Shown here: piece by piece, positions 1 through 64,000 of the stretch | How the letters are laid out: each line of letters starts with the position of its first letter | Numbering within the stretch: the stretch's first letter is position 1 | Source: Clostridium sp. CAG:609 | GTDB lineage: Bacteria; Bacillota_I; Bacilli_A; RF39; UBA660 | Reading direction: 5' to 3' | Length of the DNA stretch: 64,000 bases | Assembly (NCBI GenBank): GCA_000438075.1 | Contig: FR903546.1 | Coordinates: forward strand, 82,996-146,995 | The notes under the pieces: generated by a model | What the model was told of the DNA's origin: nothing | Seen by the model: only the letters and a program-made list of their open reading frames with translations | The model's database searches: none | Translations under genes and position numbers: made by a program

Positions 1-2220
1 ATTGTAGATGTTATAAGCAAAGGAACAATCGCTGATAATGACCTACTTAATGACTTAGATTCATCATACATTGCAAGTATTCTTTTTTTCTCAGACATTA
101 TAGTTTTAACAATACTAGATATCTCAACAGGTTATCTAGCCACCTTATCTATAGAAAACAATGAAGAAAAACTAATAAACGAAATTCTAGAATACAACCT
201 AAAAGAAGTAATATTCATAGATAATTTAAATACCAATCTAATAGATTTACTAAAAAATACCTATGGTATTGAAGTAACAATAAGTAGTGAATTTCTCTGG
301 AATAAATACAAAAATTTACTAGATACAATCGAAGATGCTCGTGTTAAAAATGGAATAGCACATCTATTTTACTACTTAGATATAAGACAACTAAAAGATT
401 TATCCCACATCAACAAAATTAACTACATCAAGAAAAATAACTATCTTGAAATGGATATTCACAGCATCAGAAATCTTGAACTAATCGAAACTCTTCGCCT
501 AAAAGAAAGAACTTATTCTCTTATATGGTTACTAGATAAATGTAAAACGGCAATGGGAAGCAGAAAGTTAAAAACATGGCTACTAAACCCTTTAAAAGAT
601 AAAAACAAAATTAATGAAAGATATGACAAAATAGAAAAATTAAACAATGAATTTATTTTAAAAGATGAACTTAAAAACGCTTTATATGAAGTATATGATA
701 TTGAAAGACTCGCAGGTAAAGTAATAAATGGAAGTCTAAATGCTAAAGACTTACTTCAATTAAAAAATAGTATCAAAGTCCTTCCAACAATCAAAGATAT
801 TTCCAGTAAACTTGGATTTAACTATAGTTTAAACACTCATGAAAAGTTATATAATTTATTAGATTCTGCCATAGTTGATGATCCACCAATAAGTATCAAA
901 GAAGGCTACATGATAAAATCTGGTTATAATGAAGAATTAGATAACTTACGCGACATCAGAAGTGGTGGAAAAGACTTCGTCGCAGCATTCGAAGCAAAAG
1001 TAAAAGAGGAAACAGGAATTAAAAATCTAAAAGTTGGTTTTAACAAAGTCTTTGGTTACTTCATTGAAATTCCAAACGGAAGCAAATCTTTAGTAAAAGA
1101 AGAATATCATTGGGAAAGAAGACAAACTTTAACAAATTGTGAAAGATATATCTCTCCAGCATTAAAAGAAAAAGAAAGCATGATACTAAATGCTGAAGAA
1201 AATATCATAGATCTAGAATATAAATTGTTTTGTGAAATTAAAAATATAGTAAAACAAGAAGTACCCCTTCTAAATAAAACAGCAGATGAAATCAGTGATA
1301 TAGATGCAATAGTGTCTTTATCAGTATGTAGTGAAGAATATAATTTAGTTCGACCAACATTAACAGATGAAAAGATAATAAAAATCAAAGATGGACGTCA
1401 TCCAGTAGTAGAAGTTGTAAGCAAAAGTGAATATGTGCCAAATGATTGTATATTAGAGCAAGGTATAGATACTCTTTTAATCACCGGTCCAAATATGAGT
1501 GGTAAATCAACTTACATGAGACAACTGGCAATTATAGTAATCATGGCTCAAATGGGTTCTTTCGTGCCATGTAAATCAGCAACTCTTCCAATAATTGATA
1601 AAATCTTTACAAGAATCGGAGCTAGTGATGACCTAGTAAGTGGTGAATCGACATTCATGGTAGAAATGAAAGAAGCAAGAAATGCCATCGCCGGAGCAAC
1701 TGAACACAGCCTTATCTTATTTGATGAACTAGGTCGTGGAACAGCAACATATGATGGAATGAGTCTTGCTCAATCAATTCTTGAATACATTAGTAACAAC
1801 ATTCACGCATTCACGCTTTTTTCAACTCACTACCATGAACTAACTCGCTTAGATAAAAACTTCAAAAACATTAAAAATGTCCATGTTTCAGCAGTTGAAA
1901 ATGGAAATGAAATAACATTCTTGCACAAAATAAAAAATGGTTCCGTAGATAAAAGTTATGGTATTCATGTAGCAAGACTTGCAAAAATGCCAGATGAACT
2001 CTTAAATCGAGCCCAAGAAATATTAGATGAATATGAAACAAACAGTAAGAAAAAAAATCCTTGTGAAAAAGTTCAACTAGCTATGGACTTTGATGTTCAA
2101 GAAAAAAAGGAAGATATTATCAAAAAAACAATTAACTCAATTGATGTTTTAAATACAACACCAATCGAAGCTTTAAACATACTATTTGATTTAAAACAAA
2201 AAATAAAAAATGGTGAGTGA
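1..2220 (+). CDS. mutS: DNA mismatch repair protein MutS, 5' end outside window
   Basis: Frame 1 is open from base 1 and runs into the listed 451..2220 ORF. It carries the MutS ATPase motifs GPNMSGKST, STFMVEM, DELGRGT and STHYHEL. Confidence 0.95.
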   Translation: MVDVISKGTIADNDLLNDLDSSYIASILFFSDIIVLTILDISTGYLATLSIENNEEKLINEILEYNLKEVIFIDNLNTNLIDLLKNTYGIEVTISSEFLWNKYKNLLDTIEDARVKNGIAHLFYYLDIRQLKDLSHINKINYIKKNNYLEMDIHSIRNLELIETLRLKERTYSLIWLLDKCKTAMGSRKLKTWLLNPLKDKNKINERYDKIEKLNNEFILKDELKNALYEVYDIERLAGKVINGSLNAKDLLQLKNSIKVLPTIKDISSKLGFNYSLNTHEKLYNLLDSAIVDDPPISIKEGYMIKSGYNEELDNLRDIRSGGKDFVAAFEAKVKEETGIKNLKVGFNKVFGYFIEIPNGSKSLVKEEYHWERRQTLTNCERYISPALKEKESMILNAEENIIDLEYKLFCEIKNIVKQEVPLLNKTADEISDIDAIVSLSVCSEEYNLVRPTLTDEKIIKIKDGRHPVVEVVSKSEYVPNDCILEQGIDTLLITGPNMSGKSTYMRQLAIIVIMAQMGSFVPCKSATLPIIDKIFTRIGASDDLVSGESTFMVEMKEARNAIAGATEHSLILFDELGRGTATYDGMSLAQSILEYISNNIHAFTLFSTHYHELTRLDKNFKNIKNVHVSAVENGNEITFLHKIKNGSVDKSYGIHVARLAKMPDELLNRAQEILDEYETNSKKKNPCEKVQLAMDFDVQEKKEDIIKKTINSIDVLNTTPIEALNILFDLKQKIKNGE

Positions 2221-2222
2221 TT

Positions 2223-3944
2223 ATGAATTTAAAGGATATGATAATTTTTTTAAAAAAATATTGCGGGGGAGAAAAAAAACTTTTTATTAAATCATTTGTT
2301 TTTTTATTTACCACTTCGATGATAGGAACTTTGTATGGTTATTTATTTGGGCTTGCAATTGATAAAGCTCGCGTTAGTTCTTTTGGTTTAACAATAGCTG
2401 TATTATTTTTAATATATATTATAGATTTTATTGATAACTTATTTTTTAATAGATATGGAAGAATTTATGTAGAAAAGTGTGCTAACAATATAATGGAAAA
2501 AATTGGATGTGCTGTTTATGAAAAAGTAGGGTTGTTACCTGCGAGAGCTTTTGAAGAAAAATCTAGTGGAGAATTTATAAATCGAATTACTAATGATTCA
2601 TCTACGATAGCAGATTCTTTCAGACAAATTCTTAGAATAATAATATCACTTTTTACTTGTGCCATTGTATTTATTTATATTTGTTTTAATTCATGGATAG
2701 TTGCTCTAGAAATAATTATTTATTTAGTATTGTTTTATATTGTTTCGCATAAATATTTACCTAGTATTAAAGAAAAGCAGAAGGAAATAAATAAGGAAAA
2801 GGATAGAGCAGTTGCTTCTGTAAGTGAATCTGTTCGTGGTATAAGAGAAATAAGAGCTTTAGGAATTAGAAAAAGTATGAATGATAATTTTAAAAATATA
2901 GTTAGAAATATATATTTTAAAATTAATAAGCAAATGATTACAGAAAGAAATTATAATGCTTGGATTTATATTTTAAATTGCACTTTAGAGTTTGTTATAT
3001 TTACTACTTGTATCATTCTTATTATTAGTGGACATGGATCTTTTGCATTCTTTATGGCTATGACATATTATATTTATAGATTTATGAATACGATTGAACT
3101 GATGATGAATTTATCTACAAGTATTCAAAAAATGAAAGTATCCATTGAGAGATTAAGTGAAATACTAGATAATAAATTATACAATGACGAAAAGTTTGGT
3201 ATTGTTTCTAAAACTGATATTGATGGAAATATTGAATTTAAAAATATAACATTTAAATATCCAAATGAAGAAAAAGAAACTTTAAAAGATTTTAATCTAA
3301 GTATTCCAACCAATAAAAAAGTAGCAATCGTAGGTAAAAGTGGTCAAGGAAAAACAACTATATTTAATCTTTTACTAAAATATTTTAAACCAACAAATGG
3401 TACCATTTATATTGATGATATACCCCTAGATGACTTCACCGAAGAATCTCTAAGACAAAATATAGCAATAATTCGTCAAGAACCATTTTTATTTAATAAA
3501 ACAATATTAGAAAATTTAAAAATAGTAAATAACAAATTAACTTTAAATGAAATAAGGAAATCCTGTAACCTAGCAGAAGTCGATGATTATATCATGAGTC
3601 TTCCTAATCAATATAATACCATGATAGGTGAGGGAGGCATCAATTTATCCGGTGGACAAAAACAAAGACTTGCTATTGCAAGAGCTTTGCTTAAAAATAG
3701 TAAAATTATTTTATTTGATGAAGCAACAAGTGCCTTAGATAATGAAAACCAAAGAAAAATAAAACAAGCAATAGACAATTTAGTTAAAGACCATACAATA
3801 ATAATCGTAGCACATCGCTTATCAACCATAATTGATGCTGACATCATTTACCTAATCGAAGATGGAAAATTAATTGATGAAGGAACTCACAATGAATTAA
3901 TAAAGAAAAATAAAACATACAAGAAACTATATACAAATGAATAA
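2223..3944 (+). CDS. ABC transporter, fused permease/ATP-binding exporter (type I, MsbA-like)
   Basis: The N-terminal half is hydrophobic and multi-TM. The C-terminal NBD has Walker A GKSGQGKTT, signature LSGGQKQR, Walker B ILFDEATSALD and H-loop AHRLST. The start overlaps the mutS stop; ATG 2223 follows GGTGAG. Confidence 0.9.
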   Translation: MNLKDMIIFLKKYCGGEKKLFIKSFVFLFTTSMIGTLYGYLFGLAIDKARVSSFGLTIAVLFLIYIIDFIDNLFFNRYGRIYVEKCANNIMEKIGCAVYEKVGLLPARAFEEKSSGEFINRITNDSSTIADSFRQILRIIISLFTCAIVFIYICFNSWIVALEIIIYLVLFYIVSHKYLPSIKEKQKEINKEKDRAVASVSESVRGIREIRALGIRKSMNDNFKNIVRNIYFKINKQMITERNYNAWIYILNCTLEFVIFTTCIILIISGHGSFAFFMAMTYYIYRFMNTIELMMNLSTSIQKMKVSIERLSEILDNKLYNDEKFGIVSKTDIDGNIEFKNITFKYPNEEKETLKDFNLSIPTNKKVAIVGKSGQGKTTIFNLLLKYFKPTNGTIYIDDIPLDDFTEESLRQNIAIIRQEPFLFNKTILENLKIVNNKLTLNEIRKSCNLAEVDDYIMSLPNQYNTMIGEGGINLSGGQKQRLAIARALLKNSKIILFDEATSALDNENQRKIKQAIDNLVKDHTIIIVAHRLSTIIDADIIYLIEDGKLIDEGTHNELIKKNKTYKKLYTNE

Positions 3945-4040
3945 ATAATTTTTTAAGTGGTTTTATTGCAACTTGATAATAAATATTTTGTAAAATTAAT
4001 AATCTATGGTATAATAAATTATCAAGAAGGAGAAATGCGT

Positions 4041-4544
4041 ATGGAAAAGATAATTCCAAATGGAACAGAAGTTTTAATATTTTTTAACTCAAAAAATGAT
4101 TGCGAAGAAGAAAGATTTATCAAAGGGGTAATTATTTCAAGTAAAGAATCCGAAGATTTATCATATCATGGAAGTCCATGGTATGTCCAAATTTATAAGA
4201 TTAAAGGTGAAAATGGACAAATTTATGAAGCAACTCATCAAAGCCCATTATTTGGTGCATTCTACATAAGAACAATCGAAGGATATCTTGCATATCTAGA
4301 ATACAAAATTAAAGAAAATAAAAAGAAAATAAATGATATTGAAAATGAAAATATGAATCTTTCTAATATCATTACATCATTAAGTCCACTACCACAAACG
4401 CATCATGAACAACAAACAGTATCAGGTGATAGTGAAGAAATAGCTAAAATGATAGAAAATTTCAAATATGTTCCAGATAAAGAAACAGAAGTTTTAAACA
4501 AATATGATAATATTCTAACAAGAACTAGAAAGAAAAATGGATAG
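4041..4544 (+). CDS. hypothetical protein
   Basis: ORF with AAGGAG 8 nt upstream of ATG 4041. The listed 3957 start lies in non-coding-looking sequence. No recognisable motif. Confidence 0.5.
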   Translation: MEKIIPNGTEVLIFFNSKNDCEEERFIKGVIISSKESEDLSYHGSPWYVQIYKIKGENGQIYEATHQSPLFGAFYIRTIEGYLAYLEYKIKENKKKINDIENENMNLSNIITSLSPLPQTHHEQQTVSGDSEEIAKMIENFKYVPDKETEVLNKYDNILTRTRKKNG

Positions 4545-4550
4545 CATAAG

Positions 4551-5345
4551 CTACCCAAGTGCAACATCGAAGATCATCATAAGTAAAAATCCAAATATCG
4601 TAAATAAGGCCATTAGGTCTTTTTTTTCATTGGTTTGACTTTCTGGAATTAACTCTTGCACTACAACATAAATCATTGCACCACCTGCAAAAGCAAGTAG
4701 TATTGGTAAAAGTATTTGTACCTTTATAACAAGTATAGCTCCAATTACTGCAGAAATTGGTTCAACAATTCCACTTAAAACTCCAAATATAAATGCTTTT
4801 GTAGTACTCATTCCCTCTCTTCGAAGAGGTAATGATACTGCAGAACCTTCTGGAAAATTTTGTATTCCAATTCCTATTGCAAGCATAACTGCTGACATAA
4901 GTGTTGCCCCATCTAAATTATAAAAAACAGAACCAAAAGCAACACCAATAGCCATTCCTTCCGGAATATTATGAAGTGTTATTGAAAATATTAACATTAA
5001 ACTTCTTTTCATACTACTTGCATTTTTATTATTTTCTGTTAATCTATCAAATATTTTATCTCCACTAAAAAGCAGTAAGCCACCCAAAAGTACTCCAATT
5101 GAAACAATCAACCATGAAATTAAATTCAGATTATTAGCCATTTCTATAGCAGGTGAAAGCAAACTCCAAAATGTCGCAGCAAGCATAACTCCCGCAGATA
5201 AACCAAGCATTGCATCCATTGTATTTTTATTTACTTTTTTAAATAAAAATACAACTGCTGAACCCATCGAAGTAATTGCCCAAGTAAACATTGATGCAAC
5301 TAAAGCCTGCAATGGGTATGTTAAATTTATATACCAATTAATCAT
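4551..5345 (-). CDS. ZIP family divalent metal (zinc) transporter, ZupT/GufA-like
   Basis: Polytopic membrane protein with the ZIP signatures HNIPEGMAIG and QNFPEGSAV. Confidence 0.85.
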   Translation of the reverse strand: MINWYINLTYPLQALVASMFTWAITSMGSAVVFLFKKVNKNTMDAMLGLSAGVMLAATFWSLLSPAIEMANNLNLISWLIVSIGVLLGGLLLFSGDKIFDRLTENNKNASSMKRSLMLIFSITLHNIPEGMAIGVAFGSVFYNLDGATLMSAVMLAIGIGIQNFPEGSAVSLPLRREGMSTTKAFIFGVLSGIVEPISAVIGAILVIKVQILLPILLAFAGGAMIYVVVQELIPESQTNEKKDLMALFTIFGFLLMMIFDVALG

Positions 5346-5402
5346 ATTCGCTCCTTTTTATCTAATGTATTGTATGAAGTAAAAAAAATATTGTGATTTT
5401 AC

Positions 5403-5431
5403 TTTACAAATTCCCATTAAAACGATATAAT
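5403..5431 (+). promoter_or_regulatory. sigma-A type promoter upstream of lon
   Basis: TTTACA, a 17-nt spacer, then TATAAT, about 28 nt upstream of the lon start. Confidence 0.5.
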
Positions 5432-5458
5432 AACATTTAAGTTTAGGAGGTACTCACT

Positions 5459-7726
5459 ATGAATTTTAACATTCCCGTAATATTACTTAAAAATTTGGTT
5501 ATCCTCCCTAATCAGGAAATTAAAATAGAATTAAATAATAAAATAAGTAACCTAGCAATTAGTGAATCAAGCAAAAACTATAAAGGTGAAATCCTTGTTG
5601 TTGCTCCAACTGATACTCTCGAAGAAGAACCAAGTGTTGAAGACCTACCCAAAGTAGGTGTAATTGCTAAAATTAAAAATAAAATAGATAAAGATGGTAT
5701 CATCGAAGTAAAAATTCGTGGTATAAAAAGAGTAGCTATTTCAAAATACTTTCAAGAAAAGAAAAGCGTTATCTTATATAGTGAAGTAATGTATATTGAC
5801 TTACCGCCATTAATTGAATCCGAAGAAAAAGCCATATTAAAAAAGTTAATCAAAGTTTTAAAAGAATATATAAATATATCAAAAACAATATCAAATGATA
5901 TAATAAATTATGTAAGTAATTCAAAAGATTTAAATAAAATAACTGATGCTATAGCATCATTCTTACCATTTAACACAATTAAAAAACTAGAATACATGCA
6001 AGAAATAAATCCATTAAATCGGGCTAAAACTCTAATCAAAGATATGAATGAAGAAATAAAGTCTGTTGAACTTGATAATGAACTTGAAGAAAAAATGGAA
6101 GAGTCACTACAAAAAGAACAACGTGAATATATATTAAAAGAAAAACTTAAAACTATTAAAAATGAACTCGGAGAAGAAAATTGGAAAAATATTGAAGTCG
6201 AAGAATATCGCAAGAGTCTTCATAAATTAAAAATAGATAAAAAAACTAAAGAACACTTTGCTCATGAAATAGATAAATATGAAATAATGAGTGAAAATAG
6301 TCCAGAAGTTAGTGTGATGCATAACTACCTAGATTGGGTAATAAATTTGCCATGGAATAAAAGTACAAAAGAAACATCTAATTTTGAAGCAGTATATAAA
6401 GATTTAAATAAATCACATTACGGTCTTGATGATATTAAAACAAGAATAAGTGAATATATTGCAATTAAAAATTTAAATCCTAAAATAGCAAGTCCTATAA
6501 TTTGTTTAGTGGGACCTCCGGGTGTAGGTAAAACAACAATTGCTATGTCAATTGCCACATCACTAAATCGTGAATTTTATAAAATTAGTGTTGGGGGATT
6601 AAATGATTCAACAGAACTTATTGGAACAAGAAGAACATATCTAGCATCAAGCCCAGGTAAAATAATTCAAGGATTATATAAAACTGGAACAAATAATCCT
6701 GTTATGTTAATTGATGAAGTAGATAAAATGGTAAAAGACTTTAAAGGAGATCCAGCATCAACTCTTCTTGAAATACTAGATCCAAATCAAAATAAGTATT
6801 TTATAGATAACTATATCGAAGAACCATTTGATTTAAGTAACATATTATTTATTTTAACAGCAAATAATATAAATGATATACCACCAGCAATACTTGATCG
6901 TGTTGAATTAATTGAACTTAACAGTTACACAATATTTGAAAAAAAAGATATAGCCCAAAATTACATGTTACCAAGAATATTACTTGAAAACATGGTATAT
7001 GACAGTAAAATAAAATTTAGTGATGAACTTTTATATTTCATCATCAATAACTATACAGAAGAAGCTGGGGTAAGAGACTTAGATAGAGTCTTATCATCTC
7101 TAGCTAGAAAAATAACTATTAACAATGTTAAAGTTTTAAATACAGAAAGAATAATTAAGTTACTTGGAACACCAAAATATCAAAAACTAACTATAAATGA
7201 AGATGAATATGGTGTAGTAAGTACTCTTGCAGTTGCAAGTATAGGTGGTATAGTTTCTAAACTTGAAGTAAGTCTAAATAAAGGTAGTGAAAAAATAACA
7301 ATAACAGGTAATACCGGAGAAATTTTAAAAGAAAGTATTTTGGTATGTTTAACTATGCTTAAAAATAAGTATAAATATAATTTCCATAACCAAGATATTC
7401 ACTTACATTTCTTAGATGCTTCGACTAAAAAAGATGGATCAAGTGGAGGATTACCTATTGCAGTTGCAATATGCAGTAGATTTGAAGAAAAAAAGATTCC
7501 CGAAGATATTGCATTTACCGGAGAAATTACCCTAAATGGAAGTATTTTAAAAATCGGAGGACTCAAAGAAAAGCTAATCGCTGCATATAATAAAAATATC
7601 AAAGTAGTTTATATACCTACATCGAATATGGATGATTTAAAAAATATTCCCAAAATAATTTTAGAACAACTTGAAATAATTCCGGTAAGTAATTTCAGTG
7701 AGGTATATACAAAACTATTTAAATAA
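5459..7726 (+). CDS. lon: ATP-dependent Lon protease (LonA type)
   Basis: N-terminal LON domain, AAA+ Walker A GPPGVGKTT, Walker B MLIDEVDK, and a C-terminal protease domain with KDGSSGG (Ser) and GGLKEKLIAA (Lys). Confidence 0.93.
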   Translation: MNFNIPVILLKNLVILPNQEIKIELNNKISNLAISESSKNYKGEILVVAPTDTLEEEPSVEDLPKVGVIAKIKNKIDKDGIIEVKIRGIKRVAISKYFQEKKSVILYSEVMYIDLPPLIESEEKAILKKLIKVLKEYINISKTISNDIINYVSNSKDLNKITDAIASFLPFNTIKKLEYMQEINPLNRAKTLIKDMNEEIKSVELDNELEEKMEESLQKEQREYILKEKLKTIKNELGEENWKNIEVEEYRKSLHKLKIDKKTKEHFAHEIDKYEIMSENSPEVSVMHNYLDWVINLPWNKSTKETSNFEAVYKDLNKSHYGLDDIKTRISEYIAIKNLNPKIASPIICLVGPPGVGKTTIAMSIATSLNREFYKISVGGLNDSTELIGTRRTYLASSPGKIIQGLYKTGTNNPVMLIDEVDKMVKDFKGDPASTLLEILDPNQNKYFIDNYIEEPFDLSNILFILTANNINDIPPAILDRVELIELNSYTIFEKKDIAQNYMLPRILLENMVYDSKIKFSDELLYFIINNYTEEAGVRDLDRVLSSLARKITINNVKVLNTERIIKLLGTPKYQKLTINEDEYGVVSTLAVASIGGIVSKLEVSLNKGSEKITITGNTGEILKESILVCLTMLKNKYKYNFHNQDIHLHFLDASTKKDGSSGGLPIAVAICSRFEEKKIPEDIAFTGEITLNGSILKIGGLKEKLIAAYNKNIKVVYIPTSNMDDLKNIPKIILEQLEIIPVSNFSEVYTKLFK

Positions 7727-7751
7727 TGTATAATAATAAGGGAAGTGAAGT

Positions 7752-10567
<2,816 letters not shown>

Positions 10568-10575
10568 ATAAAGAC

Positions 10576-10941
10576 TCATTTAGAATCTTTATTTTTTTTA
10601 TTTATTCCTAGTATTCCACCTAAAGTACTACATAATAATAAAATCATATAATAAATAATTGATGTAATACTAAACTTGTTTATAAATAAATTTAGAATTA
10701 TTAGTATTAATATAAGAAAACCACCAGTTTTTAACCCAACCACATACCCTTGCTTTAAAGCAAGATGTCCATTCCTAATACCAAGCATTAAAAACATAAT
10801 ACTATTAAATATAAATATTAATGCATTAGTTATAGTTTCATTTATACCGATTAAATTAAGTAAACTGCATATTATAATAAGCAATATTAAAAATATTAAA
10901 TAATATCCAATATATTTTATAAAGTTTTTCAAAATTATCAC
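10576..10941 (-). CDS. small polytopic membrane protein, unknown function
   Basis: Four hydrophobic segments. Convergent with the previous gene. Confidence 0.5.
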   Translation of the reverse strand: MIILKNFIKYIGYYLIFLILLIIICSLLNLIGINETITNALIFIFNSIMFLMLGIRNGHLALKQGYVVGLKTGGFLILILIILNLFINKFSITSIIYYMILLLCSTLGGILGINKKNKDSK

Positions 10942-11007
10942 CTAATAAATTATATTATATATTGTTTAAAATATTACTTATTAACCCATAATAACTATGG
11001 TGATATT

Positions 11008-11655
11008 ATGAGTCTATTTATAGTTTTATTTAGAACAATATTTTTTTATTTCTTTGTTCTTATTTCATATCGTATAATGGGTAAAAGAGAAATAGGTCAA
11101 CTTGGTGTTATAGATTTAATTGTATCTATTCTTATCGCAGAACTAGTTGCAATAAGTATTGAAGAGTATAAACAATCTTTAATGCTTACAGTAATACCCA
11201 TAAGTATACTAGTTTTACTAGAAGTCTTATTTGCATTTTTTTCTATAAAAAGTAGAAAATTTAGATTATTATTTGATGGTAAACCATCATTAATTATAGC
11301 AAATGGTAAAATAAATTATAAAGAAATGATTAAGCAAAGATATTCTCTAGATGATTTACTTGTATCTCTAAGACAAAAAGAAATCAGAGATTTAAGTATG
11401 GTTGAATATGCATTCTTAGAACCAAACGGAGAATTATCGGTATTTAAATATAACTTCTTTAAATTACAAAGCCCATATCCTGCAGCATTAATATTAGATG
11501 GAGAACTTCAAAAAAGTGTAATAAAACATATTCATAAAACAGAAGACTATATTAAAGAAGAACTCTCAAAGAAAAACTTAACAGTTAAAGATATCTTTTA
11601 TGCATTTTATAAAAATAAAAAAATTTATATCATAAAGAAAACCGACTTGAACTAA
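11008..11655 (+). CDS. DUF421 (YetF-like) membrane protein
   Basis: N-terminal YRIMGKREIGQL...DLIVSILIAE pattern typical of DUF421/YetF proteins. Confidence 0.75.
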   Translation: MSLFIVLFRTIFFYFFVLISYRIMGKREIGQLGVIDLIVSILIAELVAISIEEYKQSLMLTVIPISILVLLEVLFAFFSIKSRKFRLLFDGKPSLIIANGKINYKEMIKQRYSLDDLLVSLRQKEIRDLSMVEYAFLEPNGELSVFKYNFFKLQSPYPAALILDGELQKSVIKHIHKTEDYIKEELSKKNLTVKDIFYAFYKNKKIYIIKKTDLN

Positions 11656-11733
11656 ATTTTACACAAATTACTATTTTAATATTTTCATTTTTATGAATTT
11701 ATGCTAAACTATTAATAGTAGGGTGATTGACAA

Positions 11734-13350
11734 ATGAATAAATTTATAAAAAAAATAAAAAATAATCAAGTGTTATACGTATTAAGTATCTTAATAATAG
11801 GTATATTACTCTTGCTTATTGCAAGAATTACATATGCATATTTAGCTCCAAGAATACAAAGTGCACTAAGTAATATAACAACTATATCTGATACAGTAGA
11901 TGATTTTAAATTGGAACTAGGGCAACCTCTAAGTCTAAATGCAACAGCAACAACACTACCAGAAAGTGGTTCAAATTTAGTGGTAACTTCAACAGAAATA
12001 GCAAGATTAAAAGCCAATAGTACAAAGAAAACAGCCAACTACAACTATTATTTATACTTACAAATTACTAATAACACATTTAAATATTCAGATGGAACAA
12101 CACCAGAAATAATACTTACAATAACAGATCCAAATGGTAATGAAATAACATCTTTAGATAATTTAACTTATGGAACATATAATGGTGTATCAGGTTTTGA
12201 TGTAACAACTAAAACTGGTTTATTTGCTATCGCAAATAACTATGAAATAACATCAAACTCAAGCACAACATATACGGAACATGATTGGAATATTACACTT
12301 ACATATCTAAATCTAAACATAGACCAATCAGGAAACTATGGCAATAGTTTTGAAACAAAGTTATATTTACAAAAAGAAGAAAAAGAATTAACGGCAACTG
12401 ATGTCTGCCCAGGTAAATCATTAAATGATTGTGTTATTGCTCAATATACTGGAATAAAAAATTCTAATATATATTATCACGATTCTAACCTAACAAATGG
12501 AGCAGGGGATAACTCATATAGATATGCAGGTGCAAGTAATCAAGTAAATAACTATGTATGTTTTGGATCAAACGTAGCACCATGCCCAGCAGATAATCTA
12601 TATAGAATAATCGGAGTATTTGGTGATAAAGTAAAACTAATCAAATCAGATTATGCAACGACAGCATTATTAGGTGCAGATGGAGATTACAGCAGGATGT
12701 ATACTGCAAATAATTGGGATAATTCAGCTTATAAAGGTAACAATTTAGCTAATATAGCAGGATATACATGGAATTATAATGGATTATCAGACCATACAGG
12801 AAATAATCAATACGGATCAAATACATGGAGTACAAGTTTGTTAAATAAAACAAATTTAAATACAAATTTCATAACAAATATAGGAGCAGACTGGGCAGCC
12901 AAAATAGATACAACAACATGGAAAGTTGGAGGAAATACATGGGAAAATATAGGAACCCAACCAGCTAAAACAGCATATCAAAATGAAATAGTAAGTCCAG
13001 TAACAACAAATACAACTGATAATGCAACAACATATAGTGCAAAAGTTGGCTTAATGTATGTAAGTGATTATGGATTTGCAGCAGCACCAAGTGCATGGAC
13101 AGCAAATTTAGACACTTATAATGGCGAAGCCATTAAAAATGTTAATTGGATGTATATGGGGCTGTATGAATGGACTATTTCCCGTTATGCGGGCTCTGAC
13201 TATCTTGCGTTCGGTGTGTATAGCACCGGTAGCGTGTCTTACAACATTGCGACTTATGTGCTTGCTTTGCGGCCAGTCTTCTATCTCGCATCTTCCGTGA
13301 ACTATGTATCGGGAAGCGGCACAGCCGCTGATCCTATTGTGGTAAACTAG
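11734..13350 (+). CDS. membrane-anchored or secreted surface protein with a C-terminal variable (C-type-lectin-like?) cassette
   Basis: N-terminal signal-anchor and an Asn/Thr-rich extracellular body. The C-terminal motif series reads MYVSDYGFA...NWMYMG.YEWT.SRY...RPVFYL...SGSGT..DP. The last ~200 nt are compositionally foreign (GC-rich). Confidence 0.8.
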   Translation: MNKFIKKIKNNQVLYVLSILIIGILLLLIARITYAYLAPRIQSALSNITTISDTVDDFKLELGQPLSLNATATTLPESGSNLVVTSTEIARLKANSTKKTANYNYYLYLQITNNTFKYSDGTTPEIILTITDPNGNEITSLDNLTYGTYNGVSGFDVTTKTGLFAIANNYEITSNSSTTYTEHDWNITLTYLNLNIDQSGNYGNSFETKLYLQKEEKELTATDVCPGKSLNDCVIAQYTGIKNSNIYYHDSNLTNGAGDNSYRYAGASNQVNNYVCFGSNVAPCPADNLYRIIGVFGDKVKLIKSDYATTALLGADGDYSRMYTANNWDNSAYKGNNLANIAGYTWNYNGLSDHTGNNQYGSNTWSTSLLNKTNLNTNFITNIGADWAAKIDTTTWKVGGNTWENIGTQPAKTAYQNEIVSPVTTNTTDNATTYSAKVGLMYVSDYGFAAAPSAWTANLDTYNGEAIKNVNWMYMGLYEWTISRYAGSDYLAFGVYSTGSVSYNIATYVLALRPVFYLASSVNYVSGSGTAADPIVVN

Positions 13351-13372
13351 GTCAGGCGGGGTGCAAAATAAA
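13168..13372 (+). repeat. GC-rich variable cassette, copy 1 (expressed copy)
   Basis: It aligns without gaps to 29445..29627. Positions 13168..13192 are identical in both copies (25 nt). The block 13193..13272 is hypervariable. The block 13347..13372 (ctaggtcaggcggggtgcaaaataaa) recurs exactly at 31165..31190. Confidence 0.85.
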
Positions 13373-13429
13373 GATACAGCAAAAAAATACTACAAAATTT
13401 TAATATATTAATGAAAGGAAATGAAATAA

Positions 13430-14386
13430 ATGAAAATATTATGTATAGGACATTCTAGCTGGGATATGACTGTTCCAGTAGACGATTATCCAGTAGAAAA
13501 TACTAAATATAGATTTAGTGAAAAATATAGTGCTGGTGGTGGTCCTGCATCAAATGCTGCATATCTTCTTGGTAAATGGGGTATAGAAACAGTTATTGCA
13601 ACCACTATTGGTTCTGATGACTTTGGAACTAAAATTAAAAAAGAATTTCAAGATATAAAAGTAAATACTGAATATATTGAAACAAACTATGAAAAAGAAA
13701 CATCTTTCTCATTTATTCTTATTAATAAAAAGAATGGTTCAAGAACAGTATTTAATGTAGCAACAGAACATCCTGCATTAAAAAAACTTAACTATGACTT
13801 TACTCCGGATATCATATTTACAGATGGACATGATTATGGAGCAACCCAAAATGCTATAAGTAAATATCAAAATGCAATAAGTGTAATTGATGCTGGTAGA
13901 ATAACCCCTGAACTACTTGAACTATGCAAGTATATTAAATATATTGTATGTAGTAAAGGTTTTGCAGAAACAGTAACAGGTATGAAATTTGATTTTAATA
14001 ATCCTCAAAGCCTAGTAAATATTTATACTAAATTACAAGATAAATACCCAAATAGTAATTTAACAATAACCCTAGAAGAACATGGATGTCTTTATACATC
14101 AGGTAATGAAATAAAAATAATGCCCGGTTTAAAACTTACTCCGGTAGATACAACAGGTGCTGGTGATATATTCCATGGTGCATTTACTTATGGACTAGCT
14201 AATGGTTTTGATATGGATAAGATAGTGACATTTGCAAATATTGCAGCAGGCTTATCTGTTACTAAAATGGGTTCTAGATTATCTATTCCATCATTATCTG
14301 AAGTAATGGATTATTATAATGCTAGATTTAATGTTAGTGGCTTGCCACAGACTAATAATACTGGGGAAGCAAATAGTGCTAACTAG
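13430..14386 (+). CDS. PfkB-family carbohydrate kinase (ribokinase-like)
   Basis: GGGPASNAA near the N-terminus and the DTTGAGDIFHGAF nucleotide-binding motif. Confidence 0.85.
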   Translation: MKILCIGHSSWDMTVPVDDYPVENTKYRFSEKYSAGGGPASNAAYLLGKWGIETVIATTIGSDDFGTKIKKEFQDIKVNTEYIETNYEKETSFSFILINKKNGSRTVFNVATEHPALKKLNYDFTPDIIFTDGHDYGATQNAISKYQNAISVIDAGRITPELLELCKYIKYIVCSKGFAETVTGMKFDFNNPQSLVNIYTKLQDKYPNSNLTITLEEHGCLYTSGNEIKIMPGLKLTPVDTTGAGDIFHGAFTYGLANGFDMDKIVTFANIAAGLSVTKMGSRLSIPSLSEVMDYYNARFNVSGLPQTNNTGEANSAN

Positions 14387-14630
14387 TAAGACACCTAAAT
14401 TAGACCTACATGGTGAAATAGTATCTATGGTAGAGGTATTAGTTAACGAATTTATTGCTGATAACTTAAAAATGGGTTATAGTGAAGTAATAATAATTCA
14501 TGGAAAAAGCACTAATATCTTGACAGAAGAAGTTCATAAAGTATTAAAAAGAAATAAAAATGTTAGAAAATACTATAAAAATAATTGGAATCTGGGGGAA
14601 ACAATCGTTGAAATTAATGAGCAAAAATAA
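14376..14630 (+). CDS. Smr (small MutS-related) domain protein
   Basis: LDLHG...IIHGKS Smr signature. GTG 14376 follows GGGGAAG. The listed ATG 14319 would overlap the kinase gene by 68 nt. Confidence 0.7.
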   Translation: MLTSKTPKLDLHGEIVSMVEVLVNEFIADNLKMGYSEVIIIHGKSTNILTEEVHKVLKRNKNVRKYYKNNWNLGETIVEINEQK

Positions 14631-14658
14631 AGACTTTTGCTCATTTTTCATGAAATAT

Positions 14659-14687
14659 TTGACAATTGGTGTTAAATTTGGTATAAT
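14659..14687 (+). promoter_or_regulatory. consensus sigma-A promoter (TTGACA-17-TATAAT, TG-extended)
   Basis: ttgaca at 14659-64, a 17-nt spacer ending in tgg, and tataat at 14682-87. Confidence 0.6.
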
Positions 14688-14736
14688 TTAGCTCCAATAA
14701 GGAAATACTACGAATATATGAAAAATTTACACAAAT

Positions 14737-14765
14737 TTGACAAAAAGTTAAGAATGTGGTATAAT
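14737..14765 (+). promoter_or_regulatory. second consensus sigma-A promoter (TTGACA-17-TATAAT, TG-extended)
   Basis: ttgaca at 14737-42, a 17-nt spacer ending in tgg, and tataat at 14760-65. It lies inside the listed 14718 ORF extension. Confidence 0.6.
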
Positions 14766-14798
14766 TTAATTGTTCGAGTAATTAGGGGGTATGGAAAA

Positions 14799-15218
14799 AT
14801 GAAAGGATACGTTTTAGAATACGTCTGTGAAAATGAATTTAAAAAGTTAGAAAGAGCATTAAAGAAGTATAATATGTTAGCTTTTAAAAAGTTAAACTTC
14901 GATTATTATCCATCTTTAAGAAATGGTAACTTTGTAGGTGAATTAGTATCAGTAAATAAAAAGAATGGTACTGAAACTTATGAATTAAAATTACCAAGTG
15001 ATAAGATGTTTGCTCAAATTCATGGTGAAGTTAAATTAGTATATACTGTTCATAAAAAAGATGAAGTAGTAGTACTTGAAACAATTACACCATCAGAAAT
15101 ACTTTTAGAAGGTCACAGATCAGAACTTACAACTTATAAAGGAATAATGATTTCAAAAGCAAACGCATCAAAAGACATGTTTAAAATTGATTTATTAAAT
15201 ATGTTACAAGATAAATAA
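14799..15218 (+). CDS. hypothetical protein
   Basis: ATG 14799 is preceded by AGGGGG and lies downstream of the promoter at 14737-65. An in-frame alternative start exists at 14718. No firm family assignment. Confidence 0.55.
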   Translation: MKGYVLEYVCENEFKKLERALKKYNMLAFKKLNFDYYPSLRNGNFVGELVSVNKKNGTETYELKLPSDKMFAQIHGEVKLVYTVHKKDEVVVLETITPSEILLEGHRSELTTYKGIMISKANASKDMFKIDLLNMLQDK

Positions 15219-15232
15219 TATAATGTTTATGA

Positions 15233-15266
15233 AACTTAAGCGAAGGGGGTTGCTTAAGTTTTTTTA
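15233..15266 (+). terminator. rho-independent terminator
   Basis: cttaagc / gcttaag stem followed by a T7 run. Confidence 0.7.
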
Positions 15267-15284
15267 ATATTTGAAGAAAAAGGG

Positions 15285-15313
15285 TTGCATATGAGGGAAA
15301 TTTGTGGTAATAT
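15285..15313 (+). promoter_or_regulatory. promoter of the tRNA pair
   Basis: TTGCAT, a 17-nt spacer, then TAATAT with a TG extension, about 12 nt upstream of the first tRNA. Confidence 0.5.
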
Positions 15314-15325
15314 TAATATTGTCAT

Positions 15326-15402
15326 GGACCTCTAGCTCAGTTGGTTAGAGCCCCCGGCTCATAACCGGGTTGTCGCAGGTTCGAGTCCTGCGAGGTCCAC
15401 CA
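15326..15402 (+). tRNA. tRNA with CAT anticodon, probably tRNA-Ile2 (lysidine type); software may call it tRNA-Met
   Basis: The cloverleaf folds by hand: acceptor ggacctc/gaggtcc, anticodon stem cccgg/ccggg with loop ctCATaa, T stem gcagg/cctgc, encoded CCA. G1-C72 pairing argues against an initiator. C4, C5 and the GGCTCATAACC loop resemble Ile2. Confidence 0.9.
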
Positions 15403-15408
15403 TTATAT

Positions 15409-15493
15409 GCAGGCGTGGCGGAACTGGTAGACGCGTTAGACTTAGGATCTAATGGAAAATTCCGTGGGGGTTCAAGTCCCTTCGCCTGCACCA
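15409..15493 (+). tRNA. tRNA-Leu (anticodon TAG)
   Basis: Acceptor gcaggcg/cgcctgc, anticodon stem ttaga/tctaa with loop ctTAGga, a long variable arm and encoded CCA. Confidence 0.92.
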
Positions 15494-15580
15494 ATTAGTT
15501 TATAATGCAAATTGTTGCATATAATAAAAAATGGGAAATACTTAACTTGCTATGTTGAGTACTTGCCATAAATGTGATTG

Positions 15581-15617
15581 GTACTCAATCTAGTTTATGA
15601 TTGAGTACTATTTTTTT
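15581..15617 (+). terminator. rho-independent terminator after the tRNA pair, overlapping the 3' end of the antisense peptide gene
   Basis: gtactcaat / attgagtac stem followed by tattttttt. Confidence 0.65.
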
Positions 15618-15697
15618 ATAATTAAAATCATCAAGGATATAATTAATAAAATGATGATTATTATTAGAAATATAATTAATAAATCTTTTTTCTTCAT
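15608..15697 (-). CDS. 29-aa hydrophobic peptide, type I toxin-like (MKKKDLLIIFLIIIIILLIISLMILIIKK)
   Basis: It is not in the ORF track because it is under 60 aa. GGAGG lies ~10 nt upstream of the ATG. The peptide is a single TM helix flanked by Lys residues. A consensus promoter lies upstream and a 15-bp inverted repeat brackets the gene. Confidence 0.55.
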   Translation of the reverse strand: MKKKDLLIIFLIIIIILLIISLMILIIKK

Positions 15698-15767
15698 AAT
15701 CTATCAAGCCTCCTTCCTTTTTTAGAAGTTGGCAAGTACTCAACAGTTAAAATTTCCCATGAATATA

Positions 15768-15796
15768 ATTATACTATTCGTAAACATGCTAGTCAA
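15768..15796 (-). promoter_or_regulatory. consensus sigma-A promoter driving the small peptide gene
   Basis: On the minus strand it reads TTGACT, a 17-nt spacer, then TATAAT. Confidence 0.6.
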
Positions 15797-16006
15797 GCGA
15801 ACAATTTGTGAAATTTTAAATCAATCTAAAATAATAAAATTAGTGTTTGACAGTATGTAAAAGATATAATATATTATTAGTGTCATCAGCAATAAAAAGA
15901 TGATTAATATAAGAAAAGTAATTAATAAAAATGAACAAGAAAGTCAATCGAAAATGGTTGATTTTTTTGTATGCTTGATATAGAATATAACCCGAGGTGA
16001 AAAGCT

Positions 16007-16843
16007 ATGAACCAAGGAATAAATGAAATATTAATTGAGTTTGTTAATACTATGATACAAACATTTCCAAAAGATGATTTAGTATTACTAAATAATAATT
16101 TAAAGAAACTAAATATTGTTACAAGAAGTTTTAAGTTATCTAATGTTTTAAAACATGAAAATACCGGAGCACAATGGATACCAGAAAAAAATAGAATTGA
16201 AATATCTTTACAAAACTATAGAAACACTATTAACCATGAACTATTGCATGTTGCAAGTACATATATTAGTGATAATAATATGATTCATTGTGGTTTTTAT
16301 AAATATTTAAATGAACATAGTAACATCGGAGAATCAATTAATGAGGGATATACCCAATACCTAGCAGAAAAATACTTTACTAAGTATCCTATATTAAAAG
16401 CCTATACATATGAAAAACAAATAGCTTCTGCTATAGAATTAATAATTGGAAGAAAATTAATGCAAAAACTATATTTTAATGCAGATTTAAATGGATTAGT
16501 ATTATCTTTAGAGAACTTTGAATCAATCGATAATATATATACATTTTTAAATAAAATGGATTATGTAACAAAAACTAAAAAAGATAAAAGAATAATCAGC
16601 GTATTAAAAGAAATAAATTATTTTGTAACAAGCATGTATCTTAGAAAAGTTATGAAAGAAAATAAAGATATAGACATAAAAGATCTAATAAAAAGAATGC
16701 TTCCATTAATAATGGTTCTTCCTAGTCAAATGACTATAGATAAAGTGGCATATAAAATAAATGATGATAATGAAGTATTTAGTATAATAAATAATGTCTA
16801 TAATGAATTTCAAAACAAATCAACAAAAAATTTTAAAAAATGA
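16007..16843 (+). CDS. hypothetical protein with an HExxH motif (putative zinc metallopeptidase)
   Basis: HELLH, followed ~30 aa later by NEGYTQ (a possible third ligand Glu). No further family recognition. Confidence 0.4.
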   Translation: MNQGINEILIEFVNTMIQTFPKDDLVLLNNNLKKLNIVTRSFKLSNVLKHENTGAQWIPEKNRIEISLQNYRNTINHELLHVASTYISDNNMIHCGFYKYLNEHSNIGESINEGYTQYLAEKYFTKYPILKAYTYEKQIASAIELIIGRKLMQKLYFNADLNGLVLSLENFESIDNIYTFLNKMDYVTKTKKDKRIISVLKEINYFVTSMYLRKVMKENKDIDIKDLIKRMLPLIMVLPSQMTIDKVAYKINDDNEVFSIINNVYNEFQNKSTKNFKK

Positions 16844-17082
16844 TAAAAAATTACAAAAAAAATCAATTTTCACAAAAACATCACATAAATATCACAATTG
16901 AATAGTAACATGTATATCGGAGGTTGAAAGAAGTATCAACACATGATGTTTATTAATCATTAACTCTTTTACAAACCTTTCTATAATATAAATTATAGTC
17001 TTATAGTTCCTACAATATTAAGTATTAAAGTTTTCTTTTAAATATGTAAACAATATAAACGGTGTTGGTATGGAGCCTCCAT

Positions 17083-17108
17083 GATGGAATTTCTTCCATC
17101 TTTTTTTT
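17083..17108 (+). terminator. orphan rho-independent terminator in an ORF-free region
   Basis: gatggaa-tttc-ttccatc hairpin followed by T8. It is immediately preceded by the 13-bp palindrome atggagCctccat. Confidence 0.6.
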
Positions 17109-17271
17109 GACTAAATTTACCAAACGAATGTATTGACACAATAACAAATGTATAGTATTATAGATACATCGTTTAAAAAGAGTTTTATGTATTAGAAACC
17201 TCGATAATATTTACAATTTTAGAAATACATGATACAATATTATCGGATTAAAATATGAAAGGGTGGTTACG

Positions 17272-17517
17272 ATGGATAACAAAACAACAATCTTCAATGT
17301 ATTAGAGTTACGACAAGAATTAATTCTTATGACCCTAAATGAAGTAATCGAAGCATTAGAATTTAAAGGATACAATGCAACAAATCAAATAGTAGGTTAT
17401 CTTTTATCTGGGGATAGCAAATACATCACAACATTTGCCGATGCTAGAAAGAAAATTTGTGCATTTGATAGAAGTGAAGTCTTAAGAGCAATCATTAATG
17501 GGTACTTAGGAAAATGA
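17272..17517 (+). CDS. ireB: IreB-family regulatory phosphoprotein (UPF0297)
   Basis: EALEFKGYNATNQIVGYLLSGD motif. It sits upstream of ruvX, as in other Bacillota. Confidence 0.85.
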   Translation: MDNKTTIFNVLELRQELILMTLNEVIEALEFKGYNATNQIVGYLLSGDSKYITTFADARKKICAFDRSEVLRAIINGYLGK

Positions 17518-17939
17518 AAAGATATATAGGTTTAGATTTAGGGACAACTACATTAGGTGTTTCCATAACAGATAAAACAAATACACTAGTAAGTCCAGTT
17601 AAATTAATTAAATTTAAAAGGGAAAATTATGATTTTGCTTTAAATGAGTTAATCAAAATTGCAGAAGAAAAAAAGGTTAAAGACTTTGTTTTAGGTCTTC
17701 CAAAGAATATGGATAATTCTCTAGGTTTTGCAGCAAATCGAAGTCTTAATTTTAAAACAATGCTCGAAGAAAAAGGCTTCAATGTTTATCTTGAAGATGA
17801 AAGATTAACCACCGTCGAAGCTCTAAATATTATGAAAAATAATGGAATGAAAAACATTAAAGAAAAAGAAAAAACTGATATCTTATCAGCGGTATTAATA
17901 CTTGAAACATTTTTAAAGAGGGAAAAATATGAAAAATAA
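17514..17939 (+). CDS. ruvX: Holliday junction resolvase-like protein RuvX (YqgF)
   Basis: N-terminal GLDLGTTTLGVS, size and synteny. ATGA overlap with ireB. Confidence 0.9.
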   Translation: MKRYIGLDLGTTTLGVSITDKTNTLVSPVKLIKFKRENYDFALNELIKIAEEKKVKDFVLGLPKNMDNSLGFAANRSLNFKTMLEEKGFNVYLEDERLTTVEALNIMKNNGMKNIKEKEKTDILSAVLILETFLKREKYEK

Positions 17940-18192
17940 ATTAGTAATTGATAATAAAAAGAAAGACACATATAAACCATTATTAAAAATAAAAACAGAT
18001 GATGAAGAGTATATCATCTATACTAAAAATGAACAAAATAAACTAGGGGATACCATTTGTTATGTATCAAGTTATAGTTTTAATGATGGAACTCAAAGAC
18101 TTGAAACAGTTGATGATGTTACCTTAGAAATGTTAGATAATATATTTATGCAAGTAGAAAATTTAGTGAATAAAAAGGAAAGTAGTGATTAA
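17929..18192 (+). CDS. DUF1292 domain protein
   Basis: Small acidic protein in the conserved position between ruvX and mltG. Confidence 0.7.
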   Translation: MKNKLVIDNKKKDTYKPLLKIKTDDEEYIIYTKNEQNKLGDTICYVSSYSFNDGTQRLETVDDVTLEMLDNIFMQVENLVNKKESSD

Positions 18193-19252
18193 GATGAAAA
18201 AGAAAAGAAATAAAAAAATAATAATTATAATAAGTTCTGTTGTGGGGTCAATTCTTATTTTAGTGCTTCTATTTATGTTTTTATTGTCCCCTGCAGGTAA
18301 AAGTAATAAAGCAATAAATTTTGAAGTTAAAAAGGGTGAAAAAACAGAAGTGATCGTAGGTAACTTAAAAAGTGCAGGATTAATACGTAGTAAGTATGCA
18401 TCACTAATATATATGATTCTAACTAACAACAAAAACTTACAAGCAGGTTCTTATGAACTATCAAAAGATATGTCTGCAACAGATATTATTAAATCGATTA
18501 ACAATGGAAATATAAAAGAAGTTAAGAAACCTAGTGTTAAAATAACATTTAAAGAAGGTACAACTCTTAAAAACTACATAAAACAAATAAGTGAAAAAAC
18601 AAATGTAGATTATGATGAAGCAATTAAAAAATTAAATGATGCATCTTTCTTAAAAGGCTTAATAGCTGATTATTGGTTCTTAACACCAGATATACTAAAT
18701 ACTGATATATATTATCCACTTGAAGGATATTTATTCCCAAATAGTTATGAATTTTATAAAGAAACAACTATTGAAGAAGTAATAAAGAAAATATTAAATG
18801 AAACAAAGAAAAAATTAGATCCCCTAAAGGACAAAATTGAAAATGATAAACATAGTATTCATGAACTATTAACAATTGCATCAATTGCCGAAAAAGAAGC
18901 TAATTCATATGATGATAGAACTAAAGTAACTCAAGTAATTTACAAGAGATTAGACTTAAATATGGCACTTGGAATGGATGTTACAAGTTACTATGGAGTT
19001 CAAAAAGAAATGACAGAAACAATCACAAAACTTGACTTAAATGACAAAAACCCTTATAATACTAGAGTTACTTCGTTTATTGGGCTTCCTGTAGGTCCTA
19101 TTTGTAATCCTAGTATTGATAGTATCAAAGCAAGCTTAAATCCAGCTGATACAGACTATGTTTACTTTGTAGCAGACGTAGCAACTGGTAATGTTTATTT
19201 TGCAACTGATGAAAAGGGATTCAATGAACTTGTAACAAAATATATAAAGTAA
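18185..19252 (+). CDS. mltG: endolytic murein transglycosylase MltG (YceG-like)
   Basis: N-terminal TM anchor and a YceG domain (LEGYLFPNSYEF, ASIAEKEA). Confidence 0.9.
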   Translation: MIKMKKKRNKKIIIIISSVVGSILILVLLFMFLLSPAGKSNKAINFEVKKGEKTEVIVGNLKSAGLIRSKYASLIYMILTNNKNLQAGSYELSKDMSATDIIKSINNGNIKEVKKPSVKITFKEGTTLKNYIKQISEKTNVDYDEAIKKLNDASFLKGLIADYWFLTPDILNTDIYYPLEGYLFPNSYEFYKETTIEEVIKKILNETKKKLDPLKDKIENDKHSIHELLTIASIAEKEANSYDDRTKVTQVIYKRLDLNMALGMDVTSYYGVQKEMTETITKLDLNDKNPYNTRVTSFIGLPVGPICNPSIDSIKASLNPADTDYVYFVADVATGNVYFATDEKGFNELVTKYIK

Positions 19253-19262
19253 GGTGAGAATT

Positions 19263-19856
19263 ATGAAAGAAAACATAATGGAAATGGAAAAATATGCAAG
19301 TGAAAATAATGTTCCAATAATTGAAAAAGATTCAATAGCTTTTATTATGAAGTACATTAAGAAAAACAATATTAAAAATGTATTAGAAATTGGAAGTGCA
19401 ATAGGTTATTCAACAATTTTAATGGCTTCATCCAATCAAGATACGATTGTTACCACAATTGAAAGAGATGAAACAAGATACATGGAATGCTTAAAAAACG
19501 TTAAAAAATGTGGAATGGAAAAAAAGATTAACGTTGTGTATCAAGATGCATTAGAATTAAATTTATCTGAAGATTTAAGATATGACTTAATATTTATTGA
19601 TGCAGCAAAAGGGCAATATATTAAATTTTTTGAAAAATACAAAAATTTCTTAAATCCAAATGGAACAATAATCACTGATAATATTAATTTTCATGGTTAT
19701 GTAGGGCAATCAAGCAAACTAGACAAAGGTAATTTAAAAAGTCTTGTGGAAAAAATCGAAAAATATATTGAATTTTTAAAGACTAATCCAGAGTTCGATA
19801 CTAAATTTTATGATATCGGAGATGGACTTTCTGTAAGTACTTGGAAAAATGAATAA
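19263..19856 (+). CDS. trmR: SAM-dependent O-methyltransferase, TrmR/YrrM-like (tRNA ho5U methyltransferase)
   Basis: SAM motif VLEIGSAIGYS, IFIDAAK, and synteny mltG-yrrM-yrrN-yrrO as in Bacillus subtilis. Confidence 0.8.
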   Translation: MKENIMEMEKYASENNVPIIEKDSIAFIMKYIKKNNIKNVLEIGSAIGYSTILMASSNQDTIVTTIERDETRYMECLKNVKKCGMEKKINVVYQDALELNLSEDLRYDLIFIDAAKGQYIKFFEKYKNFLNPNGTIITDNINFHGYVGQSSKLDKGNLKSLVEKIEKYIEFLKTNPEFDTKFYDIGDGLSVSTWKNE

Positions 19857-20610
19857 ACTAGTTACTGTAACAAACAAAGAAATATTAAGTAAATTAAAAA
19901 AAGAGGATGTAACAAAAGTTTATCCTCTTAGATTTTTTTCCGTAGGATATAATGAATATTTTGATATATCTGAGATTGATGATTTTTGCCTTATAAATAG
20001 AATATTAACAGATGATGATTTAGATAAGTTAGATAATATCTTAAAAAATAGTAATATAAAAGGAATATTGTTTGATGACCTTGGAGTATTAGATATAATA
20101 AAAAATTTAAATATAACCAAAATATTTATCGGAGACCACATCAATAATAATGTATCATCCATTAATTATTATCTAGATTATGTTGATAGCATTGTGGTAT
20201 CTTCGGATATTACATATGATGAAATAAAGTATATTACAGAGCATGTTAAAAAAGATGTAGTTATTTATACATTTGGTCTAAAAGCTTTAATGTATTCAAG
20301 ACGTAATTTACTCGATAATTATGAAGAGTATTATAACTTAGAAAAAGATAATGAAATAAATACATCAATTAATGATAAATACTTTAAAGTAATTGAATCA
20401 AATTTTGGTACAAGGATTTATGCATATCCATTTTATTATGATGAAAGATTAAAAAAGTTAGATCATGTTTTATATAATTGGTATGATGTAAATACTTTAG
20501 ATAATGATAAAATAATTAGTGTTATAAACGATGATTTAAGTAATGTTCCAGTAAGCAATATTTTCTTAAATAAAAAAACTGTATTTAAGGTAGGTGATTT
20601 AGATGCCTGA
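19849..20610 (+). CDS. peptidase U32 family protein, YrrN/TrhP1-like
   Basis: Its position and size match the first of the paired U32 genes downstream of trmR. Confidence 0.65.
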   Translation: MNKLVTVTNKEILSKLKKEDVTKVYPLRFFSVGYNEYFDISEIDDFCLINRILTDDDLDKLDNILKNSNIKGILFDDLGVLDIIKNLNITKIFIGDHINNNVSSINYYLDYVDSIVVSSDITYDEIKYITEHVKKDVVIYTFGLKALMYSRRNLLDNYEEYYNLEKDNEINTSINDKYFKVIESNFGTRIYAYPFYYDERLKKLDHVLYNWYDVNTLDNDKIISVINDDLSNVPVSNIFLNKKTVFKVGDLDA

Positions 20611-21790
20611 GTTACTTGCACCCGCTGGGGATTTTGAAAAAATGAAGTATGCATTCCATTATGGTGCAGATGCAATTTATTGTGGTGGACAAAATTATTC
20701 TCTGAGAGCAAATGCTAAAAATTTTACTCTTGAAGAATTAAAAGAAGCAGTTACGTATGCTCACAACATAAATAAAAAAATATATGTAACAGTAAATATT
20801 GTCTTTCATGATGAAAATTTAGATGGTTTAAAAGAATATCTAATTTATTTAGATAAAATAAATATAGATGGAATTATTGCAAGTGATATAACAGTCATAA
20901 AATTAGTTCAAGAATTAAAACTTAAATTTAGTGTATGTTTATCAACTCAAGCAAGTCTTTTAAATAGTAGAGCAGTTAAGTTTTGGCAAAGTCTTGGAGT
21001 TACCAGAGTCGTTCCTGCTCGTGAAGCAACACGTGAAGACTTAAAAAGAATATCTAAAACTGGTATTGAAATTGAAACATTTATCCATGGGGCAATGTGT
21101 ACATCAATTAGTGGTAAATGTATTTTATCAAATTATGTAACCAATAGAGATTCAAATCGTGGTGGTTGTGCTCAAATTTGTCGCTGGGAATTTACATCTC
21201 AAGATAAACCAAATTTTACAATAATGCCAAAGGATTTAAACATGGTTCCCTTTATTAAAGAAGAAATGGGCATGGGTGTTAAATCGTTTAAAATTGAAGG
21301 AAGAATGCGTTCGATATACTATATTGCAACAGTGATTTTATCATATAGAAAAATGATTGATGCCGCAAATAACAATACATTAACTAAAAGTGATGAAGAA
21401 TATTACTTAAAAGTTTTAAATCGCTGTGCTAATAGAGAATCAACACCACAATTTTTTGATAAATTGCCAGGTGTTAATGAAGAGTATTGGCAAGGTCGTA
21501 CCGAAGTATCAAATCAAGATTTTCTAGGACTCGTTTTAGATTATGACGATGAAACAAATTATGCCACTATTGAAGTAAGAAATTATTTCAAAAAAGGCGA
21601 TGAAGTTCAATTTATTGGTCCGAATATAGAAACATTTAATTATAAAATTAATAAAATATATAATGACCAAGATGAAATAATTGATGTATGTAGACATCCA
21701 AAAAGTATAATTAAAATAAAAGTTTCAAAAAAATTAAACAAATTTGACATGATGAGGGTAAAAGTATTTGACAAAATCACAAAATTATAG
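20603..21790 (+). CDS. peptidase U32 family protein, YrrO/TrhP2-like (tRNA U34 hydroxylation)
   Basis: U32 signature ETFIHGAMCTSISGKC and SFKIEGRMRS. Confidence 0.85.
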   Translation: MPELLAPAGDFEKMKYAFHYGADAIYCGGQNYSLRANAKNFTLEELKEAVTYAHNINKKIYVTVNIVFHDENLDGLKEYLIYLDKINIDGIIASDITVIKLVQELKLKFSVCLSTQASLLNSRAVKFWQSLGVTRVVPAREATREDLKRISKTGIEIETFIHGAMCTSISGKCILSNYVTNRDSNRGGCAQICRWEFTSQDKPNFTIMPKDLNMVPFIKEEMGMGVKSFKIEGRMRSIYYIATVILSYRKMIDAANNNTLTKSDEEYYLKVLNRCANRESTPQFFDKLPGVNEEYWQGRTEVSNQDFLGLVLDYDDETNYATIEVRNYFKKGDEVQFIGPNIETFNYKINKIYNDQDEIIDVCRHPKSIIKIKVSKKLNKFDMMRVKVFDKITKL

Positions 21791-21836
21791 TATGATTATG
21801 AACTGTAAATTGAAATAAAAAAGGAGATTGAAATTT

Positions 21837-22304
21837 ATGAAAAAAGAAAATACATTTATAATGACAGCAGAAGGTTTTCTAGAAGCTGAACAAGAACTAA
21901 ATGAACTTAAAAATGTTCGTCGTCCAGAAGTAATAAAAGCTTTAAAGGAAGCAAGAGCTCTAGGAGATTTATCTGAAAATGCTGATTATGATGCAGCTAG
22001 AAATGAACAAGCTATAATTGAAGCAAAGATACAAGAATTAGAATATAAACTTGAACACGCACAAATTATTGATAATAAAAATAAGTCAGCAATCAACTTA
22101 GGTTCAACAGTAACTATTGAATATGATGATGGTGAAGAAGAAGAATACAAAATAGTTGGTTCAATGGAAGCTGATCCATTTGATAATAAGATATCAAATG
22201 AGTCACCTTTAGGAATTGCTTTACTAAATCATAAGGTTAATGATGAAGTAAATGTTGAAAGTCCAAATGGTGGATATTCAATAAAGATTAAAAAAATAGC
22301 ATAA
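21837..22304 (+). CDS. greA: transcription elongation factor GreA
   Basis: LGDLSENADYDAA coiled-coil tip motif. GGAG lies 10 nt upstream of ATG 21837. Confidence 0.93.
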   Translation: MKKENTFIMTAEGFLEAEQELNELKNVRRPEVIKALKEARALGDLSENADYDAARNEQAIIEAKIQELEYKLEHAQIIDNKNKSAINLGSTVTIEYDDGEEEEYKIVGSMEADPFDNKISNESPLGIALLNHKVNDEVNVESPNGGYSIKIKKIA

Positions 22305-22361
22305 ATTCTTGTAAAAAAGCAATTTGTATATTATAATATAACAAACGAAAGAAGGAAAATT

Positions 22362-23606
22362 ATGAAAAACAAACATGAAATTGAAATTAAACTTGAAAAA
22401 GAATGGGTATCTGCACTGGATGCTGTATTCAAAAAGAAAAACAAAGAAGTTACAATCGATGGATTTAGAAAAGGTGCTGCACCAAAAGATATGTATATCA
22501 AAAAATTTGGTATTGAATCTTTATATAGTGATGCAGTAGATGCATGTATTAATGTTGCATATAAAAAAGCTTTAGAAGATAACAAATTAATACCAGTTAT
22601 TGAACCACTTGTTGATGTAACAGGAATTAGTGATACAAACGTAATCTTTAAGTTTACTATTATTACTAAACCAGTTGTAACACTAGGAGAATACAAAAAC
22701 TTAAAAGTTAAAAAAGAAAAAGCAGTTGTTACTGATAAAGAAGTAGATCATGAAATTGAACATATGAGAAGTCATATGGCTGATGTTGTAGTAAAAGAAA
22801 ACGGTGTTGTAGCTGAAGGAGATACTGCAGTAATTAGTTTTGATGGGTTTGTTGATGGAAAAGCTATCGAAGGTGGAAAAGGAGAAAACTATCCACTAGA
22901 AATTGGAAGTCATTCATTTATACCAGGCTTTGAAGAAGGCGTAATTGGAATGAAAAATGGTGAAGAAAAAGAATTAAACTTAAAATTCCCAGAAAACTAT
23001 GTCGAAGACTTAAAAGGAAAAGATGTTACATTTAAAGTAACAGTTAATGAAATTAAGACAAAAGTATTACCAGAAATGGATAAAGATTTCTTCATAGACT
23101 TAGGTTATGATGAAGTTAATACTCTAGATGAATTAAAGAAAAAAGTAAAAGAAGAATTAACACATGAAAAAGAACATTCTCTAGAAGATGCTCACTTAGA
23201 CAAAGTATTAGAAAAAGCAGCTGAAAATACTAAGATGGAAATTAATCCAGAAATAGTTGATGAAGAAGTAAAAAGAATGATTAACGAATATGCAAATCAA
23301 TTAAAAATGCAAGGAATGGATTTCAATGAATTCTTAAAGATGACTGGCTCTAAAATGGAAGATATAACTAATCAAATGAAACCAGAAGCTGAAAAACGTG
23401 TTAAATATCGTTTTATGTTAGAAGCTATCGCTGAAAAAGAAGACTTAAAATTCACAAAAGAAGAACTAGAAAAAAGACTTGCTGAAATAGCAGAATCTTA
23501 TGGTGTTGATAAAGAAGAAGTATTAAAATCATTTGGTTCACTAGATGTAGTTGAATATGATATGAAGATGCATAAAGCATTAGAAATATTAAAAGAAAAC
23601 AACTAA
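22362..23606 (+). CDS. tig: trigger factor
   Basis: GFRKGAAP ribosome-binding motif, a central FKBP-type PPIase region and an acidic C-terminal domain. Confidence 0.93.
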   Translation: MKNKHEIEIKLEKEWVSALDAVFKKKNKEVTIDGFRKGAAPKDMYIKKFGIESLYSDAVDACINVAYKKALEDNKLIPVIEPLVDVTGISDTNVIFKFTIITKPVVTLGEYKNLKVKKEKAVVTDKEVDHEIEHMRSHMADVVVKENGVVAEGDTAVISFDGFVDGKAIEGGKGENYPLEIGSHSFIPGFEEGVIGMKNGEEKELNLKFPENYVEDLKGKDVTFKVTVNEIKTKVLPEMDKDFFIDLGYDEVNTLDELKKKVKEELTHEKEHSLEDAHLDKVLEKAAENTKMEINPEIVDEEVKRMINEYANQLKMQGMDFNEFLKMTGSKMEDITNQMKPEAEKRVKYRFMLEAIAEKEDLKFTKEELEKRLAEIAESYGVDKEEVLKSFGSLDVVEYDMKMHKALEILKENN

Positions 23607-23612
23607 TAATTA

Positions 23613-23639
23613 AAGACTCAAAAAAAAGAGTCTTTTTTA
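23613..23639 (+). terminator. rho-independent terminator after tig (possibly bidirectional)
   Basis: agactc-A8-gagtct hairpin followed by a T run. Confidence 0.75.
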
Positions 23640-23649
23640 TTTAGACTCT

Positions 23650-23745
23650 TTAACGAATTACATAAATTAATATACCTGCGACAACACTTGCAACCATAAT
23701 GATAAGCATCATCCAAGTAGCTATTTTTTGTACTTTTTTATTCAA
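23650..23745 (-). CDS. small membrane protein, DUF4044-like (LNKKVQKIATWMMLIIMVASVVAGILIYVIR)
   Basis: Not in the ORF track. TTG start follows GTGGTGA. It is a basic N-terminus plus one TM helix, as in DUF4044 proteins. Confidence 0.45.
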   Translation of the reverse strand: MNKKVQKIATWMMLIIMVASVVAGILIYVIR

Positions 23746-23826
23746 AATTTTTTCACCACTTTCTTTTTCTATATATAATTTATCATAATTTTAAATAATT
23801 TGCAATATAATTAAGTGGTGATAATA

Positions 23827-24402
23827 ATGTGGACAAGCTTAAATAAGAAGATTTATTTACTTTTAGTATCTATTTTAACAATTGGTATTATCTGTGGTAT
23901 AGTATTTGTAATTATGCTTGATGAATCAACTAAAGAAATAGTATTTTTAAATATTAATGAATATTTTCAAAATATAAATGATACAAATATTAATAGCTTA
24001 ATACTTCATTTAATATGTATATCAAGTATTTTAGTTCTAAGTATATTTTTACTCGGAGGTCCTATTATAATATTTTATTTATTTTATAATGGATTTACCC
24101 TAGGTTTTATAATAAGTACCCTGACAAGTATATTTAGTTTAAAAGGATTACTTTATTCAATTATTTATATTGTTATAACTAAACTTATATTTTTGATATT
24201 ATTAATAATTATAAGTTGTAATTTATTTAAATTAATAAAATTTATTATAGAAAAAATAGTATATAAGAAAAATAATGATGATTCCATATACTTTTATTTA
24301 AAAAAAGTATTATTATTTATTGGGATTATTACTATAAATGACATAATTTTGTATTTTGGAGGTATAAAACTCTTAAATCTCTTTAATTTTTTGTTAATTT
24401 AA
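23827..24402 (+). CDS. stage II sporulation protein M-like membrane protein (DUF95)
   Basis: Polytopic membrane protein with the FYNGFTLGF segment characteristic of SpoIIM/DUF95. Confidence 0.55.
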   Translation: MWTSLNKKIYLLLVSILTIGIICGIVFVIMLDESTKEIVFLNINEYFQNINDTNINSLILHLICISSILVLSIFLLGGPIIIFYLFYNGFTLGFIISTLTSIFSLKGLLYSIIYIVITKLIFLILLIIISCNLFKLIKFIIEKIVYKKNNDDSIYFYLKKVLLFIGIITINDIILYFGGIKLLNLFNFLLI

Positions 24403-24417
24403 TATATAATATTAGAT

Positions 24418-25536
24418 GTGATGTTTATGGAAAAAGTTATTATTGGAATATCTGGTGGTGTTGATTCAGCCGTCGGAGCATATTTGTTAAAAAAACAAGG
24501 TTATGAAGTTGAAGGATTATTCATGAGAAATTGGGATAGTACAATTAACAATGATGTACTTGGTAACCCGAATGATTTTATGGATATCTGTCCTCAAGAA
24601 AAGGATTATAACGATGCCCTTAAGTTATGTGAAGAATTAGGTATCAAACTTCATAGAATTGATTTTATCAAAGAATATTGGGATTATGTTTTTACTTACT
24701 TTTTAGAAGAACTAAAAAAAGGAAGAACACCAAATCCAGATATGTTATGTAATAAATATATTAAATTTGATTTATTTATTAAAGAAGCTAAAAGACTTGG
24801 AGCAGACTATGTTGCAACAGGTCATTATGCACGTATTGAAAATGGTAAACTTCTTAGAAGCGTTGATTTAAATAAAGATCAAACCTACTTTTTAGCAGAT
24901 GTGAAAAAAGAATGTTTTAAGAATGTATTATTCCCAGTAGGAAACTATACAAAACCTGAAATTAGAAAAATTGCTGAAGAAAATAATTTAAATGTTGCTC
25001 ATAAGAAAGATTCAACGGGTATATGTTTTATCGGAGAAAGAAATTATCAAAAATTTGTAGAAAACTATTTAAAACCAAATCCAGGTGATATAGTTGATGT
25101 TGAAACAAAAAAAGTTATTGGTCGTCATACTGGATTAATGAATTATACGATTGGTCAAAGAAGAAATGTTGGCTTAAGTGGTAATGAACTAAGACATTAT
25201 GTCTGTGGTAAAGATGTTAAAAATAATATTTTATATGTAGCATTCGGTGAAGACAACAAATATTTATTAAGTGATGAATGTATAATTGATAATGTTAATT
25301 TTATAAGTAATGAGCGACCTACATTTTGTACTGCGAAATTTAGATATAGAGATGTTGATCATGCAGTAAGTCTTGAATACCTTGAAAATAACAAAATCAG
25401 AGTTAAATATCCGGATAAAGTCAAGGCTGTAACACCAGGTCAAGCATGTGTTTTATACCTCGGAGAAGAATGCCTTGGCTGTGGTTTTATCGACACTGTC
25501 AAAAATAATGATGAATTTTTATGGTATTTACACTAA
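24418..25536 (+). CDS. mnmA: tRNA 2-thiouridine(34) synthase MnmA
   Basis: PP-loop SGGVDS, NPDMLCN and TGHYAR motifs. The start is ambiguous (GTG 24418, ATG 24421 or ATG 24427). Confidence 0.93.
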   Translation: MMFMEKVIIGISGGVDSAVGAYLLKKQGYEVEGLFMRNWDSTINNDVLGNPNDFMDICPQEKDYNDALKLCEELGIKLHRIDFIKEYWDYVFTYFLEELKKGRTPNPDMLCNKYIKFDLFIKEAKRLGADYVATGHYARIENGKLLRSVDLNKDQTYFLADVKKECFKNVLFPVGNYTKPEIRKIAEENNLNVAHKKDSTGICFIGERNYQKFVENYLKPNPGDIVDVETKKVIGRHTGLMNYTIGQRRNVGLSGNELRHYVCGKDVKNNILYVAFGEDNKYLLSDECIIDNVNFISNERPTFCTAKFRYRDVDHAVSLEYLENNKIRVKYPDKVKAVTPGQACVLYLGEECLGCGFIDTVKNNDEFLWYLH

Positions 25537-25605
25537 TTATGCTTGATTTTAACTGTTAAGTTATGTATAATTAGTATGTAAACAATGAAAAGGATAGTGA
25601 AAAAT

Positions 25606-26376
25606 ATGGATAGATTAAATGAATTATTACAAGAATTAGGATTATCAAAGGTTAAATTAGCTAAATATTTAGGAGTATCACGTCAGATGGTATATAATTA
25701 TTTAGTATTAGATAGCCTAGATAAATGGCCAAAAGAAAAGAAGGTATTATTACTTCAACTACTTGATATAAAAGATGGAAGTAAAAAAAGTATAGAAAGT
25801 ATAACAGTTGATACTGATTATTTAATGGAAGTTGAAAAAAGATTAAACAATGCAATTAAACAATCAAATAGTGGTGACTCAGTAATTGATATGGCTGGAC
25901 TTACAAAAGAAAATAAAACTTTGTTAAGTGACTTTATCTTCCTTATCAAAGAAAAGCTTGAAGATAACGCAGATGAAAATTCATCAGCTATAAAATACAT
26001 GTATTATATGCTTCAATCAATGGATAATATTCCAGAAATAAAATACATAATGGGTTACATGGCAAAATCAAACGGATTTATTAAACCTGAAGAATATGCT
26101 TTTGATGAAGATAAACAATTTATATTCGAAGGAATACTTTATTCTGCTTTAACACTTTATAACAATGGTGGAGCATCAAAAAGTAAATTAGCAGAAAGTC
26201 ACAAAAGATTCATTCAAGAAATCGAACAAAAAAATGAAGAAAAATTAACAAGAACTCAACAACTAAGTACAGTTAAAATTCAAGCACTACGAGAACTTGG
26301 ATATAACGATATAAATGCTGAAAATGCAGCGGAAGTATTTGAAAAAATGGCAGAAATTCAAACTAGAAAAGTTTAA
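25606..26376 (+). CDS. helix-turn-helix (XRE-like) domain protein
   Basis: N-terminal LSKVKLAKYLGVSRQMVYNYL HTH. The remainder is unassigned. Confidence 0.6.
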   Translation: MDRLNELLQELGLSKVKLAKYLGVSRQMVYNYLVLDSLDKWPKEKKVLLLQLLDIKDGSKKSIESITVDTDYLMEVEKRLNNAIKQSNSGDSVIDMAGLTKENKTLLSDFIFLIKEKLEDNADENSSAIKYMYYMLQSMDNIPEIKYIMGYMAKSNGFIKPEEYAFDEDKQFIFEGILYSALTLYNNGGASKSKLAESHKRFIQEIEQKNEEKLTRTQQLSTVKIQALRELGYNDINAENAAEVFEKMAEIQTRKV

Positions 26377-26387
26377 TGAGGTAAGTT

Positions 26388-27191
26388 ATGAAAAAAAGTA
26401 AAAAACAAACAATATTAATAATAGTATTAGCAATAATAGTTATCACACTAGGTATCGTTTTATTTATAAAAAAAGGTATACCACTAAATTCAAATAGTTC
26501 TGTTGTAACAGAAAGTTACAGTTATCTTGGAAACAATGATTTACAAAAATGTGGTGGTCTTGTAACATATAGCAAAGATGAAGTTACAAATAAAAATTTA
26601 AGTGAAGAAACAAAAATATGTCTTGCATATAACAAAGTGAATAAAGATGATATTGAAGAAGTAAAAATTGATAAAACGAAAAAAGAAAATATTTGTAAGC
26701 TTGATGATGAATTAATATTTGCAACAGATAATTATGAAGATAAGATTTGTACATTAACTAAATTAAATAAAGATAAAGTTAATAATGAATATAAAAATAT
26801 GTTTGGAAGTGATATTTCTGAATATAAACAATTTCAATATGATGGAGCAACAATTTGTTATGTAAAAGATGATGCATATTATTGTGGTTTATCTGAAACT
26901 TTTACATATTCAATCGGAGCAGAACCTCACACTTATAGAGCAATCAAAGATGCCTATAAAAAGGGTGATGAATTAATAATTTATGATTATTTCTTAAAAG
27001 TTATTAATGATGAATGCTTTACATCATACATGGACACTACAAAAAATGATAAATGTAGTACAAATTATAGCGAACTAACAAATAAAGATATGACATACAA
27101 GTTCTTAAAGAAAAATGGTACACTATATAAGCATACATTTAAAAAAGATGGAAAGAGTTATTATTGGGTATCATCAAAACCGGTTAATTAG
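26388..27191 (+). CDS. membrane-anchored Cys-rich hypothetical protein
   Basis: N-terminal signal-anchor. No recognised domain. Confidence 0.5.
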   Translation: MKKSKKQTILIIVLAIIVITLGIVLFIKKGIPLNSNSSVVTESYSYLGNNDLQKCGGLVTYSKDEVTNKNLSEETKICLAYNKVNKDDIEEVKIDKTKKENICKLDDELIFATDNYEDKICTLTKLNKDKVNNEYKNMFGSDISEYKQFQYDGATICYVKDDAYYCGLSETFTYSIGAEPHTYRAIKDAYKKGDELIIYDYFLKVINDECFTSYMDTTKNDKCSTNYSELTNKDMTYKFLKKNGTLYKHTFKKDGKSYYWVSSKPVN

Positions 27192-27267
27192 GAAGGAAAT
27201 TCTTTCCTTTTTATTTACAATTAAAAATTTTTTTGATATGATATTAATAGAGTAGAGAGGATTTATT

Positions 27268-28728
27268 ATGGATAGTGAAAAAATAAGTGGAGTAGAACCT
27301 ACTATAAATAGTTCTATGAATAATGAAAGTGAATTTATGGACTTTCGAGAAAAAAAGAATAAAAAGAAAGGATTAATAACTGGTTTAGTAGTTATATTTA
27401 TTATATTACTGTTGGGAATAGTTACATTATTTTTTATAAAAAATAATTATAATGCTGAGAAATTCTTAGATAAAACAACAACAAATTTAAATAATAGATT
27501 AGATAAGTTTATTGACACAATAGATTTAACAAATATTATAAAGACAGAAGGACCTACAGAAACAACAGGTAAAATTAAGTTTGAAACAAATTCTATTGAA
27601 CTTCGTGATTTAAATAATATAGCATTAGAATATAATGCATCAACTGATTACAAAAATAAATATTTAGATTATGATTTAACATTAACTCAAGGAGAAAAAG
27701 CAAGTATAAATCTAGGATTTTCTGTAGATAATGAAAGATTATATTTAAGAAGTAAAGATTTAACAGATAAAGAATATTATATGGATATGGCAAGTGATAC
27801 AAATGAACAACTATCAAATATCGAAGAATTAATGACATCACTAAGTGAAATTACAAACAAAGATAATATTAAATATATAATAAAAAGTTATTTAAATAGT
27901 TTTAATAAAGCATTAAAAGAAAGTATTGTATCAACAAAATATAATGGTTTAAATGTAACATATACGTATGAAATAAATGATTTAAACAAAGAAAAAATAA
28001 ATAATATATTTATCAATTCAATAAAAAATGATAAAAAATTAATGGATTTATTCAAATATTCTGAAGAAGATTTAAATAACATGAAAGAATCATTTGATAA
28101 TTGTAAAATTGAATTAACAATCAACATGTTAAATAATAATTTAAAAGAATTTAAGTTTACCATTGATGATAATACTTATCATGGAGAAAAATTAAGTGAT
28201 AGTAAAATAAAAGTTACTGTGCCAAATGATAACAATTATCTTGAAATTGAATATGATGATAAAAGAATTGGTTTTACATATTATGAAGATAATAAAAGTA
28301 CAGATCAAATAATACTTGAAAGCACAAATGATTTTATTAAAATTAATTACTCATATGACTCAGTAACGTTTGACTTAGATCTAAGTGATAAAGCATTAAA
28401 AGCCAATCTAAAAAAAGAAGGTCTAACAGCAAATGCAGATTTCAAATTTGAATCTAATTCAAAACAAACTACCACTGGAACAATAGCTATTAATGTAAAT
28501 GGTGATAATATCAAACTAATAATAAACAATAGCATAAATTATAAAGATAAAATAACTAAAAAAGATGCAAATGGTGCAACTAATTTTGCAAATATATCAA
28601 ATGAAGAAATTACAAGTATTATGTCTAAATGCTATGAAAAATTACAAGAATTTGATGTTTTAAACTTAATTAATAATCTAGCTGGTTCATTATCAAAAAA
28701 TGAAACTAATATAGATACAATATTCTAA
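27268..28728 (+). CDS. membrane-anchored hypothetical protein
   Basis: A TM segment around aa 35-57 and an Asn/Lys-rich extracellular part. Confidence 0.5.
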   Translation: MDSEKISGVEPTINSSMNNESEFMDFREKKNKKKGLITGLVVIFIILLLGIVTLFFIKNNYNAEKFLDKTTTNLNNRLDKFIDTIDLTNIIKTEGPTETTGKIKFETNSIELRDLNNIALEYNASTDYKNKYLDYDLTLTQGEKASINLGFSVDNERLYLRSKDLTDKEYYMDMASDTNEQLSNIEELMTSLSEITNKDNIKYIIKSYLNSFNKALKESIVSTKYNGLNVTYTYEINDLNKEKINNIFINSIKNDKKLMDLFKYSEEDLNNMKESFDNCKIELTINMLNNNLKEFKFTIDDNTYHGEKLSDSKIKVTVPNDNNYLEIEYDDKRIGFTYYEDNKSTDQIILESTNDFIKINYSYDSVTFDLDLSDKALKANLKKEGLTANADFKFESNSKQTTTGTIAINVNGDNIKLIINNSINYKDKITKKDANGATNFANISNEEITSIMSKCYEKLQEFDVLNLINNLAGSLSKNETNIDTIF

Positions 28729-28830
28729 GCACTTTATGTGCTTTTTTTCATTTCATCATAAAGTTTCAAACTTTGTTCATTTACATATTTTATTTCTTGT
28801 GATAAAATTATTAATAAGGTGGTAAGTAAT

Positions 28831-29577
28831 ATGAATAATGATATACTAGTAATAATCAATTGGTATGAAGAAAATATAAACAATTTAGATCATGCTCTAG
28901 AAAGGTTAAATGAAGTATTTAAAAATATAATAATTTGTAATAGATCAAATATTTTAATACCAATAAAAAACTTCAAAGTAATAAAATCTGATGATTATAA
29001 TGGCTTTTTAAATGAAATAAATAGTTATATAAATGAATTTAATATCCAAGTTAAATCATTAGTATTCGTAGATGATATAATTAATACAACATATGATGAT
29101 ATAGTAAAATGTGGTATGGAAGCCATTGAAAATAAATATAAAATAATTCAAGGATTTAATGATAATTACTTATTTGGAGAAAAATTTATAAATAATTTAT
29201 TTAATATGCTATTTAATACTCGTTTTAAGAGCGTTTTACCAGACATTAAGGCAATTAATATAGATTTATATAAAAGTCTCTTAGAAAAGATAAATAAAGA
29301 CGATTATAACACTAATAATTATTTAATAACTGCAGTTAATGAAAATATTCATATAAAAGAAAAAAATATAAAGACAATATGGCGAAAAAATCAAAAAAGA
29401 GTAGGGTGGAGTAAAGAAAGGGCATTACCCTATCTAAAGTTTGGGAATGGACTATTTCCCGTTATGCGGACCTTGCCTTTTATGTGTTCTATGTGTATTA
29501 CACCGGTTTCGTGCTCAACAGCAATGCGTTTAATGCGTACGGGGTGCGCCCAGTCTTCTATCTCTCATCTTCCGTGA
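28831..29577 (+). CDS. glycosyltransferase-like ORF whose 3' end runs out of frame into the GC-rich cassette (chimeric, probably truncated)
   Basis: The AT-rich part (to ~29395) has a GT-A-like layout (ILVIINWYEE..., VFVDDI). The last ~55 codons read the cassette in a frame different from the one homologous to 13168..13350. Confidence 0.4.
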   Translation: MNNDILVIINWYEENINNLDHALERLNEVFKNIIICNRSNILIPIKNFKVIKSDDYNGFLNEINSYINEFNIQVKSLVFVDDIINTTYDDIVKCGMEAIENKYKIIQGFNDNYLFGEKFINNLFNMLFNTRFKSVLPDIKAINIDLYKSLLEKINKDDYNTNNYLITAVNENIHIKEKNIKTIWRKNQKRVGWSKERALPYLKFGNGLFPVMRTLPFMCSMCITPVSCSTAMRLMRTGCAQSSISHLP

Positions 29578-29627
29578 ACTATGCATCGGGAAGCGGCACA
29601 GCCACTGATCCGATTTTGGTAACTTAA
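29445..29627 (+). pseudogene. orphan promoterless copy of the variable C-terminal cassette (EWTISRYADLAFYVFYVYYTGFVLNSNAFNAYGVRPVFYLSSSVNYASGSGTATDPILVT*)
   Basis: 61 codons colinear with 13168..13350. The frame is intact but there is no upstream coding body. Confidence 0.75.
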
Positions 29628-31112
29628 TACTGGACAGTTTTGAAAAACAGCTAATAAAATAAGGTAAAAGTTGAAAAGTAATAAAAGTCATGATTTTTAA
29701 TTAATTTCATGTCTTTTTTTCATGCTGAAAATAGGCAATATAAATTACCTTTTAAAAAGTTGTAAATAATGATTTAAAGCTAAGCGTCATACAGAGTGAA
29801 ATTAATAGGGAGTCTAAAATACCTTTTACAATTTTGTGCTGATGCCATTTTAAAAAGCAATAAACCAGTTTTAAATCTTGATATTACTCTATGGGATCTG
29901 GTTGAATTTGTACCTTTTCTTGTTGGTGTTATTCCAATTTTTCTATAACAAGCACTGTTTTTTGAAACTTCCGTACCAAGACATGTTAAAAAAATACTAG
30001 CAATACATACTAGAGAATATAAGTTATCAAATGCATGTATCTTTTTTATACCACTTTCTTCTAAATAAAATCCATTTGTTTTTTGAGATTTAAATAAGAA
30101 TTCAATAGAACCAAATCTGTAACCATAATATATTTTAGCAAGTTTGGGTCTTCCGTTGGTAATTAAAAGCCATGCTTCTTTATGATTTTTACTTTTACAA
30201 TATGCTAGATTAAATATATATTTTTTTCTGGTAAATTCCAAATTGTGGTAAAGTTTGGATGCGTGAACAAGATGTGGTAAATCTTTAATTGGCATCCAAA
30301 CTTTATGATCTTCTGGGTATTTTTGATAAAAAACTTTTAAGTTTGATTTGCATCTAAAAACAAATATATCTCCTAAGCTATCAATGTATTGCATTAAGGG
30401 AAACAAATTACCAAACCATCTGTCTGCAAGAAAGATGATGTTAGCATCTGGAATATATTTTTTTATTAAGTTGTGGCAATATAAAATTCCTTTTTTTAAA
30501 TTAATCATTTTAAATGCTTCACCACTTTCTTCATCTTTTTTTCCAAGAAACACTTCAAAATAAATTGGAATACCTTGCTTTCCAATTCTTACAGTAAACA
30601 TCAATATGGTAAAGTGGTCTTTATCATAAGAATGATCAAACGAAATGTGAATGTTCCTATCTTCATGAGACAACTTATATTTTGATAAAACTTCATTTAC
30701 AATATCATCAAACAGCTTATGAAAAGTATAGTGATGATTATGTAATGTTCGATAAATTCTTTTGTGAATAGAATTCAAATATATAGAGGAATTTAATTCT
30801 TTAAAATATTCAGTTGCTATTTTAACATAGTTAACTGATTGTGCCTGAATCATTGAATAAAACATTCCCGGAACAAAGTTAAGTAGTGTTTTTGATTTTG
30901 TAAATTTTTTAAAAAAATTAGAAAATCCCTTTACAATTGTGTTATTGTTATTATATAATTTAGACATGTGACAGCTCCTTTTATTTTTTTTGATATTATA
31001 ATTATAACAATAGTTGTCACAATTGAAAAGCACCAAATCGGTGCTTTTTTAGATAAACGAAAGATTTGATATAAAATATATACCGAAAACTCAAATTAAA
31101 AACTGTCCAGTA
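29628..31112 (-). mobile_element. insertion sequence (IS4-like or related DDE family), 1485 bp
   Basis: Perfect 14-bp terminal inverted repeats tactggacagtttt (29628-41) and aaaactgtccagta (31099-112) bracket a single transposase gene. It is inserted directly after the cassette stop codon. Confidence 0.85.
29780..30967 (-). CDS. DDE transposase of the IS
   Basis: LADRWFGN, AWLLITN and YGYRFGSIEFLFKSQK motifs resemble IS4/IS1634-type transposases. AAGGAG precedes ATG 30967. Confidence 0.8.
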   Translation of the reverse strand: MSKLYNNNNTIVKGFSNFFKKFTKSKTLLNFVPGMFYSMIQAQSVNYVKIATEYFKELNSSIYLNSIHKRIYRTLHNHHYTFHKLFDDIVNEVLSKYKLSHEDRNIHISFDHSYDKDHFTILMFTVRIGKQGIPIYFEVFLGKKDEESGEAFKMINLKKGILYCHNLIKKYIPDANIIFLADRWFGNLFPLMQYIDSLGDIFVFRCKSNLKVFYQKYPEDHKVWMPIKDLPHLVHASKLYHNLEFTRKKYIFNLAYCKSKNHKEAWLLITNGRPKLAKIYYGYRFGSIEFLFKSQKTNGFYLEESGIKKIHAFDNLYSLVCIASIFLTCLGTEVSKNSACYRKIGITPTRKGTNSTRSHRVISRFKTGLLLFKMASAQNCKRYFRLPINFTLYDA

Positions 31113-31262
31113 ATAAGATCAGAATAAACTAGGATCGGACATGCCTGTCTAGCGCGTCCGCGTGCTAGGTCAGGCGGGGTGCAAAATAAATGTGAAGTGA
31201 AGAAATTGGCGTGGTGGAAGACCCCAACTGCCGCATCTCGCGGTTTGAGCGAGCCCATTAAC
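31113..31262 (+). other. GC-rich downstream flank of the orphan cassette
   Basis: It contains taaactagg plus the 26-nt block 31165..31190, which is identical to 13347..13372. An extra 36-nt segment forms an imperfect GC-rich palindrome (31143..31175). Confidence 0.7.
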
Positions 31263-31373
31263 TTAACTGTGTCTTTTAAAGAAATATATGTATAAATTAA
31301 CGTAAAATAGATGTAAATGTTATTGCATCTGTTTTTCTTTGTTGTTATAATGAAGTTGAAAGGAAAAGAAATT

Positions 31374-32261
31374 ATGCAAAAAATATTAGAGTGTCAAAAC
31401 TTATGTAAGAGTTTTGGAAAAAAACAAATTTTAAAAGATGTTTCATTTGAGATTGATGAAAAAGATATACTTGCCTTTATTGGTCCGAATGGTTCTGGTA
31501 AAACTACCACGATAAAATTAATACTTGGTTTACAAAATATTGATAGTGGTTCTGTTAAAATTAATGGATATGATGTTGAAAAAGACTTTGTTAAATCAAT
31601 TGAAAAAGTCGGAGCTATTGTTGAAAATCCCGATACATATATGTATCTAAGTGGTTGGCAAAATTTAAAACTAGTTGCAAACCTATATAAAGGAGTAACT
31701 GATGATGATTTAAAAACTATAGTTCAAACTGTAGGTCTTGAAAATCGTATTCATGATAAAGTAAGTAAATACTCATTAGGTATGCGTCAAAGACTTGGTA
31801 TAGCTAGAGCCTTAATAAATAAACCTAATTTATTAGTTTTAGATGAACCCACAAATGGATTAGACCCTGAAGGAATCAAAGACTTAAGAATACTTTTAAA
31901 AAGATTAGCTAAAGAAGGAATGGGTGTCTTAATATCAAGTCATAACCTAGCAGAACTAGAAAGCTTTTGTAACAAAGTATTAATCATTGATAATGGAGTT
32001 ATCTTAGAAAAAAGTGAAGTTAAGAAATTTAAAGATAATAATAATAAATATTTATTCAAGGTAGATAATACTAAAAATATAAAACTTGATGGAATGTATG
32101 AAGTTACTAAAACTACATTTTGCATTAATGGAGAAAAAGAGAGTATTGCAAGTATCATTAAAACATTAGTTAATGAAGATATAAAAATATATGAAGTAAC
32201 ATTAACTGAACTTACTTTGGAAGAAGCATTCTTAAAGAAAACCGGAGGTATGAAAAAGTGA
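31374..32261 (+). CDS. ABC transporter ATP-binding protein (ABC-2 type)
   Basis: Walker A GPNGSGKTT, signature YSLGMRQR, Walker B LLVLDEPTNGLD. Confidence 0.9.
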   Translation: MQKILECQNLCKSFGKKQILKDVSFEIDEKDILAFIGPNGSGKTTTIKLILGLQNIDSGSVKINGYDVEKDFVKSIEKVGAIVENPDTYMYLSGWQNLKLVANLYKGVTDDDLKTIVQTVGLENRIHDKVSKYSLGMRQRLGIARALINKPNLLVLDEPTNGLDPEGIKDLRILLKRLAKEGMGVLISSHNLAELESFCNKVLIIDNGVILEKSEVKKFKDNNNKYLFKVDNTKNIKLDGMYEVTKTTFCINGEKESIASIIKTLVNEDIKIYEVTLTELTLEEAFLKKTGGMKK

Positions 32262-33613
32262 TAAAGCTAATTAAAAATGAAATAACTAAATTACTACATA
32301 AAAAAAGTATTTATATAGTTTTAATAATAACAGCAATGTTTATGGTTTTAGTATCATTTATAAATTCAAAAGACGCAAGTTACTCTTATGATCCATCAGT
32401 TTATTATGATCCATCTGATCCAGATCCAGTAGCCAAGGAAATGAATGAATACTATAAAAAATATAAATCAAGTGATTGGCAAGCATATAAATTAGATGAT
32501 TTTTATCTGGTAGCAAGTTCTTATTATAATGAAAAGAATAATGAAGAATACAAATTAGAATATGAAAAATATAAAGAAGCCTTTAAAAATAATGATTGGA
32601 AATACTTTGTAAATACTGATTTAGCGAAAGGAAAAAATGACTTAGAAATATTAAAGACTGGTCTTTTGGATAAAAATTTATCTAAAAAAGAAGTTAGAAA
32701 CTTAAAAGCATCAATTTTTCAAAAAGAAACAGAAATTGAAATGCTTGAATATCGCTTGAAAGAAAATGTTACATATGGAAGTGATTATCTAAATCAAGCA
32801 ATATCATCAATTAATAATGCTTCATATGGCAAATATTTTTATGAAAATGTTGATCCTAAAAATAGTGATTACCAACAAAATGTAAAAACATATTATGAAA
32901 GTAAGTATATTTTAGATACAAAAGAGGATACTAATAATATACAAGATTTAAGATCAAGTTTGATGCATTTCTTTGATAATTATATTTTCTTGATTTTAGT
33001 TTTTGGAGTAATGATAGCAGGTTCAATTGTAAGTGAAGAATATAACAAAGGAACAATAAAATCTTTACTTATAACCCCATACAAGAGAAATACAATCCTC
33101 TTATCTAAATTTATAACTGTACTTATAATGTTACTTCTATTTGTAATTGTTGCATACTTTATGGATTTTATAATCGGAGGATGTTTCCTAGGTTTTCAAT
33201 CAATTACAAATCATGTTGTAACATATAACTTTAGTACGAATACCTTAGAAATAATGGGATTATTTAAATACATATTAATTAAAACTATGGCTATATTACC
33301 TGAAATAATATTACTAATAACATTAGCATTCGCAGTATCAACTATAATTGGTAACACAGCATTTGCAATAGTAATAACATTTGCAGGTTTCATTGCATCA
33401 TCAATAATTAATATGCTTGCAGTTTATTATAAAATAGAGATATTAAAATATTTTGTAACAACCAATTGGAACTTCAATGAATATTTATTCGGAGCTACTA
33501 GTCAGTACGGCACAAGCTTTACTCACGCAGTAATTGTTTGCATAATATATTTCTTAATCATGGTCATTACTTCATTTATTGTATTTAAACGTAAAAATAT
33601 TAAAAATGTGTAA
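32258..33613 (+). CDS. ABC-2 type transporter permease with a large extracytoplasmic loop
   Basis: N-terminal TM, a ~210-aa soluble region, then five hydrophobic segments. GTGA overlap with the ATPase gene. Confidence 0.7.
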   Translation: MIKLIKNEITKLLHKKSIYIVLIITAMFMVLVSFINSKDASYSYDPSVYYDPSDPDPVAKEMNEYYKKYKSSDWQAYKLDDFYLVASSYYNEKNNEEYKLEYEKYKEAFKNNDWKYFVNTDLAKGKNDLEILKTGLLDKNLSKKEVRNLKASIFQKETEIEMLEYRLKENVTYGSDYLNQAISSINNASYGKYFYENVDPKNSDYQQNVKTYYESKYILDTKEDTNNIQDLRSSLMHFFDNYIFLILVFGVMIAGSIVSEEYNKGTIKSLLITPYKRNTILLSKFITVLIMLLLFVIVAYFMDFIIGGCFLGFQSITNHVVTYNFSTNTLEIMGLFKYILIKTMAILPEIILLITLAFAVSTIIGNTAFAIVITFAGFIASSIINMLAVYYKIEILKYFVTTNWNFNEYLFGATSQYGTSFTHAVIVCIIYFLIMVITSFIVFKRKNIKNV

Positions 33614-33624
33614 GGACTGATAAA

Positions 33625-34773
33625 ATGATAACAAAAAAGAAAACTGGATTAATTATAATAATATTATTAAGTATAATTTTTCTCATTTTCTTTTTTCTTT
33701 TGAAAAAAACATATGCATACAATGATGTTGAAAATAATGATGTAAACAAATATATTGAAAGTGTAGCATCTTTAGTTGATGAACAAACAATAGGTGAATA
33801 TAAAAATGTTGTAAGTATCGAAGATGATAGATATATCTCAAAATTATTTAATATAAAATCTGGTGAAGAAGTATCCATAGAATCTATTTTAAAAAAAGAA
33901 TATGTTTCTTTATTCTGGGCTAAAGTAAAAGAATTATTATATTTAAAATATCCAAATTTTATTGCTGAAGTACTTGATAAACACAACAAAACCAATGCAT
34001 ATTTTATTAATGATAATGAGCTTATAATTTATTTTTATGATTATGAAATAACACCCGAAGTAAGTGAAGAGTTATTCTTACATGTAAACTATAATGAAAT
34101 AAAAGATTACTTAGATATAACATATAAGTTAGATAAAAAATATCAAAATGAAGATGGTAGAGTAGTTCAAAAAAACAAAAAACATATCGCTATTACTTTT
34201 GATGACGGACCATGTATCTACACAAATGATTTAATAAATACTTTAAAAGATAATAAAGCATCATCAACATTTTTTATTCTAGGTAAAAATATTGAGTACT
34301 ACAAAGATACAATCAGATACATGAATGAATCAAAAATGGAAATTGGGTATCATTCATATAATCATAAAAATTTTAAAAGACAAAAATTAGAAGTAATAAA
34401 AGATGAATTTAATAAATCAAATAAAGCATTATATAACATAACTGGTGAAGTATTCCATTTAATTAGACCTCCATACGGAGAAATAAATAAAAATATTAAA
34501 AATAATCTAGATGCATCATTTATCTTATGGGATGTTGATACCCTAGATTGGAGATACAAGGATGTAGATTATTTAGTTAATTACACTTTGGAAAATATAA
34601 CTGATAAAGATATAATTTTATTTCACGATATTCATAAAACTAGTATTTCAGCAATTGAAAAATTATTACCATTATTATATATAAATGGATATCAAGTCTT
34701 AACTGTATCAGATTTAGCTAAAACTAGTAAAGTAACTTTAGAAAATCATAAATCATATCGTAACTTTAAATAA
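33625..34773 (+). CDS. polysaccharide deacetylase (NodB domain), membrane anchored
   Basis: NodB motifs TFDDGP, HSYNH and RPPYG. Confidence 0.88.
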   Translation: MITKKKTGLIIIILLSIIFLIFFFLLKKTYAYNDVENNDVNKYIESVASLVDEQTIGEYKNVVSIEDDRYISKLFNIKSGEEVSIESILKKEYVSLFWAKVKELLYLKYPNFIAEVLDKHNKTNAYFINDNELIIYFYDYEITPEVSEELFLHVNYNEIKDYLDITYKLDKKYQNEDGRVVQKNKKHIAITFDDGPCIYTNDLINTLKDNKASSTFFILGKNIEYYKDTIRYMNESKMEIGYHSYNHKNFKRQKLEVIKDEFNKSNKALYNITGEVFHLIRPPYGEINKNIKNNLDASFILWDVDTLDWRYKDVDYLVNYTLENITDKDIILFHDIHKTSISAIEKLLPLLYINGYQVLTVSDLAKTSKVTLENHKSYRNFK

Positions 34774-35143
34774 GACCGACATCAAGATCATTATCTTTTC
34801 GAACAATTTCATTTATTAAATAAATACTACCCCCAATCAAAAATAGTAGGGCAGCAATAAGCTGAATAAATGTTGAACGATAATTATCATTATTAAAATT
34901 GCGTTCCATATTACTTAAATCTTCAGTTAAAAGTAAAACAAAATATAAGTAAATAAAGAAAGTAACAAAAAATATACTTATATTAATATATTTTTCATTT
35001 TTATAGGCACCATTATCATGTTTAAGTAAAAAGTCTCTATCTAATTTATTTGAATACAAAGCAAAAACAACAATAAAAAAGTAAATTATCCATATAATAT
35101 CTTCATTTCTTAATCGTTTTAACCTTCTACTTATATCATTCAT
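34766..35143 (-). CDS. small membrane protein, unknown function
   Basis: Three hydrophobic segments. Confidence 0.45.
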   Translation of the reverse strand: MNDISRRLKRLRNEDIIWIIYFFIVVFALYSNKLDRDFLLKHDNGAYKNEKYINISIFFVTFFIYLYFVLLLTEDLSNMERNFNNDNYRSTFIQLIAALLFLIGGSIYLINEIVRKDNDLDVGLI

Positions 35144-35226
35144 AATATATATTATTAAATAAAAAAAGAATATATCACAAAGGGATAAAATTTTTATATT
35201 TTCATATTGATATATTCTTTTACTTT

Positions 35227-36009
35227 TTATAACACAGTGTTCATATAATTCTTAACGTCATTTATAGGCATATTCAATATTTTTGCGATTTTTTTACAAG
35301 ATAATGATTTACCTAAAGATTGAATCATCTTTACTCTTTCTTTTGTTTCACCTTTGTTTTCAGCAATGGTACAAGCATCAATTAATCTGCTTTTGTCATT
35401 TTTTTTAAATTTAATGACATCTGGGTCATTAACAAAATCTTTTATTACTTCTATTGAACTCATAAACATCTCATCTCCTTCCGCTACTTCTTCCATTTTT
35501 TCATAGCTATTTGCTACAATAAATCTACACCACTGATTTAACCTTTGTTTACGTTTAGTATATTCTTTTTCTGAAGTTTTGTCAAGCCTTATTAATACAA
35601 TATCCATCAAATCATTTAGTAATATTTTTGAAGTGAATTCATTTCTTAGTTGATAATCGTTTAAAAATTCATTGTTTTCTAAAAATTCGTTAGTAATTAG
35701 GTTAATACTTGTTACCTTATTAGCTTTTGAGTATGTTTCTTGTTTCTTTAATTGATGTGAATATAACCATGAAGTATATGCAACAGACTTCTTACATTGT
35801 TCACTTCCAAAGTCATTATAAATTTCTATATTATAGATTTCATTATTTGATAATGTAACTAAAATATCTAAATAATAATCATGTAATGCAACATTGTCAT
35901 TTTGAATATACTTTTGAGGGATTGTGTTAACATATGCCACTTTAAGTGGAGAACCACAATACTCAAGATAAGCATTAACAAAATCTTTAACATATTCTGG
36001 GATAGACAT
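35227..36009 (-). CDS. Rpn/YhgA-like PD-(D/E)XK nuclease family protein (putative transposase family PDDEXK_2); the true start is probably upstream, near 36066
   Basis: DYYLDILV...IYNIEIY core. The in-frame upstream sequence encodes ...LTDDLVFKKI, the family's usual N-terminal motif, but has no ATG/GTG/TTG. Confidence 0.55.
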   Translation of the reverse strand: MSIPEYVKDFVNAYLEYCGSPLKVAYVNTIPQKYIQNDNVALHDYYLDILVTLSNNEIYNIEIYNDFGSEQCKKSVAYTSWLYSHQLKKQETYSKANKVTSINLITNEFLENNEFLNDYQLRNEFTSKILLNDLMDIVLIRLDKTSEKEYTKRKQRLNQWCRFIVANSYEKMEEVAEGDEMFMSSIEVIKDFVNDPDVIKFKKNDKSRLIDACTIAENKGETKERVKMIQSLGKSLSCKKIAKILNMPINDVKNYMNTVL

Positions 36010-36295
36010 AATTTTTTTAAAAACTAAATCATCAGTTAAATTTAAAAAGTTTAATTTTGTTTCTATATTATTTACCTCCTTTTATTTTATTTAATTTTTA
36101 TCCCTTTCACTATATATATTTCTTTTTTGTTGTCATTTTTTGAAAAATTTTTTGCAGAAATAGTGATTTTTCCCAGAAGTCTGGGATAAAATATTTTTTT
36201 AGTGGTTAAAAATGTAGTGTAAAATAATGTAAATAAAGTAAAATAAATGAAAAGAAAAAACTACAATTTACACAAAATTTACGTAAAAAAATATC

Positions 36296-36324
36296 TTGAA
36301 ATATACTATTAAATACTTTATAAT
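36296..36324 (+). promoter_or_regulatory. sigma-A promoter of the pilin gene
   Basis: TTGAAA, a 17-nt spacer, then TATAAT. Confidence 0.5.
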
Positions 36325-36351
36325 TAAATAGTAGAGTAAGTGGAGGGAAAA

Positions 36352-38322
36352 ATGAAAAATAAGGGTTTTACTTTAGTGGAATTAATTGCAGTTATTGTAA
36401 TAATTGCCCTAGTACTAGCATTAACAACAGGTATATTTATAGGTGTACGAAAAAATATTTTAGAACAAGTATATGAAAACACTATAAACGACATCTTAAC
36501 AAAAGCAGAAAGTTATGCCAAAGAAACAGGTATTACTGGAACAATTGATATAAACGTTGATTTTTTAATTAAAAATGGGTATCTAAAAGCAGATGATGAT
36601 AAATATATATATGATCCAAGAAATAAAGATAATAAATTAAACTGTTATATGATTCACATTATCTTAAAAGACCAAGAATATGAAGCAACACTTCTAGATA
36701 AAAAAGAAAACAAAGATGGAACATGTAATGAAAATAGTTTTAATACTAGTGAAGTAAATATTTTTTGTAAGATGGATAATGAAGAAAATTTCCATGAGTG
36801 TAATGGCTGGTACAATAACAATTTAACATTAAAAATAGTAAGTAATAACAATAAAATTACTGAAGAAGACATAAAGATGAGTGAAGTTGAATATTCAAGC
36901 TTAAACGGTTATTATGAACTATTAAAAAAAGATTCATCAAAAGAAATAACAGTTAAAACTGATACAGTAGTTGATACAATATATACAGCTCTTGTTAAAA
37001 TAAATGATAAAAACTACACAGTAAGTCAAAAAATTAGTGTTGATAAAGAAAATCCAATTATTATATCTAAAAAACTAGATGTAGTATATAACAAAGGACA
37101 AGAATTAAAACTTAACACAACAGATTTAAGTGGATCAGGTATAAAAGGTTATCAATTAACAAAAACTGAATGCCCAAAAGATAACTATAGCAAAAATCCA
37201 ATTAAAATCACATCAAGTGGTAAATTTAATTTATGTGCAATGGATAACGTAGGTAACATAACAAAACAAGAAGTAAATATTAGTAAAATAACATTTAACT
37301 ATAATAATGTATCAAGTACAGATATCATTACAAAATCAATTTACTACATGAAAGAAGATTGTGAATATCCGCTTTTAACACCAGTACGTAATGGTTACTT
37401 ATTTGATTATTGGGAAAACCTTGAAGGTAATAGAGTGTATGATTTAAAAACAATTAAAGATGATGAAGTAGTAAATGCTAAATGGAATATCTTAGATGTT
37501 GATACCAAAGCTGATAGAATTGACAAAGGAACTATCGGCGTAAAAATTGAAAACAGAGTAAATCTCATATTAGTATTAGACATATCAGGAAGTATGTCAT
37601 CAAATTCCAGACTAACAAACTTAAAAGAAGTTTCAAACAATTTAATTGATAGTATGTCTTTTGATGTAGGTTCAACAATTTCTGTAATATCATTTGATGA
37701 TACAGCAACAACACTTTTAACAAAAGGAACAGACCCTGCAACAGCAAAAAGCATTATCAATGGTCTATCAACAAAAGGAAGTACCTCATTTAATAGTGGT
37801 CTAACCAATGCAAATAATTTAATCACAAATTATCTAGCTGGTGAAGATAATATATTTGTAATATTTGTAAGTGATGGATATGATAACTCAGGTTACTCAC
37901 CAAGCATTGGTAAAGAAGTAAAAGAAAAAGCTAAAACAGTATATTCGATTGGAATTGGTAGTGATGTTTCAACTCATGATTTAATTGATATTGCTTCCCC
38001 TAATTGTTACTTTAATGCAAGTGAAGGTCTTGAAAGTCTAAAAGAAATATTTACTAAAATTCAAGAAGAAATTCGAGAAGAGGTTACATACAGATCTAAA
38101 AATGGTTTGATACCACTACCTAATTTATATGTAGATGAAAATAATAAATTTGCTTTATTCGTAAATAACGAAGAACATGTATTTTCAAGTATGGATGAAA
38201 TCAGAGAAATATTAACAATCAACGAAGGAATCTATAACCTTGACTTAGTTAAAATTGATAATAAATATAAATTAAATGGTAACTTAAAAAGTATTGAGTT
38301 TACATATTATTACAATAAATAG
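36352..38322 (+). CDS. modular type IV pilin / pseudopilin with a C-terminal von Willebrand factor A domain
   Basis: Class III signal MKNKG|FTLVELIAVIVIIALV with Glu5. A Listeria-Bacteroides type repeat (NGYLFDYWEN...NAKW). A vWA MIDAS motif LDISGSMSS with downstream GSTSF and VSDG. Confidence 0.85.
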   Translation: MKNKGFTLVELIAVIVIIALVLALTTGIFIGVRKNILEQVYENTINDILTKAESYAKETGITGTIDINVDFLIKNGYLKADDDKYIYDPRNKDNKLNCYMIHIILKDQEYEATLLDKKENKDGTCNENSFNTSEVNIFCKMDNEENFHECNGWYNNNLTLKIVSNNNKITEEDIKMSEVEYSSLNGYYELLKKDSSKEITVKTDTVVDTIYTALVKINDKNYTVSQKISVDKENPIIISKKLDVVYNKGQELKLNTTDLSGSGIKGYQLTKTECPKDNYSKNPIKITSSGKFNLCAMDNVGNITKQEVNISKITFNYNNVSSTDIITKSIYYMKEDCEYPLLTPVRNGYLFDYWENLEGNRVYDLKTIKDDEVVNAKWNILDVDTKADRIDKGTIGVKIENRVNLILVLDISGSMSSNSRLTNLKEVSNNLIDSMSFDVGSTISVISFDDTATTLLTKGTDPATAKSIINGLSTKGSTSFNSGLTNANNLITNYLAGEDNIFVIFVSDGYDNSGYSPSIGKEVKEKAKTVYSIGIGSDVSTHDLIDIASPNCYFNASEGLESLKEIFTKIQEEIREEVTYRSKNGLIPLPNLYVDENNKFALFVNNEEHVFSSMDEIREILTINEGIYNLDLVKIDNKYKLNGNLKSIEFTYYYNK

Positions 38323-38426
38323 TACCAAAAACATAGGAAGGACTCCCAAACGGAGCTTTTTTCCAAAAATGTTGTTGTGTTAATGAAAAATACATGATAT
38401 ACTTTTAAGTGAAATTCGGAGGATAT

Positions 38427-39209
38427 ATGAAAAAAAGAATAATTAGTGCAATAGTTGCTTTATTAATAGTAGTACCCCTTATAATAATGGGCGGTATTTA
38501 TTTTGAAATAGGTCTATGTCTAATCGCAGCCTTAGCTTATAAAGAAATAATTGATTTACCAAAATCACACGGAGAAATACCTAATTTAATGATTGGCTTA
38601 AGTCTTGTATTAATGCTTATATTAAGTAATTATAGTATGATGGATTTAGGAAATGGCTATGATTATTCACTTATAGCTTTGATATTACTTGCAATGTTAA
38701 TACCTTTAGTATTTTATAAAAATGATACTTATAAAAGTAGTGATGCATTCTATTTAATAGGTATGAGTTTCTTACTTGGTATAGCATTTAATACGTTCCT
38801 AATAATAAGAAGTGAATCAGTATATTTACTAGCATGGATATTATTCATTCCAATGTTTAATGATATATTTGCTTACCTAATAGGATCAAAATTTGGCCAT
38901 CACAAAATGTGTAAGGAAATAAGTCCAAACAAAACGTGGGAAGGATCAATCGGTGGTTTACTTGCTGGTAGTCTTATAAGTTTAATTTTTTATAACTTTC
39001 TAATAAGTTCAATTGATATCAAACTAGTAATTATAACAATTATCTTATCAATAGTAGGTCAAATTGGAGACTTAATAATGAGTAAAATTAAAAGAGAAAA
39101 TGGTATCAAAGATTTTTCAAATATCTTGCCAGGTCATGGTGGAATACTTGATAGATTAGATAGTAGTATATTTGTAGTTTTAGCATATGCATTAATGATG
39201 AGTCTATAA
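38427..39209 (+). CDS. cdsA: phosphatidate cytidylyltransferase
   Basis: C-terminal signature SKIKRENGIKDFSNILPGHGGILDRLDS. Confidence 0.92.
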   Translation: MKKRIISAIVALLIVVPLIIMGGIYFEIGLCLIAALAYKEIIDLPKSHGEIPNLMIGLSLVLMLILSNYSMMDLGNGYDYSLIALILLAMLIPLVFYKNDTYKSSDAFYLIGMSFLLGIAFNTFLIIRSESVYLLAWILFIPMFNDIFAYLIGSKFGHHKMCKEISPNKTWEGSIGGLLAGSLISLIFYNFLISSIDIKLVIITIILSIVGQIGDLIMSKIKRENGIKDFSNILPGHGGILDRLDSSIFVVLAYALMMSL

Positions 39210-39222
39210 GGAGGATGACATA

Positions 39223-40275
39223 ATGTGGTTTATTTCAATATTAATATTAATTTTTATATTAGGCATTATAATACTTGTTCATGAATTTGGACATTTTATC
39301 TGGGCTAAAAAGTTTGGTGTTCATATTTATGAGTTTTCAATAGGTATGGGTCCAGTTATTCATACTCATAAGGGTAAAGATAAAATAAATTATAATATCA
39401 GAGCATTCCCAATTGGTGGTTTTGTATCAATGGCTGGAGAAGTTTATGAAGATGCTGATGGTTCAGTAAAAAAAGAAGATTATATGTGTAATAAACCTTG
39501 GTGGCAAAGAATTATAATATTGGTAGCAGGTGTAGTAAATAACTTCATATTAGCAATAGTTCTATTATTTATAAGTGCCTTAATCTGGGGAGGAAGTACC
39601 CTTGATGCAAAAGTAAAAAACACAGTTGAGGGTTATCCAATGGCAGAAGCTGGAATTAAATCCGGTGATATCATAACAAGCATCAATGGTAAAAAAGTAA
39701 ATTCCTGGGATGTTGCTCAAATTATATTAGTTATGAAAAATAAAAATGATTACTATACATTCGAAGTAAAACATGAAGATGGTAGCAAAGACACATACAA
39801 AGTTGTACCAAAAGTTGAAAAAGAAGAAAATGGTACAGAAAGACAAGTATTTGGTATTCAAATAGATCAAACCCCATTAACTGGTTTTGTTGGTTCACTA
39901 AAATATGCATTCTTAAAATTTGGTAGTGTAGTAGAATCAATGTGGCTTACAGTAGGTGGCTTAATTACTGGAAAAATTTCAACTAGTGCCTTATCTGGTC
40001 CAGTAGGTATGTATCAAGTAGTTAATGAAGGAGTTGCCCTTGGACTTAATTACATGATTTATATTACAGCATTTTTATCAATCAATGTTGGATTTATAAA
40101 TATTTTACCATTCCCAGCATTTGATGGAGGCAGAGTATTCTTCCTTATTGTTGAAAAAATAAAAGGAAGCCCAATAAATTCAAAATTTGAAAACACATGT
40201 CACATGATTGGTTTTTGTTTATTACTATTATTAATGTTACTAATAACAGCCCAAGATATAATAAGATTATTCTAA
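39223..40275 (+). CDS. rseP: RIP metalloprotease RseP/RasP (site-2 protease, M50)
   Basis: HEFGHF zinc motif, a central PDZ region and NILPFPAFDGG. Confidence 0.92.
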   Translation: MWFISILILIFILGIIILVHEFGHFIWAKKFGVHIYEFSIGMGPVIHTHKGKDKINYNIRAFPIGGFVSMAGEVYEDADGSVKKEDYMCNKPWWQRIIILVAGVVNNFILAIVLLFISALIWGGSTLDAKVKNTVEGYPMAEAGIKSGDIITSINGKKVNSWDVAQIILVMKNKNDYYTFEVKHEDGSKDTYKVVPKVEKEENGTERQVFGIQIDQTPLTGFVGSLKYAFLKFGSVVESMWLTVGGLITGKISTSALSGPVGMYQVVNEGVALGLNYMIYITAFLSINVGFINILPFPAFDGGRVFFLIVEKIKGSPINSKFENTCHMIGFCLLLLLMLLITAQDIIRLF

Positions 40276-40299
40276 AGTTGCAAAATATGCAACTTTTTT
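40275..40299 (+). terminator. rho-independent terminator after rseP
   Basis: aagttgca / tgcaactt stem followed by a T run. Confidence 0.7.
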
Positions 40300-40303
40300 A
40301 ATT

Positions 40304-40330
40304 CATAAAAAAACTGCCTTTAGGCAGTTT
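40304..40330 (-). terminator. rho-independent terminator of the minus-strand gene pair
   Basis: aaactgcc-ttta-ggcagttt hairpin with a T run on the minus strand. Confidence 0.65.
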
Positions 40331-40337
40331 ACAATAA

Positions 40338-40571
40338 TTATGAAGATTTAACTTCTTCAGTAAAACCTTTCAAAGCTTTTAAAAATTCATCATGGTCATT
40401 TAGACCTACAAGAAATTCTTCACCATTAATGATATTAATTTTTCTAATACAAAACGAAGCAACATCATCAGTCTTAGTTAAAAAAACAAACTTTGCATTA
40501 TCAACTACTATTTCTTTAGTAACAATATAATCATTATTATCTTCGAGAGTTATTATTTCAACATCTTCCAT
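40338..40571 (-). CDS. DUF1292 domain protein
   Basis: Small acidic protein with the DNNDYIV...KFVFL pattern, similar to 17929..18192. Confidence 0.6.
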   Translation of the reverse strand: MEDVEIITLEDNNDYIVTKEIVVDNAKFVFLTKTDDVASFCIRKINIINGEEFLVGLNDHDEFLKALKGFTEEVKSS

Positions 40572-41272
40572 TATCTTGCTCCTCCTTGATTTAATTCACT
40601 AAGTAATTCATTTACTTCATCCATATTAACATTACCTTTTGCATACGCTATAAGGACTTTGTTCATTAAGGATTCATAGTCACTAAGTGAAATACTTTTA
40701 CTATCCAAATAATCTTGGAAAGAATTATGCATACAAGCTCTAATTTCATTTTCGGTATATTTACTTGGATCATTAGCTATAAGAGTAGACATATTTTGAA
40801 ATATTTTATCCATATGCTCAATCTTATCATAATCCCCAAGTTTATTATAACAACCATAGATTCTTGTATCAATATCATAATTTTTGTTATTATCCAAAAT
40901 ATCTTTTGATGCACCACCAACATCATACCACCAATAGTATTCACCAGCTTGTTCATTAAAGCCACCATATTCCTTATTAGCAGTAGCAGACTCTCCAAGT
41001 TCAGTCTCTATTCTTTTAACTTCAGCATTTAATTCTTGAGTATTTTTAATAGATTTAGCTCCAACAGTTAAAAGAGAACCAAGTGCTACAAACAATATAG
41101 CTTTTTCAGCCAAATTTTTAACACCTTTAGTTTTTTGAATAGTACGCCTTTTGTTTCTAACCTTAGGTCTATTTACACTCATTTCTTCAGCACTAGATGA
41201 AAAACTCCTTTTTGCAGTACCATCTTGATTAAATAGTGCATTAACAGAATAATCTAATTCATTTACATCCAT
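40571..41272 (-). CDS. hypothetical single-pass membrane protein
   Basis: One TM segment (AILFVALGSLLTVGA). No recognised domain. Confidence 0.5.
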   Translation of the reverse strand: MDVNELDYSVNALFNQDGTAKRSFSSSAEEMSVNRPKVRNKRRTIQKTKGVKNLAEKAILFVALGSLLTVGAKSIKNTQELNAEVKRIETELGESATANKEYGGFNEQAGEYYWWYDVGGASKDILDNNKNYDIDTRIYGCYNKLGDYDKIEHMDKIFQNMSTLIANDPSKYTENEIRACMHNSFQDYLDSKSISLSDYESLMNKVLIAYAKGNVNMDEVNELLSELNQGGAR

Positions 41273-41351
41273 TTTATACCTTCTTCCTATTATAATTTTA
41301 CCCTAAAAAGTGTAACTTGGCAATAAATTTTTTAAAATTTGACAAGTTATA

Positions 41352-41380
41352 TTGCAATGTTTTAGCTAATTTGGTATAAT
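41352..41380 (+). promoter_or_regulatory. sigma-A promoter of the four-gene operon
   Basis: TTGCAA, a 17-nt spacer, then TATAAT with a TG extension, ~20 nt before GTG 41399. Confidence 0.55.
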
Positions 41381-41398
41381 TTATGAAGAATAGGTTAG

Positions 41399-42475
41399 GT
41401 GAGGCTAGTGAGCTTAAGTGTAATAGATAAATATATAAGTAAAAAATCTAAAGACTTACTCGAATACGCAAAAATTTTAGAATCAATCATAAGTATTGAG
41501 GATAACAATTTGTGGCATAGCAAGAAAGATTTTACAAAATATGCAAAAGAAGTAATAGAAAATTATGCTGACAATTATTATTTCCAAAACAATATTCATA
41601 AGGATAATCCAATTGAGTATTCAAACGACAACATCAATTTTGTCTTAAAAGCAATCTTAGAATATTGTCGCCTACATGACACAATAGATATAGTAAAACT
41701 AAGAAAAAACGAAACATTTCTATTGTCAGTTATTATATGTAGTGCATGTTACGTAGATTTTGCTTGTAACGTCGTCGATGGTGATTATCAAGATACTAAA
41801 AATAAATTTAAATATCTACTTAGTTATTTGAGAAAAACTAAGGTATTAAATGTTAAAGACAACAAGTATTTTGTTAATGACTTATTCGAAGCAATCAAGA
41901 AAAACGCTGCAGAAGATAAAAAAATTCTAAGTGGTCTAGAAAGTGAAGCATTTAAAAACACATACAAGATGTTAAGTAACAATCCAGTAATATATGATGT
42001 ATCATATACTTACAACATTCCAGATTTAGAAAATTTTGATGAAAACTTATCCAAACGGGTACTTGCAACGTATGAAAATAAATTCTTTGAAATGTCACTC
42101 GATGTTTTAGAATTAAAAATTCTCGAAGAACTAATCAGCAACAGAGAAATGCCAACTTATGTAATTCGTGTTAACAAATATTTAAAAAAAGCAAACATCG
42201 TTAGAAAATTAAATAACAAATATTTAAAAGATAATATTAAAATATTAATTCCGTTTGAACACGAAGTTGAGTATCAAACAAACATTAAAGATTTAAAAGA
42301 AATAGGTATGAGTTTTATCTACGAACTTGAAGAAACCAAAAACATCGAAGCAACAATATTTATGGATAATACGGAAGTGCTCGTAGACAAAGAATTTATA
42401 AAAAATAATTTAGACAATGAAAATAATTTCAAAAAAATGAACGTTAAACTAATTGTAAAGAATAAGGAGGATTAG
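41399..42475 (+). CDS. hypothetical cytoplasmic protein, first gene of the McrB-like operon
   Basis: 358 aa, GTG start, no TM segment and no motif I can assign. It stops 3 nt before the next start. Confidence 0.6.
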   Translation: MRLVSLSVIDKYISKKSKDLLEYAKILESIISIEDNNLWHSKKDFTKYAKEVIENYADNYYFQNNIHKDNPIEYSNDNINFVLKAILEYCRLHDTIDIVKLRKNETFLLSVIICSACYVDFACNVVDGDYQDTKNKFKYLLSYLRKTKVLNVKDNKYFVNDLFEAIKKNAAEDKKILSGLESEAFKNTYKMLSNNPVIYDVSYTYNIPDLENFDENLSKRVLATYENKFFEMSLDVLELKILEELISNREMPTYVIRVNKYLKKANIVRKLNNKYLKDNIKILIPFEHEVEYQTNIKDLKEIGMSFIYELEETKNIEATIFMDNTEVLVDKEFIKNNLDNENNFKKMNVKLIVKNKED

Positions 42476-42478
42476 AAG

Positions 42479-43984
42479 ATGAGTGTGTATGGTGAATTTT
42501 TTACAAAGTTTATGGGACCATTATTCGAAGGGTTCATAAAAATATTCAAGGGTTTAGGTGAAGGGTTATTCCAAATGTTTAATGTAGTAACTTACATAAC
42601 AGTAATCGGGGACTATAAAAGTGATTTAAAAGGATTAGGTCTATTAGTAATGGTTTTATCAATAGTATTCCTACTTGCAATAATGGCACTTATTGTGTTC
42701 TTAATCTATAAATCAGTAAAAACATATCTAAGATATCGTAGAAATGTTAAAAAAGAAGACATGTTAGTAGAAGAAATTGATTCATTAAATAATGAAATTT
42801 TCAAACTAAAAAGAAATGCTGAAAAGTTCAGTGAACTTGCAAATGCAAACGGAGAAATTGAATACAATGAAGACGGAACTCCAAAGAACGAACTAAAAGA
42901 AGGAGAAAGCAGATTCTTTAAACTAAGTACAGTTGATGCAAAATTCAAAGACTATACTCCTGAAGAAATTGTTAACAACTTCACATTAGAAAGTTTCTGC
43001 GATACATTCAGAAATTATTCAGCATCAAAATTACATCTATATTATGATATAAACTTAATTAGATTATTTATTGCATCATTTGCATCAAACAAATTAATCA
43101 TTCTAGAAGGTATTTCTGGAACAGGTAAAACATCTCTAGCATATGCTTTTGGTAATTTCGTAGATAATGAAACAACTGTTGCATCAGTTCAACCTTCATG
43201 GAGAGACTCAACAGAAATATTTGGTTACTTCAATGAATTTACAAAGAAATTCAATGAAACAGAAATTCTAGAAAAAATGTATGAAGCTCAATATGATGAT
43301 GAAGTATATATTACATTACTTGATGAAATGAATATTTCTCGTGTTGAATATTACTTCGCAGAAATGTTATCTATCTTGGAACTTCCAAATAAAAAAGACT
43401 GGGTAGTTGAACTAGTTCCAAATGTTTGGCCAAATGACCCAATCAAACTAGAAAATGGTAAATTAAAAATTCCTGAAAATATGTGGTACATTGGTACAAT
43501 CAACAACGATGACTCAACATTCATGATTACCGACAAGGTATACGATAGAGCAATGCCAATTGCAATCGATGATAAATGTGAAGAATTCGAAGCTCCTGAT
43601 ACTGACAAAATTAAAACAAGTTATAAGTACTTAGAAAGTTTATTTGAAAAAGCTAGTGCAGAACATCCAGTTAGTCAAGAAAACTTAGATAAAATTGCTC
43701 AACTAGATAGATATGTAATTGATCACTTTAGACTTGCATTTGGTAACAGAATTGTAAAACAATTAAAAGAATTCGTACCAGCATTCGTTGCATGTGGTGG
43801 TGAAGAAGTCGCAGGTATTGACTATCTAATCGCTCACAAAATATTAAGAAAATTTGAACAATTAAATTTAGCATATATCAAAGATGAAATTGATGGTTTA
43901 ATTAATTATTTTGAAAAACTATTCGGAGCAGGAAAAACTCCAGAATGTAAAGCATACTTACTAAGACTTAAGAAAACTATTTAG
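42479..43984 (+). CDS. membrane-anchored McrB-like AAA+ (GTPase/ATPase) protein
   Basis: TM helix at ~aa 52-76, then a coiled coil. Walker A GISGTGKTS. LLDEMNISRVEYYFAEMLSILE resembles McrB DEINRAN..kvFGE. GTINNDDSTF...DRA resembles McrB MNTADRS...RRRF. Confidence 0.75.
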   Translation: MSVYGEFFTKFMGPLFEGFIKIFKGLGEGLFQMFNVVTYITVIGDYKSDLKGLGLLVMVLSIVFLLAIMALIVFLIYKSVKTYLRYRRNVKKEDMLVEEIDSLNNEIFKLKRNAEKFSELANANGEIEYNEDGTPKNELKEGESRFFKLSTVDAKFKDYTPEEIVNNFTLESFCDTFRNYSASKLHLYYDINLIRLFIASFASNKLIILEGISGTGKTSLAYAFGNFVDNETTVASVQPSWRDSTEIFGYFNEFTKKFNETEILEKMYEAQYDDEVYITLLDEMNISRVEYYFAEMLSILELPNKKDWVVELVPNVWPNDPIKLENGKLKIPENMWYIGTINNDDSTFMITDKVYDRAMPIAIDDKCEEFEAPDTDKIKTSYKYLESLFEKASAEHPVSQENLDKIAQLDRYVIDHFRLAFGNRIVKQLKEFVPAFVACGGEEVAGIDYLIAHKILRKFEQLNLAYIKDEIDGLINYFEKLFGAGKTPECKAYLLRLKKTI

Positions 43985-43992
43985 GTGAGTCT

Positions 43993-45081
43993 ATGGATAT
44001 AGTAGAATATATTAATAATTTAAATAAGGAAAAAGCCTCAGCATTCGTTGGGGCAACTTCCTCAAATATAACCGTCAAAAGGGATATTGATGCTTGTGTA
44101 AGTGATACATCATGGATAGACATGGTCGAAGAATGTATTCCTTATCTAGATAACATCATAAGAAATCCCAGAAGATTTATTGTTCAAGAAGAAAAAATCG
44201 TACCAATTGAAAAAGCAAAAGTCGTAACTGAAGAATCAATCAGACACTTAGCTCAACACACAAGTATGATTCAAGAAGTACATGATGATGGCACAGTAAT
44301 CCCTTTAAAACTATTAAATGTTTATAGAGAAGAAACTGTTGACTTATACGAAAACCGATTCATAAAGTCCTTAGTTGATAACCTTTATACATTTGTAAAT
44401 AACAAATTATCTGAATCAGACCAAAAAAGTTATGCAAATGTCGATAGTGAAGTAACTTACCAAGGTATAATGAAGAAAAAAGGTGAAGAAGTAAACATCA
44501 ATGTAACAATGACTAGCAAAAAAGAAACTGAAGTTGATGCATCAAAAGATGGACATAGCTTAGATGAACGTATTGAACACATCAGAGATATCATTAATGC
44601 ATTTCGTTCATCAACATTTATTAAAAGTCTAAAAGAATCTAGTCCTGTAAGAAGTCCAATTAGAAAAACTAATGTAATATTAAAAGAACAAAACTTTATC
44701 AAAGCATTAGAACTTTGGGAATACCTAGAAAAAAATAACATAAAACCTGTTACAAGCAAAGATAAAAGAACTGAAGTATTACATGATTCTGACATTAAAA
44801 CTAAGTTTGACTTTGCATTTTTCGTTGATAATGAAGCAATCGAAATCAAAAAAACAAATCAAACTGCAGAATTTAATTCAGCAATCATAAGTAAACTAGT
44901 AAATGACTTTGTCTTCGCCGGAGACATAACAGAAAAAGAATTTAAAAGATTAATGGAAAAAGAAATGAAAGAAGCAAAGAAACGTAAAGAAAAAGCTGAA
45001 ACTGGTATAAGAAAAACAATTGATGCATTCTTTCAAGACTTTGATAAGAAAAAGAAAAAAATAAATTTATTAATAAAGTAG
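43993..45081 (+). CDS. McrC/DUF2357-like protein without an obvious nuclease domain
   Basis: The N-terminal half has the PRRF...VPIEK...LYENRFIKSLV pattern seen in McrC/DUF2357 partners of McrB. The C-terminus is Lys-rich. Only a weak D...EIK candidate is present. Confidence 0.5.
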   Translation: MDIVEYINNLNKEKASAFVGATSSNITVKRDIDACVSDTSWIDMVEECIPYLDNIIRNPRRFIVQEEKIVPIEKAKVVTEESIRHLAQHTSMIQEVHDDGTVIPLKLLNVYREETVDLYENRFIKSLVDNLYTFVNNKLSESDQKSYANVDSEVTYQGIMKKKGEEVNINVTMTSKKETEVDASKDGHSLDERIEHIRDIINAFRSSTFIKSLKESSPVRSPIRKTNVILKEQNFIKALELWEYLEKNNIKPVTSKDKRTEVLHDSDIKTKFDFAFFVDNEAIEIKKTNQTAEFNSAIISKLVNDFVFAGDITEKEFKRLMEKEMKEAKKRKEKAETGIRKTIDAFFQDFDKKKKKINLLIK

Positions 45082-45093
45082 GTGATGGTAAAA

Positions 45094-46758
45094 ATGGCTA
45101 AAAAGAAAGAAATGAATGAAGAACAAACATTTATGAAAAATAAAGAAGTCATAGATATTAAAAAATTTATGCTTTTAAAAAGCAAAGAACAAGATGATTT
45201 AATAATTGATACTTTAAATAAGATGTATGAAGGTGCTATCGAAGTATCAAAAAAACACATCGATAAAGTACTAAATGTTGTATTTGATAACAAAGATAAT
45301 GATACATTTTTGCCTCATTCTTTGAGAGTTTCTAAAAATGGAAACAAATTAATTTTTGAATTTAAAAAAGGTAACAATGCTTTACTAATTTTATTTCTAC
45401 TTGGTTTTTTATTTCTAGCAGGTTATGCAACATATGCTGGAGTTCAATTAATAGGTAAATCAAAAATGAACATCGATTTAAATGGTGATGGAATTCCTGA
45501 TTTAAATATTGATTTAGATGGAGATGGTATATGTGATGTAAACTGTGACACCAACAAAGATAAAAAACCAGATCAAAACATTGATTATAGAAATAGCAAT
45601 AAGCCAACATTTAATGTAGTTCGTCCAGATGGCACTATATTTAATGAAATGAATCAACTAGATGAATCTGGTAAATGTAAATTAAATTGTGATACCGATA
45701 AAGATGGCTGGCCAGATACAAACATTGACTTAGATGGAGATGGTAAAGCAGATATAAATATCGATATTGATGGTGATGGAAATCCAGATTTAAATATCGA
45801 TACAAATGGAGATGGAGTACCAGATGTTAATATTGATGATGATAATGATGGTAAATGTGATCGAAATTGTGTATCAAACATTGTTGCTAACAACAAAGGA
45901 CAACTTGATGTTGATTTAGATGGCGATGGTAAATGTGATATAAACTGTGATACAAACGGTGATAAAATACCTGAAGAAAAAATAGATTACGCCGGAAATA
46001 AGAAACCAATATTTAATGTTCCAGATGAAAATGGAAATTTAACAAATAAAACAAACCAAGATACAAATGGTGATGGCAAATGTGATTTAAATTGTGATAT
46101 TGATAAAGATGGCTGGCCAGATATAAATGTTGATTTAGATGGCGATGGCAAAGCAGATTTAAACATAGACCTTGATGGTGATGGAACACCAGATTTAAAT
46201 ATCGATACAAATGGAGATGGAAAACCTGATTTCAATATTGATGAAGATGGCGATGGCAAGTGTGATCGAAATTGTACATACATAATTGATAAAAATGGAA
46301 AAGGTGGTTCAACAACAATCGGCGACAATGGTGCTAATATTGAAGCTGCTGCATTGGTTGTAATGTTTGAAGATGGTAACAATATAGCATTATCAAATCT
46401 TTATCCAGATGATCAAGATGATCCAAATGTTAACACAAAAGTGCCAGACATCAGATTCTCAATTGAAAATACAACAGATAAACCATTAAAATATAACATT
46501 GAATGGATTGATGTTGAAAATACATTTACAAGTCCAAATTTTTGGTTTAAAGTATCAAGTACTTATAATGGATTTAACCAAGACTGGACAACAGCACCAA
46601 AATCTAATGGAAGAATGGCTACTGAAGTAGTGGTTGCACCTAAATCAAAACAAATTTACACAGTTTCATTTACATTACATGGAACTGGACAACCACAAAA
46701 CTACGACCAAGGCAAATACTTCCGTGGTAAAGTTGCAATAGATATTATCGAAGACTAG
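45094..46758 (+). CDS. single-pass membrane protein with extracytoplasmic DxDGDG (thrombospondin-type-3-like, Ca-binding) and CDxNC repeats
   Basis: A ~95-aa cytoplasmic N-terminus and a TM segment LLILFLLGFLFLAGYATYAGV. Two ~120-aa tandem units are packed with D-x-D-G-D-G-x-x-D, followed by a ~140-aa beta-rich C-terminal domain. Confidence 0.7.
   Translation: MAKKKEMNEEQTFMKNKEVIDIKKFMLLKSKEQDDLIIDTLNKMYEGAIEVSKKHIDKVLNVVFDNKDNDTFLPHSLRVSKNGNKLIFEFKKGNNALLILFLLGFLFLAGYATYAGVQLIGKSKMNIDLNGDGIPDLNIDLDGDGICDVNCDTNKDKKPDQNIDYRNSNKPTFNVVRPDGTIFNEMNQLDESGKCKLNCDTDKDGWPDTNIDLDGDGKADINIDIDGDGNPDLNIDTNGDGVPDVNIDDDNDGKCDRNCVSNIVANNKGQLDVDLDGDGKCDINCDTNGDKIPEEKIDYAGNKKPIFNVPDENGNLTNKTNQDTNGDGKCDLNCDIDKDGWPDINVDLDGDGKADLNIDLDGDGTPDLNIDTNGDGKPDFNIDEDGDGKCDRNCTYIIDKNGKGGSTTIGDNGANIEAAALVVMFEDGNNIALSNLYPDDQDDPNVNTKVPDIRFSIENTTDKPLKYNIEWIDVENTFTSPNFWFKVSSTYNGFNQDWTTAPKSNGRMATEVVVAPKSKQIYTVSFTLHGTGQPQNYDQGKYFRGKVAIDIIED
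45511..46275 (+). repeat. in-frame tandem duplication (units 45511..45870 and 45913..46275) encoding Asp/Gly/Cys repeats
   Basis: The two units align residue by residue: DLDGDG.CD.NCDTN.D..P...IDY...KP.FNV...GKC.LNCD.DKDGWPD.N.DLDGDGKAD.NID.DGDG.PDLNIDTNGDG.PD.NID.D.DGKCDRNC. Confidence 0.85.
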
Positions 46759-46777
46759 TTAGTGCTAGTCTTTTTCT
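46752..46777 (+). terminator. rho-independent terminator of the four-gene operon
   Basis: agactag-ttagtg-ctagtct hairpin followed by a T run. It overlaps the stop codon. Confidence 0.7.
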
Positions 46778-46822
46778 CATATATTTGTTATAATAAAACC
46801 AAGGAGTGGTAAAATAGTAATT

Positions 46823-47011
46823 ATGAATATAGATATAGATAGATTAAGAATTGATATAAAAAATTATTACCTAAGTGCATATTTTACCTTAGGTTTAATT
46901 GTAGCACTAGGTTATTGTATAAATATAGATAACTTAACAAATGAAGAAGTTGTAGACCTAGCAATAAACCTTGGATTTAACTTATATGACTATGAAATAA
47001 GAACTAGATAA
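46823..47011 (+). CDS. small hypothetical protein
   Basis: 62-aa ORF with GGAGTGG upstream. No assignment. Confidence 0.4.
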   Translation: MNIDIDRLRIDIKNYYLSAYFTLGLIVALGYCINIDNLTNEEVVDLAINLGFNLYDYEIRTR

Positions 47012-47053
47012 TAATAATCCCTCATAAAACATATAATTCTATGAGGGATATTT

Positions 47054-48958
47054 ATGTTTTATAATAATATACATACAAGAATTAGATATGTTTTTCTAGT
47101 AGTAACAATTATTTTAATTATAGCAATAGCAAGAGTGTTCTATATCCAAGTATTTTCATACAAAAAATTAAATACTTTAGCAGAATCTCTATGGAGTAGA
47201 AAACTTCCCATTTCAGCAGATCGAGGTAAAATTATTGATAGAAAAGGTCGTGAACTTGCAACAAATATTACAACAACATCTCTAGTTGTAATACCAAATC
47301 AAATCAAAGATAAAGAAAAAACAGCTGCGTCTTTAAGTAACATTCTTAAAAGTGACTATAAAGATATGCTAAAACATGTAAGCAAAAAAACATCAATAGA
47401 AAGAGTTCATCCCGAAGGTCGTGGTTTAAGTTATGATATCGCCGAAGCAATAGATTCTCTAAAACTTGATGGAGTATACCTTGTTAAAGAAAGCAAAAGA
47501 TATTATCCATATGATAATTTACTTAGTCATGTCTTAGGTTATGTAGGTATTGATAACCAAGGATTATCAGGTCTAGAACTATATTATGATAAATATCTAA
47601 CGGGTAGTAATGGTTCAATAAAATATTTCTCAGATGGAAAAGGAAGAAAACTTGAATTATCAGAAATTTATGAAGCACCAACAAGTGGAATAACTCTTCA
47701 ACTATCAATAGATTTAGATCTTCAACTTGCAATAGAAAATGAACTAGATAATGTTGTTGCCAAATATAACCCAAATAGTGTTATTGCCTTAGCAATGAAT
47801 CCTAATACCGGTGAAATACTTGCAAGTAGTGCAAGACCAAATTTTAATAGCAATAATTATAAAGCTTATAACAAGGAAGTTATAAATAGAAACTTACCAA
47901 TATGGATGACTTTTGAACCAGGTTCAACTATGAAAATTACAACATATACCGCAGCTATAAATGAAGGCTTAGTAAATATATTCGAAGATAAATACACAGA
48001 TACTGGAAAAATAAATGTTGATGGTGCAACTCTACATTGTTGGAAACGCGGTGGTCACGGATTGCAAACTTACCTTGAAGTCATTGAAAATAGCTGCAAT
48101 ACTGGTTTTGTCAGTTTAGGACTCATGCTTCAAAAAGAAAAATTAATGGAATATATTAAAGAACTTGGTTTTGGTAAAAAAACAGGAATAGATTTAAATG
48201 GTGAATCAACTGGAATATTATTTGATATAAATAAAATGGGAAATGTTGAACTTGCAACAACTGCCTTTGGTCAAGGTATAAGTGTAACTCCGATTCAACA
48301 AGTGCGAGCAGTATCAGCCATAGTAAACGGAGGTACTCTTTACACTCCATATATTGTAAAAAATTTCTTAGAACCAGAAACTAATACCATAATAAAAAGT
48401 ATTAGTCCAAAAGGTACTAAAAACATAATCAAAAAAGAAACATCAGAATTAGTAAAATATGCCTTAGAAAGTGTAGTTGCCAAAGGTTCAGGTCACAATG
48501 CTTATATTGAAAACTATCGCATTGGTGGTAAAACAGGAACAGCTCAAACAGTTGAAAATGGAGTATATTCAAATAGTAAATATATCTTATCATTTATAGG
48601 TTTTATGCCTGCAGATAACCCAGAAATTGTTTTATATATAGCAGTTGATAATCCCAAAAATGTTGTTCAATATGGTGGAGTAGTAGCAGCACCTATTGCC
48701 AAAAACATATTTTTGAGTGCTATAGATATATTGGATATAAAACAAAGTAATGAAGGAATTGCAAAAGAATATACATGGCTAGATCAAAAATATGTCCAAG
48801 TACCAGATGTAGTTGGTAAAACAGTAGATGAAGCAAAATCTTTACTAAAAGGATTTTCAATTGAATACTCAGGTAATGGTAACAAAGTAATTTATACATC
48901 ACCAAAATCAGGTACATACACTAAAGAATTTGGCACAATAGTACTAATGCTTAACTAA
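47054..48958 (+). CDS. class B penicillin-binding protein (FtsI/PBP2B/SpoVD-like) with one PASTA domain
   Basis: N-terminal TM anchor, transpeptidase motifs STMK, SCN and KTGT, and a C-terminal PASTA domain (VPDVVGKTVDEAKSLL). Confidence 0.92.
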   Translation: MFYNNIHTRIRYVFLVVTIILIIAIARVFYIQVFSYKKLNTLAESLWSRKLPISADRGKIIDRKGRELATNITTTSLVVIPNQIKDKEKTAASLSNILKSDYKDMLKHVSKKTSIERVHPEGRGLSYDIAEAIDSLKLDGVYLVKESKRYYPYDNLLSHVLGYVGIDNQGLSGLELYYDKYLTGSNGSIKYFSDGKGRKLELSEIYEAPTSGITLQLSIDLDLQLAIENELDNVVAKYNPNSVIALAMNPNTGEILASSARPNFNSNNYKAYNKEVINRNLPIWMTFEPGSTMKITTYTAAINEGLVNIFEDKYTDTGKINVDGATLHCWKRGGHGLQTYLEVIENSCNTGFVSLGLMLQKEKLMEYIKELGFGKKTGIDLNGESTGILFDINKMGNVELATTAFGQGISVTPIQQVRAVSAIVNGGTLYTPYIVKNFLEPETNTIIKSISPKGTKNIIKKETSELVKYALESVVAKGSGHNAYIENYRIGGKTGTAQTVENGVYSNSKYILSFIGFMPADNPEIVLYIAVDNPKNVVQYGGVVAAPIAKNIFLSAIDILDIKQSNEGIAKEYTWLDQKYVQVPDVVGKTVDEAKSLLKGFSIEYSGNGNKVIYTSPKSGTYTKEFGTIVLMLN

Positions 48959-49040
48959 AATATGTAAAGTTCTGTAAAAAATAAAATAATAATCTTAAGA
49001 TATTATAAATTATGTTATATAATAAAAAAGAGGTGGAAAT

Positions 49041-50033
49041 ATGTTAATTTTAGCAAAAGCTTCGATGGCTTTAATGTTAGGTTTCGTTTTATCATTAATA
49101 ACAGGTCTAATTATTGTACCATTATTTAAAAAACTTCATTTTGGTCAATCAGTAAGTCATTTGATAAATGAAAGACATTTAAAAAAAGAAGGAACACCAA
49201 CAATGGGTGGGCTTATATTTATAATACCAGTTATTGTATCTTTAATACTTTTATATTTAAAGGGAAGTATATCAATAAGTTATAATTTAATAATCGTGGT
49301 ATTTGTATTTTTAGCTTATGGACTACTTGGTTTTATCGATGATTTTATGAAAGTAAAATATCACAATAACAATGGTCTTAGCTTAGTTACAAAATTTTTA
49401 ATTCAAATGATTATAGCTTTAGTATTCTTTTATTTATTTATGAAAGGTGGAGGAGAACCAGTTCTAAGCATAAGTTTCTTAAATATATATATTGATTTAG
49501 GTTGGATGTTTGGTTTATTTATTTTATTTTTACTAGTTGGAACAACAAACGCTGTAAATATTACAGATGGCTTAGATGGTTTAGCTGGAGGATTATCAGC
49601 AATTGCATTTTTTGCTTATGGTGTTATAAGTTGGAATGCAGGTTGGTTAGAAGGTTATCAAGAAATAGCAATATTTTGTTTTCTACTTGTAGGTGCTATC
49701 ATAGGTTTTTTAGTATTTAATACTCATCCAGCAAGAATATTTATGGGTGACTTAGGTTCTTTAGCTCTAGGGGGTGCACTTGCATCAGTTGCAATAGTTT
49801 CAAGACATGAAATATCTCTAGCGATAATCGGCGGAGTATTTGTGGTAGAAACTCTATCAAGCTTGATTCAAATTATATCAATCAGATACTTTAATAAAAA
49901 GGTATTCTTAAAAGCCCCACTGCATCATCATTTCGAAGAATTAGGTTGGCAAGAAACAGATATAATTAAGTTATTCTGGGTTGTAGGTTTTATCCTTGCA
50001 ATGGCAGCAATAACATATGGAGTATGGTTATAA
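49041..50033 (+). CDS. mraY: phospho-N-acetylmuramoyl-pentapeptide transferase
   Basis: NAVNITDGLDGLA and MGDLGSLALGG motifs. Confidence 0.95.
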   Translation: MLILAKASMALMLGFVLSLITGLIIVPLFKKLHFGQSVSHLINERHLKKEGTPTMGGLIFIIPVIVSLILLYLKGSISISYNLIIVVFVFLAYGLLGFIDDFMKVKYHNNNGLSLVTKFLIQMIIALVFFYLFMKGGGEPVLSISFLNIYIDLGWMFGLFILFLLVGTTNAVNITDGLDGLAGGLSAIAFFAYGVISWNAGWLEGYQEIAIFCFLLVGAIIGFLVFNTHPARIFMGDLGSLALGGALASVAIVSRHEISLAIIGGVFVVETLSSLIQIISIRYFNKKVFLKAPLHHHFEELGWQETDIIKLFWVVGFILAMAAITYGVWL

Positions 50034-50034
50034 A

Positions 50035-50060
50035 AACGAGTCTAATAAACTCGTTTTATT
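50035..50060 (+). terminator. rho-independent terminator after mraY
   Basis: aacgagt / actcgtt stem followed by tttatt. Confidence 0.6.
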
Positions 50061-50065
50061 CATGT

Positions 50066-50228
50066 TCTCTAAAGAATTTGTAAAAAGAAACATTTAATAC
50101 TTTACTAATCGTTGCAATAACAGCTATTAAAAAATGTTTGATTAACTTTTACACTTTCAATATTAGCAATTAAACTTCTTGATACTTGACATAACTTAGC
50201 AAGTCCTTCTTGAGTAATTCTTCCATAC
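50066..50228 (-). pseudogene. relic of an XRE-type HTH regulator (N-terminally truncated, frameshifted)
   Basis: The minus strand reads ..GRITQEGLAKLCQVSRSLIANIES.. and then needs a frameshift to continue as LIAVIATISKVLNVSFYKFF. A TAG lies immediately upstream. Confidence 0.6.
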
Positions 50229-50231
50229 TAA

Positions 50232-50468
50232 TCAGCATATAATGACAAAAATATTACATCATTAAATTGGTTATATACTGGATTTGCAGAATGAACTACA
50301 ACATATTATGACTTTGGAGGATATAGTGTTATAATTTCAGCATCAGGAGAACCATCATACAAAGCTCAATCAGCAAGCTATAATATTAGACCTACCTTTT
50401 ATTTAAAATCAGATACACAATACATTAGTGGATCTAAAACATCAAGTGACCCAATAATCATTAATTAA
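50232..50468 (+). pseudogene. AT-rich relic of the C-terminal domain found in the 11734..13350 protein
   Basis: It reads SAYNDKNITSLNWLYTGFAE*TTTYYDFGGYSVIISASGEPSYKAQSASYNIRPTFYLKSDTQYISGSKTSSDPIIIN*. The in-frame TGA at 50292 sits where the full gene has TGG (Trp). There is no start codon and no N-terminal body. Confidence 0.7.
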
Positions 50469-50519
50469 TACATGTAATAACTAATAATATAAAATAATAT
50501 AATTATATCGGTGATAACT

Positions 50520-51602
50520 ATGCCTAAAAAGTATGATAAATTATTATTATTGGTAGTTATTATTATATCTATATTTGGAATCATTATGATATATTCTGCC
50601 AGTTCAATCTGGGCAGAATATAAATTTAATGATTCTTTTAAATTTGTTAAAGCTCAATCTGCTTTTTTTATCATGTCTTTAATATTAGTTTATATATTAA
50701 GTAAAATAAATCCCAAGATATATTATGAAAAAGCGAATACTATATTATTTATATGTTTTATATTTTTAATACTTGTTTTAATACCAGGTTTAGGTAAAAT
50801 AAGAAATGGAAGTAGAAGTTGGTTTGGTATCGGTGGTTTTGGAATACAACCTAGTGAATTTGCTAAAATTGGTTTAATAATATATGTATCAAAATACTTA
50901 GCAAATAATAATAAATTAATCAAAGATATAAAAAAAGGCGTATTACCAATACTTTTAGTTATTGGCACCTTTTTCTTACTTATAATGTTAGAACCAGACC
51001 TTGGAACAGCGATGGTTATAGTTATAACTTTAGTATCAATATTATTTATTTCTGGTGTTAAATTATCATTCTTTATAAAAATAGGTATAGTTGGTCTTCT
51101 TGGTATAGTTGCCTTAATTATTGTGGCTCCATATCGAATGCTTAGAATAGTATCATTTTTAAATCCATGGGTAGATCCTTTAGGTAGTGGTTATCAAATA
51201 ATTCAAAGTTTATATGCAATAGGCCCCGGAGGTCTTCTTGGACAAGGTTTTTTAAAAAGTCGCCAGAAACAATTTTATTTACCAGAACCTCAGACAGATT
51301 TCATATTCTCAATTATCTCCGAAGAATTTGGATTTTTAGGAATACTTATAGTTACAGCTTTTTTTGCCTTCATATTTTATAGAATAATAAAGATATCCTT
51401 AAGTTGTGATAATTTATTTTATAAGTATTTATCATTTGGATTAGGTTTTGGTATAATCATTCAAGCTTTACTTAATATATGTGTAGTTATTGGCTTAATT
51501 CCTGTAACTGGGGTAACTTTACCATTCTTTTCCTATGGTGGTTCAAGTCTATTAGTAAGCATGATTAGTATTGGAATTATCCTAAGTATAAGTAAAAATT
51601 AA
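50520..51602 (+). CDS. ftsW: SEDS-family peptidoglycan glycosyltransferase FtsW/RodA
   Basis: Polytopic membrane protein with PEPQTDFIFS and LPFFSYGGSS motifs. Confidence 0.9.
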   Translation: MPKKYDKLLLLVVIIISIFGIIMIYSASSIWAEYKFNDSFKFVKAQSAFFIMSLILVYILSKINPKIYYEKANTILFICFIFLILVLIPGLGKIRNGSRSWFGIGGFGIQPSEFAKIGLIIYVSKYLANNNKLIKDIKKGVLPILLVIGTFFLLIMLEPDLGTAMVIVITLVSILFISGVKLSFFIKIGIVGLLGIVALIIVAPYRMLRIVSFLNPWVDPLGSGYQIIQSLYAIGPGGLLGQGFLKSRQKQFYLPEPQTDFIFSIISEEFGFLGILIVTAFFAFIFYRIIKISLSCDNLFYKYLSFGLGFGIIIQALLNICVVIGLIPVTGVTLPFFSYGGSSLLVSMISIGIILSISKN

Positions 51603-51914
51603 AAAAATTTCACTTGAACCTATAAATCGACAAATTTTTCACATTTGATGTGGTATCATAGATATTGTTTCTTCAAAAAAATAAATATGATATAGATGCA
51701 ATATGTAAAGTAATAAATGTATCTAAGAAAAGGCTGATGGAACTACAAAAGAACTTATAACGGAGTAAAATATGTGTTTAAAATTTAAAAACAAAAAAAA
51801 GAAGAAATAAAAAATAAGTATATTTAATCCATATCATATAAAATTATTGTAAAACTAATGACTTTTTACAAAAAATTTGATACAATTTAAATATGATATG
51901 GAGGTAATATATTT

Positions 51915-53987
51915 ATGGAAGAAGATATATTAAAAGAAATTGAAGAAACAAATGAATCAAAAACTAGTAATGAAATAGTGGAAATTGATGAAAATGATGA
52001 AATCAGTAACACTCAGTATGATTTAGAAAAAGTTGAAGAACCACTTGGTAAAAAGAAAAAAGAAAAGAAACCAAGTAAATGGAGTAAACTAAGTAAAAAA
52101 GCCAAAATTATAATTATTGTAAGTGCAGTAGTTCTTCTTATAGTGGTAGTACTTTTACTATGGTTATTTGTATTTAAAAAAGATAATAAACAAAATGAAT
52201 ATAAAGAACCAAGTGTAGTACTTGAAAAAGAAAACTACAAATATGTAGATGGTAAATTAATATTCCTAGATCAAAATAAAAATGAGCTTGGTTCATACGA
52301 ATGTAAAAACAAAAATGAAAATTTGTGTTACATAGCATACTATAGCAACGAAGATGATTTTGATGAATTTAAAAAAGTATACGAAAGTGGTCTTGAAGTA
52401 TCCGTAGCAAGTGATATATATAAAGATAAGTACGTATTCGTATATGATGATGAAAAGAAAGAAAATGGTGAAGTAACTCTATATAACATCAAAGACAATA
52501 AAAATGAAGGAGTATACTCATTAGTAAAAGAAGTAAATAAAGATAAAGCAATAGTAAAAAAGAATGATAAGTATGGAATAATATCTTTTGATGAAGATTT
52601 AGATGTATCACTAGATTATGAATACATGGGATATATTCTTGATAGCAAAGACTTAATCGTAGCAACAAATAATAATTATAAATTAATATCATTTGATGGA
52701 AAAGATGTAAGTAAAACTGTTCCTGGAAAAATAATGAGTTATGATAGCGATAATATAAGTGTTAAAAATGGTACATCATATCATGTATATGATTACACAG
52801 GAAACATGGTAATTGATAAAGAATTTGATTACATAAGATTTGCAGATTCCTATATCATCGGAGCAAATGGTAAAAAATTATTTGCATACGATAGCAAAGG
52901 TAACATCATGAATATGGATGGAATCAAAATAACAAACAGTGACTATAACACTAAATTAATATTTAATGATGAATTACGTCAAACAGGTAAAGAAGAAGCC
53001 TTCAGTGCATCAGTTTCTGGCAAAACATTAAAAATAGAATATGGTGATGAGTATGCAAAAATAAATCTAAGTGAAGGTGAAGTAAGTAGCAACATGGAAT
53101 ACATTAGTTATTTCCAAGGTAAATTATATTTCTATAAAGATGCAGAAAAAAAAGAAATTTTAGGAAGTTATCAATGTAGTTATGCAAACAACTTAAGTGA
53201 TTCAAATCAAATGTTAGAAAACTGTTATCTAGGAAAACAAAGTAATATTGTAAATAATAATGAATATACTAGTTACTTACCAATATATAATAATAGATAT
53301 GTATTTATTGCAGATACAAAAAGTCCAAATGCAAACGATAACATAGTTTTATATGATTTAAAGAATAATAAAAAGCTTGCAACATATAAAAGTGTTGATG
53401 CAGCATTTGAATCTAATGATACCACAGTTAATTTTGTTAATACTGCAGGTACTTTAGTTGTTACCAAAAACACAAGTGATTCATTCGGTCTAATTAATGT
53501 CGTATCAAATAGTGTTGATGGAGTAATACCTTTCAAAGATAAAGATACAAATGCAACTAATGAAAGTATAAAAATAGTAAATGGTTACTATATTACCAAA
53601 AGAAGTGATAAAACAAACCACATATATGATACCAAAGGAAATGAAATTACTAAAAATATGAGTATAAAATCTGATATTGAATCATTTGAATCAGAACACA
53701 TATTAGTAAAAAATGAAAATGGAAAATACATGGTATATGACATGAATGGAAAAGTAGTATCAAGTGAATATGATTATATATTGATAGATAAAGAATACTA
53801 TGTAAGTGTTGATAGTGAAAATATTCTTGGTCTATACAAATATGATAGCGAAGAAAACAAAATTGGTGAAAAAATTACTTTAGATAGCAACTATAAAGAT
53901 TCTTTAAACTTTGGCATAAGAAGTAACCGTGTAGTAATTACCTACAAACAAAATAATGAAACTAAAGTAATCGAAGTAAACATATAA
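51915..53987 (+). CDS. membrane-anchored WG-containing repeat protein
   Basis: Acidic N-terminus, a TM segment (IIIIVSAVVLLIVVVLLLWLFVF), then many repeats of the type N.KYG.I.F.G..V....YDYI. Confidence 0.65.
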   Translation: MEEDILKEIEETNESKTSNEIVEIDENDEISNTQYDLEKVEEPLGKKKKEKKPSKWSKLSKKAKIIIIVSAVVLLIVVVLLLWLFVFKKDNKQNEYKEPSVVLEKENYKYVDGKLIFLDQNKNELGSYECKNKNENLCYIAYYSNEDDFDEFKKVYESGLEVSVASDIYKDKYVFVYDDEKKENGEVTLYNIKDNKNEGVYSLVKEVNKDKAIVKKNDKYGIISFDEDLDVSLDYEYMGYILDSKDLIVATNNNYKLISFDGKDVSKTVPGKIMSYDSDNISVKNGTSYHVYDYTGNMVIDKEFDYIRFADSYIIGANGKKLFAYDSKGNIMNMDGIKITNSDYNTKLIFNDELRQTGKEEAFSASVSGKTLKIEYGDEYAKINLSEGEVSSNMEYISYFQGKLYFYKDAEKKEILGSYQCSYANNLSDSNQMLENCYLGKQSNIVNNNEYTSYLPIYNNRYVFIADTKSPNANDNIVLYDLKNNKKLATYKSVDAAFESNDTTVNFVNTAGTLVVTKNTSDSFGLINVVSNSVDGVIPFKDKDTNATNESIKIVNGYYITKRSDKTNHIYDTKGNEITKNMSIKSDIESFESEHILVKNENGKYMVYDMNGKVVSSEYDYILIDKEYYVSVDSENILGLYKYDSEENKIGEKITLDSNYKDSLNFGIRSNRVVITYKQNNETKVIEVNI

Positions 53988-53999
53988 AAAGGTGATAAC

Positions 54000-54902
54000 A
54001 TGAAGGATAAAAAGACATTAATTACAATAATAGTGTTACTAGTAATAATGATTCCCATTTCTGGATATGCAACATATAAACATTTTTATATTCCCAAAAA
54101 CACTTTAAAAGAAAATCCCAATAAAGAAATGTTTTTTGATAACAAAGTATACCTTTACCTAGATGGACAATTTCTTGGGTATTATGATTGCACTACTTGT
54201 AGCAAAGTAGACTATATTATAAATGATAATTCATATCACACAAATTATTATAGTAATGGAACCGAAGATATGAATGGAGCAATAAATAGCATGTATGCAA
54301 TTTTTAAAGAAAATAATCAAGCAGTTGTATACAATATTGTTGGAAAAAGTATCATTGGAAAATATGATGAAGTAAAAAATTACAAAGTTAAATCAAGTGG
54401 AAAATATCTAATTTATAAATCAAACAGGAAATATGGTATCATCAATTTTGATATCGGTGGCACTCCGATCCCATGTGATTATGATTATATAAGTATACCA
54501 GCTCATTTAAATGATTCCACCCTTGATAGTAGTAAATTCATTGCCTTAACAAATAGCACATGGAAAATACTTGATAATAAAAATAATGTATTAGCAACAA
54601 GTAATGAAGAAATAGTAGATTTTAATGATTCATACTACATAACCTATAGTGGTGGATACAATATCTATGACTATGAAGGAAACAAATACCTAGAAAGCAT
54701 ACCAAAAACTAATGTCTATGGCGTTGGTGATTATCTATTTGTTTTAAATGATAAACAATTATTTATCTATAAAAATTTAAATGAAAACATGATAACATAT
54801 AAACTATTAAATGATTACAAAACTATTTATTTTAATAAAACAGAAAAGGGTATAGAAATAATTATTGATGGAAATGTAACAGAAACACTTGAACTATCAT
54901 AA
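54000..54902 (+). CDS. membrane-anchored WG-containing repeat protein (shorter paralogue)
   Basis: N-terminal TM segment and the same KYGIINFD / YDYI repeat pattern. Confidence 0.65.
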   Translation: MKDKKTLITIIVLLVIMIPISGYATYKHFYIPKNTLKENPNKEMFFDNKVYLYLDGQFLGYYDCTTCSKVDYIINDNSYHTNYYSNGTEDMNGAINSMYAIFKENNQAVVYNIVGKSIIGKYDEVKNYKVKSSGKYLIYKSNRKYGIINFDIGGTPIPCDYDYISIPAHLNDSTLDSSKFIALTNSTWKILDNKNNVLATSNEEIVDFNDSYYITYSGGYNIYDYEGNKYLESIPKTNVYGVGDYLFVLNDKQLFIYKNLNENMITYKLLNDYKTIYFNKTEKGIEIIIDGNVTETLELS

Positions 54903-54961
54903 ATAATTTGTTAAAATATAGACATATTTTAGTGATTTTTGAGGAGTAATATATTACTTTT

Positions 54962-55108
54962 TTAAAGAGAGTTAGTGGTTGGTGCAAACTAATAAAAAGG
55001 ATATATGAAGGTTGCAAAATGAAAAATAATGCAGAGATGCTTTACAATCAATTAAGTTAAATAAAGGATGGTACCGTCATTATGACTCCTTGGGTATCAT
55101 CTTTTTTA
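54962..55108 (+). promoter_or_regulatory. T-box riboswitch leader (Val specifier likely) with terminator
   Basis: AGAGA and GGTGCAA stem I elements, a candidate GTT specifier at 55011-13, a T-box core aaaGGATGGTACCGtc, and a terminator gatggtacc/gggtatcatc followed by T6. It lies directly upstream of valS. Confidence 0.75.
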
Positions 55109-55129
55109 TTTTAGAAAGAAGGAATTAAA

Positions 55130-57649
55130 ATGTTAGAAAAAAAGTATAATCATCAAGAAGTTGAAAAAGGTAAATATGAAAACTGGGTAAACAAAGGTTA
55201 CTTCGAAGAAAAAGAAGGATGTCCCCCATATGCAATAGTTATTCCTCCCCCAAATGTAACTGGTAAATTACATCTAGGTCATGCTCTTGATACCTCTTTA
55301 CAAGATATCATAATAAGATACAAAAGAATGCAAGGTTTTAATGCTATCTGGGTACCAGGTATGGATCATGCCGGAATTGCAACTCAAGCAAAAATAGATG
55401 CAAAATTAAAATCAATGGGAATAAATCCGAGAAGTATTTCCCGTGAAGAATGGCTAAATTATGCCTGGGATTGGAAAAGAGAATATGCAGAAAACATCCA
55501 TAACCAATGGGCTAAGCTTGGACTTGCATTATGTTATTCAAAAGAAAGATTTACCCTAGATGAAGGATTAAACAAAGCAGTTAATCATGTATTTAAAACT
55601 CTTTATGATGAAGGATTAATATATCGCGGAGAAAGAATCATAAATTGGGACCCAGCTCAAATGACAGCTTTATCAAATGAAGAAGTTATTTATAAAGAAG
55701 TTGATGGTGCGTTTTATCACATCAAATATTATATTGATGGCACAGATAAATACTTAGATGTAGCAACAACTAGACCAGAAACATTATTCGGAGATACCGC
55801 AGTTGCAGTAAATCCAAATGATGAAAGATACAAAGATTTAATTGGAAAAATGGCAGTTCTTCCAGTTGTGGGCAAACTTATTCCAATCATCGGGGATACT
55901 CATGCAGATCCTGAATTTGGTACCGGTGTTGTTAAAATTACCCCAGCTCATGATCCAAATGACTTTGAAGTAGGAAATCGCCATAATCTAGAAAAAATAG
56001 TATGCATAAATCCTGATGGAACAATGAACAAAGTTGCTTTAGAGTTCCAAGGACTTGATCGTTTCGAAGCAAGAGAAGCCTTAATAAAATATTTACAAGA
56101 AAAAGATTTACTTATTGGAATAGAAAAAATAAAACACAATGTAGGTCACAGTGAAAGAAGTGGAGTAATGGTTGAACCTTACCTTTCCCGTCAATGGTTT
56201 GTTAAAATGAGACCTCTAGCAGATAAAGTATTAGAAAATCAAAAAAATAAAGATACAAAAGTTAATTTTGTTCCAGAAAGATTTGAAAAAATAATGAATC
56301 ACTGGATGGAAATAACATATGACTGGTGTATATCTCGTCAACTTTGGTGGGGACATAGAATTCCTGCATGGTATAAAGGTGATGAAGTTTACGTTGGTGA
56401 AGTTGCGCCCGTTGGTGATGGTTGGGTACAAGATCCCGATGTATTAGATACTTGGTTCTCAAGTGCTTTATGGCCATTTTCAACATTAGGTTGGCCAGAA
56501 AATACCGAAGACTTTAACAAATTTTATCCAAACAATGTATTAGTTACAGGTTATGACATCATTCCATTCTGGGTTAATCGTATGACTTTCCAAGGTCTAC
56601 ATTTCACTGGAAAAAGACCATTCAAAGATTGTTTAATTCATGGACTTATTCGTGATAAACAAGGAAGAAAAATGAGTAAATCTCTAGGTAATGGCGTAGA
56701 TCCAATGGATGTAATTGATACCTATGGTGCAGATGCTCTAAGATTCTTCTTAACAACATCTTCAGCAGCAGGAACAGACCTAAGATATGATGAAGAAAAA
56801 GTAAAATCAACATGGAACTTCATTAATAAATTATGGAATGCATCAAGATTTGTTTTAATGAATATCGAAGGATTAGAAACACTTTCATTTGATAATCTAA
56901 AACCTGAAGATAAATGGATTTTAACAAGTCTAAATAAAACAATAAAAAGTGTAACTAAAAACATGGATGCATATAACTTCAATAATGTTGGAAGTGAACT
57001 TTATTCATTCATATGGAATGACTTCTGCGATAACTATATCGAAGCAGCTAAATTCAGTTTAGAAAGTAATACAACAAAAAGTATTTTATACAAGGTTTTA
57101 ACTTCAATCTTACAAATGTTACATCCATTCATGCCATATGTAACTGATGAAGTATATAACCAATTACCAATTCATGAAGAAAATATAATATTGAGTAAAT
57201 ATCCATCTTACAACAAAGATGAAGTATATGAAAAAGTATACAAAGAATATGAAGATGTTATTGAATTTATCAAAGTATTTAGAAATATAAAACTAGAAAA
57301 TAAAATAGGTAAAGACTTCGGAGTAAAAGTAAATACTGATGCTGATTATAGTATAATATTTAAACTTCTTAGAATAAATGAAGAACAATTAAATAAAACA
57401 AATGGCAACAAATTTAGCTGTGTTTATAAAAACTATAATGTTGATATTTTCTATGAAAGAGAAGAAACCAAAGAAGATTTAATAATTAAAAATAAACAAA
57501 TAGCTGAACTAGAAGCAAGCATCGAAAGAAGAAAGAAACTATTAAGTAATGAAAATTATGTTAATAAAGCACCGAAAGAACTAGTTTTAAAAGAACAAAA
57601 TACATTAAAAATAGAAGAAGAAAAATTAGAAATACTAAAGAATGCATAG
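55130..57649 (+). CDS. valS: valine--tRNA ligase
   Basis: HIGH-type [17 protein letters not shown], an editing-domain insertion and a C-terminal coiled coil. Confidence 0.96.
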
Positions 57650-57666
57650 AGTTGAAGTGATAAAAT

Positions 57667-57706
57667 AAATGTAGACAGTCTAAAAAAGACACAGTCTACA
57701 TTTTTT
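57667..57706 (+). terminator. rho-independent terminator after valS
   Basis: aaatgtagac / gtctacattt stem followed by a T run. Confidence 0.75.
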
Positions 57707-57792
57707 GATGTCATAAATTTTTTAAAAAATTTCACTATAACTAGAGACTTTTTCTATAAATTTTGTTACAATATTATGTGAGGAATGATAAC

Positions 57793-58359
57793 ATGAATGA
57801 TTGTTTATTTTATAAAATATTAAGACCCATTGTAACGGGCTTTGTTAAAATCTTTTTTAGACCAAACATCTTCGGTACAGAAAACATCCCAAAAGATGGA
57901 CGCTGCATTCTAGCGGGAAATCATACAAGTATCTTTGATCCATTACTTTTAATGTCATCAACAAAAAGAGAAATCCACTTTTTAGCCAAAAATGAATTAT
58001 GGCAAGGACCTAAAAAAATAATATTTTCTAACCTTGGTTTAATTCCTGTTAACCGAAAAACTAGAGATGGTAATGCTTTGCACAATGCAGAAAAAGTATT
58101 AGAAAAAGATTTAGTAATAGGTATATTTCCTGAAGGTACCACAGAAAAAACTGGTGTAATGTTAAAATTTAAAAAAGGTGCAGTAAAAATGTCAAGTGAT
58201 ACCGATAGTCCAATAATACCCTTTGTTATAACAGGTAAGTATAACATATTTAAAAACAACTTAACTATAAAGTTTTTAGACAAAATCTATATAAAAGACG
58301 ATTTAATCAAAGAAAATGAAAGACTTATGAATATAATTAGTAAGGAAAGGGGAAATTAA
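57793..58359 (+). CDS. 1-acyl-sn-glycerol-3-phosphate acyltransferase family protein (LPLAT)
   Basis: HX4D motif NHTSIFD and the FPEGT motif. Confidence 0.85.
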   Translation: MNDCLFYKILRPIVTGFVKIFFRPNIFGTENIPKDGRCILAGNHTSIFDPLLLMSSTKREIHFLAKNELWQGPKKIIFSNLGLIPVNRKTRDGNALHNAEKVLEKDLVIGIFPEGTTEKTGVMLKFKKGAVKMSSDTDSPIIPFVITGKYNIFKNNLTIKFLDKIYIKDDLIKENERLMNIISKERGN

Positions 58360-58360
58360 A

Positions 58361-60094
58361 TTGGATATATTTTCATTTTTAAGAAGAAGAAAAAAGATAC
58401 CACAAGTATGGTCTAAGTATTATACAAAAGAAGAGTTAAATATTAAAATACCCAACATTAGCATGTATGATCAAGTAAGAAAAAGTGCTTACTTGTATCC
58501 AGAATACTATGCATATGAATACATGGGAAAAAAAGAAATTTACAAAAACTTTATTGCTGAAATAAATGACTGGGCAAAAGCATTTGCAAAATCAGGAATT
58601 AAATCCGGAGACATAGTAACTATAACACTACCAAATATTCCAAATGTTTTAATTAGTTTATATGCCTTGAATAAACTCGGAGCTATTGCTAACATGGTTC
58701 ATCCAATGTCTAGTGAAGAAGAAATATTATTTAGTTTAACTTCAACTAAAAGTAAGTACTTGATAATGCTAGATACATTTTATAGCAAAGTTGAAAACAT
58801 CATTGATAAATCAAATGTTGAAAAAGTAATTTTTGCTAAAGTACAAGATTATATGCCAACTCTTACAAAAGCAATATACAACTTATCAATAATAGGTAAA
58901 TACAAAAAAATACCTAAAAAGGATAACTTCTATACATGGAAAAGCTTTTATCAAAAATTTAAAACTAGTGAAACAATGAAGTTTCCTAAATTCGATTCAT
59001 ATACTCCAGCAGTTATTATCCATAGTGGAGGAACAAGTGGTAAACCTAAGAATGTTGTTATTCAAAATAGAGCTTTTATTCTAGGTGCTTTACAAGAAAA
59101 TATCATAATGAAAAATTTATTTCCAGGTGATTGTTGTCTTGCAATAATGCCTAATTTTCATGGCTTTGGTTTAAGTGTTTTAATGCATACACCTCTAGCT
59201 TTAGGTTGTTATACAATTCTTATTCCTAAGTTTGATTCTAAAAAATTTGATATCATGTTTAAGAAAAAGAAACCTTCATGTGTTCTTGGTGTACCTACAT
59301 TATACGAAGCCTTAATGAGCAACAACAATGTTAAAAATTTAGATTTATCTAATTTAAAATATATTGTATCTGGTGGTGATATCTTAACAAAATCGTTAGA
59401 AGCTAAAATGAATAAGTACTTAAAAGAACATAATTCACCAGGAAAAATAACTCAAGGATATGGTTTATCTGAGGCTCTAGCAGCAGTGACACTAGCCTGT
59501 GATGATATTAACAAAAGCGGTTCAGTGGGAATACCTCTTCCAGGAAATCAAATAAAAATAATTGACCCTGCAACCAGAGATACATTGCCATACAAGAAAA
59601 TCGGCGAAATTTGTGTTCATTCAAAAGCTTTCATGCAAGGTTACTTAAATGATGAATCGGAAACAAATACAGCATTGCAAGTTCATAAGGATGGACATGT
59701 TTGGCTTCATACCGGTGACTTAGGTTACATGGATGAAGATGGTTTCCTATTTTATAAGGGTAGATTAAAAAGAATGATTGTATCAAGTGGTTATAACGTT
59801 TATCCATCTCATGTTGAAGAAGTTATTGAATCTCACCCCGCAGTACTTCAATGTACCGTAGTAGGAGTCCCGCATCCATACAAGCAAGAAGTTCCAAAAG
59901 CCTTCATTGTGTTAAAAGAAGGATACTTTCCAATATTTGTAAAAGATGAAATAAAAGAATATTGTAAGAAAAAATTGTCTAAATACATGATTCCTCAAGA
60001 ATTTGTTTTTAGAAAAAGATTACCTAGAACTAAATTAGGTAAAGTTGATTTTAAAAGCTTAATAAATGACACAAGGGGTGATGATGATGACTAA
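58361..60094 (+). CDS. AMP-dependent synthetase/ligase (long-chain fatty acid--CoA ligase-like)
   Basis: AMP-binding motif HSGGTSGKPK, plus GYGLSE and TGDLGYMDEDG. TTG start. Confidence 0.88.
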   Translation: MDIFSFLRRRKKIPQVWSKYYTKEELNIKIPNISMYDQVRKSAYLYPEYYAYEYMGKKEIYKNFIAEINDWAKAFAKSGIKSGDIVTITLPNIPNVLISLYALNKLGAIANMVHPMSSEEEILFSLTSTKSKYLIMLDTFYSKVENIIDKSNVEKVIFAKVQDYMPTLTKAIYNLSIIGKYKKIPKKDNFYTWKSFYQKFKTSETMKFPKFDSYTPAVIIHSGGTSGKPKNVVIQNRAFILGALQENIIMKNLFPGDCCLAIMPNFHGFGLSVLMHTPLALGCYTILIPKFDSKKFDIMFKKKKPSCVLGVPTLYEALMSNNNVKNLDLSNLKYIVSGGDILTKSLEAKMNKYLKEHNSPGKITQGYGLSEALAAVTLACDDINKSGSVGIPLPGNQIKIIDPATRDTLPYKKIGEICVHSKAFMQGYLNDESETNTALQVHKDGHVWLHTGDLGYMDEDGFLFYKGRLKRMIVSSGYNVYPSHVEEVIESHPAVLQCTVVGVPHPYKQEVPKAFIVLKEGYFPIFVKDEIKEYCKKKLSKYMIPQEFVFRKRLPRTKLGKVDFKSLINDTRGDDDD

Positions 60095-60683
60095 AATGCC
60101 TTTTTTATACAGAGCAGGTAGATTAATACTTGGTCCAATATTTAAATGGTACTATAAACCTACTATAATAGGTAAAGAAAACATACAAAAAGATGGTGCA
60201 ATACTAATAGTAGGTAATCATAAACACTTATATGATCAATGTTTAACTATTATTTCAACAAAAAGATTTGTTAGATACATGGCTAAAAAAGAATATTTTG
60301 ATAATAAAAAAACAGCATGGTTCTTTAAAGCTGTAGGTTGTATTTCCGTAGATAGAGAAAATCACGATAGTAAAGCAAAAGAGTTAGCAATAGAAACTTT
60401 AAAAGAAAATGGTGCAATTGGATTATTCCCAGAAGGAACAAGAAATAAAACTAAAGATTTTTTACTTCCATTTAAATTCGGAGCAGTATCAATGGCTAAA
60501 AAAACAGATGCTTATCTAGTACCATTTGGTATCACCGGAGATTATGTTTTTAGAAGTAAAAATTTAACCATAAGATATGGAAAACCATTTAAAGTAACCG
60601 ACATGGATTTAGAAGATGCCAATAATCTTCTTTATGAAAAAGTAAAAGAATTAATGGAAGAAAATCTAAAACTTAAAAAATAA
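60084..60683 (+). CDS. second 1-acyl-sn-glycerol-3-phosphate acyltransferase family protein (LPLAT)
   Basis: HX4D motif NHKHLYD and FPEGTRN. The start is ambiguous among ATGs at 60066-60096. Confidence 0.85.
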   Translation: MMTKMPFLYRAGRLILGPIFKWYYKPTIIGKENIQKDGAILIVGNHKHLYDQCLTIISTKRFVRYMAKKEYFDNKKTAWFFKAVGCISVDRENHDSKAKELAIETLKENGAIGLFPEGTRNKTKDFLLPFKFGAVSMAKKTDAYLVPFGITGDYVFRSKNLTIRYGKPFKVTDMDLEDANNLLYEKVKELMEENLKLKK

Positions 60684-60782
60684 AAGATTACAAAGATTTC
60701 TGTAATAACTTAAACAGAAATCTTTTTGTTTGATTTACAATATCTTTAATACCTGATAAAATATTTATAAGGAAGTGATAAC

Positions 60783-61541
60783 GTGGATGCCAAAAAAATA
60801 AAAATGGAATTAATACGTCAAAAAAATTCGAATTTTAAAGGTAATATATATCATTTTTCTCAAGTTCATTTTGCATATAACTCAAATAAAATCGAAGGTA
60901 ATAGACTTACCGAAGAACAAACCGAAGCAATATTTGACACAAGAAGTTTTATTCCCAAAAATGATGTTTTAGTAAAACTAGATGACTTAATAGAAATAAA
61001 AAATCACTTTAAACTATTTGATTACATGATTGATAACATTGATAATCCAATTACTAAAGAAATGATTTTAACAATGCATAAAATTCTAAAAAGAGGTACA
61101 AGTGATGAAGACAATCCTCTTTATAATGTCGGAGGATTTAAAACCATTCCTAATATAATAGATATTCAAAATATAATACATACCAGTAATCCTGAAGAAG
61201 TAGAAACAGATTTAAATAAACTTCTTAATGATTATGAAAAACAAGATAATGTATCACTACAAGATATAATTGATTTCCATGTTTTCTTTGAAAGGATACA
61301 TCCTCTAAGTGATGGAAATGGTCGAGTAGGAAGAATGCTTATGTTTAAAGAATGTCTAAAAAATAATATCGTTCCATTTATAGTTTTAGATGAAGAAAAA
61401 GCTTATTACATGCAAGGTCTAAAAGAATATAATAAAGATAAAAAATATTTAAAAGACACAATCTTGCATTTCCAAGATATTTATGATAATATATGTGACC
61501 AATTATTAAATTATGAAATTAAAAATGACGGGAAAGAATAA
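60783..61541 (+). CDS. Fic family protein (putative AMPylase) with an N-terminal inhibitory motif
   Basis: Fic motif HPLSDGNGRVGR and upstream SNKIEG, which matches (S/T)xxxE(G/N). GTG start. Confidence 0.85.
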   Translation: MDAKKIKMELIRQKNSNFKGNIYHFSQVHFAYNSNKIEGNRLTEEQTEAIFDTRSFIPKNDVLVKLDDLIEIKNHFKLFDYMIDNIDNPITKEMILTMHKILKRGTSDEDNPLYNVGGFKTIPNIIDIQNIIHTSNPEEVETDLNKLLNDYEKQDNVSLQDIIDFHVFFERIHPLSDGNGRVGRMLMFKECLKNNIVPFIVLDEEKAYYMQGLKEYNKDKKYLKDTILHFQDIYDNICDQLLNYEIKNDGKE

Positions 61542-61620
61542 TCCCGTCTAATTTATTACTAACAGAAACTTAACATCGTTCCTGTTAATAATATTATATG
61601 TAAATTATAAATAAATATAC

Positions 61621-61643
61621 AAAAAACTGCATTAATTATGCAG
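61621..61643 (-). terminator. rho-independent terminator of rpmB
   Basis: The minus strand reads ctgcat-aatta-atgcag followed by T6. It overlaps the last codons. Confidence 0.7.
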
Positions 61644-61806
61644 CTTTTTTGTTTAAAGTTCTAGCTTCTCTAGCACTAATGATAACTTTTTCTCCATTGA
61701 TTGTCTTCTTTTGTAAATTTGGTTTTTGTTTCATCTTAGTTGCATTTAAAGCATGTGATCTTCTATTACCAGTTAAAGGTTTTTTTGTAGTTACTTTTGT
61801 AGCCAT
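61636..61806 (-). CDS. rpmB: 50S ribosomal protein L28
   Basis: Not in the ORF track (56 aa). It reads MATKVTTKKPLTGNRRSHALNATKMKQKPNLQKKTINGEKVIISAREARTLNKKAA and contains the L28 core GN.RSHA.N.TK...PNLQ. GGAG lies 9 nt upstream. Confidence 0.9.
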   Translation of the reverse strand: MATKVTTKKPLTGNRRSHALNATKMKQKPNLQKKTINGEKVIISAREARTLNKKAA

Positions 61807-61873
61807 CTTTTTTTACTCCTTTTTCGTTTACTTATTAATTTTAACAATATATTTGAAGTTTGTCAAATATTAC

Positions 61874-62503
61874 TTATGTTTTTACCCTTAAATTTGGAAA
61901 TTTTTCTTCAATTTCACTATTTTTATACGTTTTATCTATATATTTATCTATTTTTGTAGTAGGAGCAATACCTCTTTTTCTTTTAGAATATCTATTTACT
62001 ATACCTGTTGTTTTACTAATATCAAAGATTAAAAATAAAAAAATAAGTATTGTTACCACTTTCAAAGGTCTTGAATAAATATTATTAAAACCACTTGTGT
62101 ATAACTTAAGTCCCCATTTAATCCATATACTTGATAAAACACCCCAAGTAATTGATGCCACAATATTTATTCTTCCTGTATTATATGTCCATGTACTTGT
62201 ATGTAAAACATATTCTTGAAAAATAGATGCTAAATATTCAAAAATTGTACAAATTACAAAACTTCCAACAAAAGTAATTAATATGTTTTTATCTTGAAAC
62301 TTATAAAAGAAAAATGTTAAAAGTAAAATACCTATTCCATAAATAGGTTTAAGTACCATATGCCATAACCCAGGTTTAGTAATTATTCTTTTTTCTTTAA
62401 TAGAGATAAGTACTGATTCAAAGATAAAACCAAATAATGATCCGATTATAAAAAGACACACTATGTAATAAAATAATTTTTTCTTATCCATAATATTCAC
62501 CAA
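61874..62503 (-). CDS. polytopic membrane protein (resembles the 'putative ABC-transporter type IV' PF06541 family)
   Basis: Six hydrophobic segments and an N-terminal GSLFGFIFES pattern. Confidence 0.5.
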   Translation of the reverse strand: MVNIMDKKKLFYYIVCLFIIGSLFGFIFESVLISIKEKRIITKPGLWHMVLKPIYGIGILLLTFFFYKFQDKNILITFVGSFVICTIFEYLASIFQEYVLHTSTWTYNTGRINIVASITWGVLSSIWIKWGLKLYTSGFNNIYSRPLKVVTILIFLFLIFDISKTTGIVNRYSKRKRGIAPTTKIDKYIDKTYKNSEIEEKFPNLRVKT

Positions 62504-62598
62504 TTATAGTATGGATTAATTTATAAATTCCATACTTGTTCGCTTGACGTAACAACTAAAAATAGATATAATTAATTTAAGAAAGAAAGGTGAACACC

Positions 62599-63561
62599 AT
62601 GGAATTAAAAAATATGAAATTTATAGATTTATTTGCAGGTATTGGTGGTTTTAGATATGCTCTTGAAAGCCTTGGTTGCACATGTGTGTTCTCTTCAGAA
62701 TGGGATAAATTTTGTAAGATGAGTTACACTCTCAATTTTAAAGAAACACCCCATGGTGATATTACTAAAATAGATGAAAAAGATATTCCAAAGTTTGATA
62801 TTTTATGTGCAGGTTTTCCTTGTCAACCATTTAGTATCTCTGGAAATCAAAAAGGATTCGGTGATACACGAGGAACATTATTCTTTGATATAGCAAGAAT
62901 AGTAAAATATCATAAACCGAAAGTTATATTATTAGAAAATGTTAAAAATTTAAAAGCTCATAATGGCGGTGCAACATTTAATGTCATTTCAACTGTTTTA
63001 AAAAATCTAAATTACAACATATATTATAAGGTTCTAAATGCCAAGAATTTTGGATTACCCCAAAATAGGGAAAGAATAGCTATCGTTTGCATCAGAGAAG
63101 ATATTGACAGTGGAAAATTTAAATTTCCCAAAGAATATGATAATTTCATTACCATTTCAGATATAAAGGAAGATGATAGTAAAACAAAAAAGTACTTAAT
63201 TACCAGAAGTGATATTTACATTAATAGTGAAAAATTAAAAGATGCAATAGAAAATGGAAAGGTTAATAAACCTGTTCAAATAGGTATCATTGGTAAAGGT
63301 GGTCAAGGTAACAGAATTTATCATGAAAATGGAATTGGTATAACACTAGCTGCATCAAGTGGAGGAGCAGCATCAAAAACCGGAGCTTATTACATTAATG
63401 GAAAAGTAAGAAAATTATCACCAAGAGAAGCAGCAAGATTACAAGGTTTCCCGGAAGACTTTATAATCATAGATAATGAAACTCAAGCATTAAAACAATT
63501 TGGAAATAGCATACCAATTAATTTATTGAAGGAAGTTTTTTCTGGACTTAAAGACATATAG
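62599..63561 (+). CDS. DNA (cytosine-5)-methyltransferase, M.HhaI-like (probable GCGC specificity)
   Basis: C5-MTase motifs FAGIGG (I), GFPCQPFS (IV), ENV (VI), QNRER (VIII) and GNS (X). The target-recognition region GKGGQGNRIY...TLAASSGGAASKTGAYY closely resembles M.HhaI as I recall it. Confidence 0.9.
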   Translation: MELKNMKFIDLFAGIGGFRYALESLGCTCVFSSEWDKFCKMSYTLNFKETPHGDITKIDEKDIPKFDILCAGFPCQPFSISGNQKGFGDTRGTLFFDIARIVKYHKPKVILLENVKNLKAHNGGATFNVISTVLKNLNYNIYYKVLNAKNFGLPQNRERIAIVCIREDIDSGKFKFPKEYDNFITISDIKEDDSKTKKYLITRSDIYINSEKLKDAIENGKVNKPVQIGIIGKGGQGNRIYHENGIGITLAASSGGAASKTGAYYINGKVRKLSPREAARLQGFPEDFIIIDNETQALKQFGNSIPINLLKEVFSGLKDI

Positions 63562-63571
63562 GGAGGTTTAC

Positions 63572-64000
63572 ATGGGAGATTGGAAAGAATTTGAAAAATT
63601 AAGTGTTGATTTTTTAAAAAGTAATATAAGAAATAAAGATATAAGTATAAAACATTTTGGAAACTCAGACAGCACAAAGTCAGATATTTTAGTTACATTT
63701 AATAAAAGTGGCAAAAGCTTTTATATAGAAACGAAGATGCCCACATCACAAACTTCACAATTTGTTGTTGAATTAGATGATAATAAATTTGTATATGGAA
63801 AAAACAATACGTTCAAAACAAATGAATATTCAGAAAAAATAATAGATTTATTAAATAAAAACTTTGATTATTATAAAAACGTCGGAAAACGAGGAATAAA
63901 AGTTTCAGTACCTCCAGATATTGCACTTGGATGGATTAAATCAAACATGAATAATAAAAATGTTAAATTTGTAATGTCCAAAGATAGCAAGGGCAAAATT
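63572..64000 (+). CDS. probable type II restriction endonuclease, 3' end outside window
   Basis: The frame is open from ATG 63572 (GGGAGG 5 nt upstream) to the window edge, 10 nt after the methyltransferase stop. PD-ExK-like SDILV...FYIETK. Confidence 0.6.
   Translation, partial: MGDWKEFEKLSVDFLKSNIRNKDISIKHFGNSDSTKSDILVTFNKSGKSFYIETKMPTSQTSQFVVELDDNKFVYGKNNTFKTNEYSEKIIDLLNKNFDYYKNVGKRGIKVSVPPDIALGWIKSNMNNKNVKFVMSKDSKGKI

Follow-up and report, generated by a model that had tools for sequence, protein, structure and literature searches.

In a diversity-generating retroelement (DGR), a reverse transcriptase (RT) copies the RNA of an adenine-rich template repeat (TR) with the help of Avd, and random bases are inserted opposite the template adenines. 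The corresponding part of the target gene is the variable region (VR), and IMH stands for initiation of mutagenic homing. DGRs of architecture D follow the order target, TR, MSL, avd and RT (Wu et al. [quoted passage not shown] The DUF6273 domain has been described as a C-type-lectin-like DGR target (PMC10743442), and the tentaclins of gut phages and Faecalibacterium prophages carry this domain at their N-terminus (PMC10743442). Multi-target DGRs with remote targets are represented by the TvpA family of Treponema denticola. For the host clade considered here, uncultured low-G+C gut Bacilli ('Tenericutes' MAGs), a search of the full-text literature by the name 'RF39' returned no co-occurring DGR terms.

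Here we describe a 64-kb stretch of DNA from this clade, called the window throughout, which carries two VRs, VR1 at the end of the gene of a 538-aa protein and VR2 some 16 kb downstream. Relatives of these genes share with architecture D DGRs the gene order (L013, L111, L114 and others), a C-terminal VR, a small MutS_I-like ORF, an Avd-like ORF and an RT of ~360 aa with [LIV]GxxxSQ and YMDD motifs, as well as mismatches of the A-to-N kind only, a G+C-rich IMH-like end and downstream inverted repeats. The window differs from that architecture in that it holds the target-side half only, namely the two VRs, and in that these are invariant among strains.

The two variable regions

The features of both loci are collected in Table 1. 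A gapless alignment of 13168..13350 with 29445..29627 had been reported in the preliminary description of the window, and we found it to be accurate: the first 25 nt are the same in both copies, the interval 13193..13272 carries 31 differences (11, 16 and 4 at codon positions 1, 2 and 3), CCAGTCTTCTATCTC is unchanged between the copies, and from there to the stop codon 8 more differences follow, where ~9 had been given. Each of the two flank motifs has exactly two occurrences in the window and none in shuffled sequence. The abrupt rise in G+C was likewise confirmed, with values of 0.47-0.50 over 13150..13349 compared with 0.27 for the whole window, and the AT skew over this G+C-rich 3' end falls to -0.28 to -0.44, which points to adenine avoidance.

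Table 1. Coordinates of the features of the two VR loci in the window
Feature	Position	Strand	Basis and remarks
538-aa target gene	11734..13350	+	ORF and translation; N-terminal membrane anchor or signal, variable middle, C-terminal DUF6273-like domain with VR1
VR1	13177..13276	+	100 nt homologous to DGR TRs (ATTTCCCGT...CGGCCAG)
Adenine-templated codons of VR1	~13186..13256	+	position-by-position map against TRs
IMH-like end of VR1	13258..13287	+	adenine-free G+C-rich stretch ending CCAG, then TCTTCTATCTC; TR homology stops there
6-bp G+C-rich inverted repeat AGCGGC-ACA-GCCGCT	13315..13329	+	sequence; inside the coding tail
Remnant of post-stop element, 27 nt	13347..13373	+	comparison with L011, L012 and L013
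Unrelated gene, 5' two-thirds (full length in other strains 326 aa)	28819..29440	+	joined out of frame to VR2 at 29440/29441
VR2 fragment	29441..29627	+	final 62 codons of a gene whose product has 895 aa in other strains
TR-homologous part of VR2	29454..29553	+	alignment to TRs
VR2 hairpin, one mismatch	29592..29606	+	sequence
IS4-family insertion element	29629..31111	-	separates VR2 from a post-stop element
IS4-family transposase ORF	29780..31036	-	NCBIfam IS4 family transposase, E=1e-20
IS4-family terminal inverted repeats, 13 bp	29629..29641 and 31099..31111		read from sequence
Tail of a different VR gene and post-stop element	31115..31253	+	last 18 nt (...IRIN stop; stop codon 31130..31132), then 121 nt of element

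The adenine-free stretch GTGCTTGCTTTGCGGCCAG ends exactly where, by sequence comparison, TR homology ends in the relatives. In L013, the identity of TR and VR ends at ...GTGCGTCCAG, and from there onward the TR reads AGACCTTTATAG and the VR reads TCTTCTATCTC. Judged by the description of IMH and IMH* in PMC5758913, we infer that this end of VR1 plays an IMH-like role. The hairpin that the preliminary description had placed behind the variable block is present as claimed, and the locus thereby shows the combination of an IMH-like G+C-rich VR end with a downstream inverted repeat that is found in DGRs, with a role here that is predicted. Over 21 loci, the hairpin pair at alignment columns 41/51 is C-G in 10, T-A in 8 and T.G in 3; because the states of this pair are linked to the loop haplotype, the compensatory variant does not amount to clean covariation.

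The C-terminal 200 aa of the 538-aa protein gave a weak match to Pfam DUF6273 (E=0.029; 14.7 bits as against a curated cut-off of 23.5), and the same domain was matched by 23 of 64 relatives with a best E of 1.3e-6. The family profile also matched the DUF6273 N-terminal domain in the IgA protease structure 9qa6_A (E=0.0014). AlphaFold models of the C-terminal 200 and 300 aa reached pLDDT values of 49.9 and 34.3, which are low because the alignments held close relatives only. Taken at the level of these profile matches, the VR-bearing domain appears to be a distant member of DUF6273. It shares with the tentaclins a VR within a DUF6273-related domain, ending here in ...G(V/A)RP(V/S)F.L...SGSG..P, variable residues drawn from the set reachable from AAY codons, and a combination with Ig/fn3-like domains, seen here in the 895-aa paralog. 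In contrast to the tentaclins, the genes described here are chromosomal, lie outside any recognisable prophage, encode an N-terminal membrane anchor or signal, and have the domain at the C-terminus. The family comprises at least 8000 relatives, mostly without annotation. A single MAG contains at least 14 of the paralogs, and 310 loci were counted among species-representative genomes.

DGR cassettes of related genomes

In MAGs of related gut Bacilli, we found that orthologous genes are followed by a DGR cassette in the order target gene with VR, TR, MutS-like gene, avd and DGR-type RT. The target gene of L013 is ortholog-like to the 538-aa gene and has the cassette directly behind it; its TR lies 427 nt downstream of the VR, and the two differ by 17 mismatches, all at TR adenines. 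The RT of this locus is an RVT_1 protein with the motif LPIGNMTSQ...YMDD, the Avd-like ORF matches NF033474 (E=2e-7) and PF05635 (E=0.015), both under the curated cut-offs, and the MutS_I-like ORF was recognised with E=3e-4. Besides L013, the RT adjoins the TR in seven more loci (L022, L065, L092, L111, L112, L114 and L121), and the TRs of the relatives carry the signature GGGTAATCTTGTGNNNAAATTTCCCGTAATGCGGACAAT...AGACCTTTATAG.

Comparison of VRs with these TRs revealed an adenine-specific pattern. In loci with an adjoining TR, the mismatches at adenines and at other bases number 17/0, 15/0 and 12/0, and L111 and L114 have one TR in common and different VRs, again with 0 non-adenine mismatches. 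VR1 differs from the L013 TR at 17 of 31 adenines and at 6 of 69 other bases (Fisher p=1.4e-6), and VR2 differs from the L111/L114 TR at 15 of 32 adenines and at 2 of 68 other bases (p=2e-7). This bias toward adenines was obtained with TRs taken from related genomes, which are kin of the parental TRs and not the parents. Over 33 distinct VRs, alignment columns that correspond to TR adenines have an entropy of 1.55 bits, as compared with 0.67 bits for the others (p=5e-11). Protein pairs whose upstream 150 aa are 98-100% identical differ at 10-16 of 28 VR residues, and hypervariability of the VR between near-identical genomes is seen in sister lineages (L111 and L114; P0123 and P0126).

These data bear on the possibility that the two copies diverged without a retroelement, either through positive selection on paralogous binding-site codons or through gene conversion from silent cassettes, the alternative that had been named in the preliminary description. 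Diversifying selection would also give an excess at codon positions 1 and 2, the window is without RT or TR, and conversion donors are available among the at least 8000 relatives with many paralogs per genome; however, the differences fall on the adenines of TRs that stand beside orthologous genes, and every VR/TR mismatch in the loci with an adjoining TR is at an adenine, so that we regard divergence of this kind as extremely unlikely. Conversion from silent cassettes is strongly disfavoured, since the window offers two copies only and no donor array, each copy forms the 3' end of a full-length gene in other strains, and the copies differ by single-base changes at adenine-templated sites and not by whole segments. 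The DGR origin that had been proposed for the variable block is supported by the cassettes near the same gene family, the adenine-biased differences and the distant DUF6273 domain, and sequence comparison strongly supports such an origin for both VR1 and VR2.

One specific expectation, that a single template would show A at nearly every one of the 31 discordant sites, did not hold. A is present in both related TRs at 20 of these sites and in one TR at 1 more, whereas 7 track two TR lineages (CTTGCT.. and TACGGG..) and 3-4 are non-adenine changes private to VR1. At the place where both VRs have ACCGGT, the sequence of the closest TRs is ACTGGC. As no recovered TR fits either VR fully at non-adenine sites, the true parental TRs have gone unseen; a TR that fits VR1 or VR2 at all non-adenine sites would be expected to contain ...ACCGGTAAC....

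Comparison between strains

Look-ups of the exact products of the 538-aa gene, the ABC ATPase ORF and the fused 248-aa ORF found none on record, and the strain comparison was anchored on neighbouring genes. Across nine strains, VR1 has 0 differences in 100 nt, which at ~1.7% divergence is not significantly low and shows absence of hypervariability only; the figure refers to assemblies, that is to consensus sequences, in which low-frequency variants within a population are invisible. The flanking DNA of these nine strains is 97.6-99.6% identical to the window (differing by 0.4-2.4%), and in the rest of the 538-aa gene 50-105 of ~1443 nt differ in eight of them (3.5-7%) and 1 in the ninth. VR2 is unchanged in three other assemblies (L100, L101 and L120). 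Identity between strains had been named beforehand as the outcome speaking against present-day diversification, and it is what both VRs display.

Between strains, divergence in the upstream part of the gene is 2-4 times that of the neighbouring genes, which suggests recombination or mosaicism within the gene, and P0121 and P0122 have the same VR1 peptide, with block and tail identical, despite upstream parts that are only 71% and 85% identical. Both observations would suit a recent spread of one VR1 allele by homologous recombination, in place of DGR inactivity, as the source of the identity across strains. We consider such a spread very improbable, as an active DGR would soon diversify the allele again while all 11 carriers seen have one sequence, and the pattern fits equally well with an old VR that is fixed and joined to N-terminal modules which evolve fast or have been shuffled.

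The second locus and the post-stop element

In the window, no intact gene ends in VR2: the reading frame is interrupted by stops a short way upstream of it, and its homology to the first copy starts abruptly at GAATGG. From 29440 onward, the window is matched by L100 with 100% and by L101 with 99.95% identity, and in these two VR2 forms the end of a complete 895-aa gene. In seven further assemblies, identity to the window reaches up to 29440, after which their sequence runs on into a membrane domain without a VR, and the product of the fusion between the gene at 28819 and VR2 is on record in no other assembly. An ectopic cDNA insertion as the source of VR2 was ruled out, given that the homology begins 9 nt upstream of the TR boundary and that VR2 ends the intact 895-aa gene in other strains. 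At the spot that the IS4-family element occupies here, L120 has an IS21 element (IstA/IstB). In L120 and L123, which belong to a closely related lineage with identical VR2, TR and spacer follow the VR2 gene without avd or RT, and this TR bears decay substitutions; in the window, it is missing.

In L011, L012 and L013, 79-148 nt of a conserved post-stop element directly follow the stop codon. Behind VR1, 32 nt of this element (GATCGGACATGCCTGTCTAGCGCGTCCGCGTGCTAG) and everything beyond ~13373 are missing. The preliminary description had reported the block behind the VR1 stop codon as conserved at the second locus, and 26 of the 27 nt do recur, but at 31165..31191, 1.5 kb downstream of the second copy and with the IS4-family element in between, the sequence right after the VR2 stop codon being unrelated. 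The surrounding feature at 31115..31253 is 86-97% identical to the sequence directly after VR-gene stop codons in more than 12 loci; the homology stops at 31253, and no TR stands behind it. Searched from the post-stop element through TR and spacer, Rfam gave no matching family. Whereas Bordetella and Legionella have a single hairpin, a longer, conserved G+C-rich element of 148 nt follows many target genes here. We also considered the element as a mark of live targets. The median number of non-adenine mismatches to the best available TR is 6 with the element and 9 without it, and since some clean matches (L043 and L049) do not have the element, no clear support for such a mark was obtained.

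Retroelement genes in the window

The caution expressed in the preliminary description, that the 64-kb window is without TR, avd and RT, holds. No RT was detected in the window, either by scanning all six frames for the motif or by tblastn with the L013 RT as query (best E=0.46), and in the same 64 kb there was no third copy of the flank motifs, no TR 5' flank (GGGTAATCTTGTG...), no homology to the pre-TR or spacer sequence, and no Avd or MutS-like sequence. A scan of a genome collection with the pattern GTTCNNTGTGTATNNCACCGGTNNCGTG returned 0 matches, which is of little information because the pattern fixed TR-adenine (TAT) or lineage-specific (ACCGGT) bases. We rejected a DGR remnant in front of the 690-aa gene at 51915, the spacer in the window being plain AT-rich sequence. 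L110 and L116 carry a VR gene and its truncated TR ahead of a homolog of this 690-aa gene.

VR1, and VR2 where its gene is intact, might nevertheless be live remote targets of a DGR located elsewhere in the genome, diversified so rarely or conditionally that consensus assemblies look alike. This reading draws on the documented action of DGRs over more than 100 kb (PMC5758913), on L043, which fits the L049 TR with 0 non-adenine mismatches and has neither an adjoining TR nor a post-stop element, on the intact IMH-like end and in-gene hairpin of VR1, and on the intact RT-bearing DGRs of this family in unassigned human-gut metagenome contigs (L111, L112, L114 and L121). The comparisons above count against it: VR1 is constant in nine strains as opposed to the change of 3.5-7% in the remainder of the gene in eight, VR2 is the same in the window and the three other assemblies, VR1 and VR2 have 6 and 2 non-adenine mismatches to the closest TR, and the sole TR found in a close lineage with identical VR2 is decaying and has no avd or RT beside it. 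On balance, we find live remote targets fairly unlikely.

Discussion

The reading that we favour, and hold to be probable, is that VR1 and VR2 are fossil DGR variable regions of two target genes, relics which are no longer changing. We infer that they arose by retrohoming and that the genome has no active DGR elsewhere. In DGRs of this target family, a MutS-like protein would assist RT and Avd, and the cDNA would replace the VR under the guidance of the G+C-rich IMH-like end and the downstream inverted repeats. Only codons of the AAY type, on the predicted ligand-binding face of the C-terminal and predicted lectin-like DUF6273 domain, would be rewritten; the scaffold codons would have to avoid adenine, which would explain the abrupt switch to a G+C- and T-rich composition. 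VR1 and VR2 would each have been written by a different TR lineage. The 538-aa gene stands without the cassette that lies behind its ortholog in a related MAG, and VR2 is also truncated and cut off from its downstream element by an insertion sequence.

The multi-target DGR of T. denticola TvpA resembles this family in that many paralogous targets are dispersed around the chromosome and some remote copies fit a TR cleanly (L043 with the L049 TR). It differs in that, in one closely examined MAG, only the copy adjoining the TR is clean, while the 13 other paralogs have 7-24 non-adenine mismatches. Most copies therefore have the appearance of past targets, or of targets that belong to other TRs, and not of simultaneous targets of one TR.

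A further idea concerns the G+C-rich unit downstream of the VR, made up of the coding tail with its hairpin and the 148-nt structured post-stop element. This unit might serve as a landing pad that is portable, or as an RNA element, undescribed for DGRs, by which a target family of at least 8000 proteins in low-G+C gut Bacilli would be switched on and off target by target; its loss (VR1) or its separation by an IS (VR2) would freeze binding specificity while other paralogs go on diversifying. We consider this idea quite unlikely.

The mechanism itself is already known, and nothing mechanistically new is revealed by these loci. What they show, if the fossil reading is right, is how a DGR target looks after loss of the retroelement: adenine-avoiding G+C-rich codons, a scar of NNY codons and an intact IMH-like end are left behind, and such a relic can pass for an active hypermutation locus when it is read from sequence alone. 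Stages of the decay can be followed within close lineages, from a TR without RT, through loss of the TR, to IS insertion and truncation of the gene. The analysis also places a large and poorly annotated family of surface proteins from uncultured human-gut Bacilli among the targets of DGRs.

The two copies of the variable block

As proposed in the preliminary description, the end of the 538-aa ORF 11734..13350 (segment 13168..13350) formed an ungapped alignment with 29445..29627, in which the first 25 nt are identical and the next stretch, 13193..13272, carries 31 differences that fall 11/16/4 on codon positions 1/2/3. The motif CCAGTCTTCTATCTC is common to both copies unchanged, 8 more differences lie between it and the stop codon, and the hairpin AGCGGC-ACA-GCCGCT is present at 13315..13329. 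Both flank motifs occurred exactly twice in the window and not at all in shuffled sequence. The compositional jump at the 3' end of the gene was also confirmed (G+C 0.47-0.50 versus 0.27 for the window), and a strongly negative AT skew in this G+C-rich segment reveals adenine avoidance. The jump arises because the scaffold codons avoid adenine and the cis elements are G+C-rich; the reverse transcriptase (RT) and avd genes in these cassettes match the AT-richness of their hosts. One detail had to be corrected, since the 26-27-nt post-stop block thought to follow the second copy directly recurs instead at 31165..31191, 1.5 kb further and behind an insertion sequence. In the window, no gene precedes this second copy.

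Coordinates of the features in the window and in L013, a locus from another assembly
Feature	Location	Remarks
VR1 (first variable region)	window 13177..13276	end of the 538-aa gene
VR2 (second variable region)	window 29454..29553	in fragment 29441..29627
IS4-family element	window 29629..31111	transposase 418 aa, minus strand; 13-bp terminal inverted repeats
Post-stop element	window 31133..31253; L013 1465..1612 and equivalents	several hairpins
L013 VR	1291-1390	then G+C-rich post-stop element
L013 template repeat (TR)	1718-1817	17 mismatches to VR, 17/17 at TR adenines
L013 MutS_I-like ORF, Avd-like ORF, RVT_1 RT	beyond TR	

Variation at template adenines in the window and its relatives

Homology to the TRs of relatives is limited to VR1 itself (ATTTCCCGT...CCAG), with GAATGGACT before and TCTTCTATCTC... 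after it lying outside the TR. Compared with its closest TR, that of L013, VR1 differed at 17/31 adenines and 6/69 other bases (Fisher p = 1.4e-6), while VR2 differed from the TR of loci L111/L114 at 15/32 adenines and 2/68 other bases (Fisher p = 2e-7). The prediction of one TR with adenine at 31/31 discordant sites proved two-thirds right: 20 sites have adenine in both TRs and 1 in one TR, but 7 follow two TR lineages and 3 or 4 are private non-adenine changes in VR1. At the lineage-linked sites VR1 reads ...CTTGCT.. as in the L013 TR, and VR2 reads ...TACGGG.. as in the TRs of L111 and of a further locus, L120; therefore, the two copies were written by different templates.

L013 contains a full cassette whose target gene is closely like the 538-aa gene, and its layout corresponds to the 'architecture D' of diversity-generating retroelements (DGRs) with a MutS-like gene (Wu et al. 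2018, PMC5758913). An RT of ~360 aa with the DGR hallmark LPIGNMTSQ...YMDD was found in 8 fetched loci. L111 and L114 have one common TR and different VRs, with 15 and 12 mismatches at adenine sites and 0 elsewhere, and 10-16 of the 28 VR residues differ between paired proteins whose upstream sequence is 98-100% identical. Among 33 distinct VRs of 100 nt, TR-adenine columns had an entropy of 1.55 bits, versus 0.67 bits for the other columns (p = 5e-11). Judged from these sequences, the DGR system is active in some lineages. The adenine-site pattern against the TRs of relatives, together with the cassettes found there, supports well the DGR origin put forward for the variable block.

A second search gave at least 8000 relatives of the C-terminal domain; in the first, run with the C-terminal query, matches were mostly singletons on short contigs. 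In their domain, invariant borders (EWTISR...RPVFYL) enclose a stretch whose per-position entropy exceeds 3 bits and which is composed of Y, N, D, S, G and comparable residues. Species-representative genomes hold 310 loci encoding it, with at least 14 paralogs in a single MAG, CAKORY01 (L013, L015-L018, L023, L025, L029, L031, L033, L034, L040, L045, L081). Of these, only the TR-adjacent one matches that TR cleanly (17 adenine-site and 0 other mismatches). The remaining paralogs show 7-24 non-adenine mismatches to that TR, and are either served by other TRs or fossil VRs too.

VR1 does not vary between the strains compared

No TR, pre-TR, spacer, RT, Avd or MutS-like sequence was found in the window, confirming the earlier caveat on RT, avd and TR within these 64 kb. 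Heterogeneity between close strains, which had been named as a test, was not seen: nine independent assemblies, which match the window at 97.6-99.6% identity in the surrounding DNA, all carry the same VR1, with 0 differences over 100 nt in 9/9 strains. In eight of the nine, the rest of the 538-aa gene carries 50-105 differences per ~1443 nt and PfkB 16-17/957 nt; the ninth, nearly identical strain has 1 nt difference in each. Likewise, the VR1 peptide is identical in the related proteins P0121 and P0122 despite upstream parts that share only 71% and 85% identity. Outside the VR, the gene (11734..13176) diverges among strains 2-4 times as much as the flanking DUF421 and PfkB genes (~1.5-1.8%), and in the L001 strain the protein has 527 aa.

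The VR2 locus is found at several probable stages of decay

In loci L100 and L101, to which the window is 100% and 99.95% identical from 29440 onward, VR2 ends an intact 895-aa gene, and the ORF starting at 28819 continues in seven other assemblies as a 326-aa gene without a VR; therefore, the two are fused at 29440/29441 in the window. The fusion lies at codon ~208 of ORF 28819..29577, is out of frame with the VR2 fragment, and both partners have TTTGG at the joining point. No other assembly on record has the fused product, which therefore reflects either a deletion or rearrangement specific to this strain or a join made in assembly.

The IS4-family element begins right at the end of the VR2 gene, after the stop codon, and past it lie the final 18 nt of another VR gene, which ends ...IRIN stop, followed by 121 nt belonging to a post-stop element, with no TR in the window after its end at 31253. 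That these 18 nt derive from a different VR gene tail suggests that IS-mediated recombination occurred between VR loci. L120 and L123 share the same VR2 with IS21 at the IS4 position, IS21 (IstA/IstB) sitting in L120 between the same inverted repeats; in L105 and L020 only the left repeat survives. Both L120 (5586..5840) and L123, two independent assemblies, retain an orphan TR with spacer but without avd or RT; this TR carries non-adenine decay substitutions and is followed by MiaB-like and RecD2 genes. L123 is IMG/VR UViG_3300029424_000015, and IMG/VR calls one of these two contigs viral; no phage genes were seen on it in the 5 kb examined.

In L110 and L116, a VR gene and a truncated TR (ending ...AATGCGGACA) lie directly upstream of a homolog of the 690-aa membrane protein of the window. 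Upstream of the latter (51915..53987) the window has an AT-rich spacer only, with no VR gene or TR, and the L110/L116 arrangement is a further step of DGR decay, at a separate locus.

A conserved element follows the stop codon

Many VR genes, TR-adjacent and TR-remote alike, are followed immediately after their stop codon by a ~148-nt G+C-rich element that is 86-97% identical across species with ~27% G+C genomes. At VR1, 27 nt of it remain after the stop codon; the 32 nt forming half of its longest hairpin are missing, as is everything beyond. Taken together, the coding tail and the post-stop region form a better fold than shuffled sequence does (z = -3.3). True covariation is scarce in them: within the in-gene hairpin, the change from C-G to T-A is linked to a loop haplotype. 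The element matched no Rfam family, and its presence did not clearly track with clean TR matches. By analogy with the inverted repeats that act in target recognition in Bordetella and Legionella DGRs, a role in target recognition is plausible.

Domain, genomic setting and significance

The Pfam family DUF6273 matched the window protein at E=0.029 and 23/64 relatives (best E 1.3e-6), and the family profile matched the N-terminal DUF6273 domain in the structure of an IgA protease (E=0.0014), exactly over W...G.V...GVRP.FYL...SGSG..P. The VR-bearing domain thus appears, on profile similarity, to be a distant DUF6273 member; in gut phages, domains of this family have been modelled as C-type-lectin-like targets of DGRs (PMC10743442).

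The neighbours in the window are chromosomal housekeeping genes (Lon, Mur ligase, Tgt, PfkB, trigger factor, MnmA, FtsW and a penicillin-binding protein), and near-identical contigs come from human-gut metagenomes. Variable-domain relatives occur in MAGs titled uncultured Bacilli, 'Tenericutes' UMGS, Firmicutes CAG:460, Clostridium sp. CAG:609, Erysipelotrichaceae and Candidatus Onthocola. Elsewhere in the window, 15497..16749 is a strain-variable island, occupied in most related strains by ~6 kb with a large serine recombinase (Resolvase + Recombinase) and a Mob_Pre relaxase, and in the window, L005 and L010 by a 278-aa ORF (16007..16843). ORF 45082..46758 (558-aa protein) contains 36-nt tandem-repeat arrays at 45712..45837 and 46117..46256 (3.5 and 3.9 copies, 73-75% matches), which encode 12-residue repeats (PD.NIDIDGDGK-like).

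In summary, the feature is real and its DGR origin well supported, and VR1 and VR2 in Clostridium sp. CAG:609 are best read, within the 64-kb window, as two fossil variable regions and not as an active hypermutation locus. The feature belongs to an already known kind of system; its host clade and protein family are poorly described.

Follow-up and report, generated by a model that had tools for sequence, protein, structure and literature searches.

Does the short hydrophobic peptide gene lying convergent to a tRNA pair in Clostridium sp. [quoted passage not shown] The locus was analysed within a stretch of 64,000 nucleotides of contig FR903546.1 (positions 82,996 to 146,995), referred to below as the window. 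We consider it likely that it is a type I toxin-antitoxin-like module of a large family for which no description was found, and that in this copy the antisense RNA is made as a tRNA trailer.

The peptide gene and the folding of its mRNA

The features of the locus are listed in Table 1. The elements of the peptide gene named in the original prediction were all found on the minus strand: the consensus-like promoter, the leader arm, a GGAGG (15713..15709) followed by the ATG at 15697, and the 29-codon reading frame. The promoter is the top promoter-like site of a 1.2-kb scan and outranks the toxin promoters of all other full modules (63 in total) of the family described below. The mRNA predicted to start from it is about 237 nt long, and its product is predicted to form a single transmembrane helix with basic residues at both ends. 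The hairpin H2 (arms 15581-15590 and 15599-15608), also present as described, is on this strand a 3'-UTR hairpin immediately past the stop codon.

Table 1. Positions of the module and tRNA operon features in the window
Feature	Position	Strand	Remarks
Toxin-mRNA promoter TTGACT-17-TATAAT	15768..15796	-	Consensus score 11/12
Predicted toxin-mRNA start	near 15761-15758	-	Inferred from spacing to -10 box
5'-UTR closing segment (arms P0-5' and P1-5')	15730..15758	-	MFE fold, P1 covariation
P0-5' arm GGGAAATTTTAAC	15758..15746	-	First transcript bases
P1-5' arm GTTGAGTACTTGCCA	15744..15730	-	Covaries in family
Local anti-SD (CTTCT) / SD (AAGGAAGGAGG) hairpin	15709..15728	-	Just past closing helix; predicted folds
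ORF of 29-aa peptide MKKKDLLIIFLIIIIILLIISLMILIIKK	15608..15697	-	Stop codon TAG 15610..15608
Predicted toxin-mRNA terminator	15526..15568	-	Terminator role inferred
P1-3' arm TGGCAAGTACTCAAC	15568..15554	-	Part of predicted mRNA terminator
Terminator loop ATAGCAA	15553..15547	-	Between P1-3' and P0-3' arms
P0-3' arm GTTAAGTATTTCCCA	15546..15532	-	Followed by U6 run 15531..15526
Antisense small-RNA body (candidate antitoxin)	15494..15618	+	Matches family models R1 and R2 full length
Small-RNA 5' hairpin ATGCAA-ATTG-TTGCAT	15505-15520	+	Predicted fold; A-rich linker next
Small-RNA middle hairpin	15532-15568	+	Predicted fold
Hairpin H2 with T7 run	15579..15617	+	Terminator scan; intrinsic terminator of the antisense small RNA
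tRNA-Met(CAT)	15326-15402	+	Rfam covariance model
tRNA-Leu(TAG)	15409-15493	+	Rfam covariance model
Candidate tRNA-operon promoter TTGCAT-17-TAATAT	15285..15313	+	Inference; TGG just upstream of -10; below consensus-scan threshold

The leader arm has its exact complement in the 3' UTR. This inverted repeat had been described as perfect over 15 bp; the pairing exists, but the perfect repeat is 16 bp long (15553-15568 / 15730-15745) and represents the inner part of a longer pairing, in which about 29-31 nt of the mRNA 5' end are engaged with the 3' UTR. The first bases of the transcript pair too, with GTTAAGTATTTCCC (15546..15533). The latter arm, the U6 run and the P1-3' arm make up the predicted terminator hairpin of the mRNA itself. 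The P1-3' and P0-3' arms can thus have either the 5' UTR or each other as partners, and the hairpin between them appears in the folds that keep the mRNA 5' end free.

The repeat exceeds chance expectation: its 15-mer is present at two places in the window where 0.04 occurrences would be expected, and two or more matches were seen in none of 100 shuffles. No other copy is found in the 1.16-Mb genome with up to two mismatches allowed. The folding energy of the 218-nt RNA is -57 kcal/mol, compared to -30.2 +/- 3.9 for its shuffles (z = -6.9). The closed form of the window mRNA is predicted at -70.4 versus -40.5 with a free 5' end, and co-folding gave a predicted -182 for the duplex of mRNA and small RNA versus -107 for the two separate folds.

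The long-range helix had been proposed to lock translation. Predicted SD accessibility gives no support to this role, and we rejected it: a local anti-SD hairpin is predicted to hide the SD in both states. For the window mRNA, this hiding of the SD is only half complete (predicted probability of being unpaired 0.68); across 56 modules of the family the predicted value is 0.16. Binding of the small RNA is predicted to raise the unpaired probability of the 5'-terminal 6 nt from 0.13 to 0.63 in these modules and to leave the SD unchanged. According to these folding models, the long-range helix would mainly conceal the 5' end of the mRNA. The proposed alternative foldings through a sequence core shared by the leader and H2 hold family-wide: the ability of the leader to pair with H2 instead is conserved.

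The module family: coding constraint, covariation and decay

The window locus is the sole copy in its genome. Within one bacterial family, 93 of 151 sampled genomes contain the module and 58 have no copy at all; it was found in none of 137 genomes representing 25 other families of the same class. Copy number ranges from 0 to 17 per genome of about 1.1 Mb, tandem arrays occur, and the density peaks at about one module per 70 kb. Homologous loci share the layout seen in the window, copies inside one genome are strongly diverged from each other, and copies are often located at contig ends. The host bacteria inhabit humans, mice, rabbits, ruminants and chickens.

Database searches have returned little. 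Only the two tRNAs passed in an Rfam 15 search at E<=10, the other matches being noise, and five representative peptides gave nothing except noise against Pfam and NCBIfam at the same threshold. Phage and plasmid collections contain no real match to the module, and none of seven peptides is present as an exact entry in a 15-billion-protein collection. A literature search combining RF39 with type I toxin-antitoxin returned no papers, and no earlier description of this large family was found. Type I systems have been reported from few phyla only and are hard to detect from sequence (PMC12390103, PMC8594479).

A hydrophobic ORF of 20-38 codons is kept in frame by 61 of the 63 full modules, while the other frames are open in 14% (sense) and 23% (antisense) of them. 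Substitutions are distributed over the codon positions as 580/278/911, the third position being the most variable, and single-base codon differences include 591 synonymous versus 353 non-synonymous ones. Judging by these comparisons, the ORF is evolving as a coding sequence under purifying selection. Almost all distinct peptides (52/53) carry K or R within residues 2-6, followed by an uncharged stretch with a mean length of 17 residues. The family thus has a real gene whose product is hydrophobic, shorter than 60 aa and predicted to span the membrane as a helix, as is usual for type I toxins. Judging by sequence complementarity, the conserved convergent promoter and the covarying hairpins and terminator, it also has the antisense RNA gene directed at the toxin mRNA that defines such systems.

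Purifying selection fits any functional small protein, however, and the peptides match no toxin family in Pfam or NCBIfam. Restriction to one bacterial family is also what a lineage-specific housekeeping gene might show. The product could therefore be a non-toxic small membrane protein, such as a regulator or a subunit of a membrane complex, with its mRNA tuned by a cis-antisense RNA and with no role in addiction or defence. We regard this as unlikely in view of the uneven copy number, the tandem arrays and the many genomes without a copy. Decay is also frequent: frameshifts, nonsense mutations, missing leaders and orphan antisense genes are common. Besides, elaborate silencing and location behind tRNAs in variable regions typify selfish toxin-antitoxin modules and not core membrane proteins. 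One relative has a TGA at the position of a conserved Trp. An alternative code with TGA read as Trp was considered for it and rejected, as only tRNA-Trp(CCA) is present and long ORFs are not increased; this copy is a nonsense pseudogene.

The RNA is constrained as well. The P1 helix is 94% paired, with double changes at 8 of its 14 pairs and 34 distinct arm pairs; its covariation reaches 0.469 against 0.245 for shuffled pairings (0/500) and at most 0.11 for slid ones. The mean energy of pairing between the 5' and 3' UTRs is -32.6 kcal/mol for cognate, -22.5 for non-cognate and -14.0 for shuffled combinations. Full modules have such duplexes at about -26 to -51 kcal/mol; where the ORF is missing, most fall between -7 and -20. 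Evidence for the outer helix P0 consists of duplex energies and the duplex structures of individual copies. Among 113 distinct copies, H2 shows compensatory changes at 10 of 10 pairs with 87% pairing; in the mRNA terminator hairpin such changes were found at 13 of 13 pairs, but only 65% of it is paired in the family alignment (113 copies). Base-pair variants read in the toxin sense include 52 G·U and 11 A·C, so it is the RNA of the toxin strand that is under selection. An apparent excess of G·U pairs at one position of the small-RNA 5' hairpin (pair 139/159) was discarded as an alignment artefact from a forced bulge. Of the two family models, R1 (RNAalifold consensus) retained 4 base pairs, as MAFFT had misaligned the variable hairpins, and served as a sequence profile; R2 was built on an explicit structure.

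These patterns bear on another possible reading of the locus, that of a miniature inverted-repeat mobile element whose 5'/3' complementarity reflects terminal inverted repeats of the DNA and whose ORF is incidental. In its favour, the many copies are dispersed and frequently located at contig ends, and inverted repeats flank the core. However, the arms covary rather than stay conserved, the G·U bias is strand-specific, and the ORF has the codon-position pattern of substitutions. Both promoters are conserved and located outside the repeats, copies within a genome are highly diverged, and the genome of the window has a single one. A mobile element is thus very hard to reconcile with the data, and we give this explanation almost no weight.

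In the family, the small RNA has a dedicated promoter, TTGACA-17-TATTAT, convergent to that of the toxin and scoring at least 9/12 in 83 of 90 units. By consensus score, small-RNA promoters exceed toxin promoters in strength family-wide. The small-RNA part is also the most conserved segment of the module. The 5'/3' pairing of full modules, and hence an intact toxin gene, is missing from 29 of 92 unique units; many of these retain promoter, hairpins and terminator, and some orphan small-RNA units occupy the same site, after the same gene, in three genomes. Since so many small-RNA genes exist without a peptide gene, the small RNA might have a function of its own, acting in trans on other mRNAs or in tRNA-linked processes, with the peptide gene as an optional passenger; its tight physical linkage to tRNA 3' ends would agree with this. 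On the other hand, orphan antitoxins are the expected remnant of toxin loss. The variable arms of the small RNA covary with the 5' UTR of the cognate mRNA, which makes sense only if the toxin mRNA is the main partner. We therefore find a trans-acting RNA family improbable, and a type I module remains our preferred reading.

The antisense RNA and its fusion to the tRNA operon

[quoted passage not shown] Of the ORF, this overlap covers no more than the stop codon with the 2-3 codons before it, by way of the terminator T-run; the T7 run of H2 is antisense to the final two Lys codons. Beyond the overlap, only an imperfect pairing with the 5' arm is predicted for the small RNA, and none with the start codon.

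The suggestion that the tRNA trailer may serve as the antisense RNA is supported for the window, where the small RNA lacks a promoter of its own and tRNA-Leu lacks its terminator. In relatives, the corresponding DNA is a dedicated convergent small-RNA gene with a strong promoter and its own terminator. What remains of a promoter in the window is two -10-like TATAAT boxes (15501-15506 and 15520-15525) with no -35 box, the best promoter score being 7/12. In relatives, an intrinsic terminator follows tRNA-Leu immediately; the window sequence departs from theirs after ACCAATTAG. Canonical tRNA-module junctions have a terminator hairpin containing the -35 box, and this hairpin is absent from the window. 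No terminator was found there between tRNA-Leu and the small-RNA body, H2 being the first one after tRNA-Leu and, on this strand, the predicted terminator of the tRNA operon as well. Since both the small-RNA promoter and the terminator after tRNA-Leu are missing, read-through from the tRNA operon is the obvious source of antisense RNA. The small RNA of the window is thus most likely the 3' trailer of the tRNA-Met/tRNA-Leu transcript, as far as the arrangement of signals can tell. The candidate promoter upstream of tRNA-Met would then drive the antisense RNA as well as the tRNAs.

The predicted accessory nature of the neighbourhood is supported: the DNA downstream of tRNA-Leu varies among related genomes. 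Linkage to tRNAs is recurrent in the family, with 17 of 121 copies positioned 1-65 nt behind a tRNA and all 21 tRNA-module pairs co-oriented with the small RNA. One locus (L123) is a second, independent fusion to a tRNA (tRNA-Met) with an intact ORF. A functional coupling of type I antitoxins to tRNA operons may underlie this location of the small-RNA gene behind co-oriented tRNAs, where its -35 box is embedded in the tRNA terminator hairpin.

A module that combines the strongest toxin promoter of the family with a promoterless antitoxin would be viable only if enough antisense RNA came from tRNA read-through or from the two remaining -10 boxes. We tentatively propose, as a possibility somewhat short of even odds, that the antitoxins of the window and L123 have independently ceased to be autonomous genes and become trailers of essential tRNA operons, with toxin silencing tied to tRNA transcription and processing. 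This tRNA-fused antitoxin is what is new at the window locus. Base-pairing RNAs derived from tRNA transcripts have a precedent: 3'ETS-leuZ of E. coli is reportedly a small RNA released as the 3' external transcribed spacer of a tRNA operon. Spacer RNAs of this type act as sponges for other small RNAs, and we know of no tRNA-trailer small RNA serving as a type I antitoxin. The window layout likewise implies a base-pairing RNA made as a tRNA-transcript trailer; unlike in 3'ETS RNAs, this arrangement would have arisen by secondary loss of a dedicated promoter.

Proposed mechanism and relation to known systems

We propose that the 5' end of the mRNA (about 29 nt) pairs with both arms of the 3' terminator region to give a compact closed RNA with a hidden 5' end, while the local anti-SD hairpin would hold the ribosome-binding site mostly paired. 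As the small RNA has nearly the same sequence as the mRNA 5' UTR, it would compete with that UTR for the same target. Its binding would open the closed mRNA, exposing the 5' end, and would also form a long perfect duplex. The genome encodes RNase III, two RNase J paralogs and RNase Y. Presumably, the duplex is then cut by RNase III, while RNase J attacks the message at its exposed 5' end and degrades it; no peptide would be made. Once the supply of small RNA stops, the stable closed mRNA would persist and be slowly translated into the putative toxin.

The original prediction placed the locus among hok/Fst/TxpA-type architectures. The type I layout, with a toxin-like ORF and covarying 5'/3' pairing, is there, but by sequence the module belongs to none of hok, Fst or TxpA. 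[quoted passage not shown] In both, toxin and small-RNA genes are convergent, the antitoxin promoter is the stronger one, the toxin is a small membrane peptide (predicted in the family) and the low-GC Gram-positive-type host encodes RNases III, J and Y. The family peptides show no homology to BsrG, TxpA, BsrE or YonT (Pfam and NCBIfam, E<=10, five peptides) and, at 24-38 aa, are about half the size of these toxins (38-59 aa). The antisense RNA of the family barely reaches the ORF and covers about 94 nt of the 3' UTR. Closure of some 29 nt of the 5' end onto the mRNA's own terminator is a family feature not described for the B. subtilis systems (PMC8167048, PMC8594479), and the window antitoxin differs from theirs in having no promoter of its own.

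The par system (Fst/RNA II) of E. faecalis pAD1, representing Fst/Ldr (PMC7472228), shares convergent promoters, an SD sequestered by an intramolecular stem-loop (predicted in the family), an ORF outside antisense RNA coverage and a toxin with an N-terminal Lys/Asp pair preceding a hydrophobic helix. An intramolecular helix also sequesters the extreme 5' end in par and, by prediction, in the family; the par 5'-UH contributes to toxin mRNA stability (PMC7472228). The PXXXG motif, without which Fst is not toxic, is missing from all 53 peptides, and Pro occurs in just 3 of them. The long charged C-terminal tail is absent (tails of at most 2 residues in 43 of 50 peptides), and the Fst_toxin Pfam profile is unmatched at E<=10. 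The family has two separate, crossed unidirectional terminators with a 94-nt overlap where par has a single shared bidirectional one, and it lacks the DRa/DRb direct repeats over the start codon.

Closure of the full-length toxin mRNA by 5'-3' pairing is shared with hok/sok (fold-back inhibition) and aapA1/isoA1 of H. pylori (PMC8167048). The conserved option of the family leader to pair with H2 points to an ordered pathway of folding, as in these systems, and the RNA duplex is likewise a predicted RNase III substrate. In hok/sok and aapA1/isoA1, the antisense RNA is directed at the 5' part of the mRNA and nested entirely inside it; the closed form is inaccessible to it, and the mRNA becomes active once trimmed at the 3' end (PMC8167048). 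The antisense gene of the family lies instead on the 3' side, and its RNA is expected to open the mRNA by targeting the 3' closing arms. Closure has no predicted effect on SD accessibility, and there is no leader ORF. The family appears to combine two design principles, one of them a Bacillus-style antisense RNA overlapping the 3' end, and we have not found the two described together. The antisense RNA mimics the mRNA 5' UTR and would compete with it for the terminator arms.

Overall, the unannotated copies contributed by the family number in the hundreds. They come from uncultured gut Bacilli/"Tenericutes" with reduced genomes, where these modules account for many "empty" gaps between genes and many contig breaks. 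Its abundant natural covariation provides ready compensatory mutants for tests of RNA folding pathways. The tRNA-fused copy, if functional, would be a natural antitoxin made as a tRNA trailer, linking growth-rate control to toxin expression: under falling synthesis of tRNA and stable RNA, as in starvation or a stringent-type response, less antitoxin would be produced and the stable, pre-closed toxin mRNA would be expressed.

The peptide gene and its closing helix

Reading of both strands bore out all the minus-strand elements of the original prediction, i.e., promoter, leader arm, SD, ORF, hairpin and the complement of the leader arm. The inverted repeat, predicted as 15 bp and perfect, is present and perfect, but its true length is 16 bp. 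The window contains two copies of the 15-mer versus 0.04 expected (two or more matches in 0 of 100 shuffles), and no further copy was found genome-wide at up to 2 mismatches.

Features of the peptide gene and of the facing small-RNA end
Feature	Position	Strand	Remark
Toxin-mRNA promoter, TTGACT-17-TATAAT	15796..15768	minus	11/12, top promoter-like site in scan
Leader arm GTTGAGTACTTGCCA	15744..15730	minus	read from sequence
SD AAGGAAGGAGG	15719..15709	minus	read from sequence
ORF encoding MKKKDLLIIFLIIIIILLIISLMILIIKK	15697..15608	minus	read from sequence
Hairpin	arms 15581-15590 and 15599-15608		read from sequence
TGGCAAGTACTCAAC, exact complement of the leader arm	15568..15554	minus	read from sequence
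U6	15531..15526	minus	3' of both 3' arms
H2 (post-stop hairpin) + T7	15579-15617		first terminator downstream of tRNA-Leu

The peptide-gene RNA folds at -57 kcal/mol, compared to -30.2 ± 3.9 for shuffles (z = -6.9). The earliest transcribed bases, GGGAAATTTTAAC (15758..15746), additionally pair with GTTAAGTATTTCCC (15546..15533), therefore the part of the 5' UTR able to pair with the 3' UTR amounts to about 29 nt. Both 3' arms, with U6, also pair with one another into a terminator-like hairpin, so that pairing with the 5' UTR and formation of the terminator are alternatives. The predicted fold of the 237-nt RNA has -70.4 kcal/mol in the closed form and -40.5 when the 5' 30 nt are held free, whereupon the terminator hairpin emerges.

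A second, degenerate stretch of the peptide ORF, probably a remnant of a tandem module, is located 246 bp upstream (15891-15929, 87% identical to 15645-15683). The plus strand of the gap at 15840-15972 carries a TTGACA-17-TATATT promoter (15847-15875, 11/12) and, at ~15945-15972, a small hairpin plus T-run, ahead of the HExxH gene at 16007.

Distribution, coding potential and conserved RNA structure

The locus is single-copy in its genome, a 1.16-Mb draft with 26.6% G+C. The genetic code is standard: the sole tRNA-Trp is CCA, and reading TGA as sense gives no gain in ORF length. The only other match in this genome, G000:C35:23194-23244 (outside the window), is partial, covers positions 81-131 of the small-RNA model (the promoter end) and is probably a remnant. 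In related genomes, BLAST detected homologous loci spanning 15515-15778 of the window. Their common layout on the toxin strand is promoter, 5' arms, anti-SD/SD, ORF of 20-38 codons, a hairpin directly 3' of the stop codon, and 3' arms with a U-run; the opposite strand has a convergent TTGACA-17-TATTAT promoter.

Genome distribution was counted with R1, a profile of the best-conserved segment. The element is present in 34 of 56 genomes of the same genus (up to 12 copies each), including tandem arrays with a spacing of about 400-450 bp, and in 93 of 151 genomes and 52 of 86 genera of the same order (up to 17 copies), every match belonging to one family; none of 137 genomes from 25 other families of the class had it. 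A pattern scan of named genomes located it in gut metagenome-assembled genomes labelled as uncultured Bacilli, Tenericutes, Erysipelotrichaceae and Candidatus Ventrenecus, from rabbit, mouse, human, ruminant and chicken hosts. A noticeable share of copies lies no more than about 300 nt from a contig end (e.g., G028:C39:129, G148:C14:75, G120:C52:9, G180:C1:40), suggesting that the assemblies break at near-identical copies and that the copy numbers are therefore lower bounds.

Among the 92 unique units collected, 63 are full modules, defined by a 5'UTR/3'UTR duplex of -26 kcal/mol or lower; the rest have weak duplexes (mostly -7 to -20 kcal/mol), and the majority of them lack the peptide gene. 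An SD-linked frame of 20-38 codons is kept in 61 of the 63 full modules, versus open frames across the same span in 17/122 other sense and 43/183 antisense cases. In equal-length related pairs, substitutions by codon position number 580/278/911, and single-base codon differences are synonymous in 591 cases versus 353 non-synonymous; the pairs are non-independent, but the direction is unambiguous. These sequence patterns mark the ORF as a genuine gene.

Several subfamilies can be told apart among the 53 distinct peptides (e.g., MKKKDLLI..IKK; MYKKDFLI..; MK[TN]KTFIL[KR]VL..IKK; MTKDGIIIGLWL...). Lysine or arginine occurs within residues 2-6 in 52 of them, and most contain an uncharged stretch (mean 17 residues, a length suitable for one transmembrane helix) followed by no more than two residues. 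Decayed copies also occur: TGA replaces a conserved Trp codon in L106, L028 is frameshifted, L013 has no ORF, L029 (759) lacks promoter and leader, and L030 lacks the start codon. Small-RNA copies without a peptide gene (L088, L077 at ~985 and L081 at ~986) occupy an equivalent position in three genomes, directly downstream of the terminator belonging to a gene that ends in ...HKALEILKENN, which suggests old, retained antitoxin-only loci.

The 5'UTR/3'UTR duplex averages -32.6 kcal/mol for cognate partners, -22.5 for non-cognate and -14.0 for shuffled ones; in each copy, one continuous 5' strand faces two 3' arms split by the terminator loop. For P1, the inner part of this helix, 34 distinct arm pairs were compared. 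As arms were extracted by best complementarity, the 94.3% of paired cells is inflated, while double changes are unbiased: two-sided changes occur in 8 of 14 pairs (76 cells versus 26 ± 6 in shuffles), and covariation is 0.469 versus 0.245 shuffled (0/500) and at most 0.11 for slid partners. In the toxin sense, G·U outnumbers A·C by 52 to 11; therefore selection acts on the toxin-sense RNA instead of a DNA inverted repeat. In R2, a model with explicit structure realigned over 113 distinct copies, double changes were found in 10/10 pairs of H2 (87% paired) and in 13/13 pairs of the terminator hairpin (65% paired), with local-hairpin covariation of 0.371 versus 0.181 shuffled (0/500). The alternative foldings proposed for the window turned out to be family-wide: the leader arm and the H2 5' arm of the same copy pair at -11.2 kcal/mol, compared to -6.8 with arms of other classes and -4.7 with shuffled arms.

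The predicted antisense small RNA and its link to tRNA genes

A convergent small-RNA promoter scoring at least 9/12 is present in 83 of 90 units (TTGACA 39 times, TATTAT 49 times); the scores of toxin promoters are 8-10/12. The predicted plus-strand RNA begins with a 5' hairpin and an A-rich linker; these are followed by the sequence complementary to the mRNA terminator hairpin and by H2, which with its T-run is the small RNA's own predicted terminator. This T-run is antisense to AAA AAA codons, which may explain the frequent KK endings of the peptides.

A tRNA 3' end lies 1-65 nt beyond the small-RNA promoter in 17 of 121 unique copies. The tRNA, of at least eight types, is on the small RNA's strand in all 21 tRNA-module pairs. 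The tRNA link characterizes the family as a whole. Most canonical junctions have the order tRNA, short trailer, terminator hairpin, T-run, -10 box, small RNA, the -35 box being held by the loop and stem of the tRNA terminator hairpin. The trailer GATTGATAGGAAACTCGAACTTTTCGAGT, common to many different tRNAs (L127, L128, L126, L012, L022, L075, L074, L137, L141), forms a small hairpin lacking a U-run directly after tRNA 3' ends, ahead of the real terminator; it may act as a signal for processing or mark insertion sites.

The toxin promoter of the window is the strongest among the 63 full modules, while the top promoter-like site on the small-RNA side scores 7/12 and lies partly within tRNA-Leu. 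In nine related genomes an intrinsic terminator immediately follows tRNA-Leu. The window has none there, and divergence from the relatives begins directly past ACCAATTAG; the canonical -35-bearing hairpin is absent as well, with a -10-like TATAAT retained at 15501-15506. No match spanning the tRNA-Leu/small-RNA junction was found in other genomes of the genus. A second promoter-less fusion, L123, is located behind tRNA-Met in another genome and has an intact ORF of another peptide subfamily. Given this precedent and the missing terminator hairpin with its -35 box, the small RNA most likely arises by read-through from the tRNA-Met/tRNA-Leu operon, with residual -10 boxes perhaps contributing. 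Such an origin had been proposed originally; H2+T7 is the first terminator reached.

DNA 3' of tRNA-Leu differs in nearly every related genome, marking a variable hot spot. At the same locus in the genome with the closest tRNA-Leu, only a promoter-plus-5' small-RNA fragment is left about 300 bp past the tRNA (L133, G003:C8), the remainder being replaced.

Proposed mode of action and relation to known systems

The small RNA and the mRNA overlap by about 94 nt with perfect complementarity, and their predicted co-fold has -182 kcal/mol versus -107 for the separate RNAs. Being the complement of the 3' arms, the small RNA is near-identical in sequence to the mRNA 5' UTR and would compete with it. 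Over 56 modules, the predicted probability of being unpaired hardly differs for the SD (0.16 in the closed mRNA, 0.15 with the small RNA on the 3' UTR), but rises from 0.13 to 0.63 for the 5'-terminal 6 nt. Closure is thus predicted to control exposure of the 5' end, not SD access. Genes for RNase III, two RNase J paralogs and RNase Y are present in the genome; together with the shift at the 5' end, this favours a stability switch. Closure would protect the 5' end of the toxin mRNA, a role that the 5'-UH helix has in par RNA I (PMC7472228), and the small RNA would open it and create an RNase III substrate, as small RNA binding does in txpA/RatA and bsrG/SR4 (PMC8167048).

No Rfam family matched, five representative peptides gave no Pfam or NCBIfam hit, and phage and plasmid collections held no homologue. 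Exact look-up of seven peptides in a 15-billion-protein collection returned none, and a full-text literature search combining RF39 and type I toxin-antitoxin gave no match. The module shares a 3'-side antisense gene with all Gram-positive type I layouts catalogued in T1TAdb (PMC8594479), and a barely overlapped ORF with Fst/RNA II and SprA1. Membership in Fst is ruled out by PXXXG in 0 of 53 peptides and the lack of a shared bidirectional terminator and of DRa/DRb repeats; no sequence relationship to BsrG or TxpA was found. As in hok and AapA1, the mRNA is closed 5' to 3', but here the closing arms are themselves the antisense target.

Overall, the original observation is real, and family layout, coding signal, covariation and the convergent antisense promoter support, at the level of sequence, its reading as a toxin-antitoxin-like module of type I whose candidate antitoxin is a tRNA trailer.

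Follow-up and report, generated by a model that had tools for sequence, protein, structure and literature searches.

A 64,000-nt stretch of Clostridium sp. CAG:609 DNA, here called the window, holds two copies of a GC-rich coding repeat. Copy 1 forms the 3' end of a complete gene. Copy 2 lies in AT-rich DNA without a gene body of its own, behind an ORF that is read in another frame and in front of an insertion sequence (IS). The locus thus raises the question of what copy 2 is and how it came to stand there. An earlier note on this DNA described it as an orphan cassette grafted onto a truncated glycosyltransferase-like ORF, and considered a decayed target of a diversity-generating retroelement (DGR), a silent donor cassette and a fragment of horizontally acquired DNA as possible explanations.

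The two repeat copies

The second copy of the cassette is real. Within the window, 13168-13345 and 29445-29622 are 79.8% identical over 178 nt (E 1e-41), and 29445-29627 duplicates the GC-rich 3'-terminal part of gene 11734-13350; a third copy was not found in the 64 kb. Of 183 positions, 39 differ between the copies, and 32 of these are codon positions 1 or 2. Further observations of the earlier note hold on re-examination: the 26-nt block common to both copies is an exact match (13347-13372 and 31165-31190), the 36-37-nt segment flanked by CTAGG repeats follows copy 2 and is missing after copy 1, the copy-2 frame is open from 29415 to a TAA at 29625-29627, and the upstream ORF (28831-29577) crosses it in a different frame. 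The GC content amounts to 0.475 at 29445-29627, 0.52 at 31113-31262 and 0.50 at 13168-13372, against 0.27 for the whole window. The segment is therefore GC-rich as described, but its foreign part starts at 29441 and not at 29400, as the first 41 nt up to 29440 are still native sequence of the upstream ORF. Neither a reverse-transcriptase (RT)-like ORF nor a template repeat (TR) is present within the window, the only part of the genome at hand. The coordinates of the features are collected in the table.

Features of the window discussed in the text
Feature	Coordinates	Strand	Evidence
Target gene carrying copy 1, 538 aa	11734..13350	+	
VR1, variable repeat of the second TR type	13178..13276	+	TR comparison
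Hairpin-deletion site between CTAGG repeats, then 21 nt left of the spacer	13347..13372	+	L001 keeps a 37-nt hairpin segment here
Membrane-protein gene, first 203 codons of 326 aa, cut at the junction	28831..29440	+	100% identical to L003-L010 up to 29440
Junction with 1 nt overlap, joining two regions adjacent in no other assembly	29440..29441	.	Comparison with relatives
End of the DGR target paralogue (895 aa), last 62 codons	29441..29627	+	100% identical to L011:7184-7370; body absent from the window
VR2, TR-templated variable repeat, 99 nt	29455..29553	+	Comparison with the L066 TR
Putative IS4-family insertion sequence	29623..31117	-	Inverted repeats, perfect core spanning 29629-31112; same site in L011 and L012
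IS transposase gene, 395 aa	29780..30967	-	NCBIfam NF033591 (IS4 family), E 9e-21, 74 bits, below the curated cutoff of 152
Relic of an alternative ORF end (ATC AGA ATA AAC TAG), right of the IS	31118..31133	+	Matches the ORF end in L022 and L071
Target-to-TR spacer, first 123 of 230 nt, GC-rich	31131..31253	+	91% identical to L066 spacer positions 1-123
Conserved hairpin/cruciform, 6+8-bp stem, 4-nt loop	31142..31176	+	DNA fold -12.8 kcal/mol, z -2.7

Searches of Pfam and NCBIfam returned no family for the 538-aa, 895-aa, 326-aa and 486-aa proteins, which leaves the label "glycosyltransferase-like" for the upstream ORF without support from these collections. DGR variable repeats are expected in a C-type-lectin-like or Ig-like ligand-binding fold. 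PF19789 (DUF6273) is found on a few homologues of the target, and the window protein scores only E 5.1 against it. A profile search of the PDB gave no sequence relatives, and the AlphaFold model of the C-terminal 317 aa (pLDDT 48) is too poor for a structure search.

The complete element of relatives and the origin of copy 2

A template that fits the repeat is found in related gut Bacilli. Contig L066 carries a complete DGR, in which a target gene is followed by a hairpin, a 230-nt spacer, a 99-nt TR, ~184 nt of post-TR sequence, a MutS-like gene (a MutS_I-like ORF), an Avd gene with weak matches to bAvd and NF033474, and an RT gene. Some 0.9 kb separate the TR from the start of the RT, for which RVT_1 gives E 3e-19; its motifs are GLPIGNMTSQ, in agreement with the IGxxxSQ motif of DGR-clade RTs, and YMDD. 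The layout is the same in L094-L101; the complete element is seen only in the relatives L066, L094, L098 and L099, where a conserved 79-84-aa ORF comes after the RT. In the complete element, the RT, Avd and MutS-like genes are AT-rich, and the GC-rich parts are confined to the VR, TR, hairpin and spacer.

The TR of L066 is rich in AAC and AAT codons, and the VR of the same contig differs from it at 12 positions, all of them adenines. Five further VRs from other loci fit this TR with 0-2 non-adenine mismatches, and another five fit a second TR type, represented by L082, with 0-1. VRs are diversified in related species whose DGR is intact: with an identical RT and TR, these species have four different VRs, whose 15-21 mismatches fall on adenines with a single exception. 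Copy 2 behaves in the same way. Compared with the L066 TR, which comes from a relative's contig and not from this genome, VR2 has 15 mismatches at TR adenines and two elsewhere, both synonymous (P 1e-7). L011 and L012 contain an intact 895-aa ORF that ends in VR2 and is hit by the same IS at the same site, and relatives with the intact 895-aa paralogue are 99.97-100% identical to the window on the copy-2 side. In L072, an identical VR2 is followed by an IS21-like insertion, the hairpin, the full spacer and the TR. The first of the earlier explanations, a second and decayed DGR target, is thus borne out, as copy 2 is, its two synonymous changes aside, an adenine-only derivative of the TR found beside the RT in relatives. 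Copy 2 is very probably the VR and 3' cis region of a second DGR-target surface-protein gene, and as such a decayed relic of a known system. What looked like an orphan cassette is then an ordinary object, a relic DGR target.

As a probe for the TR, the 19-mer ATCGGGAAGCGGCACAGCC, which lies 3' of the TR homology, retrieved VRs only and nothing in viral contigs. A guessed TR-specific 35-mer had no match in metagenomes, the tail 19-mer was not found in viral contigs, and the two matches of the 5' VR motif in viral contigs are attributable to chance.

The other two explanations of the cassette fare differently. As a silent donor for pilS/vls-like recombinational variation of gene 11734, copy 2 would be expected to look like the promoterless partial copy seen in the window, and genes for tyrosine recombinases are found close to the two parental loci in relatives. 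In relatives, however, the cassette closes an intact gene of 895 aa that is of the expressed type. Moreover, VR1 and VR2, as derivatives of two TR types, differ from each other mainly at TR adenines, no VR1/VR2 mosaics exist among 38 distinct VRs, and VR1 is unchanged among close strains; a donor function is therefore highly improbable. The proposal of horizontally acquired higher-GC DNA, or of a generic mobile-element end, draws on the contrast between the segment (GC 0.47-0.57) and the genome (0.27). It has a negligible probability: the same VR, hairpin, spacer and TR occur within native-looking DGR genes that are themselves AT-rich (L066, L094, L099), and the segment is always joined to the C-terminus of one protein family.

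The relatives' elements resemble the "Architecture D" DGRs, which carry MutS-like (MSL) and Avd accessory genes and include the Legionella DGR (Wu et al. 2018, PMC5758913). Both have a target with a C-terminal VR, TR, MSL, Avd and RT on one strand, adenine-specific VR/TR differences, and several targets, adjacent as well as remote. They differ in the conserved small ORF after the RT of the relatives' elements, and the window itself keeps only target ends, with TR, MSL, Avd and RT deleted. In Treponema denticola, one DGR serves seven remote targets (PMC5758913, PMC4891356). Here, too, one element type serves scattered paralogous surface-protein genes, and the DGR content differs from strain to strain. 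Unlike in T. denticola, the targets are still there after the element has gone, and the same orthologous gene was written in different strains by no fewer than two TR types. Among relatives, a decay series with truncated TRs and lost RTs can be followed. This MSL-Avd-RT family is common in gut Bacilli, and the relatives' loci cover every stage of decay: intact elements, loss of the RT, truncation of the TR, truncation of the spacer, deletion of the hairpin and a split by an IS. The series could serve to define the cis elements required for retrohoming and to estimate when natural populations lost hypermutation.

The 3' region of copy 2 and the junction at 29440

To the right of the IS, the GC-rich tail is the beginning of the spacer that continues into the TR in L066, L072 and L082 and leads to the RT in relatives, so that the earlier advice to trace the origin of this tail was apt. 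Measured against the layout of L066, the TR, MutS-like gene, Avd and RT beyond 31253 have been deleted from this locus. The GC-rich palindrome, first read as 31143-31175, is present and extends one nucleotide further on either side. In this family of DGR targets, the hairpin sits after the stop codon of the target gene, and 4 of its 16 pairs show compensatory changes across lineages. An Rfam scan of 29000-31500 gave nothing relevant.

For the Bordetella phage BPP-1 DGR, Guo et al. (2011, PMC3240598) described a target site with the IMH and a hairpin/cruciform. The present locus resembles it in that the VR/TR homology is GC-rich towards its 3' side (here GGGGTGCGCCCAG), that the VR is followed by a GC-rich stem of 8 bp closed by a loop of 4 nt, and that the stem sequence differs between lineages while the pairing is kept. 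Phage DGR hairpins have a 7-10-bp GC-rich stem and a 4-nt GRNA loop and lie 4-34 bp from the VR (PMC3240598). By comparison of sequence and fold, the hairpin described here deviates from them in its loop (TCCG in the window, TCCG or TACC in the family), in an additional 6-bp outer stem, and in its position after the stop codon, ~95 nt past the end of the TR homology. The hairpin may have a role in DGR targeting; its loop and its distance count against the proposed reading.

The IS, ~1484 bp long and present once in the window, has the perfect 14-nt inverted repeats that had been reported; they form the core of 22-nt arms (29623-29644 and 31096-31117) with 91% complementarity. Its position needs correction. 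It had been placed behind the stop codon of the cassette, but the TAA of the copy-2 ORF is supplied by the terminal repeat of the IS, which therefore lies within the last codons of the ORF and not beyond them. IS4-family elements encode a DDE transposase, have terminal inverted repeats and generate a target-site duplication of 9-12 bp. The 10-mers flanking the present element, ATTTTGGTAA and ATCAGAATAA, match at 5 of 10 positions and do not form a clean duplication. ISs with related ends (ACNGGACAGTTTT) occupy the same point in many loci, IS4-like in this case and IS21-like with IstA/IstB in L072 and others; the site they share lies inside the final two codons of DGR target genes, with the VR on one side and the hairpin on the other. 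If these insertions were independent, the IS elements might recognise the DGR target hairpin and act as natural off-switches that uncouple the VR from retrohoming, comparable to group IIC introns, which home to terminator stems. This idea is speculative and given little probability.

The N-terminal body of the copy-2 gene is missing because of the junction at 29440. In L003-L010, the membrane-protein ORF runs on past this point to its full 326 aa. The left flanking gene is found on 21 contigs of the public collection and the right one on 13, and every locus that extends to the join passes it without a break, 8/8 on the left side and 2/2 on the right; the product of the chimeric ORF has no database record. 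Two separate contigs from one metagenome sample (ERZ913656) each cover one side, L004 with 0 mismatches to the window in 12,173 nt and L011 with 0 in 14,174 nt, and both are intact beyond the junction. The ERZ913656 assembly appears to represent the same strain as the window. As both contigs match perfectly and continue intact, the join is probably an assembly chimera, or otherwise a private rearrangement.

Between these, an assembly chimera is favoured with some reservation, and the join in the source assembly should be regarded as suspect. A real rearrangement private to the strain, which would make the VR a genuine orphan, joined in the wrong frame to a truncated gene for a membrane protein, is possible but rather unlikely. 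The overlap of only 1 nt, unusual for a misassembly from a de Bruijn graph, speaks for it, as no k-mer is shared that could mislead the assembler, and both flanks keep the leading-strand orientation and a positive GC skew. The unrecorded chimeric product and the uninterrupted loci on both sides, above all those of ERZ913656, argue against it. In addition, at least 30 kb would separate the two sides, with homologues of mgsA, gpsA, murG, murB and ftsQ in between, so that a simple deletion should be lethal. The terms "orphan" and "grafted" are consequently hard to maintain for a junction that exists in no other assembly and is contradicted by an apparent assembly of the same strain. The junction was also considered as an aberrant product of retrohoming. 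This was rejected because the VR2 of the window is identical to the VR2 of the intact gene in relatives.

Copy 1 and a proposed loss of activity

Copy 1 carries the mark of the same process from another template. VR1 has 18 mismatches at adenines and 12 elsewhere when compared with the L066 TR, and 18 and 2, respectively, when compared with a type-B template that is inferred and not observed. The columns that vary fall on TR adenines (P 4e-11). As copy 1 belongs to the second TR type, neither copy served as template for the other, in agreement with the earlier note. L001, from the same species and with 97.4% identity, has a different VR1, which fits the TR type of L082. VR1 does not change within protein clusters P0001-P0010, although divergence elsewhere in the protein reaches 8%, and the window, L011, L012 and L072, four contigs in all, share one sequence in the templated part of VR2. 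Ongoing diversification is thus not apparent as VR1 or VR2 heterogeneity among the close strains of these clusters and the four VR2 contigs.

A history consistent with these sequences can be proposed. In the intact system, the RT, aided by Avd and the MutS-like protein, would copy the 99-nt TR into cDNA while misreading adenines, and the cDNA would take the place of the VR, which encodes the C-terminal end of surface proteins. The 895-aa target beside the element would have kept VR2. The IS4-like element entered the last codons of this target and parted VR2 from its hairpin, and a deletion after spacer nucleotide 123 took the TR, the accessory genes and the RT. For VR1 of the remote 538-aa paralogue, another TR type would have served as template, and a deletion between the CTAGG repeats removed the hairpin. 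Both VRs would now be frozen relics of a system that has lost its activity.

VR1, and VR2 where its gene is intact, could instead still be active as remote targets of a DGR in another part of the genome. DGRs with remote targets are known (PMC5758913), the RT family is frequent in gut Bacilli (2535 homologues at E<=1e-30), and the different VR1 of L001 would be in line with continued rewriting. Against this stand the invariance of VR1 and VR2 over many strains and contigs, the missing hairpin of VR1, the 1.5 kb of IS between VR2 and its hairpin, and the deletion of the local TR-RT module, which together make live targets improbable. The preferred reading remains that of frozen relics. As for what froze VR1, the deletion of the hairpin was a candidate that is weakened by L060, in which the deletion is present together with a different VR1. 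The loss of the hairpin may therefore not have frozen VR1, or else the deletion recurred.

Origin and decay of the locus

The locus is a decayed member of an already known system, the diversity-generating retroelements (DGRs). In the window (GC content approximately 27%), the last 61 codons of the gene encoding a 538-aa protein with a signal-anchor (copy 1) recur with 79.8% identity over 178 nt as copy 2. The 26 nt past the stop codon of this gene are also found again, beyond an IS of approximately 1484 bp that sits between copy 2 and its flank. Both copies and the segment following the IS have a GC content of 47-57%. The earlier note's description of repeat, IS and flank was thus borne out, bar small corrections. 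Of 183 positions, 39 distinguish the copies, and 32 of these are codon positions 1 or 2; the 64-kb window contains no third copy and encodes no reverse transcriptase (RT).

With a conserved 19-mer as probe, about 40 related variable repeat (VR) loci, assigned to 'uncultured Bacilli', emerged from genomes and metagenomes, and a screen for DGR RT motifs revealed a complete element in contig L066. It consists, in this order, of VR with stop codon, hairpin, spacer, template repeat (TR), post-TR sequence, MutS_I-like ORF, Avd-like ORF and RT, and represents the MutS-like (MSL)-containing 'Architecture D' of Wu et al. (PMC5758913). A 79-84-aa ORF (MKNKYYFFKR.YK.YV.I...KGKYKS...), which overlaps the RT stop codon, is conserved in four DGR lineages; it has no Pfam match and is a candidate additional accessory gene.

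The VR of L066 differs from its own TR at 12 positions, every one an adenine. VR2, the VR of copy 2, differs from the same TR at 15 adenines and two synonymous non-adenine positions (P 1e-7), and the earlier interpretation as a decayed DGR target was therefore right. The GC-rich tail beyond the IS, the origin of which had been raised as a question, is the start of the DGR spacer: its stretch 31131-31253 shares 91% identity with the initial 123 nt of the spacer in L066. Past this point the window lacks the rest of the spacer, the TR, the accessory genes and the RT. Intermediate decay states are represented by L072, by L048 and L063 with truncated TRs, and by seven loci ending immediately 3' of TTTCCC. 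L072 has a VR2 identical to that of the window; behind an IS21-like insertion it retains the hairpin, the whole spacer and a TR bearing point changes, but no RT. Behind copy 1, a 37-nt hairpin segment has been lost between CTAGG repeats; the same-species orthologue L001 retains this segment. In complete elements, high GC content is confined to VR, TR, hairpin and spacer, the protein genes being AT-rich, which argues against a foreign origin of the GC-rich DNA, as had been considered.

The hairpin, a 6+8-bp stem closed by a 4-nt loop, is kept across lineages, with compensatory changes in four of 16 pairs. It resembles the target hairpin/cruciform of BPP-1, but is further from the VR and has another loop sequence (PMC3240598).

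The IS encodes a distant IS4-family transposase and carries a 14-nt perfect inverted-repeat core within 22-nt arms. Its ends and those of the IS21-like element share the motif ACNGGACAGTTTT(G)AAAAA. Both kinds occupy the same point within the last codons of target genes, which may reflect a single ancient insertion or else a preferred insertion site. Among 38 distinct VR loci, such an element or a 24-nt relic of one is present in about 13, including L017, L025, L046, L049, L058, L067 and L081.

Features of the window and of related loci
Feature	Location	Remarks
538-aa protein gene	11734-13350	
Copy 1	13168-13350	
VR1	13178-13276	
Region of orthologous gene with its VR	L001:11402-11590	compared with VR1
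Copy 2	29445-29627	
VR2	29455-29553	
IS4-like ends	29623-29644, 31096-31117	
IS21-like IstA/IstB element	L072:2415-5344	
GC-rich segment after IS	31113-31262	
Hairpin	31142-31176	
26-nt repeat	31165-31190	
L066 spacer		230 nt, GC-rich
L066 TR		99 nt, TTTCCCGTAATGCGGACAAT...GGGGTGCGCCCAG
L066 post-TR sequence		184 nt
L066 RT		GLPIGNMTSQ, YMDD
79-84-aa ORF	L066:7857-8096 (-); L094:7082-7327; L098:2297-2551; L099:7067-7315	
VR, L094-L097	4618-4716	
TR, L094-L097	4992-5090	
Second variable stretch	12690-12820	residues ~320-362
tRNA-Met, tRNA-Leu	15326-15493	
Strain-variable island	15500-16750	
Tyrosine recombinase genes	L011:3714-4580; L004:14107-14997	

Host genes of the cassette and the junction at 29440

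Homologues of the 538-aa protein number more than 8000 in gut metagenomes, a few of them with a DUF6273 annotation. Public contigs encoding exactly the window's flanking proteins were compared. Up to 29440, the window matches L003-L010, in which the ORF upstream of the junction runs on as an intact 326-aa membrane protein. From 29440 rightward, it matches L011 and L012, in which copy 2 terminates an intact 895-aa paralogue of the 538-aa protein, with fn3-like repeats and the same C-terminal domain of roughly 300 aa, followed by the window's IS and ABC transporter. Within the species, the cassette is therefore not the "orphan" it was taken for. Nor is it a silent donor cassette of the pilS/vls kind, being the end of an intact gene and a TR derivative of the adenine-only type.

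The apparent grafting of copy 2 onto the upstream ORF is probably an artefact. The window shows no mismatch to L004 over 12,173 nt or to L011 over 14,174 nt, and 5-68 mismatches to every other sample. L004 and L011 are separate contigs of a single sample, ERZ913656 (run ERR209553), so apparently the same strain, in an independent assembly, continues intact past the junction on either side. The two sides would have to be at least 30 kb apart, with murG, murB and ftsQ homologues in between. They overlap at the join by one base only, and the public collection lacks a chimeric ORF product spanning it. We favour an assembly chimera, although with some reserve; a private rearrangement appears less likely. 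Tyrosine recombinase genes lie near both parental sides in relatives; at the junction, no recombination site common to the two sides was found.

Templates and activity

Five more VR sequences fit the L066 TR with 0-2 non-adenine mismatches, and a second TR type (L082, 102 nt) is fitted by five VRs with 0-1. VR1 falls in a third subgroup, the variable columns of which match TR adenines (27 of 39 variable columns; P 4e-11); from its inferred template, VR1 differs at 18 adenines and two other positions. The sequence 3' of ...CCAG is not templated, and differences between the copies there are ordinary paralogue divergence. In L001 and L060, the orthologue of the gene for the 538-aa protein has a 102-nt VR belonging to the L082 TR type; in the window, the gene has a 99-nt VR of another type, with L001 and the window 97.4% identical across the locus; different TRs therefore wrote the same gene.

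In L094-L097, from a related gut species, RT protein (P0131) and TR are identical and the VRs are four different ones, each with 15-21 changes from the TR, all but one at adenines. Judged by these sequences, the DGR family is clearly active there. VR1, in contrast, is identical across ten protein clusters, the remaining protein differing by up to 8%, and the templated part of VR2 is the same in four contigs. Compared with the variable VRs, both look like frozen relics, with the caveat that L060 has the hairpin deletion, yet a different VR1.

A second variable stretch of the 538-aa protein, well away from the VR, has indels separating strains; it is not DGR-like and may have originated in recombination among paralogues. 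Directly 3' of two tRNA genes lies a strain-variable island without alignment to L001, where a different 412-aa ORF occupies its place.

What the first reader, a model, noticed from the sequence alone, without database searches (positions are those of the whole stretch)
41339..46777. Four-gene operon with a membrane-tethered McrB-like AAA+ protein, a nuclease-less McrC-like partner and a Ca-repeat membrane protein: candidate uncharacterised McrBC-derived system
**What the sequence shows.** The four genes are separated by 3, 8 and 0-12 nt, with one promoter (41352..41380) and one terminator (46752..46777).
- **Gene 2.** It has the McrB-type AAA+ core: GISGTGKTS, LLDEMNISRVEYYFAEMLSILE and GTINNDDSTF...DRA. 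The usual N-terminal DNA-reader domain is replaced by a short N-terminus, one TM helix and a coiled coil.
- **Gene 3.** Its N-terminal half carries the McrC/DUF2357-like ...LYENRFIKSLV... region. I cannot find a convincing PD-(D/E)XK motif; there is only a weak D..EIK. The protein ends in a Lys-rich tail.
- **Gene 4.** It has a ~95-aa cytoplasmic head, one TM helix, ~280 aa of DxDGDG/CDxNC repeats that are presumably Ca-binding and extracytoplasmic, and a beta-rich C-terminal domain.
- **Gene 1.** A 358-aa soluble protein with no motif I recognise.

**Interpretation.** Classical McrBC is a soluble DNA-translocating restriction system. Here the motor is anchored to the membrane, paired with a surface-exposed repeat protein, and lacks an evident nuclease. 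That suggests either a repurposed McrBC module (envelope-linked phage sensing or abortive infection) or a non-defence function. I am not aware of a described system with this composition, but I cannot search databases from here.
Basis: partly seen in the sequence, partly recalled or inferred. Interest (0 to 1): 0.8.

Follow-up and report, generated by a model that had tools for sequence, protein, structure and literature searches.

The report
Membrane-anchored McrBC-like module for surface fibres
This four-gene operon is a reduced variant of the named but untested "CoCoPALM" class, in which a restriction-enzyme motor (McrBC) has lost its nuclease, is anchored in the membrane and is linked to TasA-like surface-fibre proteins, so it more likely builds or controls a cell-surface structure than cuts phage DNA.

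Summary
In detail: four co-directional genes with gaps of 3, 8 and 0 nt, a promoter-like site and a terminator hairpin.

- **Gene 2** is a McrB-type AAA+ protein. Its signature is the NxD variant (N342, D344 invariant), behind one TM helix and a short coiled coil.
- **Gene 3** carries the McrC N-terminal domain (DUF2357). No conserved acidic residue follows position 121, so no PD-(D/E)xK nuclease is evident.
- **Gene 4** ends in a domain related to small secreted proteins of the camelysin/TasA family.
- **Gene 1** is family-specific. A low-confidence model suggests a degenerate EAL-like fold.

Bell et al. (eLife 2024) named "CoCoPALM" systems: NxD McrB fused to an FtsB-like TM and coiled coil, plus McrC, linked to signal peptidases. 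They gave no characterisation.

In 80 related gut and rumen Bacillota loci, the gene 2-gene 3 pair is essentially universal. SipW-type signal peptidases flank it in 58 of 62 non-type-A loci, but in only 3 of 21 loci of this window's type and not in the window.

Full-length relatives are absent from the plasmid, phage and viral collections searched. I favour surface-fibre or adhesin biogenesis over defence (about 0.55). This is a new variant of a known but uncharacterised kind.

The parts
41352..41380 (+). Sigma-70-like promoter candidate (TTGCAA-17-TATAAT with extended -10 TG)
   Evidence: 10 of 12 matches. Consensus match only; such sites are not enriched over shuffles in this AT-rich region.
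41399..42475 (+). g1: cytoplasmic family-specific protein (probable real start GTG 41408, 355 aa). N-terminal helical region plus a C-terminal beta/alpha region that may be a degenerate EAL-like fold.
   Evidence: No hit in Pfam, NCBIfam, PADLOC or PHROGs. Homologous to the gene immediately upstream of the McrB-like gene in type B loci (hhalign 98.9%, E 4e-17). AF2 model pLDDT 58, about 80-87 for residues 250-358. The top six Foldseek PDB hits are all EAL domains (E 3.5e-3 to 3e-2).
42479..43984 (+). g2: membrane-anchored McrB-like AAA+ NTPase of the NxD type
   Evidence: Best PDB hit is the E. coli McrB AAA+ domain (6hz4, E 1.4e-4). PADLOC PDC-M26A E 4.6e-42. 8196 cluster representatives at 50% identity reach E<=1e-3. 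Identical to CDF20833.1 of Clostridium sp. CAG:609.
42632..42709 (+). g2 transmembrane helix (res 52-77), followed by a basic RYRRNVKK stretch
   Evidence: Hydropathy. Conserved across 26 homologues from Bacilli and Clostridia.
42755..42844 (+). g2 short coiled-coil stalk (res 93-122), FtsL/DivIC/FtsB-like in architecture
   Evidence: The profile of the N-terminal 145 residues hits designed coiled coils, NEMO, geminin and GCN4 over positions 87-122. Sub-threshold Pfam FtsL hits in 10 of 26 members and DivIC in 5 of 26. NCBIfam ftsL_broad E 0.089.
43058..43600 (+). g2 AAA+ core: Walker A 43109-43135, Walker B 43316-43333, NxD signature within 43493-43522
   Evidence: Residue-by-residue alignment to McrB. 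N342 and D344 are invariant and D345 is not. Across 150 relatives the motif reads GT(A/I)NxD(D/E)STF.
43993..45081 (+). g3: McrC-like partner without a recognisable nuclease. DUF2357 at res 52-148 (44146-44436), a second conserved block PVRSPIRKTN...LW at res 218-245 (44644-44727), and a charged Lys-rich C-terminal helix at res 314-361 (44932-45075).
   Evidence: Pfam DUF2357 E 2e-11, 44.1 bits against a cut-off of 23.3. In 53 homologues no column is >=80% acidic after residue 121. No PDB hit by sequence or profile. The AF2 model is unusable (pLDDT 37.8).
45082..46758 (+). g4: bitopic surface protein. Conserved cytoplasmic head (res 1-98), TM ending in ATYAG (res 100-121; 45379-45444), Asp-rich DxDGDG/CxxxC repeats (res 127-400; 45460-46281) and a camelysin/TasA-related beta domain (res 410-554; 46309-46743).
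   Evidence: for the architecture. The C-terminal domain gives BLASTP E 8.6e-14, 1.2e-8 and 5.7e-6 to small SipW-signal proteins of L001. Profile-profile comparison gives 99.0%, E 8e-18. One of those small proteins scores above the Pfam cut-off for Peptidase_M73 (27.4 against 22.5 bits). g4 itself has no direct Pfam hit.
46750..46780 (+). Intrinsic-terminator-like hairpin overlapping the g4 stop codon, followed by a U-tract
   Evidence: -12.3 kcal/mol, z = -3.94; 1 of 200 shuffles folds as well.

Best explanation
The locus is a reduced, signal-peptidase-less variant of the CoCoPALM class of McrBC derivatives. It most likely acts at the cytoplasmic membrane in the biogenesis, anchoring or regulated display of camelysin/TasA-type surface fibres or adhesins, not in DNA restriction.

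**Shown.**
- g2 has an intact McrB-type AAA+ core with the NxD signature, tethered by one TM helix and a short coiled coil.
- g3 has the McrC N-terminal (DUF2357) domain, which in McrBC plugs the McrB ring and stimulates hydrolysis. It has no conserved nuclease residues.
- g4 carries a camelysin/TasA-related ectodomain on a Ca-type repeat stalk. It has a conserved cytoplasmic head, and its TM ends in a degenerate SipW-type motif.
- In relatives, the g2-g3 pair sits among SipW-type signal peptidases, several small and large proteins with SipW-type signal motifs and, in Clostridia, an EAL-domain gene.

**Inferred.**
- g2 forms a membrane-proximal hexameric ring whose NTPase is switched on by g3.
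- g3 may bridge rings through its C-terminal helix.
- The work of the ring is passed through the coiled coil and TM, or through the cytoplasmic head of g4, to promote export, assembly, anchoring or release of the TasA-like subunits.
- g1, if it really is a degenerate EAL-like protein, would couple this to c-di-GMP, as FimX and LapD do for pili and adhesins.
For: **Identity of the core.**
- g2 versus McrB.
- NxD signature conserved family-wide.
- g3 DUF2357 above threshold, with no conserved acidic residues after position 121 in 53 homologues.
- The published CoCoPALM definition fits: NxD McrB fused to an FtsB-like TM and coiled coil, McrC with coiled coil, and signal peptidases taken as pilus assembly factors.

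**Context in 80 GTDB loci plus 3 metagenome loci.**
- g2-g3 are adjacent in essentially all loci that are long enough.
- Archaeal/SipW-type signal peptidase I scores above the NCBIfam cut-off next to the pair (TIGR02228: 78.8, 97.5 and 57.0 bits against 51.85).
- It lies within 10 kb in 29 of 30 type B loci and 29 of 32 other loci.
- Neighbouring proteins carry (Y/F)A(W/Y)F signal motifs.
- The type B small proteins c3 and c6 are related to the camelysin-like set (hhalign 97.5% and 91%).
- An EAL-domain gene is present in Clostridial loci (E 1.4e-46).

**Links from g4 and g1.**
- g4's C-terminal domain links to the camelysin family.
- The g1 family is conserved next to g2 in two locus types.
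- The g1 model's top six fold hits are all EAL domains, including the c-di-GMP receptors FimX and LapD.

**Against mobility.**
- No full-length relative in 72,556 plasmids, 50,697 phages or 2.9 million viral contigs.
- At least 589 relatives in GTDB species genomes.
- g2 keeps 50-55% identity between Bacilli and Clostridia.
- The window's flanks are housekeeping genes: cdsA- and rseP-like ORFs (identified by reading, not scanned), then PBP, MraY and FtsW.
Against: - No signal peptidase lies in this operon or anywhere in the 64-kb window. Only 3 of 21 loci of the window's type have one nearby.
- No known TasA or camelysin system needs a cytoplasmic NTPase (B. subtilis TasA/TapA/SipW; my own knowledge, in line with the abstracts listed).
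- The link from g4 to Peptidase_M73 is transitive; g4 itself gets no Pfam or PDB hit.
- The EAL reading of g1 rests on a model with pLDDT 58 and Foldseek E-values of only 3.5e-3 to 3e-2, with TM-scores of 0.22-0.46. Sequence profiles do not support it significantly (hhalign 3.6-6.6%). No residue is invariant in the family.
- The whole ancestry of the module is in defence systems, and g2 matches a PADLOC candidate-defence profile.
- No experiment exists for any member of the class.
Confidence: 0.55

Rival explanations
1. It is an envelope-linked anti-phage or abortive-infection system. The surface protein g4 would sense phage adsorption or envelope damage and signal through its cytoplasmic head to the membrane-tethered McrBC-like motor. 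The motor would then act on an unidentified effector or on the membrane itself.
For: McrBC and CoCoNuT relatives are defence systems. g2 matches PADLOC PDC-M26A at E 4.6e-42. One related locus (L001) lies beside an AAA_21/RloB pair and a diversity-generating retroelement. Flanking genes differ between more distant relatives.
Against: - No nuclease or other recognisable effector is in the operon.
- Only g2 hits any PADLOC profile, and PDC systems are themselves untested candidates.
- No full-length relative was found on plasmids, phages or viral contigs.
- g2 is unusually conserved for a defence gene (50-55% identity between bacterial classes).
- The window's context is housekeeping cell-envelope genes.
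- The recurrent partners are signal peptidases, secreted fibre-like proteins and an EAL gene.
Confidence: 0.2
2. It is a c-di-GMP-controlled switch for adhesin retention or release, not an assembly motor. This would be analogous to LapD/LapG inside-out signalling. g1 would bind c-di-GMP, the g2-g3 ring would change state, and the TM and coiled coil would transmit this outwards to control cleavage of g4 or other surface proteins by a SipW-type peptidase at the ATYAG-like site.
For: The fold hits of the g1 model include the LapD and FimX degenerate EAL receptors. A true EAL gene is present in Clostridial loci. Signal peptidases are multiplied in the loci (mean 2.4 per type B locus). A degenerate signal motif is conserved at the end of the g4 TM in 18 orthologues.
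Against: The EAL assignment is weak. The N-terminal part of g2 outside the membrane is at most about 50 residues. There is no peptidase in the window. It does not explain why an NTP-burning ring would be needed for a switch.
Confidence: 0.12
3. It has a role in cell division or envelope growth. The FtsB/FtsL/DivIC-like TM and coiled coil of g2 would recruit the motor to the divisome, and the operon lies next to PBP2B-like, MraY and FtsW genes.
For: Weak FtsL and DivIC similarity of the g2 N-terminus. The operon lies beside PBP, MraY and FtsW genes in the window and in L004-L007, L010 and L011.
Against: The FtsL and DivIC hits are all below threshold and may reflect only the TM-plus-leucine-zipper architecture. 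The synteny with division genes holds only among close relatives; type B and C loci sit elsewhere. The family-wide partners are peptidases and secreted proteins, not divisome genes.
Confidence: 0.08

Closest known systems
[quoted passage not shown]
   Same: NxD-type McrB-like NTPase fused to a TM helix plus coiled coil. A McrC homologue (DUF2357) lies directly downstream and has a C-terminal charged helix. Related loci are packed with SipW-type signal peptidases.
   Different: The window's variant has no signal peptidase in 64 kb. It instead carries g4, a membrane-anchored Ca-repeat protein with a camelysin/TasA-related domain, together with the g1 family. The paper gives only a few sentences and no gene-by-gene description, so whether its authors saw this subtype cannot be told from the text; the supplements held as text do not mention the class.
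Canonical McrBC type IV restriction (E. coli K-12; PDB 6hz4, 6ut6)
   Same: AAA+ core with Walker A, Walker B and an Asn/Asp signature that aligns to McrB. The partner has the McrC N-terminal domain. The gene order is B then C.
   Different: There is no DNA-binding N-terminal domain, the protein is membrane-anchored, the signature is NxD rather than NxxD, and the partner has no PD-(D/E)xK nuclease.
CoCoNuT systems (same paper) and the PADLOC candidate PDC-M26
   Same: Same NxD branch of McrB-like NTPases, with a coiled coil N-terminal to the AAA+ domain and a McrC homologue that often lacks an active nuclease. g2 hits the PDC-M26A profile.
   Different: According to the paper, CoCoNuTs are soluble, have long coiled coils and always carry another nuclease (HEPN and others) when McrC is inactive. 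Here there is a TM anchor, only about 30 residues of coiled coil, and no nuclease gene. No other PDC-M26 component is matched.
TasA/TapA/SipW biofilm-fibre operon of Bacillus subtilis and camelysin/CalY of B. cereus
   Same: Related loci combine SipW-type signal peptidases with small secreted proteins of the Peptidase_M73 (camelysin/TasA) family that carry the typical aromatic signal motif. The g4 ectodomain belongs to that set by transitive homology.
   Different: The known TasA systems have no cytoplasmic NTPase (my own knowledge). g4 is not a free secreted subunit: it has a 98-aa cytoplasmic head, a TM anchor and a long repeat stalk.
Degenerate EAL c-di-GMP receptors that control pili and adhesins (FimX of Xanthomonas/Pseudomonas, LapD)
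   Same: These are the best fold matches of the g1 model. A cytoplasmic regulator sits next to an NTPase or transmembrane relay that governs a surface appendage.
   Different: There is no significant sequence similarity and no conserved EAL catalytic or binding residues. The model is of low confidence.

Membership tests
McrBC (McrB-like AAA+ GTPase plus McrC) | AAA+ core with Walker A and Walker B that is most similar to McrB among solved structures | tested here: met
   the top three PDB hits are E. coli McrB (6hz4, 6ut6, 7vsr; E about 1.5e-4), aligned over residues 194-374. Pfam AAA_5 is only sub-threshold (E 0.015).
McrBC (McrB-like AAA+ GTPase plus McrC) | Nx(x)D signature motif after the sensor-1 position | tested here: met
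   GTINNDDSTF. N342 and D344 are invariant in 22 sequences. The motif reads GT(A/I)NxD(D/E/Q/G/A)STF across 150 representatives, which is the NxD variant.
McrBC (McrB-like AAA+ GTPase plus McrC) | N-terminal DNA-recognition domain on McrB | tested here: not met
   Residues 1-190 consist of an amphipathic segment, one TM helix, a coiled coil and a linker. No DNA-binding family is hit.
McrBC (McrB-like AAA+ GTPase plus McrC) | Adjacent partner carrying the McrC N-terminal domain (DUF2357) | tested here: met
   (E 2e-11, above the cut-off). The pair is adjacent in essentially all 83 related loci that are long enough.
McrBC (McrB-like AAA+ GTPase plus McrC) | PD-(D/E)xK nuclease domain in McrC | tested here: not met
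   No column is >=80% acidic after residue 121 in 53 homologues. No nuclease family is hit. The fold could not be checked because the model has pLDDT 37.8.
McrBC (McrB-like AAA+ GTPase plus McrC) | GTP-dependent translocation on, and cleavage of, modified DNA | not testable with these tools
   This is a biochemical property.
CoCoPALM (Bell et al. 2024) | McrB homologue of the NxD clade | tested here: met
   Met by motif. Placement in the published tree was not tested.
CoCoPALM (Bell et al. 2024) | GTPase fused to an FtsB-like transmembrane plus coiled-coil module | tested here: inconclusive
   The architecture is met: TM helix at 52-77 and coiled coil at 93-122. Homology to FtsB, FtsL or DivIC is only sub-threshold: FtsL in 10 of 26 members, DivIC in 5 of 26 with best E 0.0012, and ftsL_broad E 0.089.
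CoCoPALM (Bell et al. 2024) | Coiled coil on the McrC homologue | tested here: inconclusive
   A charged C-terminal helix at residues 314-361 is predicted, but only in a low-confidence model. The profile gives only weak helical-protein hits.
CoCoPALM (Bell et al. 2024) | Genomic association with signal-peptidase-family proteins | tested here: not met
   None is found in the 64-kb window by tblastn or HMM. The feature is met in relatives: 29 of 30 type B and 29 of 32 other loci, but only 3 of 21 loci of the window's own type.
CoCoNuT (Bell et al. 2024) | Closely linked HEPN or other nuclease when the McrC nuclease is missing | tested here: not met
   No nuclease family is hit in g1-g4. The nearest nuclease-like ORF (PDDEXK_2, 35227-36009, minus strand) is 5 kb away and separated by housekeeping genes.
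PADLOC candidate system PDC-M26 | All components of the multi-gene candidate present | tested here: not met
   Only g2 hits PDC-M26A, through its AAA+ region. g1, g3 and g4 hit nothing in PADLOC.
Camelysin/TasA family (Pfam Peptidase_M73), for the g4 C-terminal domain | Profile match to the family | tested here: inconclusive
   There is no direct Pfam or PDB hit for g4. The link is transitive. g4 residues 410-554 match small SipW-signal proteins (BLASTP E 8.6e-14; hhalign 99.0%). Three of those proteins hit Peptidase_M73, and one scores above the cut-off.
Camelysin/TasA family (Pfam Peptidase_M73), for the g4 C-terminal domain | N-terminal SipW-type signal peptide | tested here: not met
   g4 has a 98-aa cytoplasmic head before the TM helix. 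The TM ends in a conserved ATYAG, which resembles but does not match the (T/S)x(F/Y)A(Y/W)F motif of its small relatives.
EAL domain (c-di-GMP phosphodiesterase or receptor), for g1 | Profile match and conserved catalytic or binding residues | tested here: not met
   No EAL hit in any of 45 family members. hhalign against true EAL neighbours gives 3.6-6.6%. The family has no invariant column.
EAL domain (c-di-GMP phosphodiesterase or receptor), for g1 | EAL (beta/alpha) barrel fold | tested here: inconclusive
   The top six Foldseek hits are all EAL domains (probability 0.93-1.0), but E is only 3.5e-3 to 3e-2, TM-scores are 0.22-0.46 and the model has pLDDT 58. The profile also weakly hits a designed TIM barrel.

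The most novel reading that the evidence does not exclude
An McrBC-derived AAA+ ring, stripped of its nuclease and tethered to the membrane, serves as the cytoplasmic engine or assembly platform of a previously unrecognised fibre or pilus machine in Gram-positive gut bacteria. The machine would export or assemble SipW-processed camelysin/TasA-type subunits and large adhesins under c-di-GMP control through a degenerate EAL partner (g1). The window would hold a minimal version in which the fibre-type domain is built into a membrane-anchored protein (g4).
Probability: 0.35. Interest if true: 0.85.

Novelty: new variant of a known kind. Interest (0 to 1): 0.6.

Why it matters
McrBC is the textbook GTP-driven restriction motor. 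A branch that has lost DNA binding and the nuclease, sits in the membrane and travels with signal peptidases and TasA-like proteins would be a clear case of a defence motor being put to work on a cell-surface structure.

The family is common. At least 589 relatives were found in species-level genomes, the closest 80 all from gut or rumen assemblies, mostly Bacillota. The window's own protein is seen on 159 contigs. A role in adhesion or biofilm formation would therefore bear on how abundant but uncultured gut lineages (Clostridium sp. CAG:609 and its relatives) colonise.

TasA-type fibres are thought to assemble without cytoplasmic energy. A dedicated NTPase would change that picture.

The class has a name but no published anatomy or experiment. 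The three locus types, the g1 family and the camelysin link described here give concrete things to test.

Tried and rejected
- **g3 structure.** AF2 on the only alignment I was allowed to use (9 sequences, >=81% identical) gave pLDDT 37.8. It is unusable, so I ran no fold search, and the question of a cryptic nuclease fold rests on conservation alone.
- **g3 against solved structures.** Single-sequence and profile searches found no McrC or nuclease hit.
- **g1 at the sequence level.** Pfam on all 45 family members and a PDB profile search gave nothing significant apart from a designed TIM barrel.
- **g1 versus true EAL domains.** hhalign against the EAL proteins of type C loci was collinear but not significant. 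I therefore treat the EAL reading as a lead only.
- **A g1-like domain in long McrC homologues.** I tested whether the long Clostridial McrC homologues (650-980 aa) carry a fused g1-like or EAL domain. They do not (hhalign <1%).
- **g4 C-terminal domain against solved structures.** The profile found no TasA hit.
- **Virus families.** PHROGs gave nothing for any of the four proteins.
- **PDC-M26.** No paper mentions it. The source paper shows that PDC systems are untested guilt-by-embedding candidates.
- **MoxR-type reading of g2.** I considered and rejected it. The best structural relatives are McrB, and the partner is DUF2357.
- **Link to the prepilin/VWA gene at 36340-38322.** I considered it but rejected it as part of the unit. 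Housekeeping-type genes lie between the two, and the gene does not recur in related loci.

Full report
**1. The observation**

The four ORFs exist at the stated coordinates, on the + strand, with gaps of 3, 8 and 0 nt.
- g2 has Walker A (res 211-219), Walker B (280-285) and GTINNDDSTF (339-348). It has one strongly hydrophobic segment (52-77) followed by a heptad region (93-122).
- g3 has DLYENRFIKSLV and a Lys-rich tail.
- g4 has a 98-aa head, a TM segment (100-121), 11 DxDGDG motifs and six CxxxC pairs. Tandem Repeats Finder reports two arrays of 36-nt (12-aa) units.

The promoter at 41352-41380 is a good consensus match, but such matches are not enriched in this AT-rich DNA. A hairpin with a U-tract overlaps the g4 stop codon (-12.3 kcal/mol, z -3.9). 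Homologues of g1 are 355 aa, so its start is probably the GTG at 41408.

**2. What the proteins are**

*g2.* Its best matches among solved structures are the E. coli McrB AAA+ domains (E about 1.5e-4), aligned through Walker A, Walker B and the signature motif.
- It hits the PADLOC candidate profile PDC-M26A (E 4.6e-42) through the AAA+ region only.
- An exhaustive search found 8196 cluster representatives at 50% identity (738 at E<=1e-30).
- Across the best 150, the signature reads GT(A/I)NxD(D/E/Q/G/A)STF. In a 22-sequence alignment N342 and D344 are invariant and the next residue is not.
- This is the NxD variant that Bell et al. use to define the branch holding the CoCoNuT and CoCoPALM systems, "usually followed by a glutamate or a second aspartate".
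- Relatives come with one TM helix (about 500 aa, like the window), two TM helices, four TM helices (about 600 aa), or none and a long N-terminus (700-850 aa).
- The N-terminal 145 residues are conserved between Bacilli and Clostridia. They comprise an amphipathic segment, the TM helix, a basic patch, then (V/I)EQE(S/A)LLEEVxxLNxEVxxL.
- The profile of this region hits coiled-coil proteins. It gives sub-threshold FtsL, FtsL_2 and DivIC hits in 5-10 of 26 members.

*g3.* It matches DUF2357, the McrC N-terminal domain, above the Pfam cut-off (E 2e-11).
- In 53 homologues (27-81% identical) the conserved residues lie in res 18-130 and in a second block, P222-K225-T226-N227...W242.
- No column after residue 121 is >=80% acidic, so there is no conserved PD-(D/E)xK triad.
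- Sequence and profile searches of the PDB found nothing.
- The structure prediction failed (pLDDT 37.8). "Nuclease-less" is therefore supported by conservation, not by fold.

*g4.* The C-terminal domain (res 410-554) matches small secreted proteins of a related locus at BLASTP E 8.6e-14, 1.2e-8 and 5.7e-6.
- As a profile it matches that set at 99.0% (E 8e-18).
- Three of those small proteins hit Pfam Peptidase_M73 (camelysin/TasA family), and one scores above the cut-off.
- They carry the (T/S)x(F/Y)A(Y/W)F motif of SipW-dependent signal peptides.
- g4 itself has no direct Pfam or PDB hit, so the link is transitive.
- Eighteen g4 orthologues share the cytoplasmic head and a TM helix ending in ATYAG, a degenerate form of that signal motif.

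*g1.* It has no hit in any profile library.
- Its family is homologous to the gene immediately upstream of the McrB-like gene in a second locus type (hhalign 98.9%, E 4e-17).
- The AF2 model is poor overall (pLDDT 58) but reaches about 80-87 over the beta/alpha C-terminus.
- Its six best PDB fold matches are all EAL domains: BifA, FimX (three entries) and LapD (two chains). E-values are 3.5e-3 to 3e-2 and TM-scores 0.22-0.46.
- Sequence evidence for an EAL relationship is not significant, and the family has no invariant residue.
- I treat "degenerate EAL-like" as a lead, not a finding.

**3. Context in other genomes**

The best 80 are full-length, 50-89% identical, and come from gut or rumen assemblies labelled mostly Bacilli/"Tenericutes", Erysipelotrichaceae, Oscillospiraceae, Acutalibacteraceae, Christensenellaceae and Ruminococcus, with a few labelled otherwise, such as Muribaculaceae. 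The window's g2 is identical to CDF20833.1 of Clostridium sp. CAG:609 and is seen on 159 contigs.

g3 follows g2 in essentially every locus that is long enough. Three locus types emerge.
- **Type A** (the window's type, 21 loci): g1-g2-g3-g4.
- **Type B** (30 loci): a run of SipW-type signal peptidases and small signal-motif proteins, then a g1 homologue, g2, g3, another SipW, camelysin-related small proteins, further signal-motif proteins and a protein of 1100-1900 aa.
- **Type C** (Clostridia): an EAL-domain gene, signal-motif proteins, SipW, g2, a long g3 (650-980 aa), and further signal-motif proteins or a protein of about 2400 aa.

The signal peptidases score above the NCBIfam cut-off for archaeal/SipW-type signal peptidase I. 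The EAL gene scores E 1.4e-46. SipW-like genes lie within 10 kb in 29 of 30 type B and 29 of 32 other loci, but in only 3 of 21 type A loci. None is present in the window.

The window does hold another protein of the g4/camelysin-related cluster with an ITYAYL signal (11734-13350). A cognate peptidase probably exists elsewhere in the genome; this is inference.

**4. Comparison with the literature**

Bell et al. [quoted passage not shown] They name the clade CoCoPALM and defer it to a forthcoming publication.
- I found no later paper using the name.
- The supplements held as text do not mention it.

The family of the window's g2-g3 pair fits this definition. The window's own locus lacks the peptidase link. 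The PADLOC PDC systems are untested candidates predicted by guilt-by-embedding, and no other PDC-M26 component is matched here.

**5. Defence or not**

Against a defence role:
- The operon holds no effector.
- No full-length relative was found in 72,556 plasmids, 50,697 phages or 2.9 million viral contigs; only AAA+ cores at <=40% identity matched.
- g2 is strongly conserved across classes.
- The flanks in the window and its close relatives are housekeeping genes: cdsA- and rseP-like ORFs (by reading, not scanned), then PBP, MraY and FtsW.
- The recurrent partners are peptidases, secreted fibre-type proteins and a c-di-GMP gene.

For a defence role:
- The ancestry of the module is in defence systems.
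- g2 matches the PADLOC candidate profile.
- One related locus lies next to an AAA_21/RloB pair and a diversity-generating retroelement.

**6. Proposed mechanism**

All of this is inferred.
- g2 forms a membrane-proximal ring.
- g3 plugs the ring and activates it as McrC does for McrB, and may link rings through its C-terminal helix.
- The output is passed through the coiled coil and TM helix, or through the g4 head, to the export, anchoring or release of camelysin/TasA-type subunits.
- g1 may add c-di-GMP control.

The main weaknesses are three. This window has no peptidase. Known TasA systems need no NTPase. The g1 assignment is weak.

**7. Verdict**

The locus is a new, reduced variant of a class that has a name but has not been characterised.
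- Membership of the CoCoPALM family is likely (about 0.85).
- The surface-fibre reading is favoured at about 0.55.

Noticed in passing
window 36340-38322 (+): A 660-aa protein with a prepilin-type N-terminal methylation motif (N_methyl, E 7.7e-7) and a VWA domain (E 8.9e-15). This suggests a type IV pilin-like adhesin. It lies 3 kb upstream of the operon and is separated from it by cdsA- and rseP-like genes.
   Followed up: partly
window 11734-13350 (+): A 538-aa protein of the same BLAST cluster as the g4 C-terminal domain and the camelysin-like proteins. It has an N-terminal signal ending in ITYAYL. This suggests that the genome has SipW-type substrates, and so probably a peptidase outside the window.
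   Followed up: partly
L001 14547-18876: A diversity-generating retroelement (bAvd plus reverse transcriptase) sits between two proteins of the camelysin-related cluster, just downstream of a type A locus. It may diversify these surface proteins.
   Followed up: no
L001 3976-6169: An AAA_21 ATPase plus RloB pair (a typical defence-type pair) lies 3 kb upstream of the type A locus in this relative.
   Followed up: no
proteins P0161-P0262: Many NxD-type McrB relatives carry four (about 560-700 aa) or two predicted TM helices instead of one. This is a polytopic membrane form of the motor that I did not examine.
   Followed up: no
L026, L040, L048 and 18 other loci (type C): The McrC homologues of Clostridia are 650-980 aa. 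The first 390 or so residues align with g3. The extension of 300-600 aa matches nothing tested, neither g1 nor EAL.
   Followed up: partly
window 35227-36009 (-): A PDDEXK_2 'nuclease family transposase' ORF (E 3.2e-20) in the region upstream of the prepilin/VWA gene.
   Followed up: no
window 40338-41272 (-): Two divergently transcribed ORFs (233 aa and 77 aa) with no family hit. They are conserved at the same position in close relatives (L004, L006, L010; clusters c26 and c22).
   Followed up: no
protein P0479: A g3 homologue (DUF2357, 81% identical) is named 'signal peptidase I' by JGI. This is probably an annotation carried over from neighbouring genes, but it echoes the peptidase association.
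   Followed up: no
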